IMG/VR virus record: IMGVR_UViG_3300037851_000222
Coordinates: 1 to 64,000 of that record
Length of the DNA: 64,000 nt
Origin: a virus
Reading direction: 5' to 3' (one strand)
How positions within the stretch are numbered: position 1 is the stretch's first letter; the number at the start of each line of letters is the position of its first letter. The translations under genes were made by a program, and so were the position numbers. Of this stretch, positions 1 to 64,000 are shown piece by piece. The notes beneath the pieces are model-generated. The model did not search any database. It was given only the letters and a program-made list of their open reading frames with translations, and was not told the origin of the DNA.

Positions 1-1005
1 AGGGGGGTTCTGGCGGGCAGCAGGCGCAGGAGTGCCGGGAATCGGGGCCAGCGCGCCGAACGGAAGGGTGGGGGAGGCCACCGGAGGAGGCGGGGCGAGG
101 GGAGCAGCCGGGGGAGGTGGGGGCTGGGCGGCAGCTTGGGTGGACATTTGCGCCACACCCTGGGCGAACGACATCACCGGGGGCATGGCCGGCGCCGTGA
201 CAGACTGCTGGGGAGGCGGGGCCATCATGGGGGGAGGCGCCATCACAGGCGGCGGGGTCATCATGGGCGGCGGGGTCATCACCGGCACCGTGGGCGATTG
301 CTGGAACGGCGGCGGGGTCATCACGGGCGGCGGGGTGGCCGCCGGCTGCTGGCCGTAGATCGGCGGCATGCCCGGCCCGGCCGGGGGCGCCACGGGGGTG
401 GCCGGGGTGGTCACGGTGGCGGGGGCCGGCGAGCCGAGCGGAAGCCCGCTGGCGGGGTCGAGGTTGAACTGTTGGCAGTAGTGCGGCCAGTCGGTCTTGT
501 GTGACTTGGTGAGCCGCATCTTGAGGCCTCGGATGCTCTTGCACTGGACACCGCTGATCCGCTCGTAGCACGCCAGCCGCTCGGGGTCGGTCGGCATTGG
601 CGCGGGCGCAGCCTCGGCGGCCGGCTCGGACGGTTCAGCAGACGGCGGGGGCTGGACGGCCTGCTGCGGGCCAGGGGCATCGCTGATGGGGTTAGGCACC
701 ACCGGGGGCGGCCCAGCCATCTTGGCCCGATGCTCGGCCACGAGGTCGAACTTCGCACCGCGGGCGGCCAAGTCGAGGAGCCACTGAGCGACGACGTTGT
801 CGACGTTCACCGCCTCGCCACCCATGCCGACCTGGATGTAGTAGCGCAGATGCGCCAAGCACGCCTGCACGTCGGCGTCGGCCACCGGGGCGTGCCCGTG
901 GGCGGTGATGCACTGCCGCACCAGTTGGGGGATCTGCGCCGGATTGAAGCTGGCCGGCAGTGGCTTGAATTGCAGTGGGTCGTTCGGGGGGTTCTCAACT
1001 GCCAC
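1..1005 (-). CDS. Proline-rich hypothetical protein, runs off the window start (not in ORF track)
   Basis: GTG at 1005 preceded by AAGGAG; open frame MAVENPPNDPLQFKPLPASFNPAQIPQLVRQC... with a long P/M/A-rich tail (TPPPVMTPPP). The +strand Gly-rich ORFs here are its antisense shadow. Confidence 0.75.
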   Translation of the reverse strand, partial: MAVENPPNDPLQFKPLPASFNPAQIPQLVRQCITAHGHAPVADADVQACLAHLRYYIQVGMGGEAVNVDNVVAQWLLDLAARGAKFDLVAEHRAKMAGPPPVVPNPISDAPGPQQAVQPPPSAEPSEPAAEAAPAPMPTDPERLACYERISGVQCKSIRGLKMRLTKSHKTDWPHYCQQFNLDPASGLPLGSPAPATVTTPATPVAPPAGPGMPPIYGQQPAATPPPVMTPPPFQQSPTVPVMTPPPMMTPPPVMAPPPMMAPPPQQSVTAPAMPPVMSFAQGVAQMSTQAAAQPPPPPAAPLAPPPPVASPTLPFGALAPIPGTPAPAARQNPP

Positions 1006-1222
1006 GGGTTTCTCCTTCGTGGGCGGTGGTGGTTCGATGACGGTGTAGCCACCTTCCAGGCTGAATCCGTGGAAGGCTTGGTCTCGCTGGTTGAAATAGA
1101 TAATCTGCCCATGCTTCGGGTTGCTGACGACCCGGATCGGATCGGGCGTGGCATCACACAGGATCAATGCACCGGCTAGGTTGATCATTCGGCGGGGAGT
1201 ATGGAGTGTGCAAACGCGACTG

Positions 1223-1852
1223 TCAAGCGAGAACTTTATCGACGGCTTCCACAAGGTCAGTCCAACCCTCGCACACCTTGAGGTTGCCGACGCGGGACCA
1301 CAGCGACGGGACCAAGCAGTGGCTTGGTTTCATCCAAACCCAAGTAATGCCGAGGCGCATCATAAAAACATTCTGCCAATGGATCCAATCATCGTCATAC
1401 GGCACTTCGTCTTTCCAATCCTGTCTATACAGAGGGGTGTTGGTATAAACATTGTTGGGCTTGCCGTCACTGCTACCCATGTCCAAGCCGATCAACAGCA
1501 CCCGCTTAATACTCGGGTCGACTACCGGCAGCGACCAGCCCAACGAGGGGCCAGCCTTCCAGTTCTTGCCCGGCACCCAACACACCAACTCCCAGGGCTT
1601 TTCCGGCTTAACCAACCCGACCGGCCTGGTGCCGCCCATGGACACCGGCCCGACCTTCAGGAAGTTCGTTTGGTGGTGGACATTCTCGTGCAGGATCGTC
1701 GCCTGCATGGCGTCATCCACCGCCAAGAGGTACTTCGGCATAAAATCTCTATACAGCGCGTTGCACCCGGCGGTCGTAACCAGCCCCCTGTATTTTTCCA
1801 AGGGGAACCCCAGCCGCGACCGCCCGTTGCCGATAAGGAACGCCGTCTTCAT
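1223..1852 (-). CDS. DUF115/MAF-like (sialyltransferase/GT29-like Rossmann fold) protein
   Basis: AFLIGNGRSR, GCNALYRDF-P-YLLAVD and VLLIGLDM motifs. Confidence 0.6.
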   Translation of the reverse strand: MKTAFLIGNGRSRLGFPLEKYRGLVTTAGCNALYRDFMPKYLLAVDDAMQATILHENVHHQTNFLKVGPVSMGGTRPVGLVKPEKPWELVCWVPGKNWKAGPSLGWSLPVVDPSIKRVLLIGLDMGSSDGKPNNVYTNTPLYRQDWKDEVPYDDDWIHWQNVFMMRLGITWVWMKPSHCLVPSLWSRVGNLKVCEGWTDLVEAVDKVLA

Positions 1853-2433
1853 TGTGCGCGCAGAGCCTTCAGATACTCAACCGGCCAATGGGCCTTGAGG
1901 TCCGACACGAAGTAGCTCCACCAGGGACGAGGCGAGTGCTGGATCTTGATTTCCGGCCCGGCATGTCGGTAGCCCAGCCACACGGGGGGCAGGTGCGGGA
2001 CGATGTCGTTCCGATGCGTGATGCGAATGATGCTGGTGCCCATCAGGCTGGCGAAGGCCCCATTACCGACCCGAGGCGATCCCAAGCAGACCGCCTCGCG
2101 CCGGTAGCGCCAAGCGGCGAGCGTGGCAAGCGCCGCGCCGAGGCTGTGGCCGACGTAGCAGTCCGCGTTGACCACGTCTGGGTGGTTTTGCACCATCATC
2201 CATTGCGTCCAGAATCCCAGATGGACCTTCAGCTTCGACGCCTCGGGAATCTCCTGCATGCAAGTCTTGAAATCGTCCATCCAGTCCTCACAAGAGTTGG
2301 TGGACTGGAAATAGACGAAGTTCCGGCCGGCGGCGTGACCATAGGTGAACTGCACCCGGTCAACCGAGGTGAAGTCCTTATACGGGATTTCCAGGCCGGC
2401 GATGGCCAGGGCAAGGGCGTCGTCGCGGTTCAT
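1849..2433 (-). CDS. Lipase class 3 (alpha/beta hydrolase)
   Basis: VHLGFW, GHSLGAALA nucleophile elbow, GSPRVGN, HRNDIVPHLPP, YRHAG. Confidence 0.9.
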   Translation of the reverse strand: MNRDDALALAIAGLEIPYKDFTSVDRVQFTYGHAAGRNFVYFQSTNSCEDWMDDFKTCMQEIPEASKLKVHLGFWTQWMMVQNHPDVVNADCYVGHSLGAALATLAAWRYRREAVCLGSPRVGNGAFASLMGTSIIRITHRNDIVPHLPPVWLGYRHAGPEIKIQHSPRPWWSYFVSDLKAHWPVEYLKALRAQ

Positions 2434-2450
2434 GGTGCGCTCCTATCGTT

Positions 2451-3371
2451 CTACGATGCCTCTTTCATTTCCGTGTGCAAGGGACGACCTTTGAGGCACC
2501 CTTCACAGAATCCGCACCAGGAATTGAAAATGTTGCATCCGCCGTAATGCGCTGGCAGCATGTCTATTGCGGCCAAGCCGTGGTTGGCGTAGTTGACGAA
2601 GTGCTGCTTGACTTGGGCGCCCAGGAGCGCCGTGTTGCGCTCGGCAGACACCGCGAACGCAGCGGCGTCAGGTGAAATAGGCACGGTCTTCAACTGGTAC
2701 TTGTTGACATCGTTGACCAGATTCTGCGGGTTTTCATTCTTCCGCAGCTTTTGCAGAAATATGTAGCCGACCCCGCCAGGCCACTGCCCGCCCAGCAGAG
2801 ACCGGACGGTGGCCATGGTGTAGGCCGACAACTGCGGGCTGCTGTTCATCATGCCGGTAAGGTTGCCGATATAGGAATCACTGGAAAACTTGTAATCGAG
2901 GATGAACAACAGGCCGGTTGCCCGCTGACGGGCGATCAAGTCGATGGTGCCGCGCCAGTAGATGTTCTCGTGCAGGAGATACTTCGCCGGCTGCTCGACG
3001 GCCGCCACCTCGTACTCTGCCAGGAACCGGGGCCAAAACAGCCTCAAGAACCCTTGCAGATGCAGCGGCAATCGCTCATTGATCCGCGACAGGTCCATCC
3101 CCGGCTCGGCCTCGGCAGCGATCTTCGCCTTCGCAGCCTCCCATGCCTGCTCCCATCGGGTCGCCCCGCGACCAATGACCTCCAGGCCAGAGTGTCCGGC
3201 GCCGCCGAACACCAGGGCCTCGCGGTCCTCGGCCGGGCGTTGACCCAGGATCTTCTCATAACCCCAACGCCGGGGGCAACGCTGGAAGTTCTCCAGTTGT
3301 GAGTGGGAAACGCCAACCTCCTTTTGCAGCATGGCTGCGATGGAGGCGCGAGTGGGAGCGATAAGAGCCAT
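2451..3371 (-). CDS. PD-(D/E)XK nuclease (Cas4/RecB-like exonuclease)
   Basis: SHSQLENFQRCPRRW, GTIDL, ILDYKF, QLSAY and C-terminal Cys cluster; ATG at 3371 with GGAGG upstream. Confidence 0.85.
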   Translation of the reverse strand: MALIAPTRASIAAMLQKEVGVSHSQLENFQRCPRRWGYEKILGQRPAEDREALVFGGAGHSGLEVIGRGATRWEQAWEAAKAKIAAEAEPGMDLSRINERLPLHLQGFLRLFWPRFLAEYEVAAVEQPAKYLLHENIYWRGTIDLIARQRATGLLFILDYKFSSDSYIGNLTGMMNSSPQLSAYTMATVRSLLGGQWPGGVGYIFLQKLRKNENPQNLVNDVNKYQLKTVPISPDAAAFAVSAERNTALLGAQVKQHFVNYANHGLAAIDMLPAHYGGCNIFNSWCGFCEGCLKGRPLHTEMKEAS

Positions 3372-3372
3372 A

Positions 3373-5145
3373 TCAGTTCGATCCTCCGAAGGTCGCGGGG
3401 CGCGGGCTGTGATCACCAGGCAGCTTCAGGCCGTTCTTGATGCGGACGCCGGAATAAACATGAGACCGCTCCCCCGTGGAGGAGCGCGGGCGTATCTTGC
3501 GGATCATCGGGTTGGCAGATCGCAGCTTGATGCCAAACTTGGGCGGACTGCCGGGGTGAACCTCATTCTGTTCAGCCCACAACTTCCACAGCGTGTAAAG
3601 GGCAGTCGTCTCGACTTCGTAGTTTTCACCAAGATCACAGCAGGATTCAAGGAACGAGCCGACGGGGTTGCTCAACTGCGCGAACTCGCGCATGTCGGAC
3701 ATGCCGGCAGACGGCTGCTGGATGCGCCAAGTCTGCCGCAGTTGGTAAAGCCCGTTGAGCGCCCAGTTAAAGATGCCGGCCAACTCGGCTTTCAAGGTGC
3801 TTTCCAAAAAGAAATCCTCACGCCCGAGGAAGGATGTATTGAAGGGGAGGAAAATCAGTCGGGCCATCAAAGCGTTGCTCGCATCAGGTAGGCTGGGCAA
3901 CTCATTCGCCGCTATCACCATCCTCGTCGTCATCCGGGTCCGTAGGGAAGTCTTATGTTTTCGCGGAACAGATCGAGCGTCACCACCGCTGACCATCTTT
4001 ATCGCCTCAACCACCATGCGCGCATCACTATTGGACCCCAAGTGAGCGTCACTGATCAAAGCCACACGCTTACCGATGAAATCCTCCAACCCGAAGGTCT
4101 CGCCCATGAGTGAAAGAGAAGGCGAGCAGGTGTTTTCAGGACCGACGAGGGCCGCGATGATCGCTTGGATTGTCGACTTTCCGCTACGGCTGGCGCCGTA
4201 GCACAACAGCCCTTTGTGGATCCTGTTGTCGGTCGTCAGTAGGTAGCCCATGAACTGCTGCAAGGCCAATACCCGCTCTTGGTCGCCCTCAAACACCTCT
4301 TGGCTGAACTGCAACCATCGGTCGCATCTGGCGCTTGGGTCGAACGCAAACGGCAACTCAATCCGCATGAACAGCCGCGCCGTGTGCGGGAGCAGTTGGT
4401 AAGTCATCGTGTCGTAAATGCCGTTCATCAGCACGCAGAGGTCTTTCGGATCTGGGTCGCCCAACCTGGGGACGCGCCAGACCGAAGCGCAGGCGTCTGA
4501 GGTGTCGTCATACTCCAGCAGCGTGATGCCCTTGAGAGCGTCGAGGGCGCTGGACACACTAGTCGATGTCGGGGAGAACGGGACCACCGCACCCTTCGCG
4601 TCCATGGTCCACGAATCCGACAACCACGGCCACAACATGGCCCGGACGCCACCCTCGGTGGCCCTCTGGTAGCGGCGGCCAGTGAAGAGGTAGAAATCCT
4701 CCTCAAAATACACCAGTGGGCAAACACCGTCGACCTCGGGGAAGGACGTGGCCAGGAACTCCCTGGCGATCTTGTAGTAATCCTTGGGGAGCAGACGTTG
4801 CTGCTTCTGATCCTTCAGGTCGACCGGCCTGCTCTGCACCACCGCCCGGCGGTATTCCTTGGTATCAACCGCGACGTTCAACTTCTTGAAAACGGCGATA
4901 ACCTTGGCTTGCAACTCGCAGGCCAGCGCGGCGTGTGACCGCTGCAAACTGTGCAAACTCGATAAAAAATCCACCTTGAACAAGGTGGATGGGTCGCCCT
5001 GGGCCTCGGCCTTCTTGATCGTCTGTTCCAGACCGTTGGCGAGGTTCGCCCCCTCCATGTACTGGTCGAGATTTGTCTGGCTAAACAACGCCGCAGGCGC
5101 GGCAGGTAGCGGGTTGACGGCTGGAGCGACTTCGCTAGGATTCAC
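3373..5145 (-). CDS. D5/P4-family SF3 helicase (D5_N plus helicase domain)
   Basis: FDPSARCDRWLQF, Walker A GASRSGKST, IKMVSGGD, AANELP; likely GTG start at 5145 after AAGGAG. Confidence 0.9.
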   Translation of the reverse strand: MNPSEVAPAVNPLPAAPAALFSQTNLDQYMEGANLANGLEQTIKKAEAQGDPSTLFKVDFLSSLHSLQRSHAALACELQAKVIAVFKKLNVAVDTKEYRRAVVQSRPVDLKDQKQQRLLPKDYYKIAREFLATSFPEVDGVCPLVYFEEDFYLFTGRRYQRATEGGVRAMLWPWLSDSWTMDAKGAVVPFSPTSTSVSSALDALKGITLLEYDDTSDACASVWRVPRLGDPDPKDLCVLMNGIYDTMTYQLLPHTARLFMRIELPFAFDPSARCDRWLQFSQEVFEGDQERVLALQQFMGYLLTTDNRIHKGLLCYGASRSGKSTIQAIIAALVGPENTCSPSLSLMGETFGLEDFIGKRVALISDAHLGSNSDARMVVEAIKMVSGGDARSVPRKHKTSLRTRMTTRMVIAANELPSLPDASNALMARLIFLPFNTSFLGREDFFLESTLKAELAGIFNWALNGLYQLRQTWRIQQPSAGMSDMREFAQLSNPVGSFLESCCDLGENYEVETTALYTLWKLWAEQNEVHPGSPPKFGIKLRSANPMIRKIRPRSSTGERSHVYSGVRIKNGLKLPGDHSPRPATFGGSN

Positions 5146-5188
5146 ACCCTGCTCCTTCCCATCCCGAGCTAGGGAAGGGGCCGACTCT

Positions 5189-5220
5189 AGACCCCCTGTT
5201 GAACGCAGGGGGTCTTTTTT
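5189..5220 (+). terminator. Intrinsic-terminator-like hairpin
   Basis: AGACCCCCTG-ttgaacg-CAGGGGGTCT followed by T run on + strand, between primase and helicase genes. Confidence 0.6.
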
Positions 5221-5231
5221 CGTTCGGATCA

Positions 5232-6314
5232 CTAACCTACCGGCTCCTTCAACAGGCGCAACAACCAGATCACGTTCGCCTCGGTCATAGTGGGTCCAAA
5301 TTGCCACTCCACTAGGGCTTTGGCCTTGCCGCCGCGCTCGCAACCGAAGCAATACCAAGTGTCCTTGTAGGTGTCCACCGTCAAAGAGCGTTTCGATGAA
5401 CTGAAATGCCGTCTGCAATCGCACAAGATTTCATGGCCGCGGCGTTCAGTGGCCAGCTTCAGGTACTTCGCCACCTGCGCGCACGTCGCCCAGTCGTCCA
5501 GGTGCTCGCTCACCTCGCCAGCGTCGACCTTCGCGGCGTGGCGCACCTTGCGATCAAACCGCACCGCCCGCGCCATCGCCTCAATATATTCCACCTTCAG
5601 CGCCTCGACACCGTGCGCCGCGACCAGGACATCGCTCGGCACCGTGTCCCGGTCTCCGCGCAGCAAGCCAACCCGCTGGATCATCGGGTCGACCAGAGGA
5701 GGCCCAAAGAGCGGTGAGGCGGTGTAATGGGGCTGGACGCAGCGCACCAGGCTGGCGTCGCCGCCGATGCTCCGCAGCCATAGGGTCAGGACCGCATCAC
5801 TGACCGATGTATCCAACAGGTACCAGAGATGCAGGCCCGCCTTCTTCGGGTTCATCCCAGCCGAGGCCGACCACTGCCACACCATCGACACGTCGCGGAG
5901 GCACGGCGGGAGCGCCAGCGCCCGCGCCGCCTCGGCGGCTTGGGCGGGGGCCGTCCGCAGGTCCGGCAGGTCGGCCGGTTGGAGGTGGTCGAGATCGAGG
6001 CAGAACCACCGTCGGGGGGTCGGGAGGAAGGTAGGCCCTTGACCATCCTTCTCCCGCGACCGCCGGAGTGTGTTCGTCCGATCCACGTCCGGTGCCGGCT
6101 CGCCTCTGATCACGCACATATCAGGCTGGGAGGCCAGCCAGTGGACGGCCGCATGCAGATCCCCCATCGTGGGGACCGGCATCTGGCCGACCGCGAACTG
6201 CCAAGCCTTATCATAAGCCCGGCAGATCGGCAGCCCGGAGGCAGGGTCGACCAGCCACCGCTTGGCCAACGACTGGCCCGCAGGGCAGCGAAGAACGGTT
6301 AGGTTCGTTTCCAT
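5232..6314 (-). CDS. AEP-superfamily primase-like protein with C-terminal CHC2-type zinc finger
   Basis: WFCLDLD (DxD), SASAG...GLHLWY motif, C-terminal CDCRRH...WYCFGCERGG; directly upstream of the helicase. Confidence 0.75.
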   Translation of the reverse strand: METNLTVLRCPAGQSLAKRWLVDPASGLPICRAYDKAWQFAVGQMPVPTMGDLHAAVHWLASQPDMCVIRGEPAPDVDRTNTLRRSREKDGQGPTFLPTPRRWFCLDLDHLQPADLPDLRTAPAQAAEAARALALPPCLRDVSMVWQWSASAGMNPKKAGLHLWYLLDTSVSDAVLTLWLRSIGGDASLVRCVQPHYTASPLFGPPLVDPMIQRVGLLRGDRDTVPSDVLVAAHGVEALKVEYIEAMARAVRFDRKVRHAAKVDAGEVSEHLDDWATCAQVAKYLKLATERRGHEILCDCRRHFSSSKRSLTVDTYKDTWYCFGCERGGKAKALVEWQFGPTMTEANVIWLLRLLKEPVG

Positions 6315-6325
6315 ATTGTGAAGAG

Positions 6326-6354
6326 TGTATAACAACCCCAAACCAATCTGTCAA
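6326..6354 (-). promoter_or_regulatory. Sigma70-like promoter for the replication operon
   Basis: TTGACA-17nt-TATACA just upstream of the primase ATG. Confidence 0.6.
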
Positions 6355-6399
6355 TAACCAGTTTTCGACAGAGTGGGTTCGTAAGGACGATACGGTTTT

Positions 6400-6790
6400 T
6401 CTGGTCACAGCAGAATCAAAAAACGAAAACGAAATCAAACCCCATGCGCCGCTTCAACTTACAACGAAAAACCCTCACGATTGGTCATAGCTGGCACGGA
6501 AAAAAACTTTTTTTTTCCCCTAGAAAAAAAGTTGGCTTATAGTATGGGGGGTAGTAGACCGCTTTTCGTTTCCTACACACTATAAGTAGCTTCCAGCTAT
6601 GACCAGCTATGACCACGGTGTAAATCTGTTTGCAGCAGCAACATCGGTGGCCATCTGCTGTGACCGTGCTGTGACCACGCTATGACCACGCTATGACCAG
6701 TTTTCAATCGTGAGCCTTTCTGGCTCTTTGTATAGTCCATACGGACGATACTTGTATAGTCCATACGGGTATCGTCCAAACGGACGATTT
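6400..6790. repeat. Iteron-like repeats with AT-rich tract; putative replication origin
   Basis: GCTRTGACC at 6596, 6606, 6657, 6668, 6679, 6690; inverted copies at 6403 and 6483; A/T tracts ~6499-6533; 17-nt direct repeat TTGTATAGTCCATACGG at 6728 and 6752. Confidence 0.7.
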
Positions 6791-7074
6791 TCCGATTGTT
6801 AAGATTATTATCGGACGCTGGACTCGACTTGTTTGACACACTAGAACCCATTAGTTTTTCCGGCAAGCCTCGCACGGCAGCAGTAGACACATCGCGGCGG
6901 CTGCATGGTTTTGGCGATTCCAATAACGGTGTTGACAACCCAAACCACACCATAATATACGAGCCTCCGCACCACTTGGGCGGTGGGGTCGGCACGGGTT
7001 AGCCGGCCTCCACAACCAGCCTCGGGCGTGTCGCCCGGGGGCCGCCCAAGTGGGGCATTTCCGAAAGGGACAAC

Positions 7075-7368
7075 ATGCTGAAGCCTGGACGAATCCTGAA
7101 GGGGCCGAACAAGGCCACCTACACTCTCGGCGTCCGCGGCCGGCCGCCTGCCTGGGCGCGCTTGATGATCGCGGAGGCCGGCGGCGTTGCCGGTCGGCGC
7201 GAGCGCCCCAAGACCCGGCGCACGCTGACGGCCAAGGAGTACACCACCGCCCTGGTCAAGATCACCAGGGAGATCACGGCCAAGCCCTGCATGAAGGCGC
7301 GGAAGGCCAAGGCCCCCGCCTCCACTCCCACTTGCTTCATCGCCCCACCCCTGCCTGGAAAGGCATGA
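7075..7368 (+). CDS. Basic hypothetical protein
   Basis: ATG after AAAGGGA; first gene of the rightward operon; stop overlaps next ATG. Confidence 0.6.
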   Translation: MLKPGRILKGPNKATYTLGVRGRPPAWARLMIAEAGGVAGRRERPKTRRTLTAKEYTTALVKITREITAKPCMKARKAKAPASTPTCFIAPPLPGKA

Positions 7369-7829
7369 CTATGCACCTCTCATCTATCCTCTTCACTATC
7401 ACCCTCGGTCTGGCCCTTGCTGGCTGCGGCTCCAGTGCCGCGTCCAGCGTGGGCACCATCGACACCACCCCTCCGGCTGATCTGGTGGTGAACTTCATCG
7501 ACTGTGTCCCGTCCGACCGTGACGCAGCGGTGGGCGAGACCATCACCTGCTACTGGTCAGTCTCCAACCTCGCCGGGCACAAGTCCTCGGTCGCCGTCTC
7601 CGGCGAGTGGCAGGTGCAGGATCCGGTGTCGCTGGACTGGTTCACCCTCACCACGATCGATGTGCCGGTTGTGGTCGGCGGGGCGTCGACCACGGTCTAC
7701 ACGACGACGACCATGAGCATCGCCGGAACTTTCAAGTTCCGGTTGTATGTCCCGCAGGATTTGGACCCGCGGACCTCGGACAACAGCATGGCGATCAACC
7801 TGACTTGGACCGCTGGCGGCAACGGTTGA
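7365..7829 (+). CDS. Lipoprotein with CARDB-like Ig domain
   Basis: Hydrophobic signal with LAGC lipobox; PADLVV...VGETITCYWSVSN...GTFKFRLYV...DNS pattern. Confidence 0.7.
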   Translation: MTMHLSSILFTITLGLALAGCGSSAASSVGTIDTTPPADLVVNFIDCVPSDRDAAVGETITCYWSVSNLAGHKSSVAVSGEWQVQDPVSLDWFTLTTIDVPVVVGGASTTVYTTTTMSIAGTFKFRLYVPQDLDPRTSDNSMAINLTWTAGGNG

Positions 7830-7833
7830 TGCC

Positions 7834-8052
7834 ATGAAACTCAAATCCAAGTGGAAATACCTCGCCTGCGACCGCGAGGGGTTCTATCTATGCACTGTTA
7901 AGCCGGCGTGGCATGCCCATGATCGGGAGTGGTTCACCAATAAGCAGTTCACTCCGGTACCGGAAAATGTGTTCCGGCTGCCTCGCCGGAAGTATGCCGT
8001 CTGGCTGCTCAAGGACATGACGGTGGTCGACCGTGCGCCCCGAGGACGTTGA
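7834..8052 (+). CDS. Hypothetical protein
   Basis: Compact ORF in operon, KYLACDREG..Y....KP motif typical of small phage proteins. Confidence 0.55.
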   Translation: MKLKSKWKYLACDREGFYLCTVKPAWHAHDREWFTNKQFTPVPENVFRLPRRKYAVWLLKDMTVVDRAPRGR

Positions 8053-8109
8053 CCCTTGGTGGATTGTCGCTGTGATCCTCTTTCTGGCCATCCTGGCCGA
8101 GGTGGTGCC

Positions 8110-8529
8110 GTGAGCAAACCCCGTATGAACATCGACGCCTTGAAGCTCTACGGCCGAGTACATCATTCCATAAGTGGTGGTTGTTTGTGGATTGACAACT
8201 GCGAAGTCAATGATGCTGCGATTGCCGAGCAGTTCCGTTGGCGGCGTCAGCCGATCTGGACAGAGTGGGGGGTTCCGCAGGATGGGGAAAAAAGTTTTAC
8301 GATGAATGATCTGTTAAGGTCATTCACTGATGGACAGGAGTTCTTCATTCTTTGTGGGGTTTGCACCAATGATAGGTGTGTTCTTCGCATTGGCGAATGC
8401 GACTATGCCAAGTTCTACGAACCTGGCTGGCATGAGGTCGGTCCTATTGTCATTCATCACGGGTCTTGGATCTATGGGGAGGGTCAGTTGCTTCAGTTCA
8501 TCGGCTGGCGCCTTCGGGTGTTCCCGTGA
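8110..8529 (+). CDS. Hypothetical protein
   Basis: GTG after GAGGTGG; stop overlaps HNH start (GTGA). Confidence 0.55.
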   Translation: MSKPRMNIDALKLYGRVHHSISGGCLWIDNCEVNDAAIAEQFRWRRQPIWTEWGVPQDGEKSFTMNDLLRSFTDGQEFFILCGVCTNDRCVLRIGECDYAKFYEPGWHEVGPIVIHHGSWIYGEGQLLQFIGWRLRVFP

Positions 8530-8927
8530 CCGAGCAATGGCGCCCCGTGGTCGGGCATGAAGGTCTCTACGAGGTGTCCGACCAGGGGCGCGTCCGCACG
8601 GTGGCGCGGTGGCACCGGACTGGGGCGACCCCTCGGCTGCTTCCGGTGAAGACCCTGGCGCAGGCCATCGGCGGCCGGGCCGAGAACTACAAGCGGGTGA
8701 TGCTGCGCGCCCCGACGCGGCACGCCTACGTCCACCACCTCGTGCTGGAGGCGTTCGTCGGCCCGCGCCCGCCTGACATGCAGGTTTGCCATATAAACGA
8801 CGACGGGTTTGACAACCGGCTCGCCAATCTGTATTACGGCAGCCGCGACGACAACGAGATTGACCGATGGATGGCGAAGCGAGTTGGCACCCCGGAGCAT
8901 GCGGAGTTGGAAGATGCACCCTTTTGA
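8526..8927 (+). CDS. NUMOD4-HNH endonuclease
   Basis: EQWRPVVGHEGLYEVSDQGRVR; VHHLVLEAFVGPRP; CHINDDGFDNRLANL. Confidence 0.9.
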   Translation: MTEQWRPVVGHEGLYEVSDQGRVRTVARWHRTGATPRLLPVKTLAQAIGGRAENYKRVMLRAPTRHAYVHHLVLEAFVGPRPPDMQVCHINDDGFDNRLANLYYGSRDDNEIDRWMAKRVGTPEHAELEDAPF

Positions 8928-10158
8928 TCCGCAGACGATCCAACGCGCCCAGATGATCCACGGTGACTGCCTGGACGTGCTGCGGTTGTTGCCACCGGAC
9001 TCCGTCGACGCCATCGTCACCGATCCGCCCTACGGATTGTCGTTCATGGGCAAGAAATGGGACTATGATGTCCCCCGCGTTGATGTTTGGCGCGAGTGCT
9101 TGCGTGTCCTCAAGCCGGGTGGACACCTGCTGGCATTCGCCGGCACGCGGACGCAGCACCGCATGGTGGTGAACATTGAAGACGCCGGGTTTGAGATACG
9201 CGACATGATCGCTTGGGTGTATGGGAGCGGGTTCCCGAAGTCGTTGGACGTGAGCAAGGCGATTGATAAGGAGGCCGGAGCGGAGCGAACCGAGGTAGTT
9301 GGCAAGTCTAATCGTTGTATTGGACCAAGCCAAGCCGGCGACAATGGGATAGGTACTTTCAAGGAATATAACTGGCAAACTAGCAACTTGATTACTGCAC
9401 CCGCCACCGACGCCGCGAAGCAATGGTCAGGCTGGGGCACAGCCCTCAAGCCTGCGATGGAGCCAATCACCGTGGCCCGCAAACCACTGATCGGCACCGT
9501 GGCCGAGAACGTCCTGGCGCATGGCACGGGAGCGTTGAACATTGACGGTTGTCGTGTGCCGACTGACGACAAGCACGGCGGTGGTGCCGAGAAAGAGACA
9601 ACGCCGGAACAGAAAGGCAACGAGGGTTGGACACGCCCTTGGATGGAAAATGAGGCTGCCCGGGAAGCCCACGCGGCTCGTGTGCGTTCCAATGTGGAGC
9701 GCGCCGAGGCGTTGGGTCGCTGGCCCGCCAACCTGATCCACGACGGCAGCGACGAGGTGGTGGGGTTGTTCCCCGTCGCCAACGGCGGCGACAAGCGCGG
9801 GAAGTGCAACGGTGCGCGCCCGAGTGGGTTCGCCAATGTTGGTGCCGATAGTGGCGACGGGTCGCCTTGCGGGCAGACCTACGCGGACGAAGGTTCCGCC
9901 GCCCGGTTCTTCTATTGCGCAAAGGCGAACAAGAAGGATAGGAGCGAATACAATCACCATGAAACGGTCAAACCCACCGACCTGATGCGCTACCTGTGTC
10001 GCCTCGTCACCCCTCCAGGCGGCGTCATCCTCGATCCGTTCACTGGCAGCGGCAGCACCGGCAAGGCGGCGATGCTGGAGAGTTTCCGGTTCTTGGGCAT
10101 TGAGCGCGAGGCCGCGTATGTAGAAATTGCACAGGCCAGGATCGGAGCCGTGTTATGA
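8914..10158 (+). CDS. DNA N4-C/N6-A methyltransferase (beta class)
   Basis: GDCLDVL, VTDPPYG, HETVKPTDLM, ILDPFTGSGSTG. Confidence 0.95.
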   Translation: MHPFDPQTIQRAQMIHGDCLDVLRLLPPDSVDAIVTDPPYGLSFMGKKWDYDVPRVDVWRECLRVLKPGGHLLAFAGTRTQHRMVVNIEDAGFEIRDMIAWVYGSGFPKSLDVSKAIDKEAGAERTEVVGKSNRCIGPSQAGDNGIGTFKEYNWQTSNLITAPATDAAKQWSGWGTALKPAMEPITVARKPLIGTVAENVLAHGTGALNIDGCRVPTDDKHGGGAEKETTPEQKGNEGWTRPWMENEAAREAHAARVRSNVERAEALGRWPANLIHDGSDEVVGLFPVANGGDKRGKCNGARPSGFANVGADSGDGSPCGQTYADEGSAARFFYCAKANKKDRSEYNHHETVKPTDLMRYLCRLVTPPGGVILDPFTGSGSTGKAAMLESFRFLGIEREAAYVEIAQARIGAVL

Positions 10159-10574
10159 CCCGCATTAACATGGGCATCAGGCCACACGAACTAGCGGATG
10201 CGCATTTAATTGCAGAGTACCGTGAGCTTCCCCGCATGGTTCCGTTTGCCCACAAGCGTTGGGCGAAGTATCGCGCTCCTGGTCCGCGCCCTGTGTACCC
10301 GACACTTGGCGCTGGCCACATGGCGTTCTTCCTCCCTTATGGCCCGTTCCTGCGGGGTCGGTTCCTGTCGTTGTGCGGTGAAATGATCGACCGGGGATTC
10401 CGTCCGACCTTGAAGTGGCGCGACTATCCCGAGGAGTTCAACGCGGTCATGCCTGGCTGGGCTGAAGGGATGTTCCGCCCCGAGGTGCAGGCCCGCATTT
10501 GTGATCGTCTGTTGACCATGAAGCGTCTACCGACCTGGACAGGGCGCACGCGCCCGGACTGGAGCCTGCCGTGA
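10155..10574 (+). CDS. denV: Pyrimidine-dimer DNA glycosylase (T4 endonuclease V-like)
   Basis: MTRIN...L.D.HLIAEYRELPR, LGAGHMAFF, EMIDRGF. Confidence 0.9.
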   Translation: MTRINMGIRPHELADAHLIAEYRELPRMVPFAHKRWAKYRAPGPRPVYPTLGAGHMAFFLPYGPFLRGRFLSLCGEMIDRGFRPTLKWRDYPEEFNAVMPGWAEGMFRPEVQARICDRLLTMKRLPTWTGRTRPDWSLP

Positions 10575-11137
10575 GCCATAAACACGTCCCGGGAACTTCC
10601 ATCTCGGTCGGAAAGCCGCGAGGCTCGTTCACCCGTGGGGTGATCAAAGAGGTCAACGCCCGTTTTGCTGACCCGTCAACCCCCCAACCTCGTTGGGTGG
10701 ACTCGTTCAACTACCCCGGCGCTGCCCCCATCGCCTACAACCTACTGGCCTTCAGCCGTGACGGCAACGTCTATTGGCGGGTTGAGCAGGCCGGCGTCGA
10801 CGGTGCGGAGCGGGTGGTTGCCGCTGGCTGGCTGATCTACCGCACCAAGCCAACGCGGGTGTTGGCCGAGGCCCGTGCGGGCGTGCAGACGAAGCATCGC
10901 CGCCACGGCATTTATTCGTGGGTCTTGAAGTCGATCCGCAAGTCGTTCCGTCGACCTATCCTGTCCGACCGGCAGTTGTCAGCGGCGAACTTGGCCCTGT
11001 GGAAGAAGGTCGGGGTCTTGGACGAGGCGACCGGGCGCTACAAGCTCAACCCGCGCCCCTGGTGGATGGAGTCACTGTTTCAGTCGTTCTTGGCCGTTGA
11101 TGGCGAACTACCGATGCCCAAGGAGCCTCGCAAATGA
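10571..11137 (+). CDS. Putative GNAT-like acetyltransferase
   Basis: VQTKHRRHGIYS (acetyl-CoA motif-like) and SDRQLSAANLALWKK. Confidence 0.5.
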   Translation: MSHKHVPGTSISVGKPRGSFTRGVIKEVNARFADPSTPQPRWVDSFNYPGAAPIAYNLLAFSRDGNVYWRVEQAGVDGAERVVAAGWLIYRTKPTRVLAEARAGVQTKHRRHGIYSWVLKSIRKSFRRPILSDRQLSAANLALWKKVGVLDEATGRYKLNPRPWWMESLFQSFLAVDGELPMPKEPRK

Positions 11138-11394
11138 GCGACAACATCATTCAGTTCCCCGGCACCAAGCGCCCCGAGCCTCCGGCCCAGGACGAACAAC
11201 AGCAGGCCACCTTCAACAAGGCGGCCGGCATCGTCGTGGCCATGCCCTTCATCTTGATCGGCATACACGAGGCCGGCGACGGCGCCGACCTGCACACGGT
11301 TTGCAACGGCGACCCGGCGGTGCTGGAGAGGTTCCTGCCCCACCTGCAAGAGAAGGCGGCGGCTGCGATTGCGCGGCATAGGAGCGGCCGATGA
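11134..11394 (+). CDS. Hypothetical protein
   Basis: MSDNIIQFP phage-type N-terminus; AAGGAG upstream; ATGA coupling. Confidence 0.7.
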   Translation: MSDNIIQFPGTKRPEPPAQDEQQQATFNKAAGIVVAMPFILIGIHEAGDGADLHTVCNGDPAVLERFLPHLQEKAAAAIARHRSGR

Positions 11395-11809
11395 CCACCC
11401 GTGAAGACCTCCAATCCATGTACGAACGGATTCACAGCGGCCAGGTCCAGTTGAAGGACCGCCGCGGCCGTCCGCACCAGTACGGCAGCCGCGGCTGGGC
11501 CGGGCCTGGGCGCACAAGCTGCCCCTGGCCGACCGGAACGTGGATGCCGCCGTGTCGTTCGACATGATGGAGCCCTTGCCCGAGGCCGACGTGCCGTTAG
11601 TATTTGGGGAAATGAAACGCATCGCCGCAAAACTGGTTTTGGTGTCCGTTTCCTACATCCCGGCGTCATACGCTGTTGATGGTCGGAACCTGCACGAGAC
11701 GGTCCAGCCGGAAAGCTGGTGGATGGCGCGGATGGAGGCTGCAATCGGATCGCCGGTGTCGGCGGTGCAAATCGGCCGCGTGCGGTGCCTGACTGCGAGG
11801 ATCCCATGA
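11391..11809 (+). pseudogene. Class I SAM methyltransferase remnant (frameshift/deletion near 11500)
   Basis: Start MTTREDLQSMYERIH in one frame; AHKLPLADRNVDAAVSFDMMEPL...NLHETVQPESWW in another; SAM motif I absent. Confidence 0.6.
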
Positions 11810-12435
11810 GCAATACCCCGTGGTGTAATGGTAGCACAACAGGCTTTGATCCTGTTTGTCTGGGTTCGAGTCCCGGCGGGGTAAGTTCGCACCTCTACCA
11901 AGAGTTGTACGACAAGCACGACTATTGCACGGCCGGCATTGGCATCCAGCACATTGCCGAGTGTGAACAGGCGTTGCGGGCACTCCCTCGCGGCCCGGTG
12001 CTGGAGTTGGGCGCCGGCAAAGGCGAGGTGGCCGATTGGTGCCAATCTAACGGTTTCCAGCCTTACTTGGGCGTCGACTGGGTCGAGTCGAGACACCCGC
12101 GCATCATCGGCGGATTCGACATCACCAAGGGCCTGGGCGAGATCGCCAGCGGTACCTATGACTACGTCTGGTCCTTCGACGTATTGGAGCATCTGAAGCC
12201 GGATGACATCGCGCCGTTGTTCGCGCACTGCTGTCGCATCGCCCGGCGTGGGCAGGTGCATGCCGTCTGGACGTGCAGCGATGTCCGGTTGGGCGTCGAG
12301 TTGCACACCTGCCGGAACCATCAAGATTGGTGGAAGGCACAGGCCATGGCCGCCGGGATCCTGCGCGTCGAGGTGCGCCCGTCCGGTCGCAAGGGAAAGT
12401 TTTGGTTGTTCATGGAGACTGCTCATGTCTGCTGA
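11806..12435 (+). CDS. Class I SAM-dependent methyltransferase whose 5' end contains a tRNA gene in frame
   Basis: ATGA coupling at 11806; VLELGAGKG, GVDW, YDYVWSFDVLEHL. Confidence 0.8.
   Translation: MSNTPWCNGSTTGFDPVCLGSSPGGVSSHLYQELYDKHDYCTAGIGIQHIAECEQALRALPRGPVLELGAGKGEVADWCQSNGFQPYLGVDWVESRHPRIIGGFDITKGLGEIASGTYDYVWSFDVLEHLKPDDIAPLFAHCCRIARRGQVHAVWTCSDVRLGVELHTCRNHQDWWKAQAMAAGILRVEVRPSGRKGKFWLFMETAHVC
11814..11884 (+). tRNA. tRNA-Gln(UUG), no encoded CCA
   Basis: Acceptor TACCCCG/CGGGGTA, D arm GTG-TAATGGTAG-CAC, anticodon arm ACAGG-CT TTG AT-CCTGT, T arm CTGGG-TTCGAGT-CCCGG. Confidence 0.9.
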
Positions 12436-12622
12436 AGCACAACACCCTTTCGGTGATCCCGTCAAATGCCGGAACTGCGGCCGGGAGGTGTTTTCCTGGG
12501 CCGCCAAGCACCAGTGGGTCACGAGTCGGTCCAACCTCGGCCCGGCCTGCTCCGACGAGTGCCTGGCCGACCTGCGGGCTGATCACGCGGACCTGTGTCT
12601 GACCGGCGTGGAGGTGGAATGA
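12425..12622 (+). CDS. Small CxxC/CxxxC zinc-finger protein
   Basis: CRNCG...CSDEC; GGAG upstream. Confidence 0.6.
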   Translation: MSAEAQHPFGDPVKCRNCGREVFSWAAKHQWVTSRSNLGPACSDECLADLRADHADLCLTGVEVE

Positions 12623-12966
12623 CCGACCTCGCTTTGGCATCGAGCCAGGAACTTGTGGACGAGTTGATGAAGCGCATGGACACGGCGGTCTTCATCGGTT
12701 TGGCGCATGACGAGGTGTTGCGGACGAAGGGCCAGCAGGCGTTCACCAGGCGTTGCCAGGGTGAGTTGTTCCGCTGCCTTGGCTTGGCGCAGTTCATGGA
12801 GCAGGCGATCAAGAACGACATCGTTGCAGGTCTGAACGCCACGGGTCAGCAGCCAGTGATCGCTGGCGACGTGGCGACGGTCCTCGGCCAGTCTGCGTTC
12901 AACCGCGATGTCGCCTTGGGCGTGATGTTCGGAAACGTGAATCGAGGCCCGGAGTTCCCGACGTGA
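12619..12966 (+). CDS. Hypothetical protein
   Basis: GGAGG SD, ATGA overlap; DLALASSQELVDELMKR motif. Confidence 0.65.
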   Translation: MTDLALASSQELVDELMKRMDTAVFIGLAHDEVLRTKGQQAFTRRCQGELFRCLGLAQFMEQAIKNDIVAGLNATGQQPVIAGDVATVLGQSAFNRDVALGVMFGNVNRGPEFPT

Positions 12967-13202
12967 GCAACACCTACGGCGGCGGGGGCTGGTCCGAGTT
13001 CGCCCAAGCGCTAGGCGGCGCGGCCAGAGTGTTCAATGTCTACCAGCAGGCCACCGGCCAAGCGCAGTCCCGTGCAAACGCCGCGCAGCAGGCGCCGCCA
13101 CCGGCAGATGACCCGAACCGGGAAACGAAGATCCTGGCCCGGCTGCGACCGGCGAAGGACGCGGAGTTTCAGGTGATCAGTAGTGTCCGAGGCAGGAGAT
13201 AA
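12963..13202 (+). CDS. Hypothetical protein
   Basis: GTGA overlap with upstream gene; last gene of operon. Confidence 0.5.
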   Translation: MSNTYGGGGWSEFAQALGGAARVFNVYQQATGQAQSRANAAQQAPPPADDPNRETKILARLRPAKDAEFQVISSVRGRR

Positions 13203-13440
13203 CAACCACGTTGGGCGCTGTGACTTTGTAGACCACCCGGTGTTCTTTGTTGAGCCTACGGCTGCAATAACCCTTCAAGTCCCAACACAGATGCTCAAAT
13301 TGCTGTGTTGGTAGAAAAGGGGCTGTTTCCAGTGTGGCAAGTATCTCATCAAGTTTCTTGACCAAGTCTTGCCGCTTTCGGCGGATGTATTTAACATCTT
13401 TCTCTGCCTTCGGCTCCATCTTGATGGTGAAACTACCCAT
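13177..13440 (-). CDS. yoeB: Txe/YoeB family toxin (mRNA interferase)
   Basis: FEHLCWDLKGYCSRRLNKEHRVVYKV...ISCLGHY. Confidence 0.9.
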   Translation of the reverse strand: MGSFTIKMEPKAEKDVKYIRRKRQDLVKKLDEILATLETAPFLPTQQFEHLCWDLKGYCSRRLNKEHRVVYKVTAPNVVVISCLGHY

Positions 13441-13678
13441 GGAGCAGTCGTCGCCAGTCGACTTTGCGCGCCTTGCTGTTTCGCTCGGAGGCCCGAATGG
13501 CGCGAACGTAGGCCGGCTTGGACAGGATATACAGTGTTTCCTGCATGGAGGACCAGGCTTCGCCACTGATGATCACGGCCTGCTTCCGCCCCCGGCAAAT
13601 CTTGACGGGTCGCGCCGGCTGGTCTTCAATGACCGCCGCGACAACCCTGCTGATCTGATCGTCGGTAATGTGGCGCAT
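13433..13678 (-). CDS. yefM: Phd/YefM family antitoxin
   Basis: PVKICRGRKQAVIISGEAWSSMQETLYILSKP; directly upstream of and overlapping the toxin. Confidence 0.85.
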   Translation of the reverse strand: MRHITDDQISRVVAAVIEDQPARPVKICRGRKQAVIISGEAWSSMQETLYILSKPAYVRAIRASERNSKARKVDWRRLLHG

Positions 13679-13813
13679 AGTTGCTATCCTACTTTGTTTT
13701 GTGAAGGTTCAAGCGGGGTGTTCTTCGCCAGATAGCCCCGCAACCATTCCTTGCAGGCCCGGCGGCTCCCTTTGTTGGGATGGCTGTAGATGATGCGTCG
13801 AGGGTCTTGCTGA

Positions 13814-15319
13814 TCATAGACAACCCAACCCCCGATGCGTTTCAGGTGCGGTCCTCCGGCGCGGCGGTAAGGGTTGAAGCGTCAACTCACTTTTGCTGCG
13901 GGTCATCGCAACATACTTCAGATTCTTTTCCTGTTGCAGGCTTTCCGCCGTTGAATCGCGGCGCACGAGCGGCATCATTTCCGGCCCCAGGATGATCACC
14001 CGTTCGGCCTCCAGGCCTTTGGCCCGGTGAACGGATGAGAAGACAACCCCTTGTCCGTTGGTTTCGTCGGAGAAGATGCGGTTCAGACGCTCCACAACCT
14101 CGGACGTGTCTTCGGTGTCGCAGGCGTCTATGACGGCGGTGATGGTCTCGACCTTGTCGGATGCTGCCTCGGCGGCCCTCTCGTTGTCCTGGGCCAGGGC
14201 CTTTTCCCGCTCCCGGCGCTCCCATTTCTTGAGCTTGACGATCAGGCCGGGGATCGTTGGCGCCTGTTGCCGTTGGACCAGGCGCGACAGTTCGCCGCCA
14301 AGGTCTTTTCCCCGCACACAGGCTTTCCGGCCGGCGCGGATCAGTTCCAGGGCCGCCGGCATCAATGGGGCGTTCAGACGGCACAAAACGAGGTCGCCCG
14401 GCTGGGCGCCGCCCAAGGTCGCCCCCCGGTCGCGCTCCTGGCGGTGGCGGACTATGCCGTCAGCCGCGCCATCGGCGGCGGTGATGATGGTAGCCCCACC
14501 CTCTCCGATGACCTGTTGCGCCAGGGCGACGTGCGACGTGGGGCAGCGATAGGACACAGGCAGGGATAGCTCGTCCAGTTGGAAGCGGACGCGCATGTTG
14601 TGCATCGCGGCGGGGTCTGCTCCTCGGAAGCCGTACACGGACTGGTACCGATCTCCTACTGCTATAAGAATACCATCTTGCTTGAGGGTGCGCCCGATCA
14701 AGGCCTGTTGCGCCTCGTTCATGTCCTGGGCCTCATCAATCAAGACGAAGTCGAACCGGGCCACAGGCACAGCAGGGTAGCGGACGGGGAAATATATCAT
14801 TTCATCATAGGAAATGGTCGAGTGCATATCGAGACAGGCGTTGACCACCTTTCCGACCAGGGGCAGGGACAGGTCCGGGTCTTCCAGGGTCTTCCCGCAC
14901 CGCCGCAGGCCGTTGAGAACGGCAGCCTCGTTGTGCGGATCCAGCACCAAGCCCATGGCCACCGGTACAGCCGCCATCAGGTCGCCGTGCGCCCCCATCG
15001 GCGCCACCGCCCGGACGATGTTGCGCAGCTTGTTGTCGTCCAGCACAACACCCGGCGAGGCGCGCTTGAGGGCGGCGAAGCCATGGCTATGCAGGGTCGA
15101 GCATGCCACGCCTGGCGGCAGCTTGCGGGAGAACTCGGCCACGATGTCGCGGTTGAACGCGGCGCAAAAGATCGAGGCGCGGGGGAAGTCGCGCCTGATC
15201 ACCTCACAAATCAGCCGGAGGGTCGTCGTCTTCCCCGCGCCCGCGCACGCCTGCACCAGCGTAGGCCGGCGCAGGCGAACGTTGTTAAGGATCGCCTCTT
15301 GGTAGGGGCTGGGGGTCAT
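13814..15319 (-). CDS. UvrD/Rep-like SF1 helicase
   Basis: ACAGAGKTT, IDEAQD, VGDRYQSVYGFRGA, SYRCP, SSVHRAKGLE, YVAMTRSK. Confidence 0.95.
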   Translation of the reverse strand: MTPSPYQEAILNNVRLRRPTLVQACAGAGKTTTLRLICEVIRRDFPRASIFCAAFNRDIVAEFSRKLPPGVACSTLHSHGFAALKRASPGVVLDDNKLRNIVRAVAPMGAHGDLMAAVPVAMGLVLDPHNEAAVLNGLRRCGKTLEDPDLSLPLVGKVVNACLDMHSTISYDEMIYFPVRYPAVPVARFDFVLIDEAQDMNEAQQALIGRTLKQDGILIAVGDRYQSVYGFRGADPAAMHNMRVRFQLDELSLPVSYRCPTSHVALAQQVIGEGGATIITAADGAADGIVRHRQERDRGATLGGAQPGDLVLCRLNAPLMPAALELIRAGRKACVRGKDLGGELSRLVQRQQAPTIPGLIVKLKKWERREREKALAQDNERAAEAASDKVETITAVIDACDTEDTSEVVERLNRIFSDETNGQGVVFSSVHRAKGLEAERVIILGPEMMPLVRRDSTAESLQQEKNLKYVAMTRSKSELTLQPLPPRRRTAPETHRGLGCL

Positions 15320-15765
15320 TCCTTCGCCTTCGCCTTGATGACGCCCCACCGTCCGCGCTTGCTGCCCAAGGCCACGATGCCGCCGTTGCGCAGGGCCAGG
15401 TCGGTCGCTTCGCGCTTGGTCTTCAGACCATCGGCAACGATGTCCACCTTGTCCCGTTCGGCTTGGGGCAGGTGTTGCAGCATGGCGATGTTGGCCCGGT
15501 GGATATGACCCATGCGCCCGCCGCCGACCTCTTCCTCGGGGGTCGGGGGTCGCAGGTATTCAACGGCCCAGTTGTAGACCTTGCGGGACACGAGGACGCA
15601 GTTCCCGCTCAAGCCTCGCAAGGCAAACCGGACCTTGGTTTCCCCAGGAAGGCACCCCGTGTGCGGGGTCAGTTTCCCGTCCTCGACTGCCTTGTAGACG
15701 CGCACGGTGGTCCCGTCTTCCAGTTTTACAAGGTCATCGGTGCGTTGCAGGATGCGGAGTGCCAT
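15316..15765 (-). CDS. Hypothetical protein
   Basis: GAGGAG SD before ATG 15765; stop overlaps helicase start. Confidence 0.6.
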   Translation of the reverse strand: MALRILQRTDDLVKLEDGTTVRVYKAVEDGKLTPHTGCLPGETKVRFALRGLSGNCVLVSRKVYNWAVEYLRPPTPEEEVGGGRMGHIHRANIAMLQHLPQAERDKVDIVADGLKTKREATDLALRNGGIVALGSKRGRWGVIKAKAKE

Positions 15766-15767
15766 GG

Positions 15768-16061
15768 TCACTCCTCGCTTTCCGTGTCGTCCACGTCCAG
15801 CATCAGTTCCTTCAGCAGGGACGCCTTCAGGGTCTTGACGTTGTTGCCGTAGCCGCTGGCGTATTCGCATGCCGCCTCGGGGTGGCTGGTCTCGACCTCG
15901 ACAAAGAACCGGCCCAGGTCGCACCCCGGCGGGGTCGTGCTGACGGTGAACTCGGCGGGGCCTTCAGTCTCGCGGCAGAGGAGCGTCACCTTCGGCGGCG
16001 CCTCCTCCACGCAGGTTTCACGGGAGGGGGCGGCCTTGCGGGGCGTCTTGGTGCGGGGCAT
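15768..16061 (-). CDS. Hypothetical protein
   Basis: Operon packing, AAAGG SD. Confidence 0.55.
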   Translation of the reverse strand: MPRTKTPRKAAPSRETCVEEAPPKVTLLCRETEGPAEFTVSTTPPGCDLGRFFVEVETSHPEAACEYASGYGNNVKTLKASLLKELMLDVDDTESEE

Positions 16062-16266
16062 GGGTGCCTTTCTTTAGACTGGCGGGCTTGGTCTTGGGTT
16101 TGATGGGCGCACCGGCGGTGCGCTCCGTGTTTGCTTCGGCAAGGGTCCGGTTCAGGCCCACGATGCGATAACTGAACCCCGTCTGGCCGAACTCGGCCCG
16201 AAGGGCGGCATCGAGGGCGACGATTGCCCGGTAGAGGGCGGGGCCAACGGTCGGGCGGTGGCTCAT
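16018..16266 (-). CDS. Hypothetical protein
   Basis: GGAGG SD, MSHRPTVGPALYRAIV; ATGA overlap. Confidence 0.45.
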   Translation of the reverse strand: MSHRPTVGPALYRAIVALDAALRAEFGQTGFSYRIVGLNRTLAEANTERTAGAPIKPKTKPASLKKGTHAPHQDAPQGRPLP

Positions 16267-16496
16267 CGCCCGCCCTCCTGCCCCAGGACGTAGACCCCGC
16301 CGCACGGCTGCGGCGTGTCGTGGTAGGTCCGGGGGTTGGCCTTGCTGCGCCGGGTGGCGGTGCAGGTGATGACCCCCACCGGCCCGGCGATGCGCAGGAT
16401 CTGTCCGCACTTGGGGCAGACGTACTTGATCAGGCGGCAGGTGGTCTTGGCTTGGTGCAGGACCAGGGGCGCGCGGCGGCGGTTCATGCTGGGCAT
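16263..16496 (-). CDS. Small zinc-ribbon protein
   Basis: IKYVCPKCGQILR...C...CGG. Confidence 0.55.
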   Translation of the reverse strand: MPSMNRRRAPLVLHQAKTTCRLIKYVCPKCGQILRIAGPVGVITCTATRRSKANPRTYHDTPQPCGGVYVLGQEGGR

Positions 16497-16978
16497 GGCG
16501 TGGCTCCGATCCGTTCAAGGAAGCGTTCCCATTCATGGGGCAGGCAGGCGCGCCGGGCGGCGTTGATGTCATCCGCCATCCGCAACAGGTCGTCGGGCGT
16601 GTATGCGTAGGCGTCTGCCATGATGGGTTGCAGGGTATTGTCCTGCCAGAGGGCATCCAGCGTCGCCACGGCGGCCACGGCGCCCGCGTTGAAGTAGTGC
16701 CGCGCCTCCTGCCGCTTGTGGGCGAACCCCACAAGGCGGCGCAATTCGCTGGCGGTGGTGTAGATGTCGCCCAGGTGGTCAAGTGACCAGGGCTTGCCCT
16801 CGGCGGGCTGGCCCTCCCCGGCGACCAGGAGGCGGGCCGTCGCCTCGGGGTTGCCCTCGGGCCGGTCTTCGGCGGCCCAGGGGTCGCCGTCGTGGAAGAC
16901 CACCACGGCATGCCGGCGGTTCCCGTTGCGGGTGAACCCCCGGACGCAGAGGTGTACGGATTGGAAGCGGGCGGTCAT
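16484..16978 (-). CDS. Hypothetical protein
   Basis: SD and promoter upstream (TTGACT-16-TATACC). Confidence 0.6.
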   Translation of the reverse strand: MTARFQSVHLCVRGFTRNGNRRHAVVVFHDGDPWAAEDRPEGNPEATARLLVAGEGQPAEGKPWSLDHLGDIYTTASELRRLVGFAHKRQEARHYFNAGAVAAVATLDALWQDNTLQPIMADAYAYTPDDLLRMADDINAARRACLPHEWERFLERIGATPCPA

Positions 16979-17029
16979 GGCGTGGCCTTTCTTTGTCGTG
17001 TGTGGGTTAGGTATAAACAGACGGAAAAG

Positions 17030-19510
17030 CTAGTCAAGGTCCAAAGGGCGGGACCAGCGGACGAGGTCGACCGACACGCCGGTCTGGCGGATCGCCGCCT
17101 TGCGACTGTTGAAACCTTCGCCCTCGTCGGGCGTGTGGGCCTCCCAGTCGCCCGCCGGCAGGGCGGCCTGGTGTCGGTCGAGGAATCCCGCCGGGACGAT
17201 GGCGACAAGCACCCCGCCGGGGCGGATCATGCGGCAGGCGTGGGCGACGTGGGCCAAGGCTTGATTGCGCTCAAATGGCGGATTTAGGATCACCCCGTCA
17301 TATTTGCCCACCGGTAGGGCCTGGACGGTCAGGAAATCCGCGCAATCGACGCGGGCCGCCTTGCTGTGGGCGCGGCAGTAGTCGGCCGCCTCGTTCCAAT
17401 CCTCAATGGCGTCGACGGTGGCAAAGGGCCGGGCGTGCATCACGGCGTCGACCAAGGCGCCCAGCCCGGCGGACGGCTCCAGAATCACGGGCTCCGCAGG
17501 GCACAGGGCGAGCAACAGGCGCGCCGCCTGCGCCGCAATGTCGGGCGGGGTCGGGAAGAATCCCGGCCGGCTCGTGTTGCGGAACTTGACCAAGCCGGCC
17601 GCCTTCGCGGCAGCCCTCGCCGCCTCGGCCTCCCGCTCCCGGTCGGCGGCGCCTTTGGCGCCCTCGGCCAGGTCGCGCAGGGCCACGGCCTGCGGGTGGT
17701 GGTTGGAGTAGACTCCGCTTTCCACGGGCGGGGCATAGTAGCCCCCGCTTTCCCGCAAGGTCTGCCGCGCCACGTCCAGGGCGGCGGCCTTGGTCGGGCG
17801 CCAGCCCCGCAGGCAGGCCGGCAGGGTGCCGGCTTCCAAGGCGTCGGCGTAGGCCCGCAGGTAGGACGCGGCACGGGCGGCCCGGTCGCCGTCCACCCTG
17901 GCGCTTCCGGCTTCCCGTTGGCGCTTGGGAGTGTTTTCCAGCCGGGGGCCGCGCTTCCGGTCGGCCTCGGCGTCCAGGGAGTCAGCAAGCCCCCGGATGC
18001 GGTCGCCGGCCCCCGCCTTGGCGGCGGGGGTCGGGGGGGCCTTGGCGGCGGGGGTCGGGGGGGCCTTGTCGGCGGGGGTGCCGCCGTCCGGGCAGGTGCC
18101 GCACCCGCACGTCTCCGGCTCACAGGTGCCGCAGGCCTCGCCGGCCGGTCCCGGCTCGTCGGTGCCGAACTGGGCCGCGAGGAACGCCAGGGCGGGCGCC
18201 TCGTCCCACCAAGCCCACCCGCCGGGCGTCTGGCCCCATGCGCGGGAGTACCAGCCCCCGGTGGCCTTGGCCCGGTGCGTCAGGGCTTCCCAATCCTCAC
18301 GCGACAGGCGCGAGGATATGACCACAAGGTGCATATCCCGTCCCTTTTTCGTGTGCGTGTGCCGCTCAAGGTGCGCCCCGTGCCGGTAGGTCACGGCACC
18401 GGCACGGGCCGGGGTGGGCGCTGGGGCCTGCGGCGCAGGCTCGGCAGCGGGGCGGGCGGCGCGGGCGAGCATCCACGCGGGCGGGGTCCAGCCCTCGGCC
18501 GCTTTCCAGTCGATGCCTTCCGAGTGATAGAAACGGCAGTGGAAGTAATCCGTCATCGAGTCGCTTTTGTCCCAGTGGTACAAGCCCACGATGGCCGCCA
18601 GCGCATGCTGCGCCGCCTCGACGGCGGGCAGGTAGCGGCGCGGCCCCTCGTTCAGGCGGGCGCGGGGGCTGGCCGCCTCGTAGACGGCCCGCTCCGGGTT
18701 GTGGAACGGGCCGGGGAAGCCGACGATATGCGCGTTGATATGGTTATGATCCGACCGCACCGACAGGTTGCACGGCATCACCAGACCCCGCCGGATGGCG
18801 TCGGCCCACCGCTCGCGGATCAAGCCCGCAACCCCCTTCACCCGGTCGCCATCGCCGGAGAGGGTACCGTAAGGCCAGAATGCCCGCGCCGTGTCCTGCG
18901 TCCACTCCGGCACCGTCAGACCGGGGCAACCGGGCACCGGCACGCGGGGCAGGTCGGCGGGGGCCTCGGCGGTGGCCTCCTGCGCCAGCCACGCGGCGCG
19001 ACGGGCGGCCTTGGCGGCATCCTCGGCGTTGCGCTTGGCCTCGGCTTCCGCATTGGCAGCGGCGAGGGTCGCGGCTTGGTCGCGGGCCTCGGCGGGCGTC
19101 TGCCGGTTGTCTTCCATCCGCAGGACGCCGCTGGCGGGGTCGTCGGCCAGTCGGACCAAGGTCAAGCAGGCGGCGGCGACCTTGGCGGCGTTGTCGCGGG
19201 TCAAGGTCCAGTTGTGGGCGTTGCCGATGGCGAGGTACCGGCGCCACGCCTCGGGGCTGGCAGGCTCGGCGCCGGGCACCAAGCCCAGCATATCAGCGAC
19301 CCGGCACGGCGTGCCGCCGTCGCCGTGCGTGCCGTTCCATTCGTAGTGCCATGACCCCAGGCCCGCCGCCTTGCTGATCAGAGCAAGGCAGACCTTCAGG
19401 GGTGCGGGGTGGCGGGTGTAGCCGGTGGCGTCGGTCCACTGGGGGCGGCCGGCGCGGTCCAGGGTCGGCGCAGCGGCCGGGGCGGGTGCGGGTTCGGTTG
19501 CGGTGGTCAT
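17030..19510 (-). CDS. Polyvalent protein: LPD29-like domain plus C-terminal N6-adenine methyltransferase
   Basis: LSVRSD...YHWDKSDSMTDYFHCRFY (LPD29-like); FFPTP, ILEPSAGLG, ILNPPF. Confidence 0.8.
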   Translation of the reverse strand: MTTATEPAPAPAAAPTLDRAGRPQWTDATGYTRHPAPLKVCLALISKAAGLGSWHYEWNGTHGDGGTPCRVADMLGLVPGAEPASPEAWRRYLAIGNAHNWTLTRDNAAKVAAACLTLVRLADDPASGVLRMEDNRQTPAEARDQAATLAAANAEAEAKRNAEDAAKAARRAAWLAQEATAEAPADLPRVPVPGCPGLTVPEWTQDTARAFWPYGTLSGDGDRVKGVAGLIRERWADAIRRGLVMPCNLSVRSDHNHINAHIVGFPGPFHNPERAVYEAASPRARLNEGPRRYLPAVEAAQHALAAIVGLYHWDKSDSMTDYFHCRFYHSEGIDWKAAEGWTPPAWMLARAARPAAEPAPQAPAPTPARAGAVTYRHGAHLERHTHTKKGRDMHLVVISSRLSREDWEALTHRAKATGGWYSRAWGQTPGGWAWWDEAPALAFLAAQFGTDEPGPAGEACGTCEPETCGCGTCPDGGTPADKAPPTPAAKAPPTPAAKAGAGDRIRGLADSLDAEADRKRGPRLENTPKRQREAGSARVDGDRAARAASYLRAYADALEAGTLPACLRGWRPTKAAALDVARQTLRESGGYYAPPVESGVYSNHHPQAVALRDLAEGAKGAADREREAEAARAAAKAAGLVKFRNTSRPGFFPTPPDIAAQAARLLLALCPAEPVILEPSAGLGALVDAVMHARPFATVDAIEDWNEAADYCRAHSKAARVDCADFLTVQALPVGKYDGVILNPPFERNQALAHVAHACRMIRPGGVLVAIVPAGFLDRHQAALPAGDWEAHTPDEGEGFNSRKAAIRQTGVSVDLVRWSRPLDLD

Positions 19511-19948
19511 GGTGGGGATTCCTCCGGGGGTTTGGTGCCCCCATACTGGGGGGCGTTTATACGGAAGGCAAGGGGCGCGTCTGGGGTCAGGCTAGGCCGG
19601 CTGGCCGTGGTAGCCCAGGCCCAGGGCGCGCAGGAAGTCAACCGGGGTGGGGGTCTCGATACCTTCCCGGCGCAAGGCTTGGTTGGCCTCCACGACGCGG
19701 CCGAAACCGACCGACGCCCGGACCTTGGGCCAAGCCACGTCCGCCGCGATGCGCGCCCGGAACGTCTCTCCCGTAGTGTCCTCGTCCGGCAGGCGGCGCC
19801 ACTGCGCGGGGCCTCCTCTCGGGGTGGGTTGGCGTCCGTTGGGCGGCCAGGTCGGGCTGGCCGCCGGGCGGGCGTCAGGCCTCGGCCAGGGTGGCGCGTT
19901 CCGCCTCAATCCCCGCCAATTCGTCCGCGAGCATGGCCGCCGTGTCCT

Positions 19949-20087
19949 TGGCCGTGGGGCCAGGACCGCCGAGGAGGGCGCCCGCGTATGCACGGGCGTC
20001 AGGCCGGGAACGCACGGACAAAGTCCGCCGTATCCCTGGCCGTGGGGCCAGGACCGCCGAGGAGGGCGCCCGCGAATGCACGGGCGT
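19949..20087. repeat. 51-nt direct repeat (one mismatch), 88-nt period
   Basis: TGGCCGTGGGGCCAGGACCGCCGAGGAGGGCGCCCGCG(T/A)ATGCACGGGCGT at 19949 and 20037. Confidence 0.9.
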
Positions 20088-20401
20088 TGCGGCCGGCAAT
20101 GGCCGCCGCTTCTCCCACGGCCACGTCGGCCGCGAGGGCCGGGGGCAGGTGGACCACCTGCCCCATTACGTCCTCCACCCGTTTGGCGAGCGGTCGCACC
20201 TCCCGGAGGAGGAATCCGCCCCTCTCCTCGGGGACACCCGCGGCCCTGAGGAGGGCGCAGGCGGCCGATACACCTTTGAAACCGCCCAGGCTTTCCCGGG
20301 CGGCAGGGACCGCCCGGAGGCGGTCGCAGAGCTCGTCGTCTGACATCGCCGCCAGGGCGGCGACGGCGGCGGCGACGGTGGGGGTGGCGGCGTCGGCCAT
20401 G
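19999..20401 (-). CDS. Hypothetical protein
   Basis: AGGAGG SD before MADAATPT. Confidence 0.55.
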
Positions 20402-20588
20402 GTGGGGCCTCCTGCCGGGCTGGGCCGGCGTCTGGGGTCGGGCGTCTGGCGCCAAGTGTGGGGGCGGGGAACCCAAACGCAAGGGGAAATCGCCGCGCCA
20501 AGTCGCACGCCCCTAGCCGCCACGGCAAGGGCTTGCCCTCGCACCGCCTGCGCCGGCTCGATATGCTACGCGCCGGAGACCTGCACCC

Positions 20589-22520
20589 ATGGACGCACTC
20601 CCGATGCCCCCTGCACCCGTCGCCCCCGGCGGCCAGACTGCCGGCGGCTTCCCCGGCTTCCCCGGCCAGCCCCCGCCCCCACCAGGCCAACCGGCCGACG
20701 AGAGGCGACCCGTAGGCCGCCCGTCTGGCGACCCGGAGCGGGATGCCGACAGGGCCAGGCGCCAGGCCGAGCGGTCGCGGCTGGAAAACCTCCTACCCGG
20801 TGACGCCAAGGACGCCCGCGTCAGCGTCTACCGGCTCAATGGCCCGGTTGGCACCGTACGGTCATCGTCTCGGCCCGTGCTGCGTATCCTCATGGCCGAC
20901 ATTGAGGAAGCCGCGAAAAACGGGGAAAAGCCCAAGGATTTCATTCGTGGCCAGATTTCTAACAAGTTCGGAGACCGTGGCCGGTTCCAATGCGTGCCGC
21001 AGGACCACAGGGGCGCCACGCTGCCCCAGTTCGCGGCGTGGGAGGAAAACATGGAGCAAGACCCAGAAAACCTTGAAGAAATGCAGGAAGACGAGGAGGC
21101 GCAAGCATTCATGGCCCAAGAGTTATCACCACAAAACTACGGGACACCTCCTCCCCCCGCAGGACAACCCCCGCCTGTTGACTATTCCAAGATCATTGCG
21201 GACGTTCAGCAGATTTCTTCCAGCGAATATGAGAAGGGAGAAGGCCGCAGTAGGGATACTTTGGCCCTGGTAATGCAGATGTCGCAACAGGCAGCGACTA
21301 GCCAGATGCAAAATATGCAACTAATGATGCAGCAGCAACAAGCTGCTCAACAGCAAATGATGCAGATGATGGTAGCCGTGCTCGGGGGTGGTAAAACTGA
21401 CGCTGCCGAGCGTGAGCGTCAGGACCGTGAGCGCCAGGAGCGCGAGCGTGATCGTCGTAATGAAACATTGAAGTGGGTGAGCGCCACAGTTATACCACTG
21501 TTAATACCGCTACTGACCAAGATGACCGAGAAGCAACAAGACCTGGCCATGCCGCTCCTGCTCGATATGATCAAAAATGGCCAGAATAACAACGCTTCCA
21601 AGGAACTCGTCGCCCTGATGGGCGAGGCCACCAAGTCGCAGATGCAGATGCAGGCCGAGGCGTCCAAGGCTGCAATCGCCGCCGCGGGCGAGAGCAACAA
21701 GAGCGTGATCAACCATGTTCTTACCATGTCACAACAAGTGACCCAGCAGATGCTCGATGCGGCGCAGGGGGGCGGCGACGGTGATGACGCCCCGGACATG
21801 ATGGATCGGTTCGGAAAGTTGATGAAGATTCTGCAACCGGTGTTGGCCGCGCAGTCCGCCAGTCCGGCGCCGCAGGTGCGCGCCCCAGCCATCAGCCCTG
21901 CGTTGATTGAGGCTGCCACGCATCAGCCAGGCCAGCCGCAGGCCCCCGCGCCGGCTCCCGCCGCCGCTCCGGCCCAACCCCCGCCTGACTCGGAAGTCGT
22001 CCGTGCGTGCCTGTATGACATCTTGCGCTTGGAGACCAATGCCATCCCCGCGCCGGATCGGGTGAAGTGCTTGGCGTTCTGGACGACCAAGCTCCCGCAG
22101 AGCATGGCCGCCGCGATCCAGGCCGGGCAGCAAGACCGGATCTTTGAGATCGCCGCCCCGATTGTCCAGAGCGATCCGAACCTGACGGCCTGGTTTATGA
22201 CTGCCGGGGTGCCCGATTACGTCGAGGACAGCCTGAAGGAAATGCAGAGGGTCTATCACAAGTCGATGGACGCCGAAGGGGAGAAGCGGTCGATCGCCAA
22301 GCACCTCGATTACATCCAGAAGAAGGGCCTGGTCCCGTTGATGACCAGGCCGGCACCGGCTGCCCAGCCGGCGACCAAGCCCGCCGCCCCGCCCGTGCCG
22401 CCTAAGAAGCGCGGGCCGCCGCCCATGACCGAGGACACACCCGTGCCCGCCCCGGTCGTTGAGGCACCCCCAGCGGACCTCCCGGACGCCCCGCCGTCTG
22501 ACCAGCCCCCGGCCGGCTGA
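20589..22520 (+). CDS. Large P/Q/M-rich low-complexity coiled-coil protein, putative morphogenesis/membrane scaffold
   Basis: Pro-rich ends, MQQQQ/ERER tracts, central hydrophobic WVSATVIPLLIPLL. Confidence 0.7.
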   Translation: MDALPMPPAPVAPGGQTAGGFPGFPGQPPPPPGQPADERRPVGRPSGDPERDADRARRQAERSRLENLLPGDAKDARVSVYRLNGPVGTVRSSSRPVLRILMADIEEAAKNGEKPKDFIRGQISNKFGDRGRFQCVPQDHRGATLPQFAAWEENMEQDPENLEEMQEDEEAQAFMAQELSPQNYGTPPPPAGQPPPVDYSKIIADVQQISSSEYEKGEGRSRDTLALVMQMSQQAATSQMQNMQLMMQQQQAAQQQMMQMMVAVLGGGKTDAAERERQDRERQERERDRRNETLKWVSATVIPLLIPLLTKMTEKQQDLAMPLLLDMIKNGQNNNASKELVALMGEATKSQMQMQAEASKAAIAAAGESNKSVINHVLTMSQQVTQQMLDAAQGGGDGDDAPDMMDRFGKLMKILQPVLAAQSASPAPQVRAPAISPALIEAATHQPGQPQAPAPAPAAAPAQPPPDSEVVRACLYDILRLETNAIPAPDRVKCLAFWTTKLPQSMAAAIQAGQQDRIFEIAAPIVQSDPNLTAWFMTAGVPDYVEDSLKEMQRVYHKSMDAEGEKRSIAKHLDYIQKKGLVPLMTRPAPAAQPATKPAAPPVPPKKRGPPPMTEDTPVPAPVVEAPPADLPDAPPSDQPPAG

Positions 22521-22993
22521 TGGCTACGATCACTGCGTTCCAGAGGGGGCAGGTCACGAGGTTCAACCTCGATGTTCTTCCCTCCTGGCGGCTCCGCTTG
22601 GGCGCGACGGTCATGCACCAGGGCGCCGAGCAGGTGCCCTGCTTGGCCCTGATCATGCAGCATCCCGAGCCGCTGGCCGTGCAGCACGGCGGGGTCGCCC
22701 AAGTCGCCCTGGCCGTGGTGACGTGTCCGTTGACCAGGCAGGCCGCGGACCTCCTGCGGGTGGCTGACGTGGGCCTGTTGGGCGGGGCGCTCGACATCGA
22801 CTTAGAGCGAACCCGCGAGGCCTTGCACCTGTTCAAGAACAACCCGCAGGTGAAGGGCGACTTGCTGGAGAGGTGCGTCGAGGACGCGCAGCGGCTCGTT
22901 CGGGCGTACTGGGAGGTCAGACAGTGGCTCGCCGCCCAGGGAGGCCCCCTGGACGTGACGGTCAGCGAGACCTTGCTTCAGCTTCGCGCCTAG
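22520..22993 (+). CDS. Hypothetical protein
   Basis: TGATG coupling to upstream gene. Confidence 0.65.
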   Translation: MATITAFQRGQVTRFNLDVLPSWRLRLGATVMHQGAEQVPCLALIMQHPEPLAVQHGGVAQVALAVVTCPLTRQAADLLRVADVGLLGGALDIDLERTREALHLFKNNPQVKGDLLERCVEDAQRLVRAYWEVRQWLAAQGGPLDVTVSETLLQLRA

Positions 22994-22996
22994 GCC

Positions 22997-23416
22997 TTAC
23001 TTGTGCTTGGACAGCCAGCGCCAGCCCAAGAAGCCGGCGAGGCCCAGGAGGGCCAGTTTCCCCCACGCCACAGCCGGCTTGGCGGCCGGGTCGCCTTCGC
23101 CTTGCAGGCCCCAGATGAAGCCGTCCGGCGTGCCGGTTTGGCGGCCATCCTGGTTGCCCGAGCGGACGTTGACATCGACGGCCTTGGCGGGGAGGCGGTT
23201 GCCCTCGACCCGGACGGCCGCGCCGGTTCCCTCGGCGGCCCGCATGCCGGGGTTGGTGGCCTGGACGGACACCGACCGCGAGACATCGTCCACCTCGGAG
23301 CGGATGGTGTGGGCCACGCCGATGACGCTCTCGGGGCGCGGCAAGGTGGTTTGCGGGTTGATGTCCGCGCTGGGGTGCCCCTGGGGGGCGGGGAAGTCGT
23401 TGCCGAGGAAGCTCAT
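22997..23416 (-). CDS. Small protein with C-terminal TM anchor and basic tail
   Basis: WGKLALLGLAGFLGWRWLSKHK. Confidence 0.7.
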   Translation of the reverse strand: MSFLGNDFPAPQGHPSADINPQTTLPRPESVIGVAHTIRSEVDDVSRSVSVQATNPGMRAAEGTGAAVRVEGNRLPAKAVDVNVRSGNQDGRQTGTPDGFIWGLQGEGDPAAKPAVAWGKLALLGLAGFLGWRWLSKHK

Positions 23417-23727
23417 TGCTGCACCCCTTGGGTTCTGGTTTCTGCCTGCCGGGCGAACTCCAGCAGGATCACGAGGCTGACCACCGGCGACAGCACTGCC
23501 CCGGCGTTGGCCAGCAGGGTGTGGAGTTTGACCCCTCCGCTGGCCTTTTGCTCTTTGTATTGGCTCCACAGGGCCATGCCCACCGGCACGGCGGCCCACC
23601 AGTAGCGGACGCCTAGCCTGGTGATGGGGTTGGCCAGGAGGTTGCCCAAGCCGCCCATCTGCGACTTCAGGCCGGCGAGGGCGAAGCCAATGGCCGAGGC
23701 GTCACGGTCGCTGAGACTGCCGATCAT
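23413..23727 (-). CDS. Small membrane protein
   Basis: Two hydrophobic segments; ATGA overlaps. Confidence 0.65.
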   Translation of the reverse strand: MIGSLSDRDASAIGFALAGLKSQMGGLGNLLANPITRLGVRYWWAAVPVGMALWSQYKEQKASGGVKLHTLLANAGAVLSPVVSLVILLEFARQAETRTQGVQQ

Positions 23728-24494
23728 GCGGCCACCTTGATGCCGAGCACCATGCACCGTTCTTTGTCGCAGGAAACGACCGTCCAGGGGCCGTCTTTCG
23801 ACCACGACGTGGCCATGTAGATCAGATCCGAGCCCTTGGTCAGCCGCCGGCAGTAGTAGGGCGGGTTGCTGGCGATCAGACTGATCTGCTCCTGGTAGTA
23901 TTCGCGGTCGAAGCTGGCGATGTTGATCTCCTGGATCTTCTGCTCCTCAATCTTGGTCTCCTCGACCAACACCGGGCGGGGGACGTTCAGCCCAGTGTGC
24001 TGGTAGTCGGGGATGGAGGCTGCGCTGGCTGTCAGGGAGGTTTTCAACGATTCCATGTCGATGTCCGGCAGTACGCCTTCTGCGACCAGTTCCGCCGGGA
24101 TGAAGTCGGCCCAGTGTCGTCCCTTGTGGCTGGTGAAGTGGATCGTGGCAGCGGCCGGGACGCACATGGGGTCCAGGCCCAGCATCACCGCTAGGAGGCG
24201 GTTCGGGGAGATCGACACGATGGGACCGGGCACCTGTTCTGGCTCAAAGGTTTGGCCAGTGGCCATGCCATGGTCTTCGTACTTCTTGGAGTCCCATATC
24301 CGCTTGTCGATCAGAGCATCGCAGTATTTGCAGCAATCCTCGACCGTGCCCCGGAACTCAAAGAAGCGCGGCAAGTAGTAGTTGACGTGCTTGGACATCC
24401 ACCGAACGAACAGCACCCCGTTGGCTTGCGGCATGATGCGGAAGCCACGGTAGTAGGTGTGACCGCATGCCGAAATGCGGGGGGCGTTGATCAT
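23724..24494 (-). CDS. Hypothetical protein
   Basis: Start overlaps upstream stop; operon packing. Confidence 0.65.
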   Translation of the reverse strand: MINAPRISACGHTYYRGFRIMPQANGVLFVRWMSKHVNYYLPRFFEFRGTVEDCCKYCDALIDKRIWDSKKYEDHGMATGQTFEPEQVPGPIVSISPNRLLAVMLGLDPMCVPAAATIHFTSHKGRHWADFIPAELVAEGVLPDIDMESLKTSLTASAASIPDYQHTGLNVPRPVLVEETKIEEQKIQEINIASFDREYYQEQISLIASNPPYYCRRLTKGSDLIYMATSWSKDGPWTVVSCDKERCMVLGIKVAA

Positions 24495-24715
24495 TTCCGG
24501 CTCTTCCGTTTCTTCATGTACCACCAGACGAAACCAGCGACCGCCGTCAGGAGCAGGATCGTCTTGATTTTCACCGGACCAACGCCGGGGACATTGACGG
24601 TCGACTCAAAGAACGCCGGTTGAGGCAGGGCCACAGTGGCGGGAGGCTGTGTCTCCACTGAGTCCGCTCCGAGCGTTGAGCCGAGCAGGTAGTTGTCGTC
24701 CAGGTAGCTCGACAT
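24491..24715 (-). CDS. Small protein with C-terminal TM anchor and basic tail
   Basis: ILLLTAVAGFVWWYMKKRKSRK. Confidence 0.7.
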   Translation of the reverse strand: MSSYLDDNYLLGSTLGADSVETQPPATVALPQPAFFESTVNVPGVGPVKIKTILLLTAVAGFVWWYMKKRKSRK

Positions 24716-24717
24716 GA

Positions 24718-25065
24718 TCAGGCGATCTTCAGCTTGCGCAGCAGGGCTTTGCCCGGTTTGGTCAGGAACAGGATGCCGCCAGCCGCCAGGGCCAGGAACC
24801 ACGGCTTCTTGACGGTGTCCATCAGGGCACCCATGCCCGGCAGCATGTCACCCGCAGTGCCTTGGTAGGCCGGCGCGCCGACGTAGCCGCCGATGCCAGG
24901 CATGAAGCCGGTGACGGGGGCCGCCACGACGGCCTGCTTGGTGGCCGAGGCGTTCAGGGGCCGCGGGGCCGGCATCTCCGGGGCACCGGCGGCGCGGGCC
25001 GCTTGGGTGGTCACGGTGGTCGGCATGGGGGTCGTGAAGAAGGCGTCGGCTTGGTTGCCCAGCAT
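24718..25065 (-). CDS. Small protein with C-terminal TM anchor and basic tail
   Basis: AGGAG SD; KKPWFLALAAGGILFLTKPGK. Confidence 0.7.
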   Translation of the reverse strand: MLGNQADAFFTTPMPTTVTTQAARAAGAPEMPAPRPLNASATKQAVVAAPVTGFMPGIGGYVGAPAYQGTAGDMLPGMGALMDTVKKPWFLALAAGGILFLTKPGKALLRKLKIA

Positions 25066-25102
25066 GGGAGGCTCCTATGAGCAGGATACGGGGTTTCTGA
25101 GG

Positions 25103-25612
25103 TCAGACAAGGATGGCTTGAACGTAGGCGGGGGTACTGTTCCAGGTCGGCCGCAGCATGTCGGTGCGGGTCAGGCGGTCATAGACCTTATCGGCCCATC
25201 GAGGGTCCGTTTGCCGCATCCTGGCCCGTTCGGCATCCAAGTAGGCCAGGAACGGGCTGGGCGCCGGTTCGCCGCCCGGCGTGGCCGGTGCGCCCGGTTC
25301 CGTGACCAGGGGCGAGCCCGGCCTGGTGAGGTAGGCCAAGGCGCTGAACCCCACGGTCAGGGTGCCGTAGAGGGGGTGCGCTTCCTTGACTGCCCGTCGC
25401 TTCCACCAGGCCCAGCCTGATGTGGCCGCGCCGATCAGACTGCCGGCGAAGATCCACGGCCGGAGCTTCTGGTACCTGTCTGAGGCATCAAAACCCTTCT
25501 GCACCACAACCGCCATCCGTTCGCGGTTGTCCTCAAAGCCCGGGATCTCCCTCCGCAGACGGCGGATGTCCTCGGGCCTGGCCAGTTGGGTTAGGAAGTC
25601 GCTGATGCTCAC
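25103..25612 (-). CDS. Two-TM membrane protein
   Basis: WIFAGSLIGAATSGWAWW and LYGTLTVGFSALAYL. Confidence 0.7.
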   Translation of the reverse strand: MSISDFLTQLARPEDIRRLRREIPGFEDNRERMAVVVQKGFDASDRYQKLRPWIFAGSLIGAATSGWAWWKRRAVKEAHPLYGTLTVGFSALAYLTRPGSPLVTEPGAPATPGGEPAPSPFLAYLDAERARMRQTDPRWADKVYDRLTRTDMLRPTWNSTPAYVQAILV

Positions 25613-25950
25613 CGACCTGCCTCGTTGTAGAGATCCACGAAGGCCTGCTCCAGCAGGGCCGCGATTTGCGCGCCCTTCAGCTTGATCTTGGCCGCCGGGT
25701 TCAGGGGGTCGGTGGTCTGGAACTCCCTCATGGCGATGGTGAACAGCGAGGTTTGGAGCGGGGCTGCGCCCAGATCCGGCTCACCAACGTACTTGCCAGC
25801 AGCGTCGATTGGGCGCTTTTCGATGTGGAACGTGATCGGCTTGTCGATGGCCGATTGAGGGTTGCCGGCTGGGTTTTCAATGGAAATGCGGAAGGTTCGG
25901 ATCTTGATGCCGGTCGGCTGGGTGCCGTAAGGCTTGATGATGTCAGGCAT
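25609..25950 (-). CDS. Hypothetical structural/chaperone protein
   Basis: GGAGG SD; MPDIIKPYG; operon packing. Confidence 0.6.
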   Translation of the reverse strand: MPDIIKPYGTQPTGIKIRTFRISIENPAGNPQSAIDKPITFHIEKRPIDAAGKYVGEPDLGAAPLQTSLFTIAMREFQTTDPLNPAAKIKLKGAQIAALLEQAFVDLYNEAGR

Positions 25951-25952
25951 GA

Positions 25953-26381
25953 TCAGGCCTCCCCGACCCAGTTGGCGGCCCCGTCCGTGGCGTCGTCGTT
26001 GTAGAGCAGGCAGGCGAAGTAGGGCGATGTCATGCCGCCCGTGCCGCCCGGAGCGTAGGCAATGCGGATCGGCGTGACCCACCCACCGACCAAGCCGGCG
26101 ATGAAGGCGTTGATTGCGGCTGCCAGGGCGTCCCCACTCGTGGCCTGGATTACCTGAATCTTGTAGGGGTTGGTGATGACCCCACCTGCACCGGAGTCAT
26201 AGGTCACGGAGACGGTGATCTCCGGGCCGCCGATGCGCTGGGTGTCGCCCACCGCGAGGCTCAGGCCGACCATGTTGTCGGCCAGCAGGGAGGCCAGGGC
26301 GGCGTTCATCTGGGTCATGATGCCCTGCGCCAGGACGTTGTCGTTGACGGTGGCTGCGGACTTGACGATGGCCGTGATCAT
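25953..26381 (-). CDS. Tandem beta-alpha-beta-beta domain protein (paralog 1 of 5)
   Basis: Aligns with the N-terminus of 35486-36622 (ITNPYK, YNDDATDGAANW vs YNENAADGSTNW). Confidence 0.7.
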   Translation of the reverse strand: MITAIVKSAATVNDNVLAQGIMTQMNAALASLLADNMVGLSLAVGDTQRIGGPEITVSVTYDSGAGGVITNPYKIQVIQATSGDALAAAINAFIAGLVGGWVTPIRIAYAPGGTGGMTSPYFACLLYNDDATDGAANWVGEA

Positions 26382-26402
26382 GGGGGCTCCTCGGTGTGGG
26401 GT

Positions 26403-26430
26403 AGTGTACCCGGTTTATACGAACGGTCAA
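26403..26430 (-). promoter_or_regulatory. Sigma70-like promoter containing operator-like CGTATAAACC
   Basis: TTGACC-16nt-TACACT. Confidence 0.65.
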
Positions 26431-28022
26431 ACGGGGTTCCGGCGGAAGTCGATTCCAGCAGTCTGGCCCCAGTTGCCGTTGACGGCGCGCCGGGCGTAGA
26501 TGTTCGGCAGCTTGATGGGGCTGTTGCGCATGTCGATGTCGGAAATGATTATGTTGTCCCAGGGAACTACATCGTCCTGAATAACGAGGGCGCCTTCGAT
26601 GTTCCAGTTTTGAGGGTCGAAAGCGGGTGAGCCTCGGGCGCCTTGGAACCTGATGGCTGAGATGTTTTCCAGCTTGAGGGTACCGGCGATGTTGAAGTTC
26701 CCTAGAGGGGTAGCTCCAACCTCTCCACCACGGAGCGTTAGAGTCTTTCCAGCGCCCATATTGACGCTGTACAGGTCAATCCGCATGGTAGGATCGTAGC
26801 TGTACGCCGTGACATCAATGTCGTCGTTCACGACACAGGCGAAGTCTAAGAGGACTGCACTCCCACCGCCGCTATTGCCTGCGATAATGACAGGGTTGGT
26901 TCCCGGGGAAACCCAATCTGTGCAAGACACACGGAAGGCGCTTTTAGCAGTGAGGGTACCACCTCCACGGTTGAATACGCCGTTCACGTTCATGATGAAG
27001 TCGTAGGCTGATATGTTGACTGTTGCGCCTGCACCGAAGTTTATGGAAGAGGAGGCGTTTTGTATGTCGACTGTTGTATTTCCATAGCTGCTGATGTTAA
27101 ACGTGCCAGTTGTCGGCGTGGTGATGTTGACTGGTCCGCCGACCCCACTTCCTGAATCGGAGGATTGAATGATTAAATCAAATACTTGTATATCGCCTTC
27201 CAGTGTCAGGTTCATGACATCGCTGAAGGTGTTATTGTAGATGTCGAGATAAAAACCAGTCCATGAGGGCAAACTGCCGGTGAAGCTGTAGGTTTCTGAC
27301 ATACGAATCTGCAACTGAGTCACGCCGGATATGGCACTCATTGTCTTGAATAGGTAGTCATAAACACCAAGCTGCCCTCCGTAGGTGAACTCCGCAATCA
27401 CATAATCTTGTGGGAGGTATGAACTTGTGATGTGCCCCGAGACGCCATCCTGCCGTTCAATCGGAATATGTCCGTTAAAGGATTCATACACCCAGATATA
27501 AGCACTGTCGAGAGAAAGTGCCGTGTCCGTACCGAAGCTGAGACACGGTTGACTTATGTACTTATCGGCCTTGAACTGACACCCACCGTCTATGAGACGA
27601 ACCAAGCTACCGGGGGCAACAATGGCAATACAAGGCAGTATGCGTGCACCCCCTTGAAGATAGATGTTTATTTGATGCGCCCATATAGCACCACCCGCCC
27701 CAGGCTCAATCAGCCCACTCAGATAACAGGCCGCGTTGTCGATGTCTTCGCCGTACATTTCCACGTTGGAGTTCCACTGAATCTTGGTCAACGTGGTGAG
27801 GTTCACGTCATAGTGAAAAGTGACGCAGACGAAAGGTTGGGTGATGTACGCGACACCCCCGTTGAGGGATACGTTAGCGTGTTGCCCCGTCATATAAACA
27901 TCAATAGTACTGTCCAAGGCACCCGTGTACGGCTCCGTACCAGCCACGTCCGTCGAGTAGTTGGCGGGATTGCTCAACTCCATGTCCGTCGTCAGGTTGT
28001 TGAAGTAGATCGGTGTGGCCAT
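26427..28022 (-). CDS. Acidic beta-rich (beta-helix-like) putative spike/adhesin protein
   Basis: Alternating hydrophobic/polar strands, S/T/N/G rich; visibly lower GC than neighbours. Confidence 0.6.
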   Translation of the reverse strand: MATPIYFNNLTTDMELSNPANYSTDVAGTEPYTGALDSTIDVYMTGQHANVSLNGGVAYITQPFVCVTFHYDVNLTTLTKIQWNSNVEMYGEDIDNAACYLSGLIEPGAGGAIWAHQINIYLQGGARILPCIAIVAPGSLVRLIDGGCQFKADKYISQPCLSFGTDTALSLDSAYIWVYESFNGHIPIERQDGVSGHITSSYLPQDYVIAEFTYGGQLGVYDYLFKTMSAISGVTQLQIRMSETYSFTGSLPSWTGFYLDIYNNTFSDVMNLTLEGDIQVFDLIIQSSDSGSGVGGPVNITTPTTGTFNISSYGNTTVDIQNASSSINFGAGATVNISAYDFIMNVNGVFNRGGGTLTAKSAFRVSCTDWVSPGTNPVIIAGNSGGGSAVLLDFACVVNDDIDVTAYSYDPTMRIDLYSVNMGAGKTLTLRGGEVGATPLGNFNIAGTLKLENISAIRFQGARGSPAFDPQNWNIEGALVIQDDVVPWDNIIISDIDMRNSPIKLPNIYARRAVNGNWGQTAGIDFRRNPV

Positions 28023-28030
28023 GGTACACC

Positions 28031-28675
28031 TTATACCAGATACGCCGACACCAACCGGGCTGTCCCGGCCATGTCGTCGTTTCCGTTGGTAGGATCGCGG
28101 CGAACAAGAAGAACGAAGTCATCGTACAGGGCGGGTAATCCTGCGGTGATGTCGAGGGCGTTTGTCGTGAACTGGTACGCGGTCCCTGGAGCTGCATCGA
28201 CTAGGCCGTGCAGGCTCCCGAATACCAAACCACTCCCCAAGGAGTCGCTGTCGAACGGTGCGATGGCAGCCTGCCAGACCACACTGCCCGCAGTGGCCGT
28301 CGAGAACCAAGTGAGGTGCAGAGCGAGCGGGTTGGAGATGAGCTTGTTGACCCGCCGAACTATCCAACCTGCTTGGCTGATCGACGCACCGTCAGGGAAG
28401 TCCAAGGTGTCGAGACGCACACCGGGCAGTCCGGCTGGGGGCGTGGCAGAGGGGACATAGCTACCAGGGGTCGCAGGGTTGGCGTACCCGAGATCGGCCC
28501 CAGAGATGTTCAGTCGGAAGTACGGATCGCTCCCGCCGACAGCACTCCATAAGGAACCATTGAATATCTCGAAGACGCTGCCGGTCCATCTGATAGTCCC
28601 TGCGACAGGGGTGTGTCCCGCCGGGATGTCCGCGAGGGTGTAAGCACTGGGGCGGGCGAGAGGGGCAAAGGTCAT
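28031..28675 (-). CDS. Beta-sandwich virion/spike protein
   Basis: GTIRWTGSVFEIFNG fibre motif, then WFSTATAGSVVW...LVRRDPTNGNDDMAGTARLV. Confidence 0.6.
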   Translation of the reverse strand: MTFAPLARPSAYTLADIPAGHTPVAGTIRWTGSVFEIFNGSLWSAVGGSDPYFRLNISGADLGYANPATPGSYVPSATPPAGLPGVRLDTLDFPDGASISQAGWIVRRVNKLISNPLALHLTWFSTATAGSVVWQAAIAPFDSDSLGSGLVFGSLHGLVDAAPGTAYQFTTNALDITAGLPALYDDFVLLVRRDPTNGNDDMAGTARLVSAYLV

Positions 28676-28686
28676 GGATTATTCCT

Positions 28687-30741
28687 TTAGACGATGATCC
28701 ATTTGATGCCGGTGTAGGCAAGCGTCACGGATTCGCCATCAGCAAGGATAATGGTTGAACCGGTTTCGATGTCGATGCCATCACCGTCGATGGTTGTGTT
28801 GCCAGTGCCGCTACTGTTTCTGATGGTAATGGTGTCGCCGGTCGTGGGAGACCAGAGGGTGGTGGTGACGCTGTCCGCCGTCTGCTCCACTATGCCTTTG
28901 TTTAGCAAAGCCGACAAGGTGGTCGATGTGGTGACTTCGTAGTAGCCGCCAGTGTTTTTCCACGTTTGGGAGATGCTTTCGTAGGCGATCACTTGGTTGT
29001 TGGCAAGTGAGGCCAACGAGACATCGTGGAGCGAGGCAAGGTCGTTCCCGCAATCCACATCGACGTAGATGGCTCCATTGTTTGTGGAGTTGAGCGCCCA
29101 CGCCACCCCGACCGCATGGTCAGGGGCAGTTGGTTTGGTGTTGGTCAGTTCGCCGGGGTTAGCTGGATCGAGCCACAGACGGTCGCCAGCGGAAAAGCCT
29201 GATGTGTTGTAGCCACGCACCAACCCTTGAGTGCAGACATAACCTTCCGCATCGTCTGCGATGTCGTAGGTCACGACACCGATGGTTTCGTCTCCGCTCA
29301 AGGCGGTTGCGTCGGCCAGACTCACGGTGGGGCGGTTGCCTTGGGCGCCGCTGATATAGACGACTTGCCCGTCGAGCAGGGTGGATCCTGTCTTGTTGAC
29401 GCCGCGCAGCCAGAACTCTTGACCAACCTGCATGACCGGGCCGTTGATTTCAGGGTAGAAGGCCAAGCACTTGTCGGTCGTGTCCCAGAAGACGGTGCCT
29501 TCAGCGTAAGTAGGAGCCGCCGCAGCCGTGTTGAGTACAATGCCGTTGTCGTAGTTGATCGCCGCTGACGGGTGCTGGTCGGCTAAGCTGCGATCAGCCA
29601 GTGAAGTGTGACTGACCGGCGTGAGGTTGGAAATAGCTACTTGACTGGCGCGGTTTCCAGCCAAGTAAGCGGTGGCCTCAATGCGGATGCGGCCCGTGGC
29701 CACGTTGTAGGATGAGTTTGTTCGATAGGTCAGGCGGGTGAAGGCGACAAACTCGACCGACAGCGCGGTCAGCGTTCCAAGATTCAGGGAGCGGAAATCC
29801 TCAGCTTGGGCCGCTGCCAGCGAAGTGTGTGCTACTTGCGGCTGGAGCATTAGCGTCCGGTACACTTGGCTGCCGGCGTCAGTTGTCACTGGTATGAGGA
29901 TCTGATAGACGTTGAGGTAGCGCGCCGTGACGGTCTCCACGTCAGAGAAGGTGCCGCCGGACACAGTGTTGACGATTGGATATGTTGTGCCAGTGCGAAT
30001 AGGCAACGCGGCGGCTTTGGTGAGGACGGGAGTGCCGACCCCTGTGAAGTGTAAAAGCGTATAACTACCTTGCGCCCACGCTGCGATAGTGGTTGGCAGG
30101 TCTTCGTCCTTGATGACGGCCGCGTCGAAACCAGGTGTGTTGTCAGCGTCGGTCGGTGCCCCAGGCTGGACAGTGTAGGTGCCGTCCGTCAGCAAGCCAC
30201 CGCTGAAACGGTAGGTGCCGATGTTGTAATGGTCCTCTTCGTGACATTGCCACGGCATGAGGCCGTGCTGTTCGCGGACGCCGAATGAGTCGCCAGCCGG
30301 AGTGTTGTAGTTGGCGTAGGCCAACTGTGCGGTAGTATCGAACGTCCAAGGGGTCTGTGACCACGAAACGACACCTCCGGCGCCCATAGAGAGGAACCAA
30401 CCCCCGTCTGTCGCAGCATGAGCGTCCGAGGTCCAGGGGCTTACCAAAACATGGCGCACGCCCTGGAACCAGATGACGACGCCGCCAGACTGCGTCAAGG
30501 TGATAGTGCGGTTGACACTATCGTATTCCGACGTGACGGCTGACGGTGACTCAAAGCCGGTCGGCTCGCCGGTGGCTGCCTGCGTATTGCTGAGGACCAC
30601 ACGGACAGCTCCCCACATGGGCACATCGCTGGCGTTGGAGTCGGCCCAGAGCGTGTTGGCATCGCCGGGGCTAGAGGCCCCCGGCGTGACCTGAAAGCCC
30701 AAGCCGCCGCAGAGCTTTGACCAAAGGCGACGAAGAGACAT
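28687..30741 (-). CDS. Fibre/spike protein
   Basis: GQVVYISGAQG module, LASLHDVSLASLANNQVIAY repeat, C-terminal GDTITIRN...ESVTLAYTG module. Confidence 0.8.
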   Translation of the reverse strand: MSLRRLWSKLCGGLGFQVTPGASSPGDANTLWADSNASDVPMWGAVRVVLSNTQAATGEPTGFESPSAVTSEYDSVNRTITLTQSGGVVIWFQGVRHVLVSPWTSDAHAATDGGWFLSMGAGGVVSWSQTPWTFDTTAQLAYANYNTPAGDSFGVREQHGLMPWQCHEEDHYNIGTYRFSGGLLTDGTYTVQPGAPTDADNTPGFDAAVIKDEDLPTTIAAWAQGSYTLLHFTGVGTPVLTKAAALPIRTGTTYPIVNTVSGGTFSDVETVTARYLNVYQILIPVTTDAGSQVYRTLMLQPQVAHTSLAAAQAEDFRSLNLGTLTALSVEFVAFTRLTYRTNSSYNVATGRIRIEATAYLAGNRASQVAISNLTPVSHTSLADRSLADQHPSAAINYDNGIVLNTAAAAPTYAEGTVFWDTTDKCLAFYPEINGPVMQVGQEFWLRGVNKTGSTLLDGQVVYISGAQGNRPTVSLADATALSGDETIGVVTYDIADDAEGYVCTQGLVRGYNTSGFSAGDRLWLDPANPGELTNTKPTAPDHAVGVAWALNSTNNGAIYVDVDCGNDLASLHDVSLASLANNQVIAYESISQTWKNTGGYYEVTTSTTLSALLNKGIVEQTADSVTTTLWSPTTGDTITIRNSSGTGNTTIDGDGIDIETGSTIILADGESVTLAYTGIKWIIV

Positions 30742-30753
30742 GACGACCTCCTG

Positions 30754-33700
30754 TTAGAAGACGGTCCATTCGGTGCCGTTGTAGACAAGCGTGACGCTCT
30801 CTCCGTCTGCGAGGGCGAGCGTGCCGGAACCGTCGATGTTCTTGCCGTTGCCGTCGATGGTTGTGTTGCCAGTGCCGCTCTTGTTGCGGATGTTGATGGT
30901 GTCACCTTCGACAGGTGAAGCCCACAGGTCGGTGGTGATGGTATCAGCGGTCTGCTCCACGAACTGCATCGTGTGCGTCAACGTCGTGTTGGTGCCGACT
31001 TGGACGATCTTGCTGCGGCGACCGCCTTGGGTGATGAAAAGGTTTTCGACGAGGACGTTGCCTTCTGCAAAATAGCCGGCCCAGTTCACCGCGTTACCTT
31101 CGGCGCTTCCGTGTATAGCGCAGCCATAGCTGGTCGGGTTGCCATAGACTTTCGCATGAACAGCAGTGGCGTTTCCGCCTACGGATTCATCGACATACAT
31201 GGTGGTGTCGATGCCGAATGCGGTGCGGCTGTGGTCGCTGCTGCTCGCGTCGTAAGTCACATGATTCTTTATCCCGAAAACGGTACCGATTGTCGGCGTA
31301 TTAGATTCTACGGACGTATTGACAAACAGTCCCGTGTTGCCGTATCCGTTGATGTTTGACACTACGAAGGCGTGTTGATCCTCAGCACTGTTCTTATAAA
31401 CCTCCGTAGCTATGCCGATATTGATGTACGGCGACGATCCGTAGGTTCCGTACTCGAAGTTGGGTATGCCGCCGAACGCGCCTGCGTTATTGAACTGGAT
31501 CTGCTGGTTGCTGCCACCAGGAGTACCGCCTCCACCGCCAACAGCAGAGGCACCAAAGTAAAGTTTGTTGGCGTCCCCGCTGTTGACCCAGAGCGTAGCC
31601 GCATTGCCAGGATTGGCGGCGAGAGGGTTCATCTGCAAGCCAGCACCCTTGACGAGGCCGGAGAGCGTGACAGAGAACTTCTCACTGCTGTTGTGGCTAT
31701 ACGCTGCGAAGACCGATGAAGCGTTGGGAGTGTTGACCGTCATGTTGATCTGGTGCCCGACAGCGGTTGCGCTGTCGGCCCAGTAGGACGACATTATCAG
31801 TTGCGGGTTTCCAGATGTCAGGCCGAACGCCGTGCTGAACGACAGGCGCCCGTCTTGATAGCCGTAAAGCCTGGTGCTGCCGTTATACCCGATGTCGAAG
31901 AGGTCATTGCCGCTGCCGTTGGCGATGTCCACGACCAGAGTGCCGGCTTGGTACGTCCACCCGTCACTGTCCACTGCGAACACTTGCGCGGAGTTGGCAT
32001 TGACCATCAGCATGTTCTTGGCGCTGACGATCCCCGTCTCGTAGATTTCCGTGTTCGACGGCAGCTTGAATCGGTTGACGGTGGTTTCGTACCAGAGGGT
32101 CGAGGCAGCGAGCGCACCGCCAGGGTTAGCGCCGACAGCCGTGAAGGCCAGCCCGGTCGGGTCGATGAGCCCGGCAACGGTCAGCTTGCCCGTGACGTTG
32201 GCGTCGCCTACGACGCGGAACTCACCTGCGCGGCCCGTGCCCCCAGCGCCGGCTGCGCCTGGAGTAAGGACGATGTCGCCACCGCGAGGGTTGTTGCTGA
32301 TGTGGTTACCGCCGCTCTCGGCCGTGAAGTAGGTGTCTTTGCCAGCGGTGTCGGCGGCGGCAGTGAGGGTCAGAGCCGAACCGACGCGGGCGGTGAGGGC
32401 TGCCCCGACTTGCGTCGCGCCGCTGCCAACGATGCGCGTAGAAGCCGATCCGATGACCAACGTCGAGGCACCGACCATGCTGGTGCCTAACTGGAGGATG
32501 CCGGTCTGGTTCACGTAGCCGCCGACATTGAAACTGAAGGTTCCGTCGTTGCCTGTCAGGTAGAGCCGTCTGTCTGCGACGGACGACTGCGCGAGGACGA
32601 TGCCACCCGCCGACCCTGCACCGTTGAGGCCACCACGATCAATATGGACGCCAGCATCGCTGGCGTTGTTCGTACCTGCCGAGACGTGGAACGATGTCGA
32701 GTTGGTGATGGTCGAGGCGATATGGGACGTGCCAGCCACGCCGATGCCACCGTTCACCCGCAGGGCGCCTGTGGCCGTATTGGTAGCCGCCGAGCTGTCA
32801 GAGACTTGAACGACGCCGAGATCGAAGAATCCAGCGTAGTTCGCTAGACCGCCGCTGGCGGAGCCATAGATACCGCACGCTATAAGCGAGGAGGCCGCGC
32901 CCGTCGCCGTGAAGCTGCCGCCGTAGACCGTGGCGGCGTTGGACCCTCCGGTAGCTCCGGCCGAAGCGAGGACGCCATAGCTGATCTTGCCAGCCGTAGT
33001 CGTGGCGGTCGAGGCGATGGCCTTGACGCCGATGGCACTGGAGGCTCCGACCCCGCCTCCGTTGGTGACTTGGGCGAGGCCGTCCACGCCGACGCAGGTG
33101 CCGTCGCCCCCCGTCGCACGAACATGGCCATGGACACCGATGTTCGTGCCGCCATTCGCTGTCCGTTCCCCACGTCCGTAGAGGGTGGCGACATTACCGT
33201 TCAGGCCATCTGTACGATAACCTGCGACTGTCACACCGTTAGTTGCGTTGGAGTTCGTGACGGCGATGGTCGAAGCCAACCCGAGATTCGTGTAGCCGGT
33301 GACATAGAGGTTCTCATTCAGGCCAACACCGCCAGCCACGCGCAGCGCGCCGGTTGTTGAACTGTTCGCAGTGGTGGTCATCGGCACGGAGACCGCGATG
33401 TGCGCGCCGTTCGCACCGAGGGTGATGATGCCGGCCACGGTGCTGCTCGCGCTTCGCCCGATGGCGACGGCATCGATCGCAGTTGCAGAAGCGCCACGCC
33501 CGAGGGCGACGGTATCGATCGCAGTTGCAGAAGTGCCACGTCCGAGGGCGATGGCGTCACTCGCCGCGGCGGAGGCACTGGCACCGATGACCACGGCTCC
33601 GTTATTGGCATTGCCCACATAGGCGTTGGCACCGATCACCACCACATCATCCGAGTCCCCGGTGGACTTGGCGTTGTAGCCGATGAACACGTTGCGAGCC

Positions 33701-34698
33701 GACGTGGCGTCAAGGGCTCCTGCCAAGTCACCGATGATGACGGTCTGCGTGACGGGGGCACTAGTCGAGGCGCCGATGATGGTATTCGCGGAGGCGTCAG
33801 CCGTGCCACCGCGCACCACCAAGGCCCCAGCGATGCCGACACCGCCGGCAACGCGGAGGGCGCCAGTGAGCGAGTCCGTTGACGCTTCCGTGCCGGGGAT
33901 CTGCACGCGCTCGTTGCTGCGACCGAGCATAATCTGGTTGGCAGCGGTGCAGGTGGCACCCGAACCGATGGCGCATCCATAGGAGAATGCGGCAGCCGTG
34001 GCCGACTTGCCGAGAGCCGTACCGTTGCTGCCGGTGGCGACCGCTGCGTGTCCGATAACAACGCTATTCGGCCCGCCGTTAGCGGTTCGACCGATGATGA
34101 CTGCGCTGGCACCGGTACCATCGGGTCGACCGATCACGATGGAATCGTTGCACGACGTAGCAGTGCCTCCGTTGACGATGACAATGGCATTGGCATGACT
34201 GCCGGCGCCGACAGACACGTTCATTCCGACGAGGACGGTGTTGTTGTAGTTTCCAGTCTTCGTCAGGCTCTTGCCGATGATGAGATTGCTGGTGCCGGAG
34301 CTTGCGCACGACGCGACGATGTCTCGCCCGATCAGGACACCGCCCATTCCGGCCACCGAATCGGACCAAGTGTTGTTCTGCCCGATGTTCAGACCCACGC
34401 GGGCGGCGTCGGCTTCCAGCTTGATGGCTTCCGTGCCCGCGCCCGCCGCCACGGTGAGCAGGCGGGGGTAGACCAGTTCGGCCGAGGCGTCGATGGTGCG
34501 GAGGGTGGTGCCGCTGACAACCTCCCCCACGCTGGGAGTGCCGCCACGGGTGAAGAACCAGCCGATGCGTGAGGCGTCGGTATGAGCCGCCGGGTTGGGA
34601 TCACCGGCCGCCAGAGGGGCCGCCATGGCGAGGTCGGCATTGCTGCCGAGCGCGCCCAAGCGCAGACCGTTTTTGGCGAGGAAGGATTGTGCGCTCAT
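30754..34698 (-). CDS. Long trimeric fibre with YadA-head-like repeats
   Basis: 14-aa repeats (AIALGRGTSATAID), STTGALRVAGGVG motifs, GGTPGGSNQQIQFNNAGAFGG, same C-terminal module as the downstream fibre. Confidence 0.85.
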   Translation of the reverse strand: MSAQSFLAKNGLRLGALGSNADLAMAAPLAAGDPNPAAHTDASRIGWFFTRGGTPSVGEVVSGTTLRTIDASAELVYPRLLTVAAGAGTEAIKLEADAARVGLNIGQNNTWSDSVAGMGGVLIGRDIVASCASSGTSNLIIGKSLTKTGNYNNTVLVGMNVSVGAGSHANAIVIVNGGTATSCNDSIVIGRPDGTGASAVIIGRTANGGPNSVVIGHAAVATGSNGTALGKSATAAAFSYGCAIGSGATCTAANQIMLGRSNERVQIPGTEASTDSLTGALRVAGGVGIAGALVVRGGTADASANTIIGASTSAPVTQTVIIGDLAGALDATSARNVFIGYNAKSTGDSDDVVVIGANAYVGNANNGAVVIGASASAAASDAIALGRGTSATAIDTVALGRGASATAIDAVAIGRSASSTVAGIITLGANGAHIAVSVPMTTTANSSTTGALRVAGGVGLNENLYVTGYTNLGLASTIAVTNSNATNGVTVAGYRTDGLNGNVATLYGRGERTANGGTNIGVHGHVRATGGDGTCVGVDGLAQVTNGGGVGASSAIGVKAIASTATTTAGKISYGVLASAGATGGSNAATVYGGSFTATGAASSLIACGIYGSASGGLANYAGFFDLGVVQVSDSSAATNTATGALRVNGGIGVAGTSHIASTITNSTSFHVSAGTNNASDAGVHIDRGGLNGAGSAGGIVLAQSSVADRRLYLTGNDGTFSFNVGGYVNQTGILQLGTSMVGASTLVIGSASTRIVGSGATQVGAALTARVGSALTLTAAADTAGKDTYFTAESGGNHISNNPRGGDIVLTPGAAGAGGTGRAGEFRVVGDANVTGKLTVAGLIDPTGLAFTAVGANPGGALAASTLWYETTVNRFKLPSNTEIYETGIVSAKNMLMVNANSAQVFAVDSDGWTYQAGTLVVDIANGSGNDLFDIGYNGSTRLYGYQDGRLSFSTAFGLTSGNPQLIMSSYWADSATAVGHQINMTVNTPNASSVFAAYSHNSSEKFSVTLSGLVKGAGLQMNPLAANPGNAATLWVNSGDANKLYFGASAVGGGGGTPGGSNQQIQFNNAGAFGGIPNFEYGTYGSSPYINIGIATEVYKNSAEDQHAFVVSNINGYGNTGLFVNTSVESNTPTIGTVFGIKNHVTYDASSSDHSRTAFGIDTTMYVDESVGGNATAVHAKVYGNPTSYGCAIHGSAEGNAVNWAGYFAEGNVLVENLFITQGGRRSKIVQVGTNTTLTHTMQFVEQTADTITTDLWASPVEGDTINIRNKSGTGNTTIDGNGKNIDGSGTLALADGESVTLVYNGTEWTVF

Positions 34699-34724
34699 GG
34701 CTTTTCACCCGTGGAGGCAGAGGT

Positions 34725-35438
34725 TCACAGGCTGAACTCTTTGATCAGCTTGACAGTATGCTTGTTGACTGGCAGGAGACCGCTCTTGAGCCACGTCTTC
34801 AGTGCCTTGGTCACGATGTCGGCGTTGCTGCGGGTCAGGGTGACGGTGGACTCGGCACCAGTGATGGGCGCAATGCGCTTGTCATAGGCGTCCTGCGACT
34901 CGCCGGCCTCAGGCTCCGGCACATGGTTGATCCCGTCCGGCAGGCACTCGACAATGGATTGCGAGCGGAGGAGGGCAATGGCCTTGTCGCTCTCGTCCTT
35001 GTACCAGCAGAACGCCGTTCGTCGATCCACGATCACCATGGCGGTCAGTGCCTGCTTGATCAGTGCCACACCCCCGACCGTCAGCGAGAAGTCGATGAGC
35101 TTTTCTTCCTTGTTCTCGACCTTGGAGTTGAGGAAGAGGCTCACCAGCCGTGCGGAGTGAGGCGAGGGATTGAGGCGCGCATTGTCGACCATCATGGTCA
35201 GCGCAGCCTCGACGGCATCGGTCTCGGCCTCGGTCAAGGTCAAGTCGACCTCGATGTCTTGCTCGTTGCCCTTCGCCTGCGGGTACTGCGAGATTTGGTT
35301 TTCCTGAATCTCGTAGGCCGCGACCATCAGGGCGCTGGCCTTGGGATGCTCCTTGTAGGCATCGGGCGAAGCGAGGGGGCCACGGAGGATGTCCAGGCAC
35401 GCTCGGGTGAGGTGGTACTTCGTCGGTTCGGTCGCCAT
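34725..35438 (-). CDS. Hypothetical protein (possible fibre chaperone)
   Basis: Two internally similar halves; directly upstream of the fibre. Confidence 0.55.
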   Translation of the reverse strand: MATEPTKYHLTRACLDILRGPLASPDAYKEHPKASALMVAAYEIQENQISQYPQAKGNEQDIEVDLTLTEAETDAVEAALTMMVDNARLNPSPHSARLVSLFLNSKVENKEEKLIDFSLTVGGVALIKQALTAMVIVDRRTAFCWYKDESDKAIALLRSQSIVECLPDGINHVPEPEAGESQDAYDKRIAPITGAESTVTLTRSNADIVTKALKTWLKSGLLPVNKHTVKLIKEFSL

Positions 35439-35485
35439 GATTTCCCTTTCCATCATAGCGGTGGTGGTGCCTAACGCGACGTGCG

Positions 35486-36622
35486 TCAGGTACGGAGAGT
35501 CGAGATGCTGCGGATCCGCGCCACCCAGCCCAAGCTGGCCGCCGTGGCGGTCAGGCGCAGGTCGGCTCCTGAGATGTCCACGTCGAGCGTGCAATCCACG
35601 GTACCTGGGGTCAGGACGACATCGGTCTCCAAGTGATATGGCAGCACCCCATCGTGGCTGGCCCGGATGGTAGCCGAGTAGCGGACGGTGCCCTTGGTCA
35701 GGGTCACGTCCCACAGGACTGACTCAGCCGCAGCCAGCGGCACGGTGGCGATGGCGGTGGTGCCCACGGCCAAGGCGCCGCTGGTGGTCTGCCCAACCGT
35801 GCCGGCGCCGAGTTCTTGAAGCGCGCCCTCGACGTTGGACGAGGTGTAGTAGCCCCCGGCGTCAACGATGGCGACTTCGGCCGCCGTATTGGTGGCGTCG
35901 CTGATCTTGGTGTAGTCCGCAGTGTTGCCGGTGATGGCGTTGATGCGGTAGGTACCGTCTTCCGCGCCTCCGGCCGAGCCGTAGATGATGACGACCTGTC
36001 CGATGATCTGACCGTCTGCCGCTTGGGCCGCCGCCGCGTTGGCCAGCGAGGTGTAGACCAGCGTCGGTGTCCAGACCAGTTCGTTGGTGGTGATGTCGTA
36101 GAGTAGCTGCGCGCCAGCCGTGGCCGCGGGGGCGGCGATGGGCACGCCGTATAGGCCGACCACGTCGGGGTTTGGGTAGAACCCCGTCAGGTCGCCGCCG
36201 GCCGGGCCGATGACGGCGCCGCCACCGGCGCCCCAGTTGGTGGAGCCGTCCGCGGCGTTCTCATTGTAGACGACATAGACGATGTATGTCGTTGATTGGC
36301 GCTCTTGCGAGAGGTAGCCACCGCGCACTGGCCCGAACCAATAGCCTGGGTTTGCCGCGATGTAGGCCGTCACCGCATTGACCGACTCAATCAAGGTCCG
36401 ACCTGTGAAGACCTTGAGTTTGTAGGGGTTGGTGATCGGGGTGCCGCTATCGTTGTAGCGGGTGATGAATTGAAGCTCAAAGTTTTTGGTCCGAACCCGG
36501 TCGCCCGTGACGAATCCGATGTCGATGATGGTATGGTTCAACAGGCCTGAGAAGGCGTTGTTGAAGTTGGTCTCCATGGCTGTCGGAGTTTCGCCAAAGA
36601 TACCCAGGACGAAGTCAGCCAT
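35486..36622 (-). CDS. Tandem beta-alpha-beta-beta domain protein with fibre-like C-terminus (paralog 2 of 5)
   Basis: Paralogous N-terminus; GPAGGDLTGFYPNP and NVEGALQEL fibre motifs. Confidence 0.75.
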   Translation of the reverse strand: MADFVLGIFGETPTAMETNFNNAFSGLLNHTIIDIGFVTGDRVRTKNFELQFITRYNDSGTPITNPYKLKVFTGRTLIESVNAVTAYIAANPGYWFGPVRGGYLSQERQSTTYIVYVVYNENAADGSTNWGAGGGAVIGPAGGDLTGFYPNPDVVGLYGVPIAAPAATAGAQLLYDITTNELVWTPTLVYTSLANAAAAQAADGQIIGQVVIIYGSAGGAEDGTYRINAITGNTADYTKISDATNTAAEVAIVDAGGYYTSSNVEGALQELGAGTVGQTTSGALAVGTTAIATVPLAAAESVLWDVTLTKGTVRYSATIRASHDGVLPYHLETDVVLTPGTVDCTLDVDISGADLRLTATAASLGWVARIRSISTLRT

Positions 36623-37199
36623 GGGGAGCCTCGCTTCCGCTTACCTTACCCGAGCTTCGTATAAACGCCAGCGGCAGCTCATCCTTCCCGAAGGTGAACA
36701 GGCAGGGCAGGTACTTCTCAGTTAGCCGCTTGGTGTTCTGCGGTGGTTTGCGTGCAGTCCTGGGGCGTCCGATGCCGGCGTAGCCGATGGTCCCGTAGAG
36801 CGGCTTGGGCAGGTGCTCGCGCCACGGGCAGCACCCGCCCACATGCTTCTGCACGACTTCAATCAGGGGTCGGAACTTGGCGGGGTCAGCGGTGGCTGCT
36901 TGGAGGATTCCGCCGGCTTTCAGGAACCGAACCCATGGTTCGGGGTTCTGCTCGGGGGATAAAACCAGCACGTCGACTACCGGGAGGACTTCGACCACCT
37001 GATGCTTGCGGTTCAACGGCGTGACCTTCTCCGTGGTGTAGACCGCGGTCAGGTCTGGCCATCGGGACACTTCGGCCACTACAGCCGCGGCCATGCCCCC
37101 TACGGCCCCCACGGTGAACCCCTCCTTGCGCAGGGGGACGTAGAGCACCGGCAGGAGCGCGACGGCTTCAATCAACCGGTGCGGGAGCACGTCGGTCAT
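36615..37199 (-). CDS. Degenerate spermidine-synthase-like protein
   Basis: EAVALLP..., VGAVGGMAAAVVAEVSRWP, FLKAGGIL and C-terminal TKRLTEKY...F pattern track SpeE, but GGGDG is degenerate. Confidence 0.45.
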   Translation of the reverse strand: MTDVLPHRLIEAVALLPVLYVPLRKEGFTVGAVGGMAAAVVAEVSRWPDLTAVYTTEKVTPLNRKHQVVEVLPVVDVLVLSPEQNPEPWVRFLKAGGILQAATADPAKFRPLIEVVQKHVGGCCPWREHLPKPLYGTIGYAGIGRPRTARKPPQNTKRLTEKYLPCLFTFGKDELPLAFIRSSGKVSGSEAPHG

Positions 37200-38551
37200 G
37201 GAGCGGCTTTCTTCCCCTTCTTGCGCGACATGAGGACCACCGCTCCCAGCCCCAGGGCGGCAGCCACGGACATGGCGGCGATGCTCACCCCGCCGAAGAA
37301 CCCTTTGGGAGCCGAGGGCAGGTTGGCCGTCAGTTTGGCGGCTTCGGCCAAGCACTGCTGGTACTCGGCCTCAGTGATCTCCTTGGCGTCGAGCCGGCGT
37401 TTGCAGGAGGCCCGCATGTCGAGGATCATCTTGTTGATGGTCCCGCTGACCTCCTCGTAGACCGCGGCCGAGGCGGATTCCGCCTCCGTCATGCGGGCGA
37501 GCATCCACGCCAGGATGGCTAAGCAGACCACCGTGACGCCGCCGATGACGGCGAACTGCACGGCCCCCCAGACCCCCAGCGCGGCTTGGCCATGGGCCTC
37601 ACCCTGCGGCCACATGCCGAGCGGGTTCAGTCGGCTGTACCCCGCGTTGTCGGTGTCCACGAAGGTCTTTTCAGCCTCCTGCACCCGGGCAACCTGCGCG
37701 GCCGTCACGGCCGGCTTCATGGTCGGATTGCGCAGCACCTCGTTCATCTTGCGGATGTTCTCTCGGGTGCGCTCACGACTCGCGGCGTATTCTGCGAACT
37801 TGGCGGTGATCTGGTCGAGCAGCACCTTGCCCGAGGCGAAGTCCAGGGTGGTCTTGAGGACACCCAGGGCGGCGAGCTTGGAGTCCATCGCCGTCGTCTG
37901 CGCTGCCCAAGTCTGGAGACTGGACGAGGCCCAGCGGCGGACGATGTCGTTCCAACCTGACTGCTTGAGGAACAAAGCCCAGCCGCCGCCGGCCAGGGGG
38001 TCCGAAGGAGAGAATGCGGGAGGTGTGTCCCAGATGGGGAACTTCCGGTCCCCTCGGTTGTCCTTCAGGAGCCCCTGGACGGCGACGGCGAGGTAGTTGA
38101 AGTTGAGCGTGCCGGCGATGATCTGCTTGATCACCCACTCCAACACGTTGCTGGTGACATCGTACCACTGGCGGTCGGTCAGGCCGCTGCCCGAGGCGAA
38201 CAGGACGGCCTGCGCCGCTTCCTTCGGGTTGGATAGCCAGGTGGAACCACCCTGCGCCGCGGTCCACACCGCGTTGCTCAGTTGATCCCCGTAGGACATG
38301 ACGTAGTAACACCAAGCCCAGTACCCGTTCGGCCCGGACTGCGCCCAGTTCTGGAAGGCGGTCCACCGGGCCTGCTGGTCCGGCGCGAGCCGCCCGGCCA
38401 TGCCCATCTTGACGACGCTGGCTGCCGTGCCGAACAGTTGGGCCAGTGTGTGCCCGCTGGCCGAGAAGCTGGGAGTGGCCTTGTAGATGATGTGGTTAAG
38501 CAGGGCTTCGCGGATGGCGAACTCGGACCCCCGCTGGAAGGTGTCACTCAC
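37196..38551 (-). CDS. Helical membrane protein with two TM segments and basic tail (putative virion membrane/DNA entry)
   Basis: FAVIGGVTVVCLAILAWML and IAAMSVAAALGLGAVVLMSRKKGKK. Confidence 0.7.
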   Translation of the reverse strand: MSDTFQRGSEFAIREALLNHIIYKATPSFSASGHTLAQLFGTAASVVKMGMAGRLAPDQQARWTAFQNWAQSGPNGYWAWCYYVMSYGDQLSNAVWTAAQGGSTWLSNPKEAAQAVLFASGSGLTDRQWYDVTSNVLEWVIKQIIAGTLNFNYLAVAVQGLLKDNRGDRKFPIWDTPPAFSPSDPLAGGGWALFLKQSGWNDIVRRWASSSLQTWAAQTTAMDSKLAALGVLKTTLDFASGKVLLDQITAKFAEYAASRERTRENIRKMNEVLRNPTMKPAVTAAQVARVQEAEKTFVDTDNAGYSRLNPLGMWPQGEAHGQAALGVWGAVQFAVIGGVTVVCLAILAWMLARMTEAESASAAVYEEVSGTINKMILDMRASCKRRLDAKEITEAEYQQCLAEAAKLTANLPSAPKGFFGGVSIAAMSVAAALGLGAVVLMSRKKGKKAAP

Positions 38552-38982
38552 GACTTGGCCTCCAGCGCCTCTCGGCTGTTCTTCCACTCGCGGAAGATGG
38601 CCTGGAACTGCGGCGGGGCCATGTCCGTGATCTTCTTTTTGAGCGCCTGAACCTCGGGCGTCTTGGGCGCGGCCTCCAGGGCGTTGATCATTGCCCATGC
38701 CGTTGACTCAAGGGTCTCGGCCTTGGCCTTGGCCTTCTCCACGGCCGGCGGCCGGATGTGGGACAGGGCCATCTCGCCCAAGCTGTTGATCATCGGCCCC
38801 CACACGGGGATGAACCGGGCGAACTTCAGCCCCACCGCTACGGCGGCCAGCACGCCACCTACCCACCCGGCGGTCTGCCACATGCCCGCCAGGGCGTCGT
38901 CAATGACCTCGCCGGCCCCATCGGGGTCAGTCAGCCAGTCGGTGTAGGAGGCGTCAGGGGGTACGGCTTGGGGGGACGACAT
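38548..38982 (-). CDS. Membrane protein
   Basis: WVGGVLAAVAVGLKF TM segment. Confidence 0.65.
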   Translation of the reverse strand: MSSPQAVPPDASYTDWLTDPDGAGEVIDDALAGMWQTAGWVGGVLAAVAVGLKFARFIPVWGPMINSLGEMALSHIRPPAVEKAKAKAETLESTAWAMINALEAAPKTPEVQALKKKITDMAPPQFQAIFREWKNSREALEAKS

Positions 38983-39193
38983 ACTGGACTCCGCTTTTGT
39001 CGATGGTGTAGCCGAACGCCTTTTCGTGGGCTTCCGCGATTTTCTGGAGTTGCACGCCTATTTTTCCAGCATCAGCACCCTTTTGGAGGGCCACGCCCAT
39101 GTGCCAGATGTTGGCCATGCACTTCTGGTCGTCACGGCTGGCGCCGCAGCCGCAGAGGGTCAGGGCGGCGGCGAGGAGCAATATGCGGCGCAT
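38954..39193 (-). CDS. Small lipoprotein
   Basis: MRRILLLAAALTLCGC lipobox. Confidence 0.7.
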   Translation of the reverse strand: MRRILLLAAALTLCGCGASRDDQKCMANIWHMGVALQKGADAGKIGVQLQKIAEAHEKAFGYTIDKSGVQYVVPPSRTP

Positions 39194-39195
39194 GT

Positions 39196-40059
39196 TCAGG
39201 CCTCCCGTGATCTGACAGCTTCCGGCCAGAGTGTATCCAAGGTTTTGAGGATGTCATCGGCGGGTTTCAGCAGGGTCGGGGAGAGCCCTTCTGGCAGCTT
39301 GACACCGGGACGGACGACTAACTTGAACCCCCGCAGACTGCCGAGCCTGGTCAAGACCTTACCCCATCCATCGGCTTGGAAGGCTCCACTGGCAACGATA
39401 ATCCCATTACCAATGATCAAAATATGCTCAAAGGCCGCCTTCTCCAGGTTGTCTGAACCCTCGGACGGGAGGGGGGAGATCGCCAACTTGTCTTCGGGGA
39501 GCCCCCAGCCGCGAATGACCTTGAGGATCGGCAGCGTGCCGGGGTTGCTGGGGGTTAGCACCTTGACGAACCAGTGAGGGCTGTTGGCCAGGGTGTGGAC
39601 CTGTTCCAGCACCGGCAGGACGCCCTCTGGCGAGGCGATGTGGTCGAGGATGAAAGCCGCCCGGCGGGGCAGCTTCATGGCATTCTGCCCCTGCTCCTTC
39701 AGCTTTTTCTTGGAGGCGCAGGTCTTGCACCCACCCGGATCAGCCGGCTTGGGGGCCACCTTTCCGCCGATCAGGTTGAGGATCCGCACATCGAGGTCGT
39801 AGCACCACATAGCAGCCCGAACGGGGCCGTACGCGGCCAGAGCCAGCCACAGCGGGGCGACCCAGGGGTTGGTCGCCACGGGCAGGGCGCAGGCCGCGCC
39901 CAGGGCGATCCAGAATAGGTTGCAGGCCTCGCAGTTGATGATCGGGACCAGCCGCAGCTTGCTCCGCAGTTCGTCGAAGACCCGCTCACGGTTGTAGATC
40001 CGGTGGATGGCGAGAACCACCAAAGGGTAGAGGGCGAGGGCGACGATTTGAGGCAGCAT
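39196..40059 (-). CDS. DUF1360-like membrane protein with two CxxC motifs
   Basis: RIYNRERVFDELR...INCEACNLFW; GGCKTC; AGGAG SD. Confidence 0.6.
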   Translation of the reverse strand: MLPQIVALALYPLVVLAIHRIYNRERVFDELRSKLRLVPIINCEACNLFWIALGAACALPVATNPWVAPLWLALAAYGPVRAAMWCYDLDVRILNLIGGKVAPKPADPGGCKTCASKKKLKEQGQNAMKLPRRAAFILDHIASPEGVLPVLEQVHTLANSPHWFVKVLTPSNPGTLPILKVIRGWGLPEDKLAISPLPSEGSDNLEKAAFEHILIIGNGIIVASGAFQADGWGKVLTRLGSLRGFKLVVRPGVKLPEGLSPTLLKPADDILKTLDTLWPEAVRSREA

Positions 40060-40071
40060 GGAGGCTCCTGG

Positions 40072-40707
40072 TCAAGTGGGGTCGTCGCAGCAGGTGGGGA
40101 AGGCCCAAAGCTGCTGGGAGGTGTGGTCGGAGACGATGATCGCCATGGTCCCTAGGGACATGCTGAATGCCCCTTTGTTCACGGCGGCCACGTCCCGAAA
40201 CCGTCCACTGGACGAGTATAACCGTACTGTCCCTGTCGCCCCTGACAAAATGTTGCCTTGGCTCACGCCGATTGCCGGGCGTTTTGTGTTGAACTGCTGA
40301 TCCCCCACTGCGAAAGATCCGGCCCCCGCCGCGGTCACGACCTCCGAGATGAGGATGACCGACTGGATCAGTTGCCGCACGGTCGGCGCGGTCACATCAA
40401 ACAGCATCCTGGGGAACAGGGTTGCGGCATTTGCCGCATAAAACGCCGCAACCTGCGCATCGAACGAAGTACCCGCGTTGGGGTCGAAGGCCAGCACGTC
40501 CGCTTGGTAGGTGGCGAGGCCGCCCGTGCGGTACTGGAACACCCCGGAGAAGATGATGTCGTTCGCGTTGTCTTGCAGCAGCCGCACGTCGGCGCTGATC
40601 AAGGAGATGCCGCCCAGGAGCGCGAAGAGGTTGTTGACCGCCAGGTTGAAGTTGCTGGCGCTCTGCCCGGGCTTGGTCCTGATCTGCGATGATTGAATGA
40701 AACCCAT
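40072..40707 (-). CDS. Tandem beta-alpha-beta-beta domain protein ending in CC (paralog 3 of 5)
   Basis: Same domain order as the N-termini of 40711 and 42756; ends FPTCCDDPT. Confidence 0.7.
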   Translation of the reverse strand: MGFIQSSQIRTKPGQSASNFNLAVNNLFALLGGISLISADVRLLQDNANDIIFSGVFQYRTGGLATYQADVLAFDPNAGTSFDAQVAAFYAANAATLFPRMLFDVTAPTVRQLIQSVILISEVVTAAGAGSFAVGDQQFNTKRPAIGVSQGNILSGATGTVRLYSSSGRFRDVAAVNKGAFSMSLGTMAIIVSDHTSQQLWAFPTCCDDPT

Positions 40708-40710
40708 GGG

Positions 40711-42759
40711 CTACTCCGGGTCCGGGCAGGTGGTGTCATCAATGGTGCAGTCATTTTCCTGCACCGTGGTTCGGATGGCGAAGCACTCCCTCCCGGGGTT
40801 TGTGTCATAGGCCCAGTCCTCTTCCACCCCTCCTGAGACACACTCCCGCGAGACCTCGACCGGATCGCTCCATTCGCTCGTATCACAGTTCCACTCGCTC
40901 TCCCAGTGGTAGACGCAGTCATAGCAGCAGTTGGACGGCTCAGCCAGCGTTGGCCCATCCGGCGTGTCGGGGCCGGTGGGGCAGTCGCTGCCGCCGACCG
41001 TGCAGGCGTCCTCTTCCGCTGTCTTCCGGGTGGCTTTGCACTCGTTGCCGGCCCCTGCCATGTAGGCCCACGCCGTGACTTGACTGATGCCATCCGCCAC
41101 ACATTCGGTGTTGCCCAGCACTGGGTCGCCCCACACACCACTGATGCAGTCCCACTCGGACTCCCAAGTGTAGACGCAATCCCAGTAGATGCAGTCGGGG
41201 ACGCATTCATCTTCGACGGTGCTGAACAGCACCCCTTCACCTGTCGCTTGGGTGATGGCCCCCTGGTCTTCGCACAAGCAGCCGCTGCGCAGGTAGACCT
41301 CGGCCCACTCACCGTCCGGGTCGCAGACCCAGTTCTCGGTCTCGTTGGGGCCAGGTGCGCCTTGGTGCTCGCAACCGTCACTGTCGTTGCTGATGCACTC
41401 GGCGGCGTCGAACTGCCACACGGACTCGCCGTAATCCTCGACACAGATGTACTTGACGTGCGTGCAGCAGGAGACCGGGCAGCACGCGGCTTCAATGCTG
41501 GGCACACGGATCGGGTTGTTGGCCTGCGCCTGGAAGTCAGGCGCCGGCAGCAGTTGCAGCAGTGTGTTCTGATCGTTCTCCCCACACTCGCACAAGCCCT
41601 GCTCCTCGTACTCGACATGGTCGATGACGTTGTCGAGGTCCAGGTCTTGCTCGGTCAGGGTGGCGTCGGGAGCACAGTCGGCGTTGTCCACGCAGGCGAT
41701 GCTGGTCAGCGTCCACTTGGACGTGCAGGTCTGCGTGGCCTCATCGAAGGTGTCTTCGCAGTCGAACACCGCTTGGAGGCAGCAGTCAGGCGGGGGCGGC
41801 GGGGGGGTGCAGCACCGCGGCGGACAGGTGGGGTCGGGCACGACGGCCGGCAACGGTGCACCGCACCGGCAGGCGTACTTGCGCTCCCAGTGGGCAGTCA
41901 GATCGTTGCAGGTGTAGTAGAACCAGCCATGGAGGCATTGGTCGTTCGGCAGACACCGGATGTTGGTCAGCACCCACACGTCGACATTGTTGATGCACTG
42001 ACAGACGTGGTCGTAGGTCAGGCAGCAGTTGTTCTTGGCAGGGTCGGTGGGGTCGGGCGGGTTGTTGCGGTCCTGGGGGTCCGGCGGGTCGAAGAACACC
42101 GGAGGCCCGCCAGCGTTGCAGGCGGCCCCTACCGGTGAGATCGGCAGCGGCAGGATATCGTCAGCCCCAGCCACACCGCAGCAGTTGAGGCCACCATGTC
42201 CTGCGGTGGCCGCGTTGACCAGCAGGCCGTTGGTCTGCGCTGGCCAAGTCAGGCCGCCGAGGTTGTTCGCTTCCAGCCGGTCTGGTTGGACGGCGACGTT
42301 GCTCAACTGTGAAAACTGCCCGGCGGTGGCCGTGAGCACCGACTCCTCCGCTTGAGCGGGGAAGTGGACGTTGCCCAGGGTCAGGTATTGCGTGGCCCGA
42401 GGTTGGTAGATGGCCAGGATGCGCGTGGGGTGCGTGAACCGGCTCTTGCTCCGGGTGATGTTCCACGTCTTCAGCAGATCGTAAGGGTTGTTCAGGAACC
42501 AGTTGGCCAAGGCTTGGCTGGCAGTCGCCCCGGCCAAGGGGTTGTCGATGAACTCAATGGCCCCATAGGTGGTGCCGCCGGCCGATTCGTAGGCGACGAC
42601 GATCTGGTAGCGGTAGTCGGCCCCCCGCTCCTCAAAGCGGACGCTGATGTCCTGAAGGGTGATCTCCGGGTTGACTTGGAAAAACTGATTCAGCACGCCC
42701 GCGATGACGTTGTTGGTCGACCCGGTCGGGATGACGAAGGACTGGATGCGCTGCGTCAT
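40711..42759 (-). CDS. Paralog 4 of 5 with about five cysteine-rich repeats (putative disulfide-stabilised stalk)
   Basis: Repeats such as DCVYTWESEWDC...PTLAEPSNCC and DCVYHWESEWNC...TTCPDPE. Confidence 0.8.
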   Translation of the reverse strand: MTQRIQSFVIPTGSTNNVIAGVLNQFFQVNPEITLQDISVRFEERGADYRYQIVVAYESAGGTTYGAIEFIDNPLAGATASQALANWFLNNPYDLLKTWNITRSKSRFTHPTRILAIYQPRATQYLTLGNVHFPAQAEESVLTATAGQFSQLSNVAVQPDRLEANNLGGLTWPAQTNGLLVNAATAGHGGLNCCGVAGADDILPLPISPVGAACNAGGPPVFFDPPDPQDRNNPPDPTDPAKNNCCLTYDHVCQCINNVDVWVLTNIRCLPNDQCLHGWFYYTCNDLTAHWERKYACRCGAPLPAVVPDPTCPPRCCTPPPPPPDCCLQAVFDCEDTFDEATQTCTSKWTLTSIACVDNADCAPDATLTEQDLDLDNVIDHVEYEEQGLCECGENDQNTLLQLLPAPDFQAQANNPIRVPSIEAACCPVSCCTHVKYICVEDYGESVWQFDAAECISNDSDGCEHQGAPGPNETENWVCDPDGEWAEVYLRSGCLCEDQGAITQATGEGVLFSTVEDECVPDCIYWDCVYTWESEWDCISGVWGDPVLGNTECVADGISQVTAWAYMAGAGNECKATRKTAEEDACTVGGSDCPTGPDTPDGPTLAEPSNCCYDCVYHWESEWNCDTSEWSDPVEVSRECVSGGVEEDWAYDTNPGRECFAIRTTVQENDCTIDDTTCPDPE

Positions 42760-44549
42760 ATTTCAAGCTCGTTGTGTGGGAGTTGCTGGACCGCGATGAC
42801 TTGGGCGAAGCTCTCGGGGTTGGTGTCTTCGTGGCCGACCCAAGTCCCCCCATTGTCAGTGGAGTAGAAGGAGCGCCCGAGCACACCGAAGGTCATGATC
42901 CAGGTGTTGCTGAGGCCCTTGCGGTAGGCCAGGGTCACTTCGGGGTCGAAGTTGTCTCCAAAGTTTGCGATGCCGGTGCCGAGGGGTATATTGCCGACAA
43001 AGGTCCAAGTGGTACCATTATCGTCCGACCGGATGAATCCATAGGCCCCGCTACCGCCGTTCACACAGAACACACCGACCAGCCACACCCCGTTGCCGTC
43101 CGTCTCAACGTGCCGGGTGGTGTACGGCCCCGGCAGTGCCAGGGCCAAATTGGCCATGGCCGAGGTGATGTCGGCAGGCGCCCACGATTGCGGATTTGAG
43201 ACTCCCATGACCATAACCAGAGGGCTGCCGAGTGCGTCACGACCCACGGCGACCCCGTACCCGTTGCCCAGCGCGTCGTAGGAGAACGCGGCACGGAAGA
43301 AATAACCTGGGTTATATGCCTCTAGGGTTGTGACACGGGTTATGGCTGGTATCAGGTTCATGTATTTGTCAGCGAGGAGAACGATTGGATAGGCGTGTGT
43401 GGCTTCCCAACCGAAGATCATCACGTCGCCGTTGTAAAGCCGGTAGCATGCGTTCAGTGACCAGTCCCACGGGGTTGGATAGGGCAGCCCAGCCACGGTC
43501 AGGGCAGGGAAATCTTGGAGAGACCCGAAATCCTCAAACCAGATGATGCTGCCATTGACGTTGGGGTCGTAGTTGTAAATCTGCCGGGACGTGATGAAAA
43601 GCTGCGGGGGCTGGCCGTAGGTGGCCAAGGTGGCACCCCCTGCGTAGCTGGAGACATCCGGCTGGGTGAAGATGGAGTTGTTCCAAGAGAGCCCGCGATC
43701 CGTTGACTCTTGAAGCACACTGGCGCCGTAGTTGTTCACCGGGATGGAGAACAGGCGGATGTTGGGATACTCCTCTTTCGCCACCAGAATAGGATCGGGA
43801 TTGCCGGTGCCCTCTTCCACGACGACACCGTCCAGGGTGTAGAGGGCGATCCCGAGGGCTTGGTTGTTGCCGGGGCCAGCAAACATGGGGTCCGGCGGCG
43901 GCGGGATGATGTTTCCACAGCAGGACGGCAGCAGGTAGACCAGATTGCTGTTGGGGTCCATCACGGCGTAGTGGCTCACGCCGACCTCGGCCGTCACGGT
44001 CGGGTGGACGTTCAGGGCCACACCGGAGCCCGCACCCGTTCCATCCGGCCGAAGGTAGGTCACGCTGCCCGGCTGACCCGGGAGGATGTCCTCCTCGGCA
44101 CGGACCATCAGCAGGTGTTCGGGCAGGTGCCCATGCAGAGGGTTGTCAGCCAGCCCGTCCGTGTAAACCACCAGCAGCCGCAGGGGCGTGGCTGCGCTGT
44201 TCTCCAGGTCGGTGAGGTCCACGATCTTGTAGGGCTTGAGGGGCGTGCCGTTCGGGAAGAACACCTCGTAGGCGGCCTGAACCTCGTCGTGGCTGCCTTG
44301 GAAACCCACGGCCCTGTAGAAGTTCCCCGAGGCGACCGGGGCTGGGGGTGGGGGCAGGATTTCCTCGTAGAGGACGCGCACGACGATGTTGCCGCCGGTG
44401 ATGTTGTCCTTCTTCCCCGAGTCGCGGATGATGTCAAAGATCCGCAGGCGCCCCGTGGCGAAAACGGTGTTCAGGTCATCGACGACTTGGTCCAGGCCGG
44501 CGCCGGTGGTATCGCCTGTCGTCAGGATCTTTACAGCGCCGGTGGCCAT
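42756..44549 (-). CDS. Paralog 5 of 5 with C-terminal Asp-box (BNR) beta-propeller
   Basis: LPSCCG linker; STDRGLSW, SDDNGTTW, STDNGGTW Asp-boxes. Confidence 0.8.
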   Translation of the reverse strand: MATGAVKILTTGDTTGAGLDQVVDDLNTVFATGRLRIFDIIRDSGKKDNITGGNIVVRVLYEEILPPPPAPVASGNFYRAVGFQGSHDEVQAAYEVFFPNGTPLKPYKIVDLTDLENSAATPLRLLVVYTDGLADNPLHGHLPEHLLMVRAEEDILPGQPGSVTYLRPDGTGAGSGVALNVHPTVTAEVGVSHYAVMDPNSNLVYLLPSCCGNIIPPPPDPMFAGPGNNQALGIALYTLDGVVVEEGTGNPDPILVAKEEYPNIRLFSIPVNNYGASVLQESTDRGLSWNNSIFTQPDVSSYAGGATLATYGQPPQLFITSRQIYNYDPNVNGSIIWFEDFGSLQDFPALTVAGLPYPTPWDWSLNACYRLYNGDVMIFGWEATHAYPIVLLADKYMNLIPAITRVTTLEAYNPGYFFRAAFSYDALGNGYGVAVGRDALGSPLVMVMGVSNPQSWAPADITSAMANLALALPGPYTTRHVETDGNGVWLVGVFCVNGGSGAYGFIRSDDNGTTWTFVGNIPLGTGIANFGDNFDPEVTLAYRKGLSNTWIMTFGVLGRSFYSTDNGGTWVGHEDTNPESFAQVIAVQQLPHNELEI

Positions 44550-45343
44550 TGGCGTTCTCCGTTGTGGCAGAGGGCCAGGGCACCCTTGGCCGCAGCCAGG
44601 AACGCCTCGTCTGCGTAAGGGTCGCCGTAGGCGTCGAGGGGGTAGCCGGGGTCCACCGGCCGGGGGGCGTTGTCGGTGTTCTGGAGCATGCTCGACATCC
44701 ACCCTTGGATGACGATGCGGCCAGTGCAGTTGAGCACGTCGGTCTCGGTGCGGGGGAAGTTGCCGATGGGCTGCTCAATGCCCATGACCCGCATGCGGAA
44801 GTTGATGTCCTGGTTGCTGTCCCAGCGCATGAAGGTTGGAATCGGCAGGAAGTGCCCGCCCAGAGCATACTGCTTGGCTGGGTTCGGTTCACCGCCGGTC
44901 AGGTTGTTGATCTTGATGTCCTCAAATACGCCCAGCCGCTCGCTCGACCGCAGGGCCTCAATCTCAAACACTTCATTGATCGGCAACTGCGGGATCTCGT
45001 AGCTGATCTTGTTGACGATCACCATGTAGTTGTCGGGCACGACGAACCCACTGATGATGTTGTACCACGTCTTGTAGAACAGCATGCAGACGGTCGTGCT
45101 GATCGTGAACGACTTGCCCCAGTAGTTGGCGGCGTTCCACGGCGGTTGGTGGATCGGCAGCAGCAGCGAGCAACCGGGCGCCGAGCCGCGAGGCTCGGGG
45201 GCGTTGACACCGTCCTGGGGCGGCGGTTCGTGCATGAACCTCTCGGCGCGGTCCTGCCGGGCCAAGTCGGTCCAGAAGTACCACATCGCCCGGTCGAGGA
45301 TCAGGTCGTCGGGTCCGGTCGGGCGCTTCACTTCGTCAGCCAT
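44531..45343 (-). CDS. Putative single-jelly-roll virion protein
   Basis: QPPWNAANYW motif, GFVVPDNYMVIVNKISY, terminal RIVIQGW strand. Confidence 0.6.
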   Translation of the reverse strand: MADEVKRPTGPDDLILDRAMWYFWTDLARQDRAERFMHEPPPQDGVNAPEPRGSAPGCSLLLPIHQPPWNAANYWGKSFTISTTVCMLFYKTWYNIISGFVVPDNYMVIVNKISYEIPQLPINEVFEIEALRSSERLGVFEDIKINNLTGGEPNPAKQYALGGHFLPIPTFMRWDSNQDINFRMRVMGIEQPIGNFPRTETDVLNCTGRIVIQGWMSSMLQNTDNAPRPVDPGYPLDAYGDPYADEAFLAAAKGALALCHNGERQWPPAL

Positions 45344-45866
45344 TGCGGCGCCCTCCGCGCTCTCCGACGTAGGTGGCGGGGTCGGTGTCGGGGTAGAAGT
45401 AGCCGAACAGTCCGACGTAGTAGCGATGCCCCGAGGCGCTGATGTTTCGGACCTCAATCGTCAGTTTGGACTGGAACGCCACGATCTGCTGCAACGGGCG
45501 CTTGAAACAGGGCCAGAGGATGTTGGCCAAGTCGCGGCAGATTTCCGCGTCCTGGGGCAGGGTGACGTAGGGCATCGGGTTGCCATCGTGCATCAGCCGG
45601 AACTCGACACCACTGCCTTCTAGCGGCACCTCGGCGGCCACAGCGAAGTGAGTCACGACCCCGACGTAGTGGCTCTTTCCCTCGACGCTGACGGCCTCGG
45701 ACCAGAGGGGTTGGTTCATGCCGATGCGGCGGCACCGGGTGGCCAGGAGGGGCAGGGCGTAGAACGGTGCAGTGTTCCAAGCGGGCCGGCGAATGCCGGT
45801 CTGCCCCGAGCGCAGGGTGAGCGCCGTAGCCCCGATGGCGATGGGGATGGCGGGTGGGAGCGGCAT
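45336..45866 (-). CDS. Putative single-jelly-roll virion protein
   Basis: RPAWNTAPFY motif, VEFRLMHDGNP, LTIEVRN...VGLFGYFYP. Confidence 0.6.
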   Translation of the reverse strand: MPLPPAIPIAIGATALTLRSGQTGIRRPAWNTAPFYALPLLATRCRRIGMNQPLWSEAVSVEGKSHYVGVVTHFAVAAEVPLEGSGVEFRLMHDGNPMPYVTLPQDAEICRDLANILWPCFKRPLQQIVAFQSKLTIEVRNISASGHRYYVGLFGYFYPDTDPATYVGERGGRRNG

Positions 45867-45881
45867 CGGTCGGCCCTCCCG

Positions 45882-46553
45882 TTAAAATGCCACGCCGATT
45901 TTCGGCCCGCCGGCTTGGTTGAGGGGGCGCCAGGAGTAGCCCTTGAGGCACACGTCCACGTCGGTCGAGCCCACGGCGGCGACAGCGCGGCGCACCATGA
46001 AGGTGATGCGATCCTCGCGCCAGGACTCGGCCAGGATGAAGGTGCTGGCCGGCAGGACCAGGGTGCCGCGCTGCTCCGCGATGTCTTGCAGGCCCGGCAC
46101 GGCCGAGCCGTTCTTGCACACTTGGAACAGGATGCTGCCGTCGTAGGTGTAGAGCGGGTCGAGGACGTTGAACCCGTAGCCCGTGATCCGCACGCCCCGC
46201 CCCTCGGGCATGGGCACGGTCAGGGCCACGGCGTAGGCGCCGGCCGCAGCCGGGACGGTGACGCGGGCCGACAGGTCGATGGGCTGGGACCAGTAGTGCG
46301 GAGCGTTGTAGGCCGGCTCCGCGGCGGTGAAGTTGGTGTTCTCCAGCAGCTTGACCATGCGCTTCATCAGGAAGGCCACCTCGGCCGCCAGCGCCGGGGG
46401 TACGCCGCTGCCGCGTTGCGGCGCAGTGCCCTGGGCGATGGCGCGGAACCCATCGGGCGGATTGTAGGCCTCGGCGCTACGCCGCCCGTTGGGGTTCGCT
46501 TGGGTGGATTGCGGGGCGCCACCACCCTGGAGGTAGTCCATGTAGGGGTCCAC
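45882..46553 (-). CDS. Putative single-jelly-roll virion protein
   Basis: EPAYNAPHYW motif, VPMPEGRGVRITGYG, ILFQVCKNG, VCLKGYSW. Confidence 0.65.
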   Translation of the reverse strand: MDPYMDYLQGGGAPQSTQANPNGRRSAEAYNPPDGFRAIAQGTAPQRGSGVPPALAAEVAFLMKRMVKLLENTNFTAAEPAYNAPHYWSQPIDLSARVTVPAAAGAYAVALTVPMPEGRGVRITGYGFNVLDPLYTYDGSILFQVCKNGSAVPGLQDIAEQRGTLVLPASTFILAESWREDRITFMVRRAVAAVGSTDVDVCLKGYSWRPLNQAGGPKIGVAF

Positions 46554-46565
46554 CTACGGCTCCGA

Positions 46566-47102
46566 TCAGACGTTCGGGGTGTAGCCGTAAATCTTGAAGC
46601 CCAGCAGCGTGAAGAACACGTCATTGTCCGCACCCGACAGGTCGGTCAGGTCGAACGAGACGGTCGTGTTCGCCGGTAGCAACAGGGGCTTCGGCAAGAT
46701 GTCGGGACGCTCGGCGGTGCCGACGAACGCCGCGCTGTGGACGGCGCGGTTGTTCAGTTGGCGGTCGCTGGCGTCGATGCGGGTGTCGATCAGGTAGGCA
46801 CCGGTCGAGGCACCGTTGACGTAGCGGGCGATGAAGGCCGCGTCGGCGGTGATCTTGATGGTGGCCGTGGCCTGGCCGTTGGCCGCGAGGGCATTGCCCA
46901 AGCGGCTCGACAACTCAAAGCTGTACGCATACGGCAGCACGTTGGCCGCCGGGTACGCTCCGAGGATGTCGAACAGGGCCTGGCGGATGCTCGCCAAGCC
47001 GAGCATGTTGGCCAGAGCCTCGGGCTGGAGGCTGCGGCCGATTTGCGCCATCTCGGGCGGCATCGGGATTTGACCCTTGCCGGGGAGCATGCCAGAGTCC
47101 AT
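46566..47102 (-). CDS. Putative single-jelly-roll capsid/penton protein
   Basis: Eight-strand pattern YSFEL...IKITADAAF...RQLNNRAV...LPKPLLLPANTTVSFDL...VFFTLLGFK; own promoter and AAGGAGG SD. Confidence 0.7.
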   Translation of the reverse strand: MDSGMLPGKGQIPMPPEMAQIGRSLQPEALANMLGLASIRQALFDILGAYPAANVLPYAYSFELSSRLGNALAANGQATATIKITADAAFIARYVNGASTGAYLIDTRIDASDRQLNNRAVHSAAFVGTAERPDILPKPLLLPANTTVSFDLTDLSGADNDVFFTLLGFKIYGYTPNV

Positions 47103-47131
47103 TACGGACCTCCTTCGCTGTTGTGCTGTCG

Positions 47132-47175
47132 ATCATACCCTCGTCTAAACGAGGTGCAAGTATTCTGTTTATACA
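47132..47175 (-). promoter_or_regulatory. Sigma70-like promoter with two operator-like sites
   Basis: TTGCAC-16nt-TATGAT; CTCGTTTAGACGAG in spacer; TGTTTATACA at 47166. Confidence 0.65.
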
Positions 47176-47894
47176 GAGAATGCCAAGCGTTTCTTTGATT
47201 TATGACGCTTCATCGCCTTAACGTACTTCTCGACCCCCGCATCGGTGGTCAGGTGTGCATAGAGTTTCACCGCGCTGCGAATGGACTCGCAGCGACGATG
47301 GAACTTGGCGGTGGGCAGCACGATGTCCTGACCATTGCGGATGACGACGTGGATGCCGACTGGCTTTTGCTCAAAGAACGGGTAGCGCGGGTTGTTCTTG
47401 ACGCCCCGCAGGATTTCCTCCGTCAGGCCGACCTTCATTACTCGGCCGGCGCTGTCCCGCAGCCCCTCGGGGTGGTCGACGGACGGCGAGACCCAAGCCC
47501 TGATCCGCGTCCGCCCCGCCAGTATGTGGGCCACCAGCCGCCGATGGCCGTCGATCACCCGCAGGGTGCCCGCGTCGGTCTGGATGACGTGGATGGGCGC
47601 GAGCCGCTTGCCCGAGCGCAACTGCTGCGCGTAGGCCAGGGCGTGCGCCTGCTTGGTCGGGTGCAGGTGCTGCCACACCTCGTCGCCCTTGCGTCCGTAG
47701 GTCAACTCCGGGGCCTGCAAGTCGCGGATCCGCACGGAGCGAAGCTGCTCGATCTCGTGCCCGTAGGGACCGGCGACCGCGTCCCGCCGCCACGTCCCGA
47801 GAGGGTAATTCGGCACCGGCCGGCGCTTGCGGCTGTGGCCGGCGGGGGCCTTGCGGGCGTAGGCTTGGAGGGAGAGGTAGCGGGGGTTGGTCAT
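47169..47894 (-). CDS. ParB/Srx-like domain protein
   Basis: LAPIHV...RVIDGHRRLVAHILAGRTRIRAWV. Confidence 0.8.
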   Translation of the reverse strand: MTNPRYLSLQAYARKAPAGHSRKRRPVPNYPLGTWRRDAVAGPYGHEIEQLRSVRIRDLQAPELTYGRKGDEVWQHLHPTKQAHALAYAQQLRSGKRLAPIHVIQTDAGTLRVIDGHRRLVAHILAGRTRIRAWVSPSVDHPEGLRDSAGRVMKVGLTEEILRGVKNNPRYPFFEQKPVGIHVVIRNGQDIVLPTAKFHRRCESIRSAVKLYAHLTTDAGVEKYVKAMKRHKSKKRLAFSV

Positions 47895-48982
47895 CCCGGC
47901 ACCTCCGGTGCGGCGTCCGATGCCTTGACCCTGACGTTCTTGACCACCCGCACCCGGTCAGCGGGGATGGTGCTCTGCCGCAGTCGCAGGATGTTCGACT
48001 CGGGCGCGGCACCCTTGTCCATGACCCAAGTGTCTTCCTCGACGGTGAAGTCTAAGCCCTCCATGTCGATTTCCAACAGGGACACGACACCAGGGCGCAG
48101 GAAGTCATCGCGCAGCAGGAGCGGGATCCATTGCAGGGCGTCACCAGGCGTTGGCGCGACGTGGACCTCGTAGGTCTCGCCGTCGAAGTGCCGCAGCCCT
48201 AGGTACTGCCCCTTCTTCACCCGGCCGCCAACTACTCGATACCAGACGGTCTGTGGCCCCGTCACGACCTCGTCCAGGGCACGCTTGGAGGCTGCATAGG
48301 CCTTGTTGCCGGCCACCTGCTGCGCGACCCACGCCACCACCTCGTCGGTGGGCGCGCCCTCAAACTGCTTCAGGTAGGCTCGCAGGGCGTCGTCACGGGT
48401 GAACGTCGCGGCCCACTCACGCATGATGGGGATGTCGCGGAACCGCTCGGGGAGCCGGCTGGGGTTGGTGATCACGGCTGTCCTCCGGCTGAAGGCGCCG
48501 GTGTTGGCCACCGCCTTGACCTGCTTGGGGTCAAGGACCGCGAGGAAGGCCGGATCGCGGACGGGCACCTTGCCCAGCATGAGGCTTTGCCCCGGCACCA
48601 TGACCCCGTCGTGCCCGACCAGCGCGGTGTCGCGCCAAGCCGCCCACCACTGGCTGTCGCCGCCGTGGGCGCCTCGCAGGTCGTTCCATCGCTCCCTCGT
48701 CAGGCGCTTCGGCCGCAGGATGCGCAGGTAGCACGCCATTACCTTGCCGCCGTAGATGCCGGCGAAGTCCCGGTCGTCGGTGAACCAGAACCCGACTTTG
48801 CTCGACCCCTTCCCGGTCTTGGTGCGGTCGAAGCGGTCGAACGCGGCGGTCGTGCCGTGGTAGACCACCAGCGGACGCCCCTGTTCATCAACCGCTTTGG
48901 ATTTACCGAACCATTGCCAGAAGTTGACGATACCCGCCTCGGTAGGGTGGATCAACTGCCCGAGACTGTTGTGGCGGATCAC
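47891..48982 (-). CDS. ART-PolyVal-like ADP-ribosyltransferase fused to a second (possibly ART-like) domain
   Basis: NFWQWFGKSK...PLVVYHGT, GFWFTDD, ACYLRILRP, GHDGV, PKQVKA.NTGAFS. Confidence 0.75.
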   Translation of the reverse strand: MIRHNSLGQLIHPTEAGIVNFWQWFGKSKAVDEQGRPLVVYHGTTAAFDRFDRTKTGKGSSKVGFWFTDDRDFAGIYGGKVMACYLRILRPKRLTRERWNDLRGAHGGDSQWWAAWRDTALVGHDGVMVPGQSLMLGKVPVRDPAFLAVLDPKQVKAVANTGAFSRRTAVITNPSRLPERFRDIPIMREWAATFTRDDALRAYLKQFEGAPTDEVVAWVAQQVAGNKAYAASKRALDEVVTGPQTVWYRVVGGRVKKGQYLGLRHFDGETYEVHVAPTPGDALQWIPLLLRDDFLRPGVVSLLEIDMEGLDFTVEEDTWVMDKGAAPESNILRLRQSTIPADRVRVVKNVRVKASDAAPEVPG

Positions 48983-48992
48983 AACGCCCCGA

Positions 48993-49394
48993 TCAACCGA
49001 CCTGCGAGGCCCGCTTGGTGTAGCCGCTGTCGGACTGCCGGGAGGGCTGGTCAATCACCTTGAGGTTGACGTGACTCTCGTTGGCCTTGTCGTGCAGGCA
49101 GGGGCGGTTCTTCATCACGAGAGTATTCTGGTTGATGGCCTTGATCAACTCCCGCTGCACCATGGAGTTCTCGCGGATCGCCTGCACCACTTGATCTGTC
49201 ATCTCGGTCTGCTTGGCGCCGAAGTCGGTTGCCAGCTTCAGCCGATCCTCTTCCGTGTCGTTCAGGCGCTTGGCCAGACGCTCCCACTGGACACGGAACC
49301 AGACATTTTGCTTGTAAATGTACCACATAAGGACACCAGCGATACTTGCATAGCCGCCAAATGATTTGGCGACTTCCAGCAGTTGCTCAAGCAT
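48993..49394 (-). CDS. Holin-like single-TM plus coiled-coil protein
   Basis: FGGYASIAGVLMWYIY then heptad-rich region; own promoter TTGCCG-16-TACCAT. Confidence 0.55.
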   Translation of the reverse strand: MLEQLLEVAKSFGGYASIAGVLMWYIYKQNVWFRVQWERLAKRLNDTEEDRLKLATDFGAKQTEMTDQVVQAIRENSMVQRELIKAINQNTLVMKNRPCLHDKANESHVNLKVIDQPSRQSDSGYTKRASQVG

Positions 49395-49455
49395 GATAAG
49401 GCTCCGGTTCAGGGTGCGGCTTCATGGTACCGTGCTTCGTATAAACGGCAAGCAT

Positions 49456-50205
49456 TCACTCGCCCTGGCGGTGTCTCTGTACGACCTTCCAACCCTTAGT
49501 CTTACAGGCCTTTATCTGTTGATTGGCCTCGGCGTAGGTCAGCTTGGACCGCCGCGCCAGGCCCCATTGGTAGCCGTCGCTCTCGCGCGCCGTGCAGAGC
49601 ACCTTGGTCTTGCTGACCCGTCCGTAGCGCCGGGTTGCGAGGCCGCTGGGGGCCTCCAGGGTGATGGAGGTGAGCTTGGTAGGTGGGTTGGTGATCACAG
49701 GGTCGCTCGGGTCGAAGGTGCCACGGTTGCCGATAGCGGACTTGATTTGGGTGGGGTCGAAGACGATGTAGTAGGTCTCGCCGCTATCTTCGTCGTACAA
49801 CCAAACCCCGTCGCAGCCCTCATCTTTGGCTGCCAGCATCAACTCGGCCTCGATCTTGACTTGCCCCAAGTCACCGGGTTCCAAGTCATATTCGTAGGGG
49901 TTTTCCATCTTCAGGTAGACAGGCATGACGTTGTGACCAAAGTATTTTGCAGTTTCTTCATCAGGACTGAAGAAAAACCCTGTAGTATGCTTGGGGGCTT
50001 GAACCCCACGCTTCGCAACGGTGGCACCAAAGTCTTTGTCCGAAAACTGATTGAACTTGGCATTGGTCCCGTGGTAGACGACCAGGGGCACAGGGCCTTG
50101 TTTGGTTATCGTCGTGACCTTGCTGTCCCCGAACCACCGCCAGAAGTTGACAATGCCGGCTTCTGTGGGGTGGATCAGTTTTCCAAGCGAGTTGTGGCGG
50201 ATCAT
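49456..50205 (-). CDS. ART-PolyVal-like ADP-ribosyltransferase with short basic C-terminal domain
   Basis: PLVVYHGT, GFFFS, VMPVYLKMENP, GCDGV, YIVFDPTQIKSAIGNRGTFD. Confidence 0.8.
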   Translation of the reverse strand: MIRHNSLGKLIHPTEAGIVNFWRWFGDSKVTTITKQGPVPLVVYHGTNAKFNQFSDKDFGATVAKRGVQAPKHTTGFFFSPDEETAKYFGHNVMPVYLKMENPYEYDLEPGDLGQVKIEAELMLAAKDEGCDGVWLYDEDSGETYYIVFDPTQIKSAIGNRGTFDPSDPVITNPPTKLTSITLEAPSGLATRRYGRVSKTKVLCTARESDGYQWGLARRSKLTYAEANQQIKACKTKGWKVVQRHRQGE

Positions 50206-50396
50206 CTCGTTAACCCCTCCAGGTCGCGCCCGATGTTGTCAGCCCAGTCGGCGTCGTAGGTCAGTGTCTGCTTGCCCGCCTCAATCATCAGCCGCCGCTC
50301 CTGGGCCAGGTCGAACAAGGTGCGGACCTGCGCGGCGGTCGGCCGCACGACGACGGCGGTCAGGGCGACGATGATGTAGCTGATATGGACGTTCAT
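50202..50396 (-). CDS. Hypothetical protein
   Basis: Fills gap, coupled to neighbours. Confidence 0.5.
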   Translation of the reverse strand: MNVHISYIIVALTAVVVRPTAAQVRTLFDLAQERRLMIEAGKQTLTYDADWADNIGRDLEGLTR

Positions 50397-50397
50397 G

Positions 50398-51471
50398 TCA
50401 GCGTGCCCTCAAAGGACGGACGGTGGGTGTTCCACCGGCCGCACCAGAGACCGGCTTCCACGGCCCCATGGGGCTGATGCTATAGACGGCCGGGCCATAG
50501 GTGGGCAAGGCCATCCATCGACCGAGTGTGGGTGAGTAAGCGACCCCAGGCTCGGCAACGACCACCCCTGATGCTGGCCAAGTGAACACAACCGTCCAAC
50601 TGGCGCCGTCGAAATGCCACAGAACATTGATAAAGCCGCTCAAGTCGTTGAACCGGGCGTAGCCAACGACCAGCCAGTTGGACCCGCCGTCATACGCCAC
50701 CGCTTGGGCGGTACCGTAGGCATTTCCGAAGTCGCCAAAGACATAACCAGGAGGCGCTGGAAGCAACGTCGGGTTGAACGTGACAGGGAGGGTCAGATCA
50801 GAGAAGTAGGCGATAGGCTCTGACCCGACGCCGCTTCCACCTGTGTACCCAACCGCCAGCGTCCCGGCCACGTCCAGCAGAGCTTCCCCCGCGGGAGTGG
50901 ACACAAACTCAACGATACTCGTACCATCGTAGGGGCCTGTGACCCAGCCGGCGAGCGTGCCCTGGAAGGTGGGGGCCACCCCCGTCGCCGTGATGAGAAT
51001 GATGTCACTTCCTATGTAATCCACGAATACCGACGAGATCGCCGCCGTGGTGGGGAAGTCTCCTCGGATGGGCAGGTCCACCGGACCACCGGGAGTCACA
51101 AACCGGAAGAACTCGCCAGGTCCGATGGTTTCCCCGATGCCGAAGATCCAATCGTTTAACGGCATGCGCCCGAAGTAGGGCAGATTGAACCCCAAACCAC
51201 TGTAGGTGGTCCACGGATCCAAGACATCACCGGCGTTTGATATACGAGGCAGGGCGGACCAAGAGGGGGCACGGGAAACCCAGAAATAGCCGTTGATTGA
51301 GGCCATCCAGAGGTCAACCGTTGAGATGGAGGCCCCGCCCGCCCCGCCCGCAGGAACGACCCCCGCCCACGACATGCCATCGACGGAGTAGCGACCGAAG
51401 CAATCGAGGAAGTAAGCCTCCACGTCGCAGCAACCCGGCGGCTCGGCCAAGGTGGGTTTAGGAGGGGGCAT
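50398..51471 (-). CDS. Beta-propeller-like protein with N-terminal PTLAEPPGCC peptide
   Basis: SVDGMSW, FDGASWT, GVAYSPTLG. Confidence 0.7.
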   Translation of the reverse strand: MPPPKPTLAEPPGCCDVEAYFLDCFGRYSVDGMSWAGVVPAGGAGGASISTVDLWMASINGYFWVSRAPSWSALPRISNAGDVLDPWTTYSGLGFNLPYFGRMPLNDWIFGIGETIGPGEFFRFVTPGGPVDLPIRGDFPTTAAISSVFVDYIGSDIILITATGVAPTFQGTLAGWVTGPYDGTSIVEFVSTPAGEALLDVAGTLAVGYTGGSGVGSEPIAYFSDLTLPVTFNPTLLPAPPGYVFGDFGNAYGTAQAVAYDGGSNWLVVGYARFNDLSGFINVLWHFDGASWTVVFTWPASGVVVAEPGVAYSPTLGRWMALPTYGPAVYSISPMGPWKPVSGAAGGTPTVRPLRAR

Positions 51472-51736
51472 GGTGTTTCCTCATGATCCGGTCAGTTTCG
51501 CCCTGGTGGTACTGAACCAGCCGGTCCAAGTAGCACTCTGGGCACAGCGGCACGGCGCTGAACTCGCCGCCCACCGTGCCCTCTGGCGGCATCAGCTTGG
51601 TCCCGCACCGGCAGACCTCGGGCGCGAAGCGTGGCTTGTCCTTGTCGTCCATCTGGTATGGCGCCCCGCACCCGGCGCAGACGACGTGCCCCTGCCACTC
51701 GACGGCGCCGTGTGTCTGGCAGGCGAGGGCGGTCAC
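51458..51736 (-). CDS. Cys/His zinc-finger protein (paralog of 59051-59239)
   Basis: CQTHG...CAGC...CRCG...CPECY. Confidence 0.65.
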   Translation of the reverse strand: MTALACQTHGAVEWQGHVVCAGCGAPYQMDDKDKPRFAPEVCRCGTKLMPPEGTVGGEFSAVPLCPECYLDRLVQYHQGETDRIMRKHHAPS

Positions 51737-52779
51737 TGGAGCGCCCTCAGCGTCCAGACGAGGGCGCTGGGCTGCCCGGCGTAGAGCGTGGTCTGGAACG
51801 TCCACGCGAGCCCGTTCGGGCTGGTGTAGACCTGAAACCCCGTGTCCGTGCCCAGGATCGCCACGAACAGCCCCAGCGTTGGCGACCAAGCGATGCCGCC
51901 GAAGGCGAGCCGCCCCGTGAGCACCGAGACGGGGAGTTGCAGCACCGCCCCGGAGGTTCCGTAGACCCAGATCGCAGCGTAGTCCTGCCCGGACTCGCGG
52001 CGCCTGCCAAGTCCGACCGTGGTGCCACCGTTGGTGGCGACCCAGGAGATTTCACTATATGGACTCGGCGGGTTGACCTCGGCGTTCTGGATCGTCCAGG
52101 CAGAGGAAGCATAGGGCGGTGGCTTGAACCACCACCTGGCGACTTGACCAATGGAGGTGAGTTGGCCACCGACCACCACCCCGCTCGGGTTGATGCACAG
52201 GTCTCGGGGGAAGCTGTTGGGGTTGCCAGCCAGTTGCACCATGAACGCATTTGCATTGATGTAGGGCTGCTGCTCCCATCCGAACAGATACCCATTGTTG
52301 CTGAAGTCCTGCCCGCACGTCAGCAGGGCGGTGCCCGACCCCAGCGGGGACACCGCGAAGGTGTACCTCGGACTCAACGACACCCCGGGCAGACCGCCCA
52401 GCACACGAGAGGCACAACCTACCTTGTAGCCGACCCCATTGGCGAACAGGTAGCCGTCCAGCATCACCGGCAGCAGCGCGCCCTCGCGGCCGAACCCACC
52501 AGGCGCGCCATCACAGCCGATGTTGGCCCATGTGCCCAAGGCCGGCGACACCGCCCGGAGCGAGTTGCCCACTCCACCGCTGATACCAAGAACATCAGGC
52601 GTCTCCCCAGGCAGAGTCGAGAGACTGTCTGGCGGGATGGTCCGCGGGTAGGGCTGTGTGTTCCATACGCTCGGGACGGACGACATCACCAGCACCTCAT
52701 CCTCAGTGGTGCCGGCGATCAGATACGGGGCGCCGCAGCACCCCGGGGGCTCGGCCAAGGTCGGCTTGGGCGGTGACAT
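51733..52779 (-). CDS. Beta-propeller-like protein with N-terminal PTLAEPPGCC peptide
   Basis: GIAWSPTLGLFVA, YTSPNGLAWT; AAGGA SD. Confidence 0.7.
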   Translation of the reverse strand: MSPPKPTLAEPPGCCGAPYLIAGTTEDEVLVMSSVPSVWNTQPYPRTIPPDSLSTLPGETPDVLGISGGVGNSLRAVSPALGTWANIGCDGAPGGFGREGALLPVMLDGYLFANGVGYKVGCASRVLGGLPGVSLSPRYTFAVSPLGSGTALLTCGQDFSNNGYLFGWEQQPYINANAFMVQLAGNPNSFPRDLCINPSGVVVGGQLTSIGQVARWWFKPPPYASSAWTIQNAEVNPPSPYSEISWVATNGGTTVGLGRRRESGQDYAAIWVYGTSGAVLQLPVSVLTGRLAFGGIAWSPTLGLFVAILGTDTGFQVYTSPNGLAWTFQTTLYAGQPSALVWTLRALQ

Positions 52780-52783
52780 GCGG

Positions 52784-52864
52784 TCAATCCTTCCGGCCCT
52801 GGAGCAGGAACAGCGCCAGCGTCATCAACCCCCCGGCGACCGCCGGCCACGCCCACTCGCCCAT
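52784..52864 (-). CDS. 26-aa membrane micropeptide (below ORF-track cutoff)
   Basis: MGEWAWPAVAGGLMTLALFLLQGRKD, GAGG upstream, fills the intergenic gap exactly. Confidence 0.5.
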   Translation of the reverse strand: MGEWAWPAVAGGLMTLALFLLQGRKD

Positions 52865-52868
52865 GGGG

Positions 52869-53285
52869 TCAAGCCTCACCACTGCCGTGCTTGGTGCCCA
52901 GCAGGAGCGCCAGGAGCGCCACTGCCCCGCACCCCGCCCACACCATCTTGTTCATGTACCACGGCGCGGCTGCCACGGGGGCAGGCGTGATCGTCGGGGC
53001 CACGGGCGCGGGCGCAGCAGGCGCCTCGGCCTCGACGCTGACGCCGAGGATCTGCTTGCCGGTCAGGGCATTGATCATGTCCTGGGTCTGGACGAACTGC
53101 TGAATGGCGCCGTTGGCCACGCCCACAGCCTGGTCGGTCATCCACCGGTAGGTCGTGACCTTCGGCTCCTCGCTGATCTTGCGCAGCGTCTCGCCGTGGA
53201 TGGGGATGATCTCCAGGCCGGACTTGAACGCCGGCTGGGCGTTGTCGGCCCAAGTGATTTTGACGATCATCGGGGATTTGGCCAT
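52869..53285 (-). CDS. Protein with C-terminal TM anchor
   Basis: AGGAG SD; PWYMNKMVWAGCGAVALLALLLG. Confidence 0.7.
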   Translation of the reverse strand: MAKSPMIVKITWADNAQPAFKSGLEIIPIHGETLRKISEEPKVTTYRWMTDQAVGVANGAIQQFVQTQDMINALTGKQILGVSVEAEAPAAPAPVAPTITPAPVAAAPWYMNKMVWAGCGAVALLALLLGTKHGSGEA

Positions 53286-53293
53286 GGTGGCTC

Positions 53294-53773
53294 CTAGACG
53301 ATGAGGGTATCGTAGTTGGGTTGGGTCGCGGCCCAAGCGTTGAAGCTGTCCACGCTCACAAAGGCCGGCAGGGTCTCGCGTCCGGTGATAAGGGCGGCCA
53401 TGTAGCGGTGGTTGCCGTTGCGGATCTGGAACAGTGTCGGGGCGTAATCCTCCCATTCTAGCAGCACGGGCGGCGGCTCGGTGGGGCGCCCGAGGTAGGA
53501 CCGCATTGTTCGACCGAACAGGCCGTCGCGTTGCACCTGTTGGATGATCTGATGCAGGGGCGAAGTGTATCCCTTATCCATCAAGGACACGAAAAACTTG
53601 GGAAAGTAGATGTATTGCCCCGTGCCCTTCAGCCGGCGGTGCCAATCAACCCCTTGCCCCGCCCGTTTCCCAGGGTGCTCGGAAACCAAGTCCTGCCGGT
53701 GCATTTCATCCGCGACCTCGCGCCAGCCGACGCGGATCCCTTCGATGAACGTGCCGCGTGGACGACGTGCCAT
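53294..53773 (-). CDS. ParB/Srx-like domain protein
   Basis: PPPVLLE...QIRNGNHRYMAALITGRETLPAFV. Confidence 0.7.
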   Translation of the reverse strand: MARRPRGTFIEGIRVGWREVADEMHRQDLVSEHPGKRAGQGVDWHRRLKGTGQYIYFPKFFVSLMDKGYTSPLHQIIQQVQRDGLFGRTMRSYLGRPTEPPPVLLEWEDYAPTLFQIRNGNHRYMAALITGRETLPAFVSVDSFNAWAATQPNYDTLIV

Positions 53774-53779
53774 GCCGCC

Positions 53780-53901
53780 ATCATGCCACGATCCGCCCCC
53801 TGGACAATGCCCACGTTTATACCGCTAGGATGGTCGTAGCATAAGCCTTGTCGGCACAGTCAGAAGAAAGCTGTTGACGGGCATTTCCTTGCCCGTATCA
53901 C
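53780..53901. promoter_or_regulatory. Divergent promoter region
   Basis: Minus strand TTGTCC-16-CATGAT; plus strand TTGACG-16-TATCAC; CGTTTATACC site between them. Confidence 0.55.
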
Positions 53902-53908
53902 TGTGGAC

Positions 53909-54175
53909 ATGCCAAACGCAGGTTGGATTTGTGCAAAGCAGCAGATGCCTGAGCCGAACGCCGGACGGCTGCTGTGGCTCGCGTGGAACACGGGCCGGGT
54001 GGCGCTGGGCTACTTCATCACCCGTCACACCAAGCGCAACAACGCCGGGGTGACGTGGCAGTGGGTCAACGCTGGCGGCCTGCCGATCTTCCATCCCCAG
54101 GGCATCACCCACTGGATGCCGGTCGACGTGCCCCCACCCCCACCGACCGGGCGACTGGTCAAGGAGCCGCTGTGA
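53909..54175 (+). CDS. DUF551-like phage protein
   Basis: WIC...MPE...ITHWMP. Confidence 0.7.
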   Translation: MPNAGWICAKQQMPEPNAGRLLWLAWNTGRVALGYFITRHTKRNNAGVTWQWVNAGGLPIFHPQGITHWMPVDVPPPPPTGRLVKEPL

Positions 54176-54363
54176 AATACCCCTATCAATGGCTGCCGGT
54201 CGTGTTCGGTCTGCTGCTCGTGATTCTGGCTGTCGCGTGCCACTACGAGCATGTCAACGCCCCTTGGATGTGGCTGCTGTGCTGCTTCGCCGGCTACACC
54301 CTGGGCAAGTGGGTCGAGCACCTGGACATGATGCGCCTGATGCAGGAGGCGGAACATGGCTGA
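54172..54363 (+). CDS. Small two-TM protein
   Basis: AAGGAG SD, GTGA overlap, two hydrophobic stretches. Confidence 0.6.
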   Translation: MKYPYQWLPVVFGLLLVILAVACHYEHVNAPWMWLLCCFAGYTLGKWVEHLDMMRLMQEAEHG

Positions 54364-55204
54364 CTTACCTTACCACGTCCACTACAAGGACTGCATCCTC
54401 GTTCCGGGGAAGACACCCCGCGGTTTGTATGAATGGACCGTGGTTGACGAGGATGTGATTGTGGCCATCTGTACTACCCTGGAGAGGGCCAAGGCGGTAG
54501 TGGACGCCCGTCCGATGCGGATGGAAGCGCCCACCCCCCCGGCCAAGCCCGAGGATGTCGTGGCCGAGGAGGGCGATTACCTGATCGTCGACACCCCCTG
54601 TCGGCCCAACCGGTACAAAGTGACGCCGAAGGGGCAGCCGCCGTTCAACACCGATAACAGCCCATGCAACTTCTTCCCGTACTTGGGTGATGCCAAACTT
54701 GAGGCCCGGCGCCGAACGGAGCGCAAGACCAAGTCCCCCGAGGCGCCCACGGGGCTGGACCTGCCGCCGGGGTACAGCGCCATGTTCAGCGTGGCGGATG
54801 GGGCTTGGAAGGTCAAGTTCCCCGATGGCAGCATCCGGCACATCATCCAGCTTCGTTTCAAGCCCGGCGAGCACGCGACCGCGCTGGCGTTCATATACAA
54901 GGGGTTCCAGATCACGCCGGGCTTGGACGAGGACGGTCGGTGGTTTTTCAACTGTCCCATGCTCCCCGCGTGGACTGGTGCCCCGTCGCATAGCGACTTG
55001 AAGAAGGTACTCCTGCGGGCGGAACAGGTTGTGCTGTCTCGCAAGTACCACCGCTGGATCATCTACCCGAAGTTGGATGAGGCGAACAAATGGTGCCTCA
55101 CTCGTGAGAGCGGTAGGGGTGCTTGGACTTGCGACAGCCCTGACAAGGCATACGTCAAAGCCGACAGACTCGATCTTGAAGAGTTCAGAAAGGACACCCC
55201 ATGA
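54356..55204 (+). CDS. Hypothetical protein with repeated YKG/YKD-type small modules
   Basis: GGAGG SD; long clean ORF. Confidence 0.65.
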   Translation: MADLPYHVHYKDCILVPGKTPRGLYEWTVVDEDVIVAICTTLERAKAVVDARPMRMEAPTPPAKPEDVVAEEGDYLIVDTPCRPNRYKVTPKGQPPFNTDNSPCNFFPYLGDAKLEARRRTERKTKSPEAPTGLDLPPGYSAMFSVADGAWKVKFPDGSIRHIIQLRFKPGEHATALAFIYKGFQITPGLDEDGRWFFNCPMLPAWTGAPSHSDLKKVLLRAEQVVLSRKYHRWIIYPKLDEANKWCLTRESGRGAWTCDSPDKAYVKADRLDLEEFRKDTP

Positions 55205-55383
55205 TCATCACCTACCACTTCTGGCACGGCTCCCGCTCGGGGTCGGCAACGTCCCTCGGAGGGCGCTTCTTCTCCGTCTCCGGCAGCAAGACAGGATGGC
55301 GTCGCCGGTCCAAGGTGGAGTGGCCCGACTCCTCCCTCGGCTGGTCCGTCCCCGCGAAGACGAAGCTGAAGAACAAGAAATAA
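55201..55383 (+). CDS. Small S/R/W-rich basic protein
   Basis: AAGGA SD, ATGA overlap. Confidence 0.5.
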   Translation: MIITYHFWHGSRSGSATSLGGRFFSVSGSKTGWRRRSKVEWPDSSLGWSVPAKTKLKNKK

Positions 55384-55426
55384 CCACCACAGCCCTAGCA
55401 TGGGCTTCATCCACAAGGAGAAAAAC

Positions 55427-55705
55427 ATGCCCGTCAGCAAGTCGCCCTTCATCAAGGGCAAGAAGTACCTCATCCGCACCGTGACGATGTACTGGACCGG
55501 CCAGGTCGTCACGGCCGACGCCCAGTTCATCGTCCTCCAGGACGCCGCTTGGGTCGCGGACTGCGGTCGGTACAGCGAGGCCCTGGAGAAGGGCGTCGAC
55601 GGCCTGCGCGAGGTCGAGGCCATCAAGGGCGAGGCCATCGTCAGCATCGGCGCCATCGTGGACGCCGTCGAGTGGCCGCACGCCCTGCCCCGCGCCACCA
55701 AGTGA
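55427..55705 (+). CDS. DUF6948-like small beta-barrel protein
   Basis: GKKYLIRTVTMYWTG...LQDAAWVADCGRY...AIVDAVEW.H.LP. Confidence 0.7.
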   Translation: MPVSKSPFIKGKKYLIRTVTMYWTGQVVTADAQFIVLQDAAWVADCGRYSEALEKGVDGLREVEAIKGEAIVSIGAIVDAVEWPHALPRATK

Positions 55706-55768
55706 CGCCTCCGGTGAGGGGTGGTGACGCGCCGCCCTGATCCGAAGACGCCACACAAGGAGGTTGAT

Positions 55769-56197
55769 ATGCCCACCGTCACCAAGCGCCGTCAGCTTCT
55801 GGCTCGCCCAGCGTTCCGCACCGCCTGCGACATAGGGTTGCTCAAGCCGCATCGCCTGCCCGATGGCTCGGGGTGCTTCACCGCATCCCTGCCGCTGCCC
55901 AAGACCCACTGGCTCTACAACCCGCCCCGGCGTGACGCGCCGCCGATGACGATGCGGATGGAGGCCGGCGCCATGCGCGCCAAGGTGCAGGAGGCCGTGC
56001 GCCAGGCGGTGCGCTACGGGCTGCGCGCGGCCACGCGCAACGGCCAGGACAAGGACTTCGACCCCGACGCCCTGGAGCAGAACATCATCGTGGGCCTGCT
56101 GGGCTACCACACCGACGACGGCTTGAGCGAGGGCACAAGCGCCAACCCGGCGCCGGTGCCTCCGCTCTGCCGGGTGATCTGGAGGAGGAAGCCGTGA
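55769..56197 (+). CDS. Hypothetical protein
   Basis: AAGGAGG SD. Confidence 0.65.
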   Translation: MPTVTKRRQLLARPAFRTACDIGLLKPHRLPDGSGCFTASLPLPKTHWLYNPPRRDAPPMTMRMEAGAMRAKVQEAVRQAVRYGLRAATRNGQDKDFDPDALEQNIIVGLLGYHTDDGLSEGTSANPAPVPPLCRVIWRRKP

Positions 56198-56433
56198 ACT
56201 TCACTGACAAGGGAGACACCTTCCCATTGAACACCTTGGTCTGGTGCGTCCCCAAGCTGTTTGATGAGAAGCCGAAGATCACACAGATTCTTCAACGAGA
56301 CGGCGGTGAGCGCATCATTACCAACAGTGATTTGGCCTCTGACTACCTGTTCGGTGACGAGATACCGGAGCCGCAGACGGTGGTGCGTCCGAAGCCTACC
56401 TGCCAAGTTAAAATAGTCTGGGGGAAGTCGTGA
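56194..56433 (+). CDS. Hypothetical protein
   Basis: GGAGG SD, GTGA overlap. Confidence 0.55.
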   Translation: MNFTDKGDTFPLNTLVWCVPKLFDEKPKITQILQRDGGERIITNSDLASDYLFGDEIPEPQTVVRPKPTCQVKIVWGKS

Positions 56434-56591
56434 ACGCCTGCATGATCCGCGTCGGCTACGAGAAGTCCCCCACCTCCTGGGTGGATTCGTCCGCCATCTG
56501 GTCGTTCTCCGTCTGCCGGACCAGCCGCAATGGCTGCGCGCCGATGTCGGTCGCCAATGACCGCACCTGCTCACGGAATGGTCGGAAATGA
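56430..56591 (+). CDS. MNAC-leader microprotein 1 (not in ORF track)
   Basis: MNACMIRVGYEKSPTSWVDSSAIWSFSVCRTSRNGCAPMSVANDRTCSRNGRK. Confidence 0.65.
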   Translation: MNACMIRVGYEKSPTSWVDSSAIWSFSVCRTSRNGCAPMSVANDRTCSRNGRK

Positions 56592-56779
56592 ACGCCTGCA
56601 TGAGACGAATCGGTTATGAACGGTCGTGGTCGTGGTCGTGGTCGGGGTCGGGGTCGGGGTCGTGGTCGTGGTCGTGGTCGCGGTCGGGGTCGCGGTCGTG
56701 GTCGCGGTCGTGGTCGTGGTCGTGGTCGTGGTCGGGGTCGGGGTCGCGGTCGTGGTCGGTTTCAAGGAGCAGCGAATGA
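56588..56779 (+). CDS. MNAC-leader microprotein 2, S-[WGR] repeat tail
   Basis: MNACMRRIGYE then TCG-NGG hexamers. Confidence 0.7.
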   Translation: MNACMRRIGYERSWSWSWSGSGSGSWSWSWSRSGSRSWSRSWSWSWSWSGSGSRSWSVSRSSE

Positions 56780-57600
56780 CCATCCACATCATCTACCACA
56801 AGGCCGACCTCGATGGCCGGTGCTCGGCGGCCATCGTCCTGCGGCACGTCGGCGGGCGGGCCACCCTCCACCCGTGGAACTACGGGATGCCGGTGCCCGA
56901 AGGCATCGCCCCTGGTGACGACGTGTGGGTCGTGGACTGCTGTCTGCCCAAGGCGGACATGGTCCGGCTGCACGAGACCTGTCACCTCGTGTGGATCGAC
57001 CACCACAAGACGGCGATAGACGAGTGCGGCGGCCTGGACTGCGAGGGCTTGCGCACGGTTGGCAAGGCTGCCTGCCTGCTGGCATGGGAATGCTGCTACC
57101 CGCTGGAGAAGCCGCCGCCCCTCGTTCGCCACATTGGTCTCTACGACGTGTGGGACCACCGCGACCCCAACACCGTGCCGCTCAACTATGCGATTCTGGC
57201 AGACCAGACGGGTGAGGGGCCGCTGGACGAAACAGTGTTTGTGCTTTGGTACCGTGGCGACATAGAGGTCATGGTCGATAAAGGGTGTGCCATCGAAAAC
57301 TGGATCAACTCGCAGAACCACACCAAGGGCGCCGCCTACTGCTACAAGATCGCCTTCCACGGCCACCGAGGCGTCATCTGCAACGGCGAGGTCCACTGGG
57401 CTAAGGCTTACCTGGACAAGGACACCGTCATCGCCATCAGCTACCTCTACGACCCGAACACCGACGCTTGGCGCTTCAGTCTGCGCAGCGAGAGCGTGGA
57501 CTGCGCCGCCCTGGCGAAGCACTACGGCGGGGGAGGGCACAAGGGCGCGGCCGGGTTTGAGATCAAAGGCGACCTGCCGGCGTGGGTATTCGGCAAATGA
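56776..57600 (+). CDS. DHH/DHHA1 phosphoesterase
   Basis: IYHKADLDG, VVD, WIDHH, YDVW, FSLRS, GGGGHKGAAGF. Confidence 0.9.
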   Translation: MTIHIIYHKADLDGRCSAAIVLRHVGGRATLHPWNYGMPVPEGIAPGDDVWVVDCCLPKADMVRLHETCHLVWIDHHKTAIDECGGLDCEGLRTVGKAACLLAWECCYPLEKPPPLVRHIGLYDVWDHRDPNTVPLNYAILADQTGEGPLDETVFVLWYRGDIEVMVDKGCAIENWINSQNHTKGAAYCYKIAFHGHRGVICNGEVHWAKAYLDKDTVIAISYLYDPNTDAWRFSLRSESVDCAALAKHYGGGGHKGAAGFEIKGDLPAWVFGK

Positions 57601-57782
57601 ACGCCTGCATCAAGCGCCTCGGGTATGAACAGTCGTGGTCGTGGTCGGGGTCGGGGTCGGGGTCGTGGTCGGGGTCGTGGTCGGGGTCGCGGTCGTGGTC
57701 GCGGTCGTGGTCGCGGTCGCGGTCGTGGTCGCGGTCGGGGTCGCGGTCGTGGTCGTGGTCGGTTTCAAGGAGCAGCAAATGA
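57597..57782 (+). CDS. MNAC-leader microprotein 3, S-[WGR] repeat tail
   Basis: MNACIKRLGYE then TCG-NGG hexamers. Confidence 0.7.
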   Translation: MNACIKRLGYEQSWSWSGSGSGSWSGSWSGSRSWSRSWSRSRSWSRSGSRSWSWSVSRSSK

Positions 57783-57934
57783 ACGCCTGCATGCTCCGTC
57801 GAGGCCACGAACGAGTCAGGCACTACTGCTCGTGGGTCAACAACAGGCAATCGTCCAGAGGGGCCTGCGGCCAGCCGTTCATGCGGTCATGCTGGGTCTG
57901 GAAGACCAACTACCATTCAGGAGCGAGCCGATGA
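57779..57934 (+). CDS. MNAC-leader microprotein 4
   Basis: MNACMLRRGHE...; AAGGAG SD. Confidence 0.65.
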   Translation: MNACMLRRGHERVRHYCSWVNNRQSSRGACGQPFMRSCWVWKTNYHSGASR

Positions 57935-58089
57935 ACGCCTGCACGCGCCGCATCGGTTATGAAAGCCCCCGTCGCTCGCGGGCTAAGGGTCGGCTGCGTT
58001 CGGCAGTGTGGGCTAAACTGCATCCAATGTCGAGGTCGTGGGCGAGGTCGTGGGCATGGGCAAGGTCGTTTTCAAGGAAAACCCGATGA
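57931..58089 (+). CDS. MNAC-leader microprotein 5
   Basis: MNACTRRIGYE...SRSWARSWAWARSFSR; AGGAG SD. Confidence 0.65.
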   Translation: MNACTRRIGYESPRRSRAKGRLRSAVWAKLHPMSRSWARSWAWARSFSRKTR

Positions 58090-59228
58090 ACCTGCCCCCT
58101 CCTGCTCAACGTGGCTTCCTCCGCGTCGGTCTGTCCATCGGCAAGGCGGAAGAGTTGCTGAACAACCTCCACCGCTATCAGGTGCAGGACGGCTGGGCAC
58201 TGGTCTACGAGAAATCCGTCGAGCGGCGCGACCCATACATCCGATTGAAGAACAAATACCGGAACAACTGCCCCACCGGCAAGCATCACTGGCTGCCTTA
58301 TCTCATGGTGATCCGCTGGCAGGCCTTCAAGCTGCCGAAGTTCAACATCAACGGCGTCAACATCTATCACTCGTCCTACGACAAGCGCGGGACGTGGGGG
58401 TGGGTGTACTTGGAACAGGTCCGCGAATGGCTGCGACAGGTCCAGGCCGTCCCGCCGGAGGCCCTGCGCTATGCCGGAATAGCGGCCAAGCGCACGGGCA
58501 AGCGGTACACCAACGCCAGAAATGAACTGTTGACCCCCGGGCTGCGGCGGCATTGGTCAAAACCCGGGCGGCATTATTACACCCGAGGGTTTCAAGATGC
58601 GATGAACGAGTGCCTATCACCCCCGGCACCGAAGTTCCCCTACAACGACCTGCATTACTATCAGCGCGGCTGGGTCTCCGGCCAGGTCTACAAAATCCGG
58701 CCCGAAATTATCAACAAAATGCCTGAAAAATGGGACGGGGTTATAGGACGGACGCTGGAACTGCCTGAAAACAAAGCACTTACGGATCATCTGGTGCAAC
58801 GCTTCGGTGATTTTGTCCTAAATGGGGGCCGAAATAGGACAACAATACCTGAACATTTCCGTAAAATTATGGATTTTATTATTAAAAACCCTGACTGCAC
58901 CCAGAACCAAGTCATTGCCGGGGTTGGCGTCACGCGCCGCCCCATCAACGAACACATGAAGCAAATGGAGCAGCAGGGCCTCATCTACAAGGCCGGGTTT
59001 CACATGACTGGGCGAAGGAAAAACACGAAGGAAGCACTATGGCGATTATCATGCTCATCGAGTGCAGCACTCACGGGGCAACCCCCTGGGAGTATGACAT
59101 CATCTGCACCTCCTGCCAACGAGTCTACCCCGGCACCATCGGCTGGCCCGAGCAGTGCGCCTGCGGCGCCGACCTCGTCAACGGATCAGCCATGCCCATC
59201 TGCCACCAGTGCTACACCGACAAAGTGA
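58086..59228 (+). CDS. Protein with C-terminal winged-helix DNA-binding domain
   Basis: IMDFIIKNPDCTQNQVIAGVGVTRRPINEHMKQMEQQGLI. Confidence 0.65.
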   Translation: MNLPPPAQRGFLRVGLSIGKAEELLNNLHRYQVQDGWALVYEKSVERRDPYIRLKNKYRNNCPTGKHHWLPYLMVIRWQAFKLPKFNINGVNIYHSSYDKRGTWGWVYLEQVREWLRQVQAVPPEALRYAGIAAKRTGKRYTNARNELLTPGLRRHWSKPGRHYYTRGFQDAMNECLSPPAPKFPYNDLHYYQRGWVSGQVYKIRPEIINKMPEKWDGVIGRTLELPENKALTDHLVQRFGDFVLNGGRNRTTIPEHFRKIMDFIIKNPDCTQNQVIAGVGVTRRPINEHMKQMEQQGLIYKAGFHMTGRRKNTKEALWRLSCSSSAALTGQPPGSMTSSAPPANESTPAPSAGPSSAPAAPTSSTDQPCPSATSATPTK

Positions 59229-59239
59229 AGGAGAACTGA
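59051..59239 (+). CDS. Cys/His zinc-finger protein (paralog of 51458-51736)
   Basis: CSTHG...CTSC...CACG...CHQCY. Confidence 0.7.
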   Translation: MLIECSTHGATPWEYDIICTSCQRVYPGTIGWPEQCACGADLVNGSAMPICHQCYTDKVKEN

Positions 59240-59241
59240 CC

Positions 59242-59427
59242 ATGAAGATCGTCCAAATCCAAATGACCCCGCCGGTCGACACAGAGGATGTATTGTATCA
59301 TAGGCGGCTCGTCGTGCTCACCGACACCGGCCGGCTCTTTGAGGCATCCAAGAAGCCGAGCGGCGAGTGGACTGTTTGGGAAGAAATCAAACTGCCGAAG
59401 GCCGGCGAAGCGACAAAGGACACTTGA
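59242..59427 (+). CDS. Hypothetical protein
   Basis: AAGGAG SD; MKIVQI...LTDTGRLF. Confidence 0.65.
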   Translation: MKIVQIQMTPPVDTEDVLYHRRLVVLTDTGRLFEASKKPSGEWTVWEEIKLPKAGEATKDT

Positions 59428-59567
59428 CACCCTCCCCCACACCATACAACGAAAGCGCGAGCCAAGAGAGGTTGGTATAAACATGGTTGACCAGCCCCAG
59501 CGATATTGCTCCACCGGCAAGGACTACTGCCCGAACTGCGCCGTTGAGAAGCGCAAGGAGAACAACC

Positions 59568-60554
59568 ATGGGTGAGGAACGCTACATAGATGACCCGATG
59601 GACTGCGCGTTCATCGAAATGAAGCCGCCGAAGGGCTGGCAGGAGGGCAAGAGCGACCGGGAGGCGAACCGGCACCGCGCCCTGGTGCGCGAGGCCGGCA
59701 TCAGGCTCCCCTATGCCAAGAAGGTCGACCACGCCTTGAAAGTCCTCCGCAGCGCATCGCAGCGGGATGGGGTCGTGTGGGCGGTCTCGTATAGCGGCGG
59801 CAAAGACTCGACTGTCGCGTCGTTCCTGGCAGAGAAGGTGATGGGCCGCCTCCCCCACGTCTACGCCGACACCCGGCTGGAGTACGCCGCCACCCGGCGG
59901 ACCATCGCCTCCCGGAAGGGGTGCAGCGGCTGCGACCTGCATATCGCCAGGTCGTCCGTGCCGCCGATCAGCGTCTGGCGTGAGGGGTTGCCGTTATTTT
60001 CCAAAGAAATCGCATCTAAAATCCGGCAGTTTCAGAACACCGGCAACGAGGCGCACCTCAAGAAGGTGCCCGAGAAGTTCCACGCCGGCATCCGCGAGTT
60101 GACCCAGCGCGGCATCCGGGTGAGCGAGAAGTGCTGCGATGTCCTGAAGAAAACCCCCATGCGGGCGATGGACAAGCGGCTCGGTATCACCGGTCATATC
60201 ACCGGCGTCAGGGCTGTCGAGAGCCGGGCGCGGAAGCTCGGCTGGCTGGAGCGCGGCGCGCTCTATTACTCGGCGCGGAACAAGATGTGGCTCTGCCACC
60301 CGCTGATCTACTGGACGGCGGCCGACATCGCCCGGTGCATCCGCGAGAACCACTTGGTGATCGAAACCCCGCCACTGCGCGGGTCTGGCTGCGTGTGCTG
60401 CGCCTTCGGCGCGCATATCGCATCCTCACAGGGTAAAGAGAACGCCATCCAACACCTCTACCGGACCAACCGCAAGATGTGGACGGCCTTCGTGGAAAAC
60501 ACCCGGCTGGCCGAGGCGATGGACGTTCTGGAGATCCCCTGCCGTGAGTCCTGA
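59568..60554 (+). CDS. PAPS-reductase-family (PP-loop) protein
   Basis: VSYSGGKDS, DTRLEY, CCDVLKK, TGVRAVESRAR, PLIYWT, GCVCC. Confidence 0.9.
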   Translation: MGEERYIDDPMDCAFIEMKPPKGWQEGKSDREANRHRALVREAGIRLPYAKKVDHALKVLRSASQRDGVVWAVSYSGGKDSTVASFLAEKVMGRLPHVYADTRLEYAATRRTIASRKGCSGCDLHIARSSVPPISVWREGLPLFSKEIASKIRQFQNTGNEAHLKKVPEKFHAGIRELTQRGIRVSEKCCDVLKKTPMRAMDKRLGITGHITGVRAVESRARKLGWLERGALYYSARNKMWLCHPLIYWTAADIARCIRENHLVIETPPLRGSGCVCCAFGAHIASSQGKENAIQHLYRTNRKMWTAFVENTRLAEAMDVLEIPCRES

Positions 60555-60768
60555 CAGCCAAATCCTGTTCATGGCGCTTGGGGTCTGGCAGGACCGGATC
60601 CAAGAAAACAACCTCACGCCATCACAGATGCAGATGGTCCTTCGGCTGGAAGAGTTGAAGAGCGCCATCGTCCAACGCTACCCACAGATGGACTTCGGCT
60701 GTCGGCAGCCGGTCCCCAACCTCGACAACCTCACCAGACTCGGCCCAGGCGCCGAGCCACCTTTCTAG
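60544..60768 (+). CDS. Hypothetical protein
   Basis: Operon packing, GGAG upstream. Confidence 0.5.
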   Translation: MSPDSQILFMALGVWQDRIQENNLTPSQMQMVLRLEELKSAIVQRYPQMDFGCRQPVPNLDNLTRLGPGAEPPF

Positions 60769-60777
60769 GAGACGACC

Positions 60778-61851
60778 ATGCCAGCCCTGACCAACCCCAA
60801 GCCGCCCCCAGAAGGTTTGGAAACGCTCGTCAAGCTGGTCCCGCCTCACCACTACGCGGTTGTGATGGGCGGCCCGCTGTTGTCTCTGTATTTCCGCGAC
60901 AATGACCATTACTTCGGCAACCGTGGCCCGGGTACGGCGACCTGCCGTATGTACCAACTTACCAAACAAGTATCAACACAGAACATCGGGCGCGATGGTT
61001 GGTGTATGAACAACAACTTGAGTATTATTCAACAAGTACATGATGAACAAGCAACCCATTACAGCGACATGGAACTGGGACAGTTGGAACACGGCCTACT
61101 GGCCGACATCCTCAAGGACAAGACCAGAACCAAGAAGTACCACGAGAAGGTCGAACTTGAGCAGGTTGTGGACGGCAAGCTGCATCAAGACATGCCGGAC
61201 CTCCACGCAGAACCACAAGGAGTTCCCATGCTACCGTCGAAGACGAGGGGTGAAGTCATGGCTAACGCCCTTCAACTCACCTTCAACGGCTCCAATATCC
61301 TGTATGGCGGCACCGTCCTGGGCATCTTATCTAAAACCGAGGACGGTTATTTCAACTTCTGGCCCGACAAGGACCGCGACGGCTACTGGCCCGCCCATCT
61401 GCTAATCAGTATTGGCGAGAAGCTGAACGACCTGAACAAGGAGTGGGACGCGCAGGTGAAGCGCGACTTGGCGGCGCTGGAGGCGTTGGACAAGAGCCGG
61501 CGGCCCGCCCTCGACCCCCCAAGCGAGGACAGCCCCGCCACGCGGGCCGGGCTGCTCAAGCTGCACGAGCGCCTGTGCAGCGCGGCTCATGACCTGCTGA
61601 AGTCAAAGAACCAAGACTACGCCGGAGGCGGCGACCCCTACGCCAATTTCCGAGGCTCGGCCACCTTCGGCATCCACCCGATCATCGGCATCCTGTTGAG
61701 GATGCAGGACAAGGCAAAAAGAGTGGAGTCCTTCGCCCTCAAGGGCGAGCTTCAGGTCAAGAGCGAATCCGTGACCGACAGCTTGGTCGACCTGATCAAC
61801 TACTCGGTGCTGATCGCCGGAATGATCGAAGCGGACAGGAAACAAGTCTAA
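60778..61851 (+). CDS. Multidomain protein with C-terminal Nmad1/DUF1599-like domain
   Basis: LKSKNQDYA...ANF...LRMQDKAKR...ESVTDSLVDLINYSV. Confidence 0.75.
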   Translation: MPALTNPKPPPEGLETLVKLVPPHHYAVVMGGPLLSLYFRDNDHYFGNRGPGTATCRMYQLTKQVSTQNIGRDGWCMNNNLSIIQQVHDEQATHYSDMELGQLEHGLLADILKDKTRTKKYHEKVELEQVVDGKLHQDMPDLHAEPQGVPMLPSKTRGEVMANALQLTFNGSNILYGGTVLGILSKTEDGYFNFWPDKDRDGYWPAHLLISIGEKLNDLNKEWDAQVKRDLAALEALDKSRRPALDPPSEDSPATRAGLLKLHERLCSAAHDLLKSKNQDYAGGGDPYANFRGSATFGIHPIIGILLRMQDKAKRVESFALKGELQVKSESVTDSLVDLINYSVLIAGMIEADRKQV

Positions 61852-62218
61852 TGGAAAAACTCATGGGTGTTATGGCAGCAGTAGGGTGTATAATTTTATG
61901 CACAACAATCATCGTCAAAACGATTCACACCCTTTTCTTCTATAAACATGACTGGAGAAAGTGATGTTCACCATCCATATACGGTCCTATGAATGGCGCG
62001 CTGGGCAAGAACCTCCAGCTTGGGCGTTTCTGCACTACGACAAGTCCATCACAAATAGGCATAAGGCAGATTTGGTACCGCACCCGGCTGACGAGTCCGC
62101 GCCATCACAACCTTGACCACGCACGCACCGAGATGTTTGAGACCCTGCGCGACGTGATCCTCCCGACACCGGACCTCCACGAGTGGGGCAAGGCCGTCTG
62201 GAAAGCATTGGAGGGCGT

Positions 62219-62545
62219 ATGACCCGCATTGAAGCCCTCCGCTACGTCCTCACCCTGATCCCGGCCAAACACCCGGCGAAGAAGGTTATTGATAACATTC
62301 TCGCAGGCCACGAAGGCCGCCCGGTCGTTCGGACGCTACTCAAGGATCGCATCTATGACGCCATCAAACGTCGTGAGGGAATGACCAAGGCGGAACTGGC
62401 CCGCGAAGTGGAGACCGACTACACTTCCTTGCAGCGCAACATGGAGGATTTGGTTCGGCAAGGCTTGGTCTCCATAAAGATGGGCTACTCGCGCAAGCGC
62501 CCTCGGCTCATGGTCCAAACTGTCTACACTAAAGGTTCCAAATGA
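62219..62545 (+). CDS. Winged-helix DNA-binding protein
   Basis: IYDAIKRREGMTKAELAREVETDYTSLQRNMEDLVRQGLV. Confidence 0.75.
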   Translation: MTRIEALRYVLTLIPAKHPAKKVIDNILAGHEGRPVVRTLLKDRIYDAIKRREGMTKAELAREVETDYTSLQRNMEDLVRQGLVSIKMGYSRKRPRLMVQTVYTKGSK

Positions 62546-62736
62546 CCGTCCTGCTGGCCACCCGCGACGGCAAGCCCGTCGCCTTCTGCAACGTCTGCGA
62601 CAAGTCGATCCCGCTGCCCCTGCCGTGCGGGATCAGCGACTTGGTGGACCTGCTGCGGGTGTTCATCAACAACCACAAGGCCTGCCGGCCTCCGACTTGG
62701 CAGGACGTTGTTGAGGCTACAAAGAACCCCCGGTAG
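62542..62736 (+). CDS. Small zinc-binding protein
   Basis: CNVC...HKAC. Confidence 0.55.
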   Translation: MTVLLATRDGKPVAFCNVCDKSIPLPLPCGISDLVDLLRVFINNHKACRPPTWQDVVEATKNPR

Positions 62737-62748
62737 TTCCGGGGGTTC
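62724..62748. terminator. GC-rich hairpin
   Basis: GAACCCCCGG-tagtt-CCGGGGGTTC spanning the stop codon; no U tract on + strand. Confidence 0.45.
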
Positions 62749-62795
62749 CGTGGGCCGCAGGAACGCGGCTGCCGGTCTTGAGGAAGACCCCGGCA

Positions 62796-63131
62796 ATGTA
62801 CCATCCGAAGCAAGAAAGCAAGCCAATGTTCGATGATCGCATCCCCGAGTGCCGCCCGTTCTTCGTCGCCTGCCGGAAGCTCAAGCAGGAGTTCATGGAC
62901 GACATCGACGCCCTGCGGCGCTCCATCGCCCACCCCCGGCCAGGCTGCTCCATCAAGCTGCTCATGCAGTCGCATAAAGAGGCAACCCAGGACTACACCA
63001 GCATCATTGAAACCCTCAATGGCAACTTCGACAAGATGAACGACCGAGTCCTCACGGGGCTGCGGAAGTTCACCGACCAGTTGCCGAAAGAGACGCTGGA
63101 ATGGTGCCGGAAGAACGGGATAATGCTCTGA
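62796..63131 (+). CDS. Hypothetical protein
   Basis: GAGGA SD; TGATG coupling to the methylase. Confidence 0.55.
   Translation: MYHPKQESKPMFDDRIPECRPFFVACRKLKQEFMDDIDALRRSIAHPRPGCSIKLLMQSHKEATQDYTSIIETLNGNFDKMNDRVLTGLRKFTDQLPKETLEWCRKNGIML

Positions 63132-64000: not shown

Follow-up and report, generated by a model that had tools for sequence, protein, structure and literature searches.

In this study, we analysed a locus of an uncultivated virus at which a complete tRNA-Gln(UUG) gene lies in frame within the 5′ end of a methyltransferase reading frame. An intact tRNA, an intact enzyme core and strong start signals ahead of the tRNA are found together there, and no other good start is available to the enzyme. 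We propose, as a reading to which we give about even chances, that the tRNA was inserted in frame after codon 3 of the methyltransferase gene, that this gene is still read through, and that tRNA maturation and translation compete for one transcript. The evidence base is one sequence from a metagenome assembly: our window, the whole stretch of DNA analysed here, comprises the first 64 kb of the linear, 94,993-base IMG/VR record IMGVR_UViG_3300037851_000222, which has a GC content of 63% and an estimated completeness of 63% (CheckV). Judged by tRNA similarity, the host of the virus possibly belongs to the PVC group.

The locus sits in a tightly packed plus-strand operon. Upstream of it, on the same strand, lie genes for an HNH homing endonuclease (8526–8927), an N6/N4 DNA methylase (8914–10158) and a DenV-like pyrimidine-dimer glycosylase (10155–10574), followed directly before the locus by two genes with no assigned function (10571–11137 and 11134–11394). 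Downstream, also on the plus strand, come a small zinc-ribbon protein (12425–12622) and two more genes with no assigned function. Most successive genes of the operon are joined by a 4-nt overlap (ATGA or GTGA), and most carry a clear Shine-Dalgarno (SD) sequence. Near the locus, we found no promoter or terminator that would set the tRNA apart from its neighbours.

The tRNA-Gln spans 71 nt on the plus strand (11814–11884) and carries the anticodon UUG, a U1–A72 pair and the discriminator base A, with no encoded CCA. The first-pass annotation had proposed a complete tRNA at this position, which is borne out by an ARAGORN call and by the Rfam covariance model RF00005, against which the sequence scores 64.6 bits (cut-off 29) over model positions 1–71, i.e. 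the full model. It is the only RNA family match that Rfam returned in the window; a second ARAGORN call, a tRNA-Ala at 24934–25012, was discarded for lack of Rfam support. All cloverleaf pairs are standard (21 of 21), the cloverleaf is the minimum-energy fold in its context, and the consensus bases of the D and T loops are present in the Rfam alignment. For comparison, we aligned the viral copy with seven bacterial tRNA-Gln genes of similar sequence, taken from MAGs of Lentisphaeria, Victivallales and Verrucomicrobiota. Among the 7 distinct sequences of this alignment, both sides of the pair have changed at three pairs; the viral copy shows a change on both sides in the T stem and has a G–C pair where the bacterial copies have U–A or A–U. 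In slid controls, pairing fell to 38–48%. All seven bacterial genes have G73 and an encoded CCA, whereas the viral copy has A73 and lacks the CCA; about 10% of its sequence differs from the closest bacterial copies that we found. Its exact sequence is absent from the viral contig and genome contig collections searched, and a search of a phage DNA database returned only tRNA matches, at 80% identity. No CCA-adding enzyme was found in the 95-kb record. Since CAA makes up 32% of the glutamine codons of the virus, a tRNA with a UUG anticodon has a plausible use. On the strength of its sequence and pairing, we regard the tRNA-Gln at 11814–11884 as real and structurally intact, with processing and aminoacylation as predicted properties.

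The reading frame around it (11806–12435, plus strand) comprises 209 codons and a stop and consists of an ATG, two further codons, the tRNA-coded stretch and then a class I SAM methyltransferase, the tRNA occupying part of codon 3 through codon 27. No internal stop interrupts it before the TGA at 12433–12435, so that the stop-free passage through the tRNA that had been read from the sequence at first inspection holds, as does the coupling of its start to the upstream frame: the ATG at 11806–11808 overlaps the TGA at 11807–11809 in an ATGA (11806–11809). The same type of coupling recurs at 10155, 10571, 11134, 11391, 12619 and 12963. In addition, an SD-like GAGGA (11797–11801, plus strand) lies 4 nt before the ATG. 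To put these signals in proportion, we called a crude set of 117 genes from codon-usage scores. An SD of at least 4 bases precedes the candidate start in 82% of these crude gene calls, compared with 13% of 1,275 internal start-like codons, and the chosen starts are ATG in 98 cases, GTG in 16 and TTG in 3.

The public gene call at this locus (P0001, 176 aa) begins instead after the tRNA, at the TTG of codon 34 (11905–11907, plus strand), and aligns to residues 34–209 of the full frame. No SD precedes this TTG at a usable distance; upstream of it stands only an AAGAG that directly abuts it. The first-pass annotation held it to be the only in-frame start between the tRNA and motif I; the codon is indeed there, and two further canonical starts, TTG 11974 and GTG 11998, the latter encoding the first residue of motif I itself, have to be added. 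None of the three has an SD. Between the end of the tRNA (11884) and the codon of Tyr31 (11896), no ATG, GTG or TTG occurs. Start signals alone, as far as they can be judged from the sequence, favour ATG 11806 over the TTG by orders of magnitude, with the limit that the signals at ATG 11806 would look identical if they were merely ancestral.

The frame encodes a predicted class I SAM-dependent methyltransferase, in line with the assignment made at first inspection from its SAM motif. It matches Pfam Methyltransf_23 (PF13489) with 39.1 bits (cut-off 27) and PF08241 (Methyltransf_11) with 28.3 bits (cut-off 21.2), and alignments and Pfam place the SAM-binding motif I at residues 65–73 (11998–12024, plus strand), with glycines G69, G71 and G73. 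The AlphaFold2 model has a mean pLDDT of 89.4, and Foldseek finds as best match 3e23, a SAM-bound methyltransferase (E 1e-9), which indicates a generic class I methyltransferase fold. For this enzyme, PHROGs gave no match and NCBIfam none above its cut-off. In the model, residues 1–27, among them the 24 tRNA-coded residues, are predicted to be disordered, and the first enzyme helix (codons 28–36, 11887–11913, plus strand), which contains Tyr31 (codon TAC, 11896–11898), follows directly after the tRNA. The conserved core of the enzyme thus begins 3 nt past the tRNA, and the mean pLDDT per block of 10 residues climbs from 40 for residues 1–10 to 91 for residues 31–40. A start at codon 34 would split helix 28–36 mid-way.

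Homologs speak in the same direction. A phmmer search of 1.84 billion representative proteins returned 272 of them. An alignment of 32 sequences shows Tyr31, the motif I glycines, D125, H129, H167 and W176 to be invariant, and all seven invariant non-Met residues of the family are kept in the viral enzyme. Among 120 homologs of 140–260 aa, 109 have a Tyr in the column of Tyr31 and 8 have a gap, that is, Tyr in 109 of the 112 with a residue there; in every homolog with an equivalent of Tyr31, the start lies 1–61 residues (median 12) upstream of it. The closest homologs (P0002, P0003, P0004 and P0005) sit on short metagenome contigs, of 736 nt for P0002 and 986 nt for P0003. Seven residues precede the Tyr in the two closest, which share 46% and 43% identity, and residues 30–33 of the viral protein, encoded before the TTG, agree with the closest homologs to the same degree as the remainder of the protein. 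According to these alignments, the TTG-started public call of 176 aa lacks a residue that is kept in nearly all homologs. Because the stretch from the tRNA to Tyr31 contains no start codon and the later starts have no SD, a complete enzyme needs the frame through the tRNA: by its sequence, the enzyme including Tyr31 would be obtainable only by starting at 11806 and translating through the tRNA. The nesting of the tRNA within the methyltransferase frame, the central point of the first-pass annotation, therefore stands, with Tyr31 and the first half of helix 1 upstream of the TTG, and with SD and ATGA overlap at the ATG and neither of them at the TTG.

Whether methyltransferase homologs carry the N-terminal extension was a check suggested at first inspection. 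Dozens of the local phmmer alignments reach query residues 27–31, up to the 3′ end of the tRNA (codon 27), and end there. Seven database 'proteins' (P0029, P0073, P0117, P0127, P0142, P0145 and P0148) do match the extension, and only residues 2–31; we rejected them as homologs, since each is an artefactual ORF called across a tRNA-Gln gene, in some cases across tandem tRNAs, and yields the same peptide. A tRNA near the methyltransferase was seen in 0 of 31 loci with distant homologs, which speaks against a methyltransferase family that is regularly associated with tRNAs and argues that the tRNA is a derived addition.

Directly upstream of the nested frame lies a broken paralog of the methyltransferase (11391–11809, plus strand). 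Its N-terminal motif, with the equivalent Tyr, is found in the frame of 11391, which stops at 11565–11567, and its C-terminal half in the frame of 11540/11564, which ends with the TGA at 11807–11809; the coding score changes frame near 11500, and three-frame translations show that SAM motif I is missing. The C-terminal half shares 30% identity with the downstream enzyme (tblastn E 7e-6; E 0.003 in another search), and the paralog matches a PHROG methyltransferase with E 7e-4. Since the broken paralog represents the same enzyme and is attached by an ATGA joint, the locus probably once comprised two tandem methyltransferase genes, and ATG 11806 would then be the natural start of the second. With the tRNA taken out, three codons plus three or four would leave 6–7 residues before Tyr31, compared with 7 in the two closest homologs, a count that fits a clean insertion of about 72 nt after codon 3. 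Of the coding sequence on the two sides of the tRNA, the downstream part is clear from its homologs; the upstream part, an ATG and two codons that offer nothing to align with homologs, is supported by the SD, the ATGA overlap and this residue count. No target-site duplication marking an insertion was found.

We looked for relatives of the virus that carry the same arrangement and found none in the phage, viral-contig and metagenome-contig searches. The protein gave one match, at 28%, in a phage database; the enzyme alignment reached at most 32% identity in viral contigs, where three neighbouring proteins had no match, and identities in metagenome contigs were at most 37%. A lone sequence cannot show that an arrangement has been kept by selection.

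How much weight the open frame can bear was estimated as follows. Four stop triplets lie inside the tRNA, three in one phase and one in another, and the enzyme phase alone is open. This open phase is generic to tRNA-Gln genes, so that openness alone is nothing special, signals no adaptation and is worth a factor of about 3. An SD-preceded ATG occurs with a frequency of 0.0026 per position in the genome, or about 0.026 for the ten in-phase codons upstream; with a further factor of 1/3 for being in phase with the enzyme, the whole layout has a chance of roughly 1%. It is therefore hardly a chance juxtaposition and looks like a tRNA placed within an existing gene, at its 5′ end. An insertion at random would preserve the downstream frame in 1/3 of cases and place the tRNA in its open phase in 1/3, about 1 in 9 together, which makes the intact frame about 9 times likelier if read-through matters. 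A coincidence of 1 in 9 is, however, non-negligible where in-frame cases are the ones picked out. From a sceptical prior of 10–30% for the nested reading, the frame argument leads to roughly 50–80%; we lowered this to the even balance stated at the outset, because the case is a singleton and carries no information on expression. As for the enzyme body, random frames in this virus average about 36 codons, and 176 or more open codons together with the invariant residues have a chance below 1% in random sequence of the same GC (both estimated from base composition). With the invariant residues kept and 176 codons open, the enzyme does not appear to be an old pseudogene.

A young one is a different matter, and that the methyltransferase was recently killed is the alternative we take most seriously, at roughly one chance in four in our judgement. 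The insertion of the tRNA, or a deletion fusing the tRNA to the enzyme body, would have inactivated the gene, the frame would be open for lack of time, and the product would be inactive or not made in useful amounts. The neighbouring paralog, already broken by a frame change and the loss of motif I, fits this account well and counts against read-through, since by its sequence it indicates that this locus can lose methyltransferase genes. RNase P cleavage would part the start from the body and, if efficient, could leave very little full-length mRNA, which likewise counts against read-through; the searches returned no relatives that show conservation, and the in-frame outcome of about 1 in 9 needs no selection. 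On the other side, all invariant family residues and all 209 codons are intact, and with its start signals intact as well, ribosomes should load on uncut transcripts. The divergence of about 10%, the loss of the CCA and the compensated stem change speak against a very recent capture from a host, and a move within the virus is possible.

Somewhat less probable still, at about one chance in five, is an ordinary intergenic tRNA in a 95-nt spacer after the upstream stop, followed by an enzyme that starts at TTG 11905 and functions despite lacking Tyr31 and the initial half of helix 1; that the frame is open as far back as ATG 11806 would then be a leftover or a coincidence. tRNAs tightly packed between phage genes are the rule, the public call P0001 of 176 aa has this form, the open phase is what tRNA-Gln genes generally offer, and 8 of 120 homologs have no residue in the Tyr31 column. 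A TTG can serve as a start; it is also a common Leu codon in the virus (375 uses). In this virus, however, TTG accounts for about 3% of starts and SD-less starts for about 18%, and this TTG has no usable SD. The shortened protein would lose the Tyr kept in 109 of 112 homologs and begin within helix 28–36, residues 30–33 before the TTG would still match the closest homologs, and the in-phase, open SD-ATG at 11806, with its chance of about 1%, would go unexplained. Finally, that the tRNA is a non-functional relic or a tRNA-like element, serving only as coding sequence or RNA structure, e.g. as an RNase P-dependent decay signal, appears very improbable: the discriminator A and missing CCA, where seven bacterial genes have G73 and CCA, and the failure to find a CCA-adding enzyme in the 95-kb record would suit it, but most bacteria possess such an enzyme, and the full-length score of 64.6 bits, standard pairs in all stems, the compensated T-stem change, the consensus bases in the D and T loops and the use that a CAA share of 32% of Gln codons gives the UUG anticodon all stand against it.

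We therefore return to the in-frame insertion with continued read-through, for which the following course of events can be envisaged. The tRNA-Gln(UUG) gene would have been inserted in the second of two tandem paralogs, leaving the original ribosome-binding site and ATG 11806 in place. The 71-nt tRNA would be read as about 24 extra residues, giving a disordered N-terminal tail of 27 residues in all, with the enzyme fold right after it. Ribosomes arriving from the end of the upstream frame, or loading at the GAGGA, would start at 11806 and unwind the tRNA while translating, which would yield the 209-residue enzyme. RNase P and 3′ processing release tRNAs from transcripts. Where the cloverleaf forms, RNase P would cut at 11813/11814, 8 nt after the A of the ATG, and a 3′ nuclease cut near 11884/11885 would free the tRNA. 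The first cut would part the ribosome-binding site and the AUG from the coding body, and the body would be left with no start site. As this cut would be irreversible and both products would stem from the same transcript, the competition would be fought per transcript, and initiation would be ended for good.

An intron-like excision of the tRNA with rejoining of the flanks does not reconcile the two products, since removal of 71 nt breaks the frame; excision one base further 3′ would restore it, and nothing supports such a cut. No RNA ligase or RtcB was found in the record.

That the arrangement serves a purpose, such as the mutually exclusive switch or mRNA-decay timer suggested at first inspection, is a further step, and we hold it only tentatively, at clearly less confidence than the insertion with read-through itself. 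Selection may maintain the 71 bases for two uses at once, namely a functional tRNA-Gln and codons 3–27 of the methyltransferase. The RNase P cut would then act as an irreversible 5′ off-switch, and enzyme output would be set by the race of the first ribosomes against tRNA maturation.

The co-transcription of tRNAs with protein genes is well known from mixed tRNA-mRNA operons such as thrU-tyrU-glyT-thrT-tufB and secG-leuU of E. coli and the tRNA region of T4, in which the tRNA is freed by RNase P and 3′ nucleases. The viral locus resembles them in that its tRNA would be transcribed together with protein genes, no promoter or terminator of its own being seen. In these operons, however, every gene has a start of its own and the tRNA occupies the space between coding regions, whereas here no usable start separates the tRNA from the conserved core.

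Closer parallels are tRNAs within coding sequences. In the mitochondrion of the isopod Armadillidium vulgare, a tRNA-Lys lies inside cox1 (as cited in PMC8124441). Such cases in animal mitochondria share with the viral locus a whole tRNA in direct orientation, and one transcript cannot give both products intact. They differ in their setting of extreme compaction and reduced tRNAs, as opposed to a canonical 71-nt cloverleaf in a 95-kb virus with decaying DNA next door. As for bacteria, many Alphaproteobacteria are predicted, on bioinformatic grounds only, to carry selC (tRNA-Sec) nested in a C-terminal extension of selB (Mukai 2021, Int J Mol Sci 22:4605, PMC8124441). For this arrangement, Mukai proposes 'alternative expression', in which tRNA folding and processing stand against the full-length protein, and calls it the first such report in bacteria (PMC8124441). 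Both loci hold an entire same-strand tRNA in an ORF, where it is read as an appended tail, in both a stop/start overlap with the neighbouring gene backs the annotation, and both are bioinformatic predictions only. In selB-selC, the tRNA is C-terminal and its cleavage would create a non-stop mRNA, whereas the viral tRNA lies 8 nt after the AUG and its cleavage would remove the ribosome-binding site and the start. Moreover, tRNA and protein are functional partners in selB-selC and the nesting is kept across many genera, while the viral pair has no evident link and is represented by one sequence; the former is bacterial, the present case viral. Our literature search turned up nothing specific on a phage tRNA inside a coding sequence. 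The concept as such is not new, 'alternative expression' having been published for selC in selB (PMC8124441). New relative to selB-selC are the N-terminal position, 8 nt after the AUG, and the carrier, a methyltransferase of a high-GC virus. If the dual use is true, the locus would represent an off-switch that is driven by processing and acts at the start of a gene, for which selB-selC and the mitochondrial cases offer no equivalent.

Beyond this locus, the finding touches on how such genes come to be recorded. Because annotation pipelines mask tRNAs at the outset and allow no coding sequence to cross them, nested cases are systematically mis-called, here as a public call of 176 residues. Should the read-through product turn out not to be real, the locus would be a snapshot of a tRNA acquisition that destroyed a phage gene, beside a paralog already in decay. 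If, instead, the product does exist, the very few known cases of a tRNA nested in a protein gene would be joined by a viral one at the N-terminus, and the locus would offer a simple system in which ribosome and RNase P compete on one RNA.

Directly upstream of the class I SAM methyltransferase frame that carries tRNA-Gln(UUG) in frame (11806–12435, tRNA at 11814–11884), a tandem paralog of this enzyme, now decayed, was found at 11391–11809. It is split into two frames, one holding the N-terminal motif and the other the C-terminal half, which are linked by an ATGA at 11564–11567, and the glycine-rich SAM motif I has been deleted from it. Around the tRNA itself, an imperfect inverted repeat of 19 nt (79% complementary) was observed, whose arms at 11752–11770 and 11925–11943 flank the SD site, the start, tRNA-Gln and the first helix codons of the methyltransferase. 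In the predicted fold, the acceptor stem is additionally lengthened by a 4-bp helix, GAGC/GUUC, pairing 11808–11811 with 11885–11888. Both the repeat and this short helix may be chance products of GC-rich sequence.

The operon that contains the tRNA also encodes, within 8526–10574, an HNH homing endonuclease (NUMOD4 and HNH_3), an N6/N4 DNA methylase whose start it overlaps and, after these, a DenV-like pyrimidine-dimer glycosylase. Convergent to the operon, a YoeB-like toxin and Phd/YefM-like antitoxin pair resides on the minus strand at 13180–13678, and a UvrD-like helicase comes next at 13817–15319. A replication module, likewise on the minus strand (2454–6314), comprises a PD-(D/E)XK nuclease, a protein bearing a zinc ribbon of the DnaG type, and a D5-like primase-helicase (DUF5906/D5_N), for which no close relatives were found in IMG/VR.

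ARAGORN additionally called a tRNA-Ala(GGC) of 79 nt at 24934–25012, with a GC content of 79.7% and numerous G–U pairs. Since Rfam gave no match over this interval at the gathering threshold, the call is probably a false positive.

Over the 117 crude gene calls of the whole virus record, 32% of Gln codons are CAA, which is high for a genome of 63% GC and fits with the virus having a tRNA-Gln with UUG anticodon. The only genomes found to share the acceptor, D and T arms of the viral tRNA-Gln are Lentisphaeria, Victivallales and Verrucomicrobiota MAGs (contigs L034–L040). Their tRNA genes have G73 and encode the CCA, both absent from the viral gene. Because matching arms are confined to these MAGs, the tRNA sequence provides a clue that the host of the virus may be a member of the PVC group.

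Follow-up and report, generated by a model that had tools for sequence, protein, structure and literature searches.

Gene organization of the locus

The window analyzed here is the whole 64,000-nucleotide stretch at positions 1 to 64,000 of the viral IMG/VR record IMGVR_UViG_3300037851_000222, and all features described below are encoded on its minus strand. Three adjacent genes for proteins of 597, 682 and 211 residues have in common an N-domain of ~190 residues, which ends in a vicinal cysteine pair (CC). The central gene (40711–42759, with its TAG stop codon at 40711–40713) encodes the 682-residue protein, referred to as the stalk, which contains 49 cysteines and in which an N-domain of ~194 residues ending in CC is followed by cysteine-rich modules, mostly opening with CC, and then by two WESEW modules. 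The stop codon of the gene for the 597-residue paralogue (42756–44549) overlaps the start of the stalk gene; in its product the same N-domain, again ending in CC, is followed by a proline linker and a BNR/Asp-box-like C-terminal domain in cis, the latter with a BNR score of 21.4 bits, below the Pfam cut-off of 27. The gene for the 211-residue paralogue, or stub (40072–40707), begins 3 nt past the stop codon of the stalk gene in the same frame, and its product consists of the N-domain alone, ending in CC plus four residues, with this pair as its only two cysteines.

Two further genes, encoding the putative tips A (50398–51471; 357 residues with three cysteines, at positions 14, 15 and 24) and B (51733–52779; 348 residues with six cysteines), lie 8–10 kb upstream of the stalk gene, with an ADP-ribosyltransferase and other genes in between. 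Their neighbours are ADP-ribosyltransferase (ART-PolyVal) and ParB-like genes, not a spike operon. Both tips start with a 15-residue leader (51427–51471 in tip A and 52735–52779 in tip B), of which 14 residues are identical, and beyond which the similarity between the two proteins is not significant; the neighbouring ART proteins have no such leader. The leaders are located at the true N-termini, since an in-frame stop codon lies three codons upstream of the ATG of tip A, the gene for tip B has no earlier start codon, and both are preceded by SD-like GGAGG-type sites (GAGGA in the case of tip A). The public gene call for tip A begins at the TTG of codon 8, dropping part of the leader.

Judged from their sequences, both tips are plausibly propeller-like, as originally predicted, although the evidence is unequal: residues 293–327 of tip B form one clear blade unit (AWSP..LG..S.DG..W; i-E 3e-14), recognized from the 7-fold repeat protein P0006, whereas for tip A there are weak motif and language-model leads. 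Neither tip was found to contain an N-domain or any other domain able to anchor it. An exhaustive HMMER search among 1.84 billion representatives returned only the query itself for tip A, the same was true of exhaustive HMMER with the 597-residue paralogue, and for tip B it returned just a generic blade-repeat protein, with the leader not covered. Searches of Pfam and PHROGs gave no match for the stalk, the tips, the stub or most of their neighbours, and searches against PDB sequences were also negative. Likewise, no relatives emerged from IMG/VR when the stalk, tip A or the stalk alignment served as queries, or from scans of JGI metagenomes and GTDB genomes. Among virion-type markers, searches of the 95 kb for a terminase (PF03237), FtsK and the A32 ATPase were negative, CheckV putting the completeness of the record at 63%.

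The terminal WESEW module of the stalk

The two WESEW modules that end the stalk, correctly recognized as homologous repeats in the original prediction, are 48% identical to each other. The penultimate one (module 5; residues 519–596, 40972–41205) has eight cysteines in the spacing C-3-C-4-C-9-C-14-C-20-C-11-C-6-C, and the last one (module 6; residues 611–682, 40714–40929) runs to the C-terminal sequence TCPDPE, which is directly followed by the TAG codon. Residues 603–612 (40924–40953) form the cis copy of a connector motif composed of the proline-rich PTLAEP, two variable residues and CC. The last repeat had been described as containing six cysteines against eight in its sister, but this count depends on where the module is cut: with the two cysteines upstream of DCVY included (CC611–612 in the last module), both contain eight. 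The resulting spacing of the terminal module, CC-2-C-9-C-14-C-18-C-11-C-6-C, parallels the spacing in its penultimate sister and in both detectable homologues of the stalk, P0002 and P0003, in which two cysteines in a C-3-C-4 arrangement stand upstream of the module, not downstream.

The two homologues differ in how they end. P0002, a distant homologue which carries a tandem pair of N-domains, terminates in DCPEP-stop, matching the headless end of the stalk, and its terminal module is 58% identical to that of the stalk, making it a closer counterpart than the penultimate sister. In P0003, a WESEW module leads, via CP, a proline-rich connector and CC, into a cis tip of another kind, ~100 residues long. 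Stalks thus occur both headless and with a fused tip, the boundary falling precisely at this type of connector.

An AlphaFold model of module 6, supported by homologues, reached a pLDDT of 78–93 from residue ~610 on and contains four strands, starting at CC, with no added peptide; the same strands are predicted for the penultimate module. In a second model, of the whole stalk, where homologues support module 5, residues 592–608 (CP through the connector) have a pLDDT of at least 50, like module 5 itself, with a drop at residues 609–616. This pattern of confidence in the two models is what would be expected if the connector belonged to the module before it and CC to the part after it. The whole-stalk model had a mean pLDDT of 40 and was unusable in fold search. 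When the terminal module was used as a query, no Z score exceeded 3.8 and several Ly6/uPAR three-finger domains scored about 3, which we take as no assignment, and a search of BFVD returned none at E ≤0.001. Considering the complete eight-cysteine spacing, the confident model from CC onward and the end of P0002 at the same place, the terminal WESEW module is not truncated and begins its own cysteine series with CC, and the proposal that it lacks a closing piece is not supported.

A leader under selection, shared with the stalk connector

A six-frame scan of the 94,993-bp record revealed exactly three coding-frame copies of the ten-residue motif PTLAEPxxCC, at residues 603–612 of the stalk and at residues 6–15 of both tip A and tip B, so the reported occurrence of the motif at the extreme N-terminus of two distant genes was borne out in coordinates, strands and sequences. 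The same scan gave one looser match near 62468, outside genes. A degenerate DNA pattern of the motif matched 4 times in IMG/VR and 56 times in metagenomes, in each case by chance or in an unrelated frame.

Between the leaders of tips A and B, 8 of 45 nucleotides differ; six codons differ only synonymously and one alters the residue (six or seven synonymous changes), with synonymous sites differing in about half of the codons. The likeness of the two genes at the DNA level is confined to the leader, and the flanking DNA is unrelated. Given these synonymous differences and the end of DNA likeness at the leader edges, conservation acts at the protein level, in agreement with the earlier claim, and the pattern points to purifying selection over a long time and not to a recent conversion, as far as two paralogues in one genome can tell, tip A being an orphan and the relatives of tip B not covering the leader. 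In composition, the leader has six prolines within the twelve residues between the initiator Met and CC and ends in ...EPPGCC, that is, a Pro/Gly-rich stretch followed by the vicinal pair. The cis copy of the motif is a coil in both AlphaFold models. With this proline content and the coil in both models, the leader does not fit a donor β-strand, contrary to the role originally assigned to it.

Predicted complex of the stalk end and tip A

Complex prediction for residues 515–682 of the stalk with residues 1–70 of tip A, one of the checks proposed with the original prediction, gave a score of 0.58, in comparison to 0.01 for the best of three controls, which places it in the class termed 'weak support'. 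Among solved complexes, 58 of 80 also attained this mark, as did 2 of 110 mismatched pairs; with a score of ≤0.60, it was attained by only 7 of those 80 and by both of the mismatches. These counts are only roughly valid here, as a self-made alignment (A1) was used for the stalk. Assignments to this class are more often wrong than right unless the pairing is likely beforehand. The prediction runs agreed in at least 98% of contacts, with a pLDDT of 88–89 for the stalk and of at least 48 for tip A, the fold of which is uncertain. The prediction may just reproduce the cis arrangement that the stalk chain itself contains.

Discussion

We tentatively favour, at a little short of an even chance, an explanation in which the leader is a docking tag that mounts either tip on the stalk, and this part of the genome of an uncultivated virus specifies a modular set of proteins for receptor binding (a spike or fibre). 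The ~190-residue N-domain of the three adjacent genes would be the virion-attachment domain, which the 682-residue stalk extends with its cysteine-rich modules up to a complete but 'headless' WESEW module. The motif can be read as two parts, the proline-rich connector PTLAEP and the vicinal cysteine pair, which in cis bridge the penultimate to the last WESEW module. As the same element makes up the whole N-terminal extension of tips A and B, it may be a shared docking peptide that would lie, extended and not as a strand, on the terminal WESEW module, just as the connector would in cis on the module before it. One stalk could then carry either tip or a mixture of both, and after release CC might contribute a disulfide between chains or bind a metal. 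Binding, its site and any covalent lock are what we infer; the plug-in system of alternative tips that was originally envisaged retains in its favour a free, selected leader common to two otherwise unrelated tips and, weakly, the predicted complex, although attachment would not proceed via a missing strand.

Considering that two headless proteins (of 682 and 211 residues) face two anchorless tips, the leader could instead dock elsewhere, on the stub or on another virion protein, its likeness to the connector reflecting common descent via module shuffling. Stub plus tip would match the architecture of the 597-residue paralogue (N-domain, CC, proline linker, BNR-like domain), the sole cysteines of the stub form a terminal CC and are not readily paired with each other, and domain shuffling at CC junctions is evident from the tandem N-domains of P0002 and the other tip of P0003. 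In cis, however, PTLAEP is found only after a WESEW module and after no N-domain, and the single pairing predicted, that of the stalk end with tip A, did pass, if weakly. We rate this other partner as possible but rather unlikely.

A more specific form of docking on the stalk would have the tips attach by mimicking its inter-module connector, so that the leader takes the site of the connector on the last module and CC locks it covalently after release; we consider this combination of steps unlikely. Less probable again is the mechanism in the strict form of the original prediction, where, by analogy with donor-strand complementation, the N-terminus of the tip supplies an incomplete terminal repeat with its missing strand and CC and is held there by disulfides between the chains. 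The cis copy ends in C593-P-x15-CC, resembling C312-P-P-R-CC earlier in the stalk, so that a module is readable as closing with CC, and the predicted complex with tip A is equally compatible with this mechanism. Moreover, the odd number of cysteines in tip A and the lone CC of the stub imply that some cysteines must act between chains or bind metal. Against it stand the parallel eight-cysteine spacing of both WESEW modules and the upstream position of the corresponding two cysteines in the homologues, the four strands modelled confidently from CC without added peptide, and the CPxP end kept in P0002; a proline-rich coil peptide, furthermore, cannot form a regular edge strand. The total number of cysteines is odd in each of the three stalks (49, 43 and 47), the one with a cis tip included, and parity is therefore uninformative on headless forms. 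In chaperone-usher pili, pilins have an Ig fold without the last strand, and the donor extension is a β-strand with alternating hydrophobic residues. The likeness to the present case consists of an N-terminal extension of one subunit occupying a site on the preceding subunit, but here the acceptor module has the full cysteine set and the predicted strands of its sister, and the peptide is a proline-rich coil.

That the leader has no docking function at all, being a relic of linker recombination or a processing or targeting signal on tips that are perhaps not surface proteins, we find just as improbable as strand donation. The tip genes are placed among ART-PolyVal and ParB-like genes and not in the spike operon, the motif includes L-A-E, and Leu-x-Glu-type sites are cut by T4-like prohead proteases; the lineage is also too small for comparative proof. 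Yet a relic is not expected to stay identical in 14 of 15 residues while synonymous sites have diverged and the protein bodies have changed beyond recognition, adjacent ART proteins lack such a leader, and BNR-like propellers are typical binding heads, one of which the 597-residue paralogue carries in cis on the attachment domain. A split intein was rejected, since the leader has nowhere near the necessary length and the last repeat has an ordinary module as its paralogue. Switching by a DNA cassette or inversion was likewise rejected: with the tip genes upstream of the stalk gene and in the same orientation, recombination between motif copies would delete the structural operon, and the copies have no more than 14 contiguous nucleotides in common.

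The original prediction knew of no described viral example of such an arrangement, but its principle is already established: in phages K1-5/SP6, G7C and KP32, conserved N-terminal peptides of 7, 11 or 29 residues dock secondary receptor-binding proteins (PMC6872550, PMC13352976). These involve the gp37 adaptor with two tailspikes in K1-5/K1E/SP6, gp66 with gp63.1 in G7C, and the branching domain of RBP1 with the 'conserved peptide' of RBP2 in KP32, where deletion of the docking peptide abolishes incorporation (PMC6872550, PMC13352976). Plug-in tips at this locus would most likely be a variation on the docking-peptide principle of such multi-receptor-binding-protein phages. As with tips A and B, the secondary binding proteins of these podophages have no anchor domain and carry a short conserved N-terminal peptide, behind which unrelated binding domains may follow; in the podophages, two specificities are thereby available at once. 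The podophage docking site, however, is a T4gp10-like domain, and none was detected in the stalk by Pfam, PHROG or PDB sequence searches, a remote structural likeness being possible given the poor model of the whole stalk. Also in contrast to the podophage systems, the peptide here is identical to an internal connector of its presumed partner and ends in vicinal cysteines, that partner is a modular stalk of extremely high cysteine content, and the tip genes are apart from the stalk gene.

If the docking explanation is true, ~13 residues would suffice as a portable tag by which a single viral spike is fitted with unrelated binding domains, and this minimal solution would have arisen independently of the T4gp10-type branching that is now exploited to engineer phage host range. 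The split of a gene would then have turned a connector inside a repeat protein into a signal for docking between molecules, which offers a concrete route between fused and plug-in binding proteins. The structural genes of this lineage have no match among known families, and the leader would offer an initial clue to function there. Should the mimicry of the connector also prove true, the docking principle itself would be distinct from that of T4gp10-like branching domains.

With regard to the vicinal cysteines, a precedent is the tail of Agrobacterium phage Milano, whose structural proteins, assembled in the cytoplasm, are eventually cross-linked by many disulfides (PMC10811340). In Milano the bonds tie sheath and tube subunits, with no tip-docking peptide described. 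A different parallel is provided by type III collagen (Gly-Pro-Cys-Cys-Gly), in which the adjacent cysteine pairs of the three chains can be joined into a ring by three disulfides, the inter-chain cystine knot of the trimer. The likeness lies in CC directly following a Pro/Gly-rich stretch (...EPPGCC); unlike collagen, the proteins here have no Gly-X-Y repeat, and their disulfides are hypothetical. By analogy, a ring of the collagen type would explain both the CC at module borders and a protein whose sole cysteines are CC.

Conserved leader of the two tip proteins

The original prediction held that the last repeat of the 682-aa stalk protein (40711–42759, minus strand) is incomplete and is completed in trans by the N-termini of two propeller-like proteins, tip A (50398–51471, minus strand) and tip B (51733–52779, minus strand), each contributing a donor strand and a disulfide lock. 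The three ORFs proved correct in coordinates and description, and the observation itself was confirmed. When the whole record was scanned in all six frames, PTLAEP followed by two variable residues and CC occurred in exactly three coding-frame copies, at residues 603–612 of the stalk and residues 6–15 of tip A and of tip B. A looser fourth match (PSLAEP, three residues, CC) at about 62440–62470 on the minus strand, in a reading frame that lies outside likely genes, is taken as chance.

Since tip A has a GAGGA site and an in-frame stop three codons 5′ of its ATG, and tip B lacks any start codon further upstream, the two ORF starts are the true N-termini. The public gene call of tip A (P0004, 350 aa) begins at the TTG of codon 8, halving the leader (residues 1–15; 51427–51471), and automatic annotation starting there would hide the motif. 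Between the tips the leader is identical at 14 of 15 residues, while the rest of the two proteins is unalignable. At the DNA level 8 of 45 nt differ (six codons by synonymous changes only, one from Pro to Ser), and similarity ends at both leader edges. Divergence estimated by hand was roughly one per site or more at synonymous sites and about 0.03 at non-synonymous sites, a sequence pattern that indicates old divergence under strong purifying selection rather than recent gene conversion. The tips have no other anchor; the leader is their sole shared, selected element.

The terminal stalk module

The stalk ends in two cysteine (WESEW) modules, residues 519–596 and 611–682. In the stalk and its homologues P0002 and P0003 the module is spaced C-3-C-4-C-9-C-14-C-...-C-...-C, with 8 cysteines in the penultimate stalk module and in P0003 and a ninth in P0002. 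The last stalk module, CC-2-C-9-C-14-C-18-C-11-C-6-C, has 8 as well, and the simplest reading makes the cis-motif CC its first cysteine pair rather than the end of the preceding module. When homologues were aligned to the last module, AlphaFold predicted four strands over residues ~610–682 (pLDDT 78–93), starting at CC, and gave low confidence to the connector, the proline-rich PTLAEP stretch between the modules. With homologues aligned to the penultimate module, residues 592–608 (CP through the connector) matched its modest confidence and residues 609–616 fell; this model was poor overall (mean pLDDT 40), and the pattern is a hint only. Together the models suggest a two-part motif, the connector going with the upstream module and CC with what follows. 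The connector was coil in both models, and six of the twelve residues between the initiator Met and CC of the free leader are prolines. For these reasons neither an incomplete last repeat nor a leader acting as donor strand is supported. In its strict form, with a split repeat, a donor strand and a disulfide lock, the original model is structurally unlikely in detail.

P0002 and P0003 were the only stalk homologues among 5.8 billion clusters. In P0002 (814 aa), which ends DCPEP-stop, two tandem N-domains accompany a single WESEW module. P0003 (676 aa) also has a single WESEW module, followed by CP, by a proline-rich connector with CC, and by a different ~100-aa domain fused in cis. Because the last stalk module is closer to the terminal module of P0002 (58% identity; penultimate, 45%) and P0002 ends likewise, the stalk's headless end, that is, without a tip, is ancestral and not a fresh truncation. 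Tips are thus either fused or lacking at one junction, the connector.

Organization of the spike operon

The genes for a 597-aa protein (42756–44549), the stalk and a 211-aa stub (40072–40707, minus strand) are translationally coupled, and the three proteins have in common a ~190-aa N-domain with CC at its end in every case. This kinship is transitive via P0002 (BLAST E 3e-24, 4e-5 and 1e-3) and was also found by HMM search. After the N-domain, the 597-aa protein has a proline linker and a BNR-like domain (BNR score below threshold), and the stalk, with 49 cysteines and seven CC pairs, is built of modules beginning with CC and then a hairpin; the stub ends four residues past its CC and has no other cysteines. 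At 40705–40713 the stalk stop TAG, CCC and the ATG of the stub gene lie in one frame throughout. If the TAG were read through, the stalk end would gain a second N-domain by fusion; two N-domains in one chain occur naturally in P0002. A 378-aa protein (35486–36622, minus strand) weakly matched the N-domain profile (first half; E 7.5e-4) and may represent another paralogue of this attachment domain of the spike.

Proposed docking of the tips

A complex prediction of stalk residues 515–682 (alignment A1) with tip A residues 1–70 gave 'weak support', scoring 0.58 against 0.01 for the best of three controls, with at least 98% contact agreement between runs and pLDDT of at least 48 for the partner and 88–89 for the stalk. 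Of 80 solved complexes 58 reached this mark, as did 2 of 110 mismatched pairs, counts that are rough given the use of our own alignment; only 7 of the 80 did so with a score of 0.60 or under, and both mismatches fell in that range. The predictor could have taken over the arrangement already present in cis in the stalk chain, and its result is compatible with docking, short of proof. Independently of this model, the stalk end is the best candidate site for the leader because the tips have no other anchor, selection singles out the leader and the same peptide follows a sister module in cis. That the leader docks the tips there we consider a serious possibility, at slightly less than even chances; a role as some kind of functional adaptor is more probable. 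The main alternative is docking on the stub, which carries the CC-ending N-domain by itself; a cleavage or targeting signal is a minor rival. The geometry rules out DNA switching (both tips are upstream, on the strand that also carries the stalk, and the motif copies have only 14 contiguous nucleotides in common); a split intein is ruled out by size and the last repeat's paralogy.

Receptor-binding proteins that plug in through a short conserved peptide at the N-terminus are well established: the gp37 adaptor of K1-5/SP6 accepts a 7-mer and an 11-mer, in G7C gp63.1 sits on gp66, and RBP2 of KP32 depends for its incorporation on its first 29 residues, to which a foreign enzyme domain can be attached (PMC6872550, PMC13352976). 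The candidate leader would work alike, although the T4gp10-like domain that defines those systems was not detected in this stalk by Pfam, PHROG or PDB sequence searches. Peculiar here are a leader identical to an internal connector of its presumed partner, and vicinal cysteines with a cysteine-rich stalk. The EPPGCC context is reminiscent of the inter-chain cystine knot of type III collagen. Phage particles with disulfide networks have precedent (PMC10811340). Of the original prediction the observation stands and the docking reading is partly supported, whereas its split-repeat and donor-strand details are not.

Genomic setting

The whole IMG/VR virus record is 94,993 bp (CheckV completeness 63%), the window being its first 64 kb. 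Recognizable replication genes are a D5-like primase-helicase, a DnaG zinc ribbon, a UvrD helicase and an N6/N4 methylase; terminase, FtsK and A32 ATPase were looked for in the 95 kb and none was found. Pfam and PHROGs gave no match for the structural-block proteins near the finding, bar weak cement/decoration hints further downstream, nor for four small tandem genes (308, 176, 223 and 178 aa; 44531–47102, minus strand) upstream of the spike operon. Between the structural operon and the tip genes sit a ParB-like ORF (47169–47894) and two paralogous ART-PolyVal ADP-ribosyltransferase genes (47891–49054 and 49456–50205, minus strand; E 1e-18 and 7e-25). Adjoining the spike operon downstream, a 287-aa predicted membrane protein (39196–40059, minus strand) with two CxxC motifs and no Pfam match could be a thiol-disulfide oxidoreductase for the cysteine-rich proteins. 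Behind the two tip genes come small ORFs, one for each (51458–51889 and 50202–50396, minus strand), both without a Pfam match, which may encode assembly chaperones; the former overlaps the tip A start by 14 nt and has paired CxxC-type motifs resembling a zinc ribbon.

Follow-up and report, generated by a model that had tools for sequence, protein, structure and literature searches.

The gene cluster in the window

The window (64,000 nucleotides of a 95-kb virus record) comes from an uncultured freshwater phage and carries five tiny back-to-back genes encoding very basic peptides. These genes share one strand with an upstream gene for a small predicted barrel protein, referred to here as the partner, and belong to a chain of translationally coupled genes that runs from 56194 onward. 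The features of the region are as follows.

55427 to 55705, + strand: partner gene with a predicted Sm/LSm fold, 92 amino acids (aa); motifs YLIRTVT, AAWVAD.GR and EVE; C-terminal LPRATK
55751 to 56197, + strand: ORF without a known family, 148 aa, between the partner and the array; its stop overlaps the next start (GTGA)
56194 to 56433, + strand: ORF without a known family, 79 aa; its stop overlaps the GTG start of copy 1
56430 to 56591, + strand: copy 1, 53 aa, GTG start, leader (V/M)NACMIRVGYE, non-repetitive S/C/R-rich tail, pI 9.6
56588 to 56779, + strand: copy 2, 63 aa, leader MNACMRRIGYE, 23 TCG-NGG units (array at 56622 to 56759), pI 11.8
56776 to 57600, + strand: DHH/DHHA1 phosphoesterase, 274 aa, phrog_4771 (E = 3e-40), flanked by copies 2 and 3
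57597 to 57782, + strand: copy 3, 61 aa, leader MNACIKRLGYE, 22 TCG-NGG units (array at 57631 to 57762), pI 12.0
57779 to 57934, + strand: copy 4, 51 aa, leader MNACMLRRGHE, non-repetitive R/C/W-rich tail, pI 10.8
57931 to 58089, + strand: copy 5, 52 aa, leader MNACTRRIGYE, decayed array remnant, net charge +14
58086 to 59228, + strand: winged-helix protein, 380 aa, next gene of the coupled chain after copy 5

The initial annotation had described five coupled microproteins with a constant leader and tails ranging from pure dipeptide repeats to diverged sequence, and the window bears this out. All five ORFs are present at the starts and lengths listed, every one opens with the exact sequence (A/G)TGAACGCCTGCA, the leaders read exactly as quoted there, all junctions from 56194 to 58086 are ATGA or GTGA stop-start overlaps, and the phosphoesterase gene lies between copies 2 and 3, its Shine-Dalgarno sequence (AAGGAG) sitting at the 3' end of copy 2. 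The 12-mer TGAACGCCTGCA occurs exactly five times in the window, solely at the five ORF starts, and has no further exact copy in the whole 95-kb record; with up to two mismatches it has 28 matches in the window, a number reached by 0 of 100 shuffles. The junction motif recurs inside the winged-helix gene (58588 to 58609), and relatives of that gene's product were absent from the viral contigs searched. Promoter and terminator scans gave nothing informative.

The five peptides have pI values of 9.6 to 12 and net charges of +5 to +14, and leader position 4 is Cys in each. Copies 2 and 3, which are 89% identical across 167 nt, contain 23 and 22 GGTCGN hexamers in which N alone varies (T, G or C), giving Ser-[Trp/Gly/Arg] repeats. 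In copies 1 and 4, which are rich in Cys and Ser, the tail is instead non-repetitive and S/R/W/C-rich, and copy 5 retains only a remnant of an array (58027 to 58068, SRSWARSWAWARS). The repeat is intact in two of the five window peptides, and the tails of the other three are decayed. Codon likelihood for copy 1 is highest in its annotated frame.

The peptide family and its genomic partner

On comparative sequence grounds, the five ORFs are best read as real protein-coding microprotein genes of a phage family not previously described. Members of this family are 50 to 130 aa long, usually begin with the head M-N-A-[A/C]-x-x-[R/K]-x-G-[Y/F/H]-[E/D], a broader form of which, M-N-A-[A/C/T]-x-x-[R/K/H]-x-G-[Y/F/H/L]-[E/D], was scored and found in all five window copies, and continue into a disordered, strongly basic tail in which Ser alternates with Trp, Arg or Gly (hereafter Ser-X). 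A family profile recovered 15 outside proteins at E < 1e-3 among 1.84 billion representative proteins, and all viral contigs matching a degenerate leader pattern (9/9) were true family members. Other or shorter heads occur in 21 of 63 peptides, so the leader is not universal in the family. Copy number differs between phages, and decayed tails are also found in relatives L096, L136 and L170. Searches of Pfam, PHROGs and NCBIfam with the peptides returned no family match, only low-complexity noise; DNA relatives of the region were absent among GenBank phages, and a window-specific sequence pattern had a single chance match among viral contigs. Contigs from wastewater and sediment RNA libraries include arrays of relatives together with their heads, and their summed depth is high, but DNA carry-over is possible and they are therefore not counted as proof of transcription; a search for RNA runs covering the flanks of this virus found none.

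Ser-X genes are paired with a second small gene. Among 74 viral loci, 63 have a Ser-X ORF directly 3' of the partner, with a start −3 to +57 nt from the partner stop, and the partner lies directly 5' of the Ser-X gene in 7/8 contigs of metagenome-assembled genomes (MAGs) and in 7/8 pattern-found loci with upstream sequence. The partner stop codon normally overlaps the peptide start. In the window, the gene at 55427 to 55705 aligns with this directly upstream gene of other phages, but strict adjacency (a peptide start within about 60 nt of the partner stop) is lost, because 725 nt with two unrelated ORFs separate the partner, which ends at 55705, from copy 1, which begins at 56430. The window is thus an expanded, detached version of a widespread phage gene pair. 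A leader variant, NINT, is confined to one partner clade, which shows co-inheritance rather than co-evolution; the NINT head may have arisen only once, leaving the leader-partner comparison without statistical power. Longer partner homologs included N-terminal extensions only and no fused partner-plus-Ser-X protein.

The initial annotation had called the upstream gene DUF6948-like, placed it about 700 nt upstream of the array and proposed it as the partner on which the leader docks. The gene exists, 725 nt 5' of copy 1, and is the constant genomic partner of the family, but it is not DUF6948 by HMM. The PF22253 model (gathering score 27 bits) gave no match to the window partner at E ≤ 10, none to four orthologs at E ≤ 1 and none anywhere in the 95-kb record. 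Structure searches hint at a looser likeness: a BFVD search with the partner placed DUF6948 proteins at ranks 9, 12, 17 and 40 (E = 4e-3 to 5e-2, TM 0.6), and an Atlas structural search found a DUF6948 cluster at TM 0.64 with a feature score of 0.87, while the nearest Atlas clusters were unnamed and viral only.

Structure prediction assigns the partner an Sm fold, that is, a strongly bent five-strand barrel. The AF2 model of the window protein has a pLDDT of 93.7 and a further partner model one of 90.1. The top 14 rows of a VIA structure search were all Sm/LSm (Z 8.0 to 9.3 across 62 to 73 residues), as were the top 50 rows from Foldseek (TM 0.55 to 0.60). Z scores of 8 to 9 on so small a modelled barrel indicate shared fold, not shared function. 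Pfam LSM and Hfq models had no match to the partner at E ≤ 1, a PDB sequence search gave no match, and a GRGsIID stretch in the family resembles the Sm2 motif by eye only. Typical members are about 112 aa long; the window copy has neither their GRG motif, whose nearly invariant Gly-Arg is replaced by S73 and I74, nor their N-terminal helix, which is present in a modelled typical ortholog. Conserved, pocket-like residues are Y14, R17, T18, T20, W42, R48, E62, E64 and D79. Partner homologs are abundant in metagenomes (more than 7,081 at E ≤ 1e-3 among 8,000 scored), no precomputed Pfam domain is recorded among the best 120 of them, and relatives are found in just 1 of 50,697 GenBank phage records.

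The paired genes sit among genes for DNA replication, recombination and methylation. Upstream neighbours include exonucleases, Erf/RecT annealing proteins, DNA polymerase and helicase, downstream neighbours include DNA methyltransferases and terminase, and a PHROGs tally of 69 upstream and 44 downstream neighbours identified DNA-metabolism genes only. An association with DHH genes, also suggested by the initial annotation, did not hold: Ser-X peptides were found at 0/80 loci of DHH relatives (at most 37% identity), and no DHH gene was found among the neighbours of the peptide-partner pair. The phosphoesterase is not part of the conserved module.

Reading frame and evolution of the arrays

Taken alone, the window leaves the frame of the arrays ambiguous, and two of its internal statistics favour frames other than Ser-X. 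One is a poly-(Arg-Gly) product read in the +1 frame from an ATG inside G-Y-E, which would make Ser-X an off-frame artefact. The sole variable base of GGTCGN in the window falls on the wobble position of CGN, always Arg, and an ATGAAC start is available at the G-Y-E site in copies 2, 3 and 5. The +1 frames of relatives, however, read QG/HG, AG or VG, the +1 ORFs of the window run on into the DHH gene and copies 4 and 5 without a proper end, and this virus disfavours the codons CGT and GGT. Comparison across relatives thus refutes a reading that the window wobble pattern had favoured, and we give it almost no chance of being correct. Poly-Val, in the +2 frame and in frame with the downstream gene, had been favoured by codon likelihood in the window and likewise falls against the relatives.

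The initial annotation had named frame-breaking variants in relatives as evidence that would count against its reading. Across 70 related arrays, conservation is confined to the Ser-[Trp/Arg/Gly] frame. Most Ser residues are encoded by TCG in 36 of these arrays, by AGC in 14, by TCT in 10, by TCA in 8 and by AGT in 2, and each array is 98% homogeneous. In 87% of units x is encoded by NGG, which yields 36% Arg, 28% Gly and 27% Trp. The +1 and +2 frames differ from array to array (RG, QG/HG or AG; VV, VR or EQ). Within the window, the five copies differ at codons 7, 9, 10 and 11 of the leader (R, G, Y/H and E) in the wobble position alone.

Array evolution resembles that of minisatellites: a single Ser codon is the basis on which each array is rebuilt, and the codon patterns suggest that selection restores the mixture of Trp, Arg and Gly through first-base changes of NGG. 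Among Arg and Gly codons, the synonymous variants at the third base amount to about 6% and do not outnumber the non-synonymous ones at the second base, and the first base is scrambled. Tail composition is conserved across the family and residue order is not. A diversity-generating retroelement is an unlikely source of this variation: Arg in any one array is encoded with A or C at the first base, not with all four bases, and the window arrays have no A at all at N.

Possible roles and comparison with known systems

Building on the reading frame, family membership, genomic pairing, modelled Sm fold and DNA-metabolism setting established above, our favoured but tentative view is that the peptides act as basic, disordered tails that would bind nucleic acid together with the Sm-like protein in phage DNA metabolism. 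The peptide would associate with the Sm-like protein, perhaps via its conserved head; the tail, with Trp and Arg as 'stickers' and Ser and Gly as 'spacers', would bind nucleic acid or form multivalent assemblies; and this activity would fall during phage DNA or RNA metabolism. We assign the whole explanation, a real Ser-X microprotein family with an Sm-fold companion plus the inferred association and nucleic-acid role, a probability of roughly 0.35. A more specific form of it, which we consider unlikely, is a split Sm system in which heads dock on an Sm-like ring and tails nucleate a nucleic-acid condensate tuned by array composition. One ring could then display six or seven sticker/spacer tails, and multi-copy arrays such as the present one could equip a ring with tails of different kinds. 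The condensate could be a phage replication or recombination compartment, its material properties set by the length of the arrays and their W/R/G ratio. The decoy, condensate or amyloid roles proposed in the initial annotation are speculation.

Two alternatives, each with a low probability, place the peptides in conflict with the host. The peptides could be membrane-active or toxic, serving host takeover, superinfection exclusion or lysis timing, with the barrel as chaperone, neutraliser or immunity protein. Cationic Trp/Arg antimicrobial peptides resemble their W plus R composition, which comes with a pI of up to 12; toxin-neutraliser pairs typically show translational coupling as tight as that between these peptides and their small partner, and copy number differs between phages. 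The module, however, lies among replication and recombination genes rather than in lysis cassettes, and the peptides have no hydrophobic or signal segment; any amphipathic character is diluted by Ser, which makes up half of their residues, and by Gly, found at about a quarter of x positions. Alternatively, the Sm-like oligomer, the polycationic peptides or both could act in counter-defence as a sponge or decoy that sequesters a signalling nucleotide, guide RNA or effector, in line with the decoy idea of the initial annotation. Small, oligomer-prone, phage-only proteins with pocket-like residues are common among anti-defence proteins, and the partner may answer to that description; the module is also very widespread in uncultured phages, and variable copy number and fast-evolving tails would fit an arms race. 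Against this, defence or anti-defence genes do not recur beside the module, the partner has no structural match to known sponges, and tail composition is conserved without directed diversification.

Two further explanations are considerably less probable. In one, the arrays would serve chiefly as nucleic acid, whether as hot spots for recombination, as packaging or binding sites or as RNA elements that adjust translation of the following gene, and the peptides would be incidental. Each array does run into the Shine-Dalgarno region of the next gene (GGTTTCAAGGAG), the near-identical copies 2 and 3 form direct repeats flanking the DHH gene, the x codon is nearly always NGG, and assemblies break inside arrays. 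We nevertheless regard this as very improbable: the hexamer itself varies (TCGNGG, TCANGG, TCTNGG, AGCNGG or AGTNGG) yet Ser is retained, as is the frame with respect to the head, head residues are preserved through synonymous changes, and there is no Rfam match. The other, marginally more remote still, would make the peptides RiPP-like precursors whose short leader is recognised by the barrel and whose Ser/Trp-rich core is modified by an enzyme encoded elsewhere. Tandem copies that join an unchanging head to variable cores, as seen here, are a feature of multi-precursor RiPP loci, and Cys- and Ser-rich cores are present in copies 1 and 4; yet the leader has just 11 residues, the barrel is predicted to be Sm/LSm rather than a PqqD-like recognition fold, and no recurrent maturase-type enzyme appears among the 69 upstream and 44 downstream neighbours.

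The pairing of an Sm-fold gene with a Ser-X microprotein gene is widespread and not previously described in the literature searched; literature searches, which also covered DUF6948, returned nothing relevant. The family databases and literature searched lack so common a phage gene pair because the partner is rare in GenBank phages and the peptide genes are miscalled, gene finders mostly missing them or calling the wrong frame. Two practical consequences follow: arrays disrupt short-read assemblies, and trypsin would leave peptide fragments of just 2 to 4 residues, too short for detection. The role of the peptides could reveal a new phage way of organising nucleic-acid transactions or of disarming hosts.

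The closest parallels lie in three known systems. DUF6948 (PF22253), a phage domain of unknown function, is like the partner a small phage beta-barrel, with a predicted fold that may be similar, although the partner does not match its HMM. The eukaryotic Sm/LSm proteins SmD1, SmD3, SmB and LSm4 carry Arg-Gly low-complexity tails on the same chain, and the phage pair likewise combines an Sm-fold barrel with a basic, dipeptide-periodic disordered segment in a nucleic-acid-handling setting. In the phage, however, the tail is a separate, translationally coupled polypeptide made of Ser-[W/R/G] rather than Arg-Gly, the partner resembles Sm proteins in predicted fold and not at the sequence level, and the window copy lacks the Arg of the GRG motif. 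SR-protein RS domains and C9orf72 dipeptide repeats are among the known dipeptide-repeat and RS/RGG low-complexity regions. The Ser-X peptides differ from these in having a conserved head and abundant Trp and in being products of normal genes rather than of expansions, and they share hexanucleotide-encoded dipeptide periodicity, high arginine and conserved composition without conserved order. Of the last property they are an extreme natural case, here paired with an ancient RNA-binding fold.

Five coupled genes for basic microproteins

The five genes lie in the initial 64 kb of an IMG/VR virus record that spans 94,993 bases and is ~63% complete. Each encodes an MNACxxRxG[YH]E head followed by a variable tail:

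56430 (start), + strand, copy 1, ORF of 53 aa
56588 (start), + strand, copy 2, ORF of 63 aa
57597 (start), + strand, copy 3, ORF of 61 aa
57779 (start), + strand, copy 4, ORF of 51 aa
57931 (start), + strand, copy 5, ORF of 52 aa

All five ORFs open with (A/G)TGAACGCCTGCA, a start 12-mer with five exact occurrences in the window and none elsewhere in the whole record; at ≤2 mismatches it has 28 window matches, and 0/100 shuffles gave as many. Stop and start codons overlap as ATGA or GTGA at every gene junction from 56194 to 58086, and all five peptides are strongly basic (pI 9.6-12.0, net charge +5 to +14). The tails of copies 2 and 3 consist of GGTCGN hexamers (23 and 22, respectively) in which N is the sole varying base (T, G or C, never A); these copies share 89% identity across 167 nt, and a DHH/DHHA1 phosphoesterase gene lies between them. 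The tail of copy 5 is a decayed remnant of a hexamer array, and those of copies 1 and 4 are rich in S/R/W/C and lack a repeat. The ORF calls, starts, leaders, overlaps and tails of the initial annotation were correct in every detail on rechecking, and the five genes are real and translationally coupled.

A copy of the array-end/start junction lies at 58588-58609, inside the 380-aa wHTH ORF (GGTTTCAAGATGCGATGAACGAGTGC versus GGTTTCAAGGAGCAGCAAATGAACGCCTGC at the copy 3/4 junction), and reads ...GFQDAMNEC... in the frame of that ORF. This stretch could be what is left of a sixth copy, or it could mark where the winged-helix part of the protein truly begins. Just 3' of the array are a PAPS-reductase-like gene (59487-60554; phrog_424, E 2e-26) and a gene weakly matching DUF1599, 'nucleotide modification associated' (60778-61851), suggesting a DNA-modification block adjoining the array. 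The record also encodes tRNA-Gln(TTG) (11814-11884) and tRNA-Ala(GGC) (24934-25012).

Reading frame and proposed turnover of the tails

The window sequence by itself leaves the frame of the arrays open. In the annotated frame, N takes the first position of the x codon and yields Ser-[W/G/R]; in the +1 frame it is an Arg wobble position, yielding (Arg-Gly)n behind an internal ATGAAC; and in the +2 frame, favoured by codon likelihood in the window arrays, it is a second base, yielding Val-[V/G/A] in the same frame as the gene that follows. Among the five copies, leader codons 7, 9, 10 and 11 (R, G, Y/H, E) change at third positions only, and therefore the head is read in the MNAC frame. Across 70 arrays from relatives, the dominant Ser codon was TCG in 36, AGC in 14, TCT in 10, TCA in 8 and AGT in 2, with 98% homogeneity within each array, and the x codon was NGG in 87% of units (R 36%, G 28%, W 27%). 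The other two frames differ by array (RG, QG/HG, AG, or VV, VR, EQ), and Ser-[W/R/G] is the only reading conserved, which rules out a poly-RG product. No single substitution links TCN with AGY without passing through a non-Ser codon, yet Ser is kept, so constraint acts on the protein; a purely nucleic-acid reading of the arrays is thereby refuted. The leader wobble pattern and, decisively, the relatives' arrays bear out the Ser-X frame originally proposed. We note that gene callers often place the upstream array in a Val-rich -1 frame fused to the next gene, so that public protein sets contain entries with spurious poly-Val/Gly/Ala stretches at the N terminus (proteins P0001, P0004, P0006, P0009 and P0014); the corresponding window stretches are 56626-57600 and 57635-57934.

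Third-base synonymous variants affect ~6% of Arg/Gly codons, second-base non-synonymous variants are about as common, and the first base is fully scrambled. It looks as if each array is regenerated from one unit, which would account for its single Ser codon. NGG encodes W, R, R or G with the four first bases, and first-base changes after regeneration could restore the W/R/G mixture. We infer minisatellite-like turnover with selection on composition, not residue order.

Pairing with a partner gene

A profile of the five peptides retrieved three look-alikes from 5.8 billion proteins, HMMER run in full against 1.84 billion representative proteins gave 15 at E<1e-3, and nine viral contigs matched a degenerate head pattern at the DNA level, all true members (9/9). 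In 7/8 of these pattern-found loci having upstream sequence, a ~115-aa gene lies directly 5' of the peptide gene, with motifs YLIRTVT, AAWIAD.GR, EVEPFP and GRGsIID and the end LP..K. The window gene at 55427-55705 is a homolog (40-45% identity). The partner family is very large: more than 7,081 of 8,000 scored candidates are partner homologs at E≤1e-3, and 0/120 of the best carry a precomputed Pfam domain. A partner-side search fetched 80 viral loci, and in 63 of the 74 with a recognisable partner motif a Ser-rich repeat ORF starts -3 to +57 nt from the partner stop; the same adjacency occurs in 7/8 testable MAG contigs. The two genes are thus a genomic pair, and no natural partner-tail fusion was found among longer partner homologs. 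R.G[FY][DE] is the commonest head (36 of 63), followed by other or shorter kinds (21) and a GNINT variant (6) that occurs in just one region of the partner tree; the window heads have an unusual Cys at position 4.

The module is set among DNA-metabolism genes: those upstream encode exonucleases, Erf/RecT annealing proteins, DNA polymerase and helicase, and those downstream encode DNA methyltransferases and terminase. DHH genes, a suggested associate, are absent from these recurrent neighbours, and Ser-X peptides occur in 0/80 DHH-relative loci, which makes the window's DHH gene a local passenger. Neither gene of the pair has a counterpart in Pfam, PHROGs, NCBIfam, PDB sequences or the searchable literature, and only 1/50,697 GenBank phage records holds a relative. 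What the window contributes is an expanded five-copy array detached from its partner gene, intact and decayed tails side by side, and two near-identical copies around an unrelated DHH gene. Module contigs of 30-47 kb (L181-L191) fall in MAGs of Phycisphaeraceae, Planctomycetales, Chlorobiota, Elusimicrobiota, Gammaproteobacteria and, in one case, Bathyarchaeota; probably they are phage contigs that ended up in the bins, and so are a poor guide to host.

About 14 viral loci (L102, L105, L106, L110, L122, L123, L132, L134, L144, L145, L155, L164, L169 and L177) end 50-320 nt past the partner stop, so assemblies break inside the array. One freshwater metagenome run, probably the source sample, covers 97% of the region; both window arrays (56651-56744, 57661-57751) are interrupted in the Logan contigs of this run. 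Fragmentation of short-read assemblies by hexamer arrays is thus systematic, and because of it some long contigs (~40 kb) end at the module. In permafrost, peat, soil, wastewater and sediment runs, array words are all that is shared. RNA-library contigs from wastewater and sediment carry relatives' heads and arrays (for example, ...QAVLRAGFD then TCG-NGG units), a bare hint of transcription in relatives.

Partner fold and candidate functions

AlphaFold2 modelled the window partner at pLDDT 93.7 (124-sequence alignment) and a typical ortholog, extended by an N-terminal helix and linker, at 90.1. The predicted fold is Sm-like: the top 50 Foldseek matches in PDB are all Sm/LSm (E from 3e-3, TM 0.55-0.60), as are the top 14 chains in an independent exhaustive VIA-align search (Z 8.0-9.3). 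LSM and Hfq models did not match the partner. As to the initial label 'DUF6948-like', structure searches place some DUF6948 proteins at E 4e-3 to 5e-2 among viral models and a DUF6948 cluster at TM 0.64 in the ESM Atlas; at the profile level the label fails, the PF22253 HMM having zero matches anywhere in the record. The partner, which falls in unnamed viral-only Atlas clusters, may be distantly related to DUF6948 and belongs to no named family. The window protein lacks the family's N-terminal helix and has Ser-Ile at the GRG-motif site, which is Gly-Arg in >90% of homologs.

That the pair is a neutraliser and its toxic or membrane-active peptide is an unlikely reading, as is a counter-defence sponge or decoy. 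A nucleic-acid element is very improbable, and a RiPP-like precursor is the least probable reading still standing; the probability left over falls to functions not yet imagined. Our preferred reading, tentative at roughly 35%, is that the peptide acts together with the Sm-like protein, its disordered, Trp/Arg-rich, Ser/Gly-spaced basic tail contacting nucleic acid or building multivalent assemblies. The closest analogy would be SmD1, SmD3, SmB and LSm4, whose Arg-Gly tails are on the same chain as the Sm fold, whereas the phage Ser-X tail is encoded by a separate gene.
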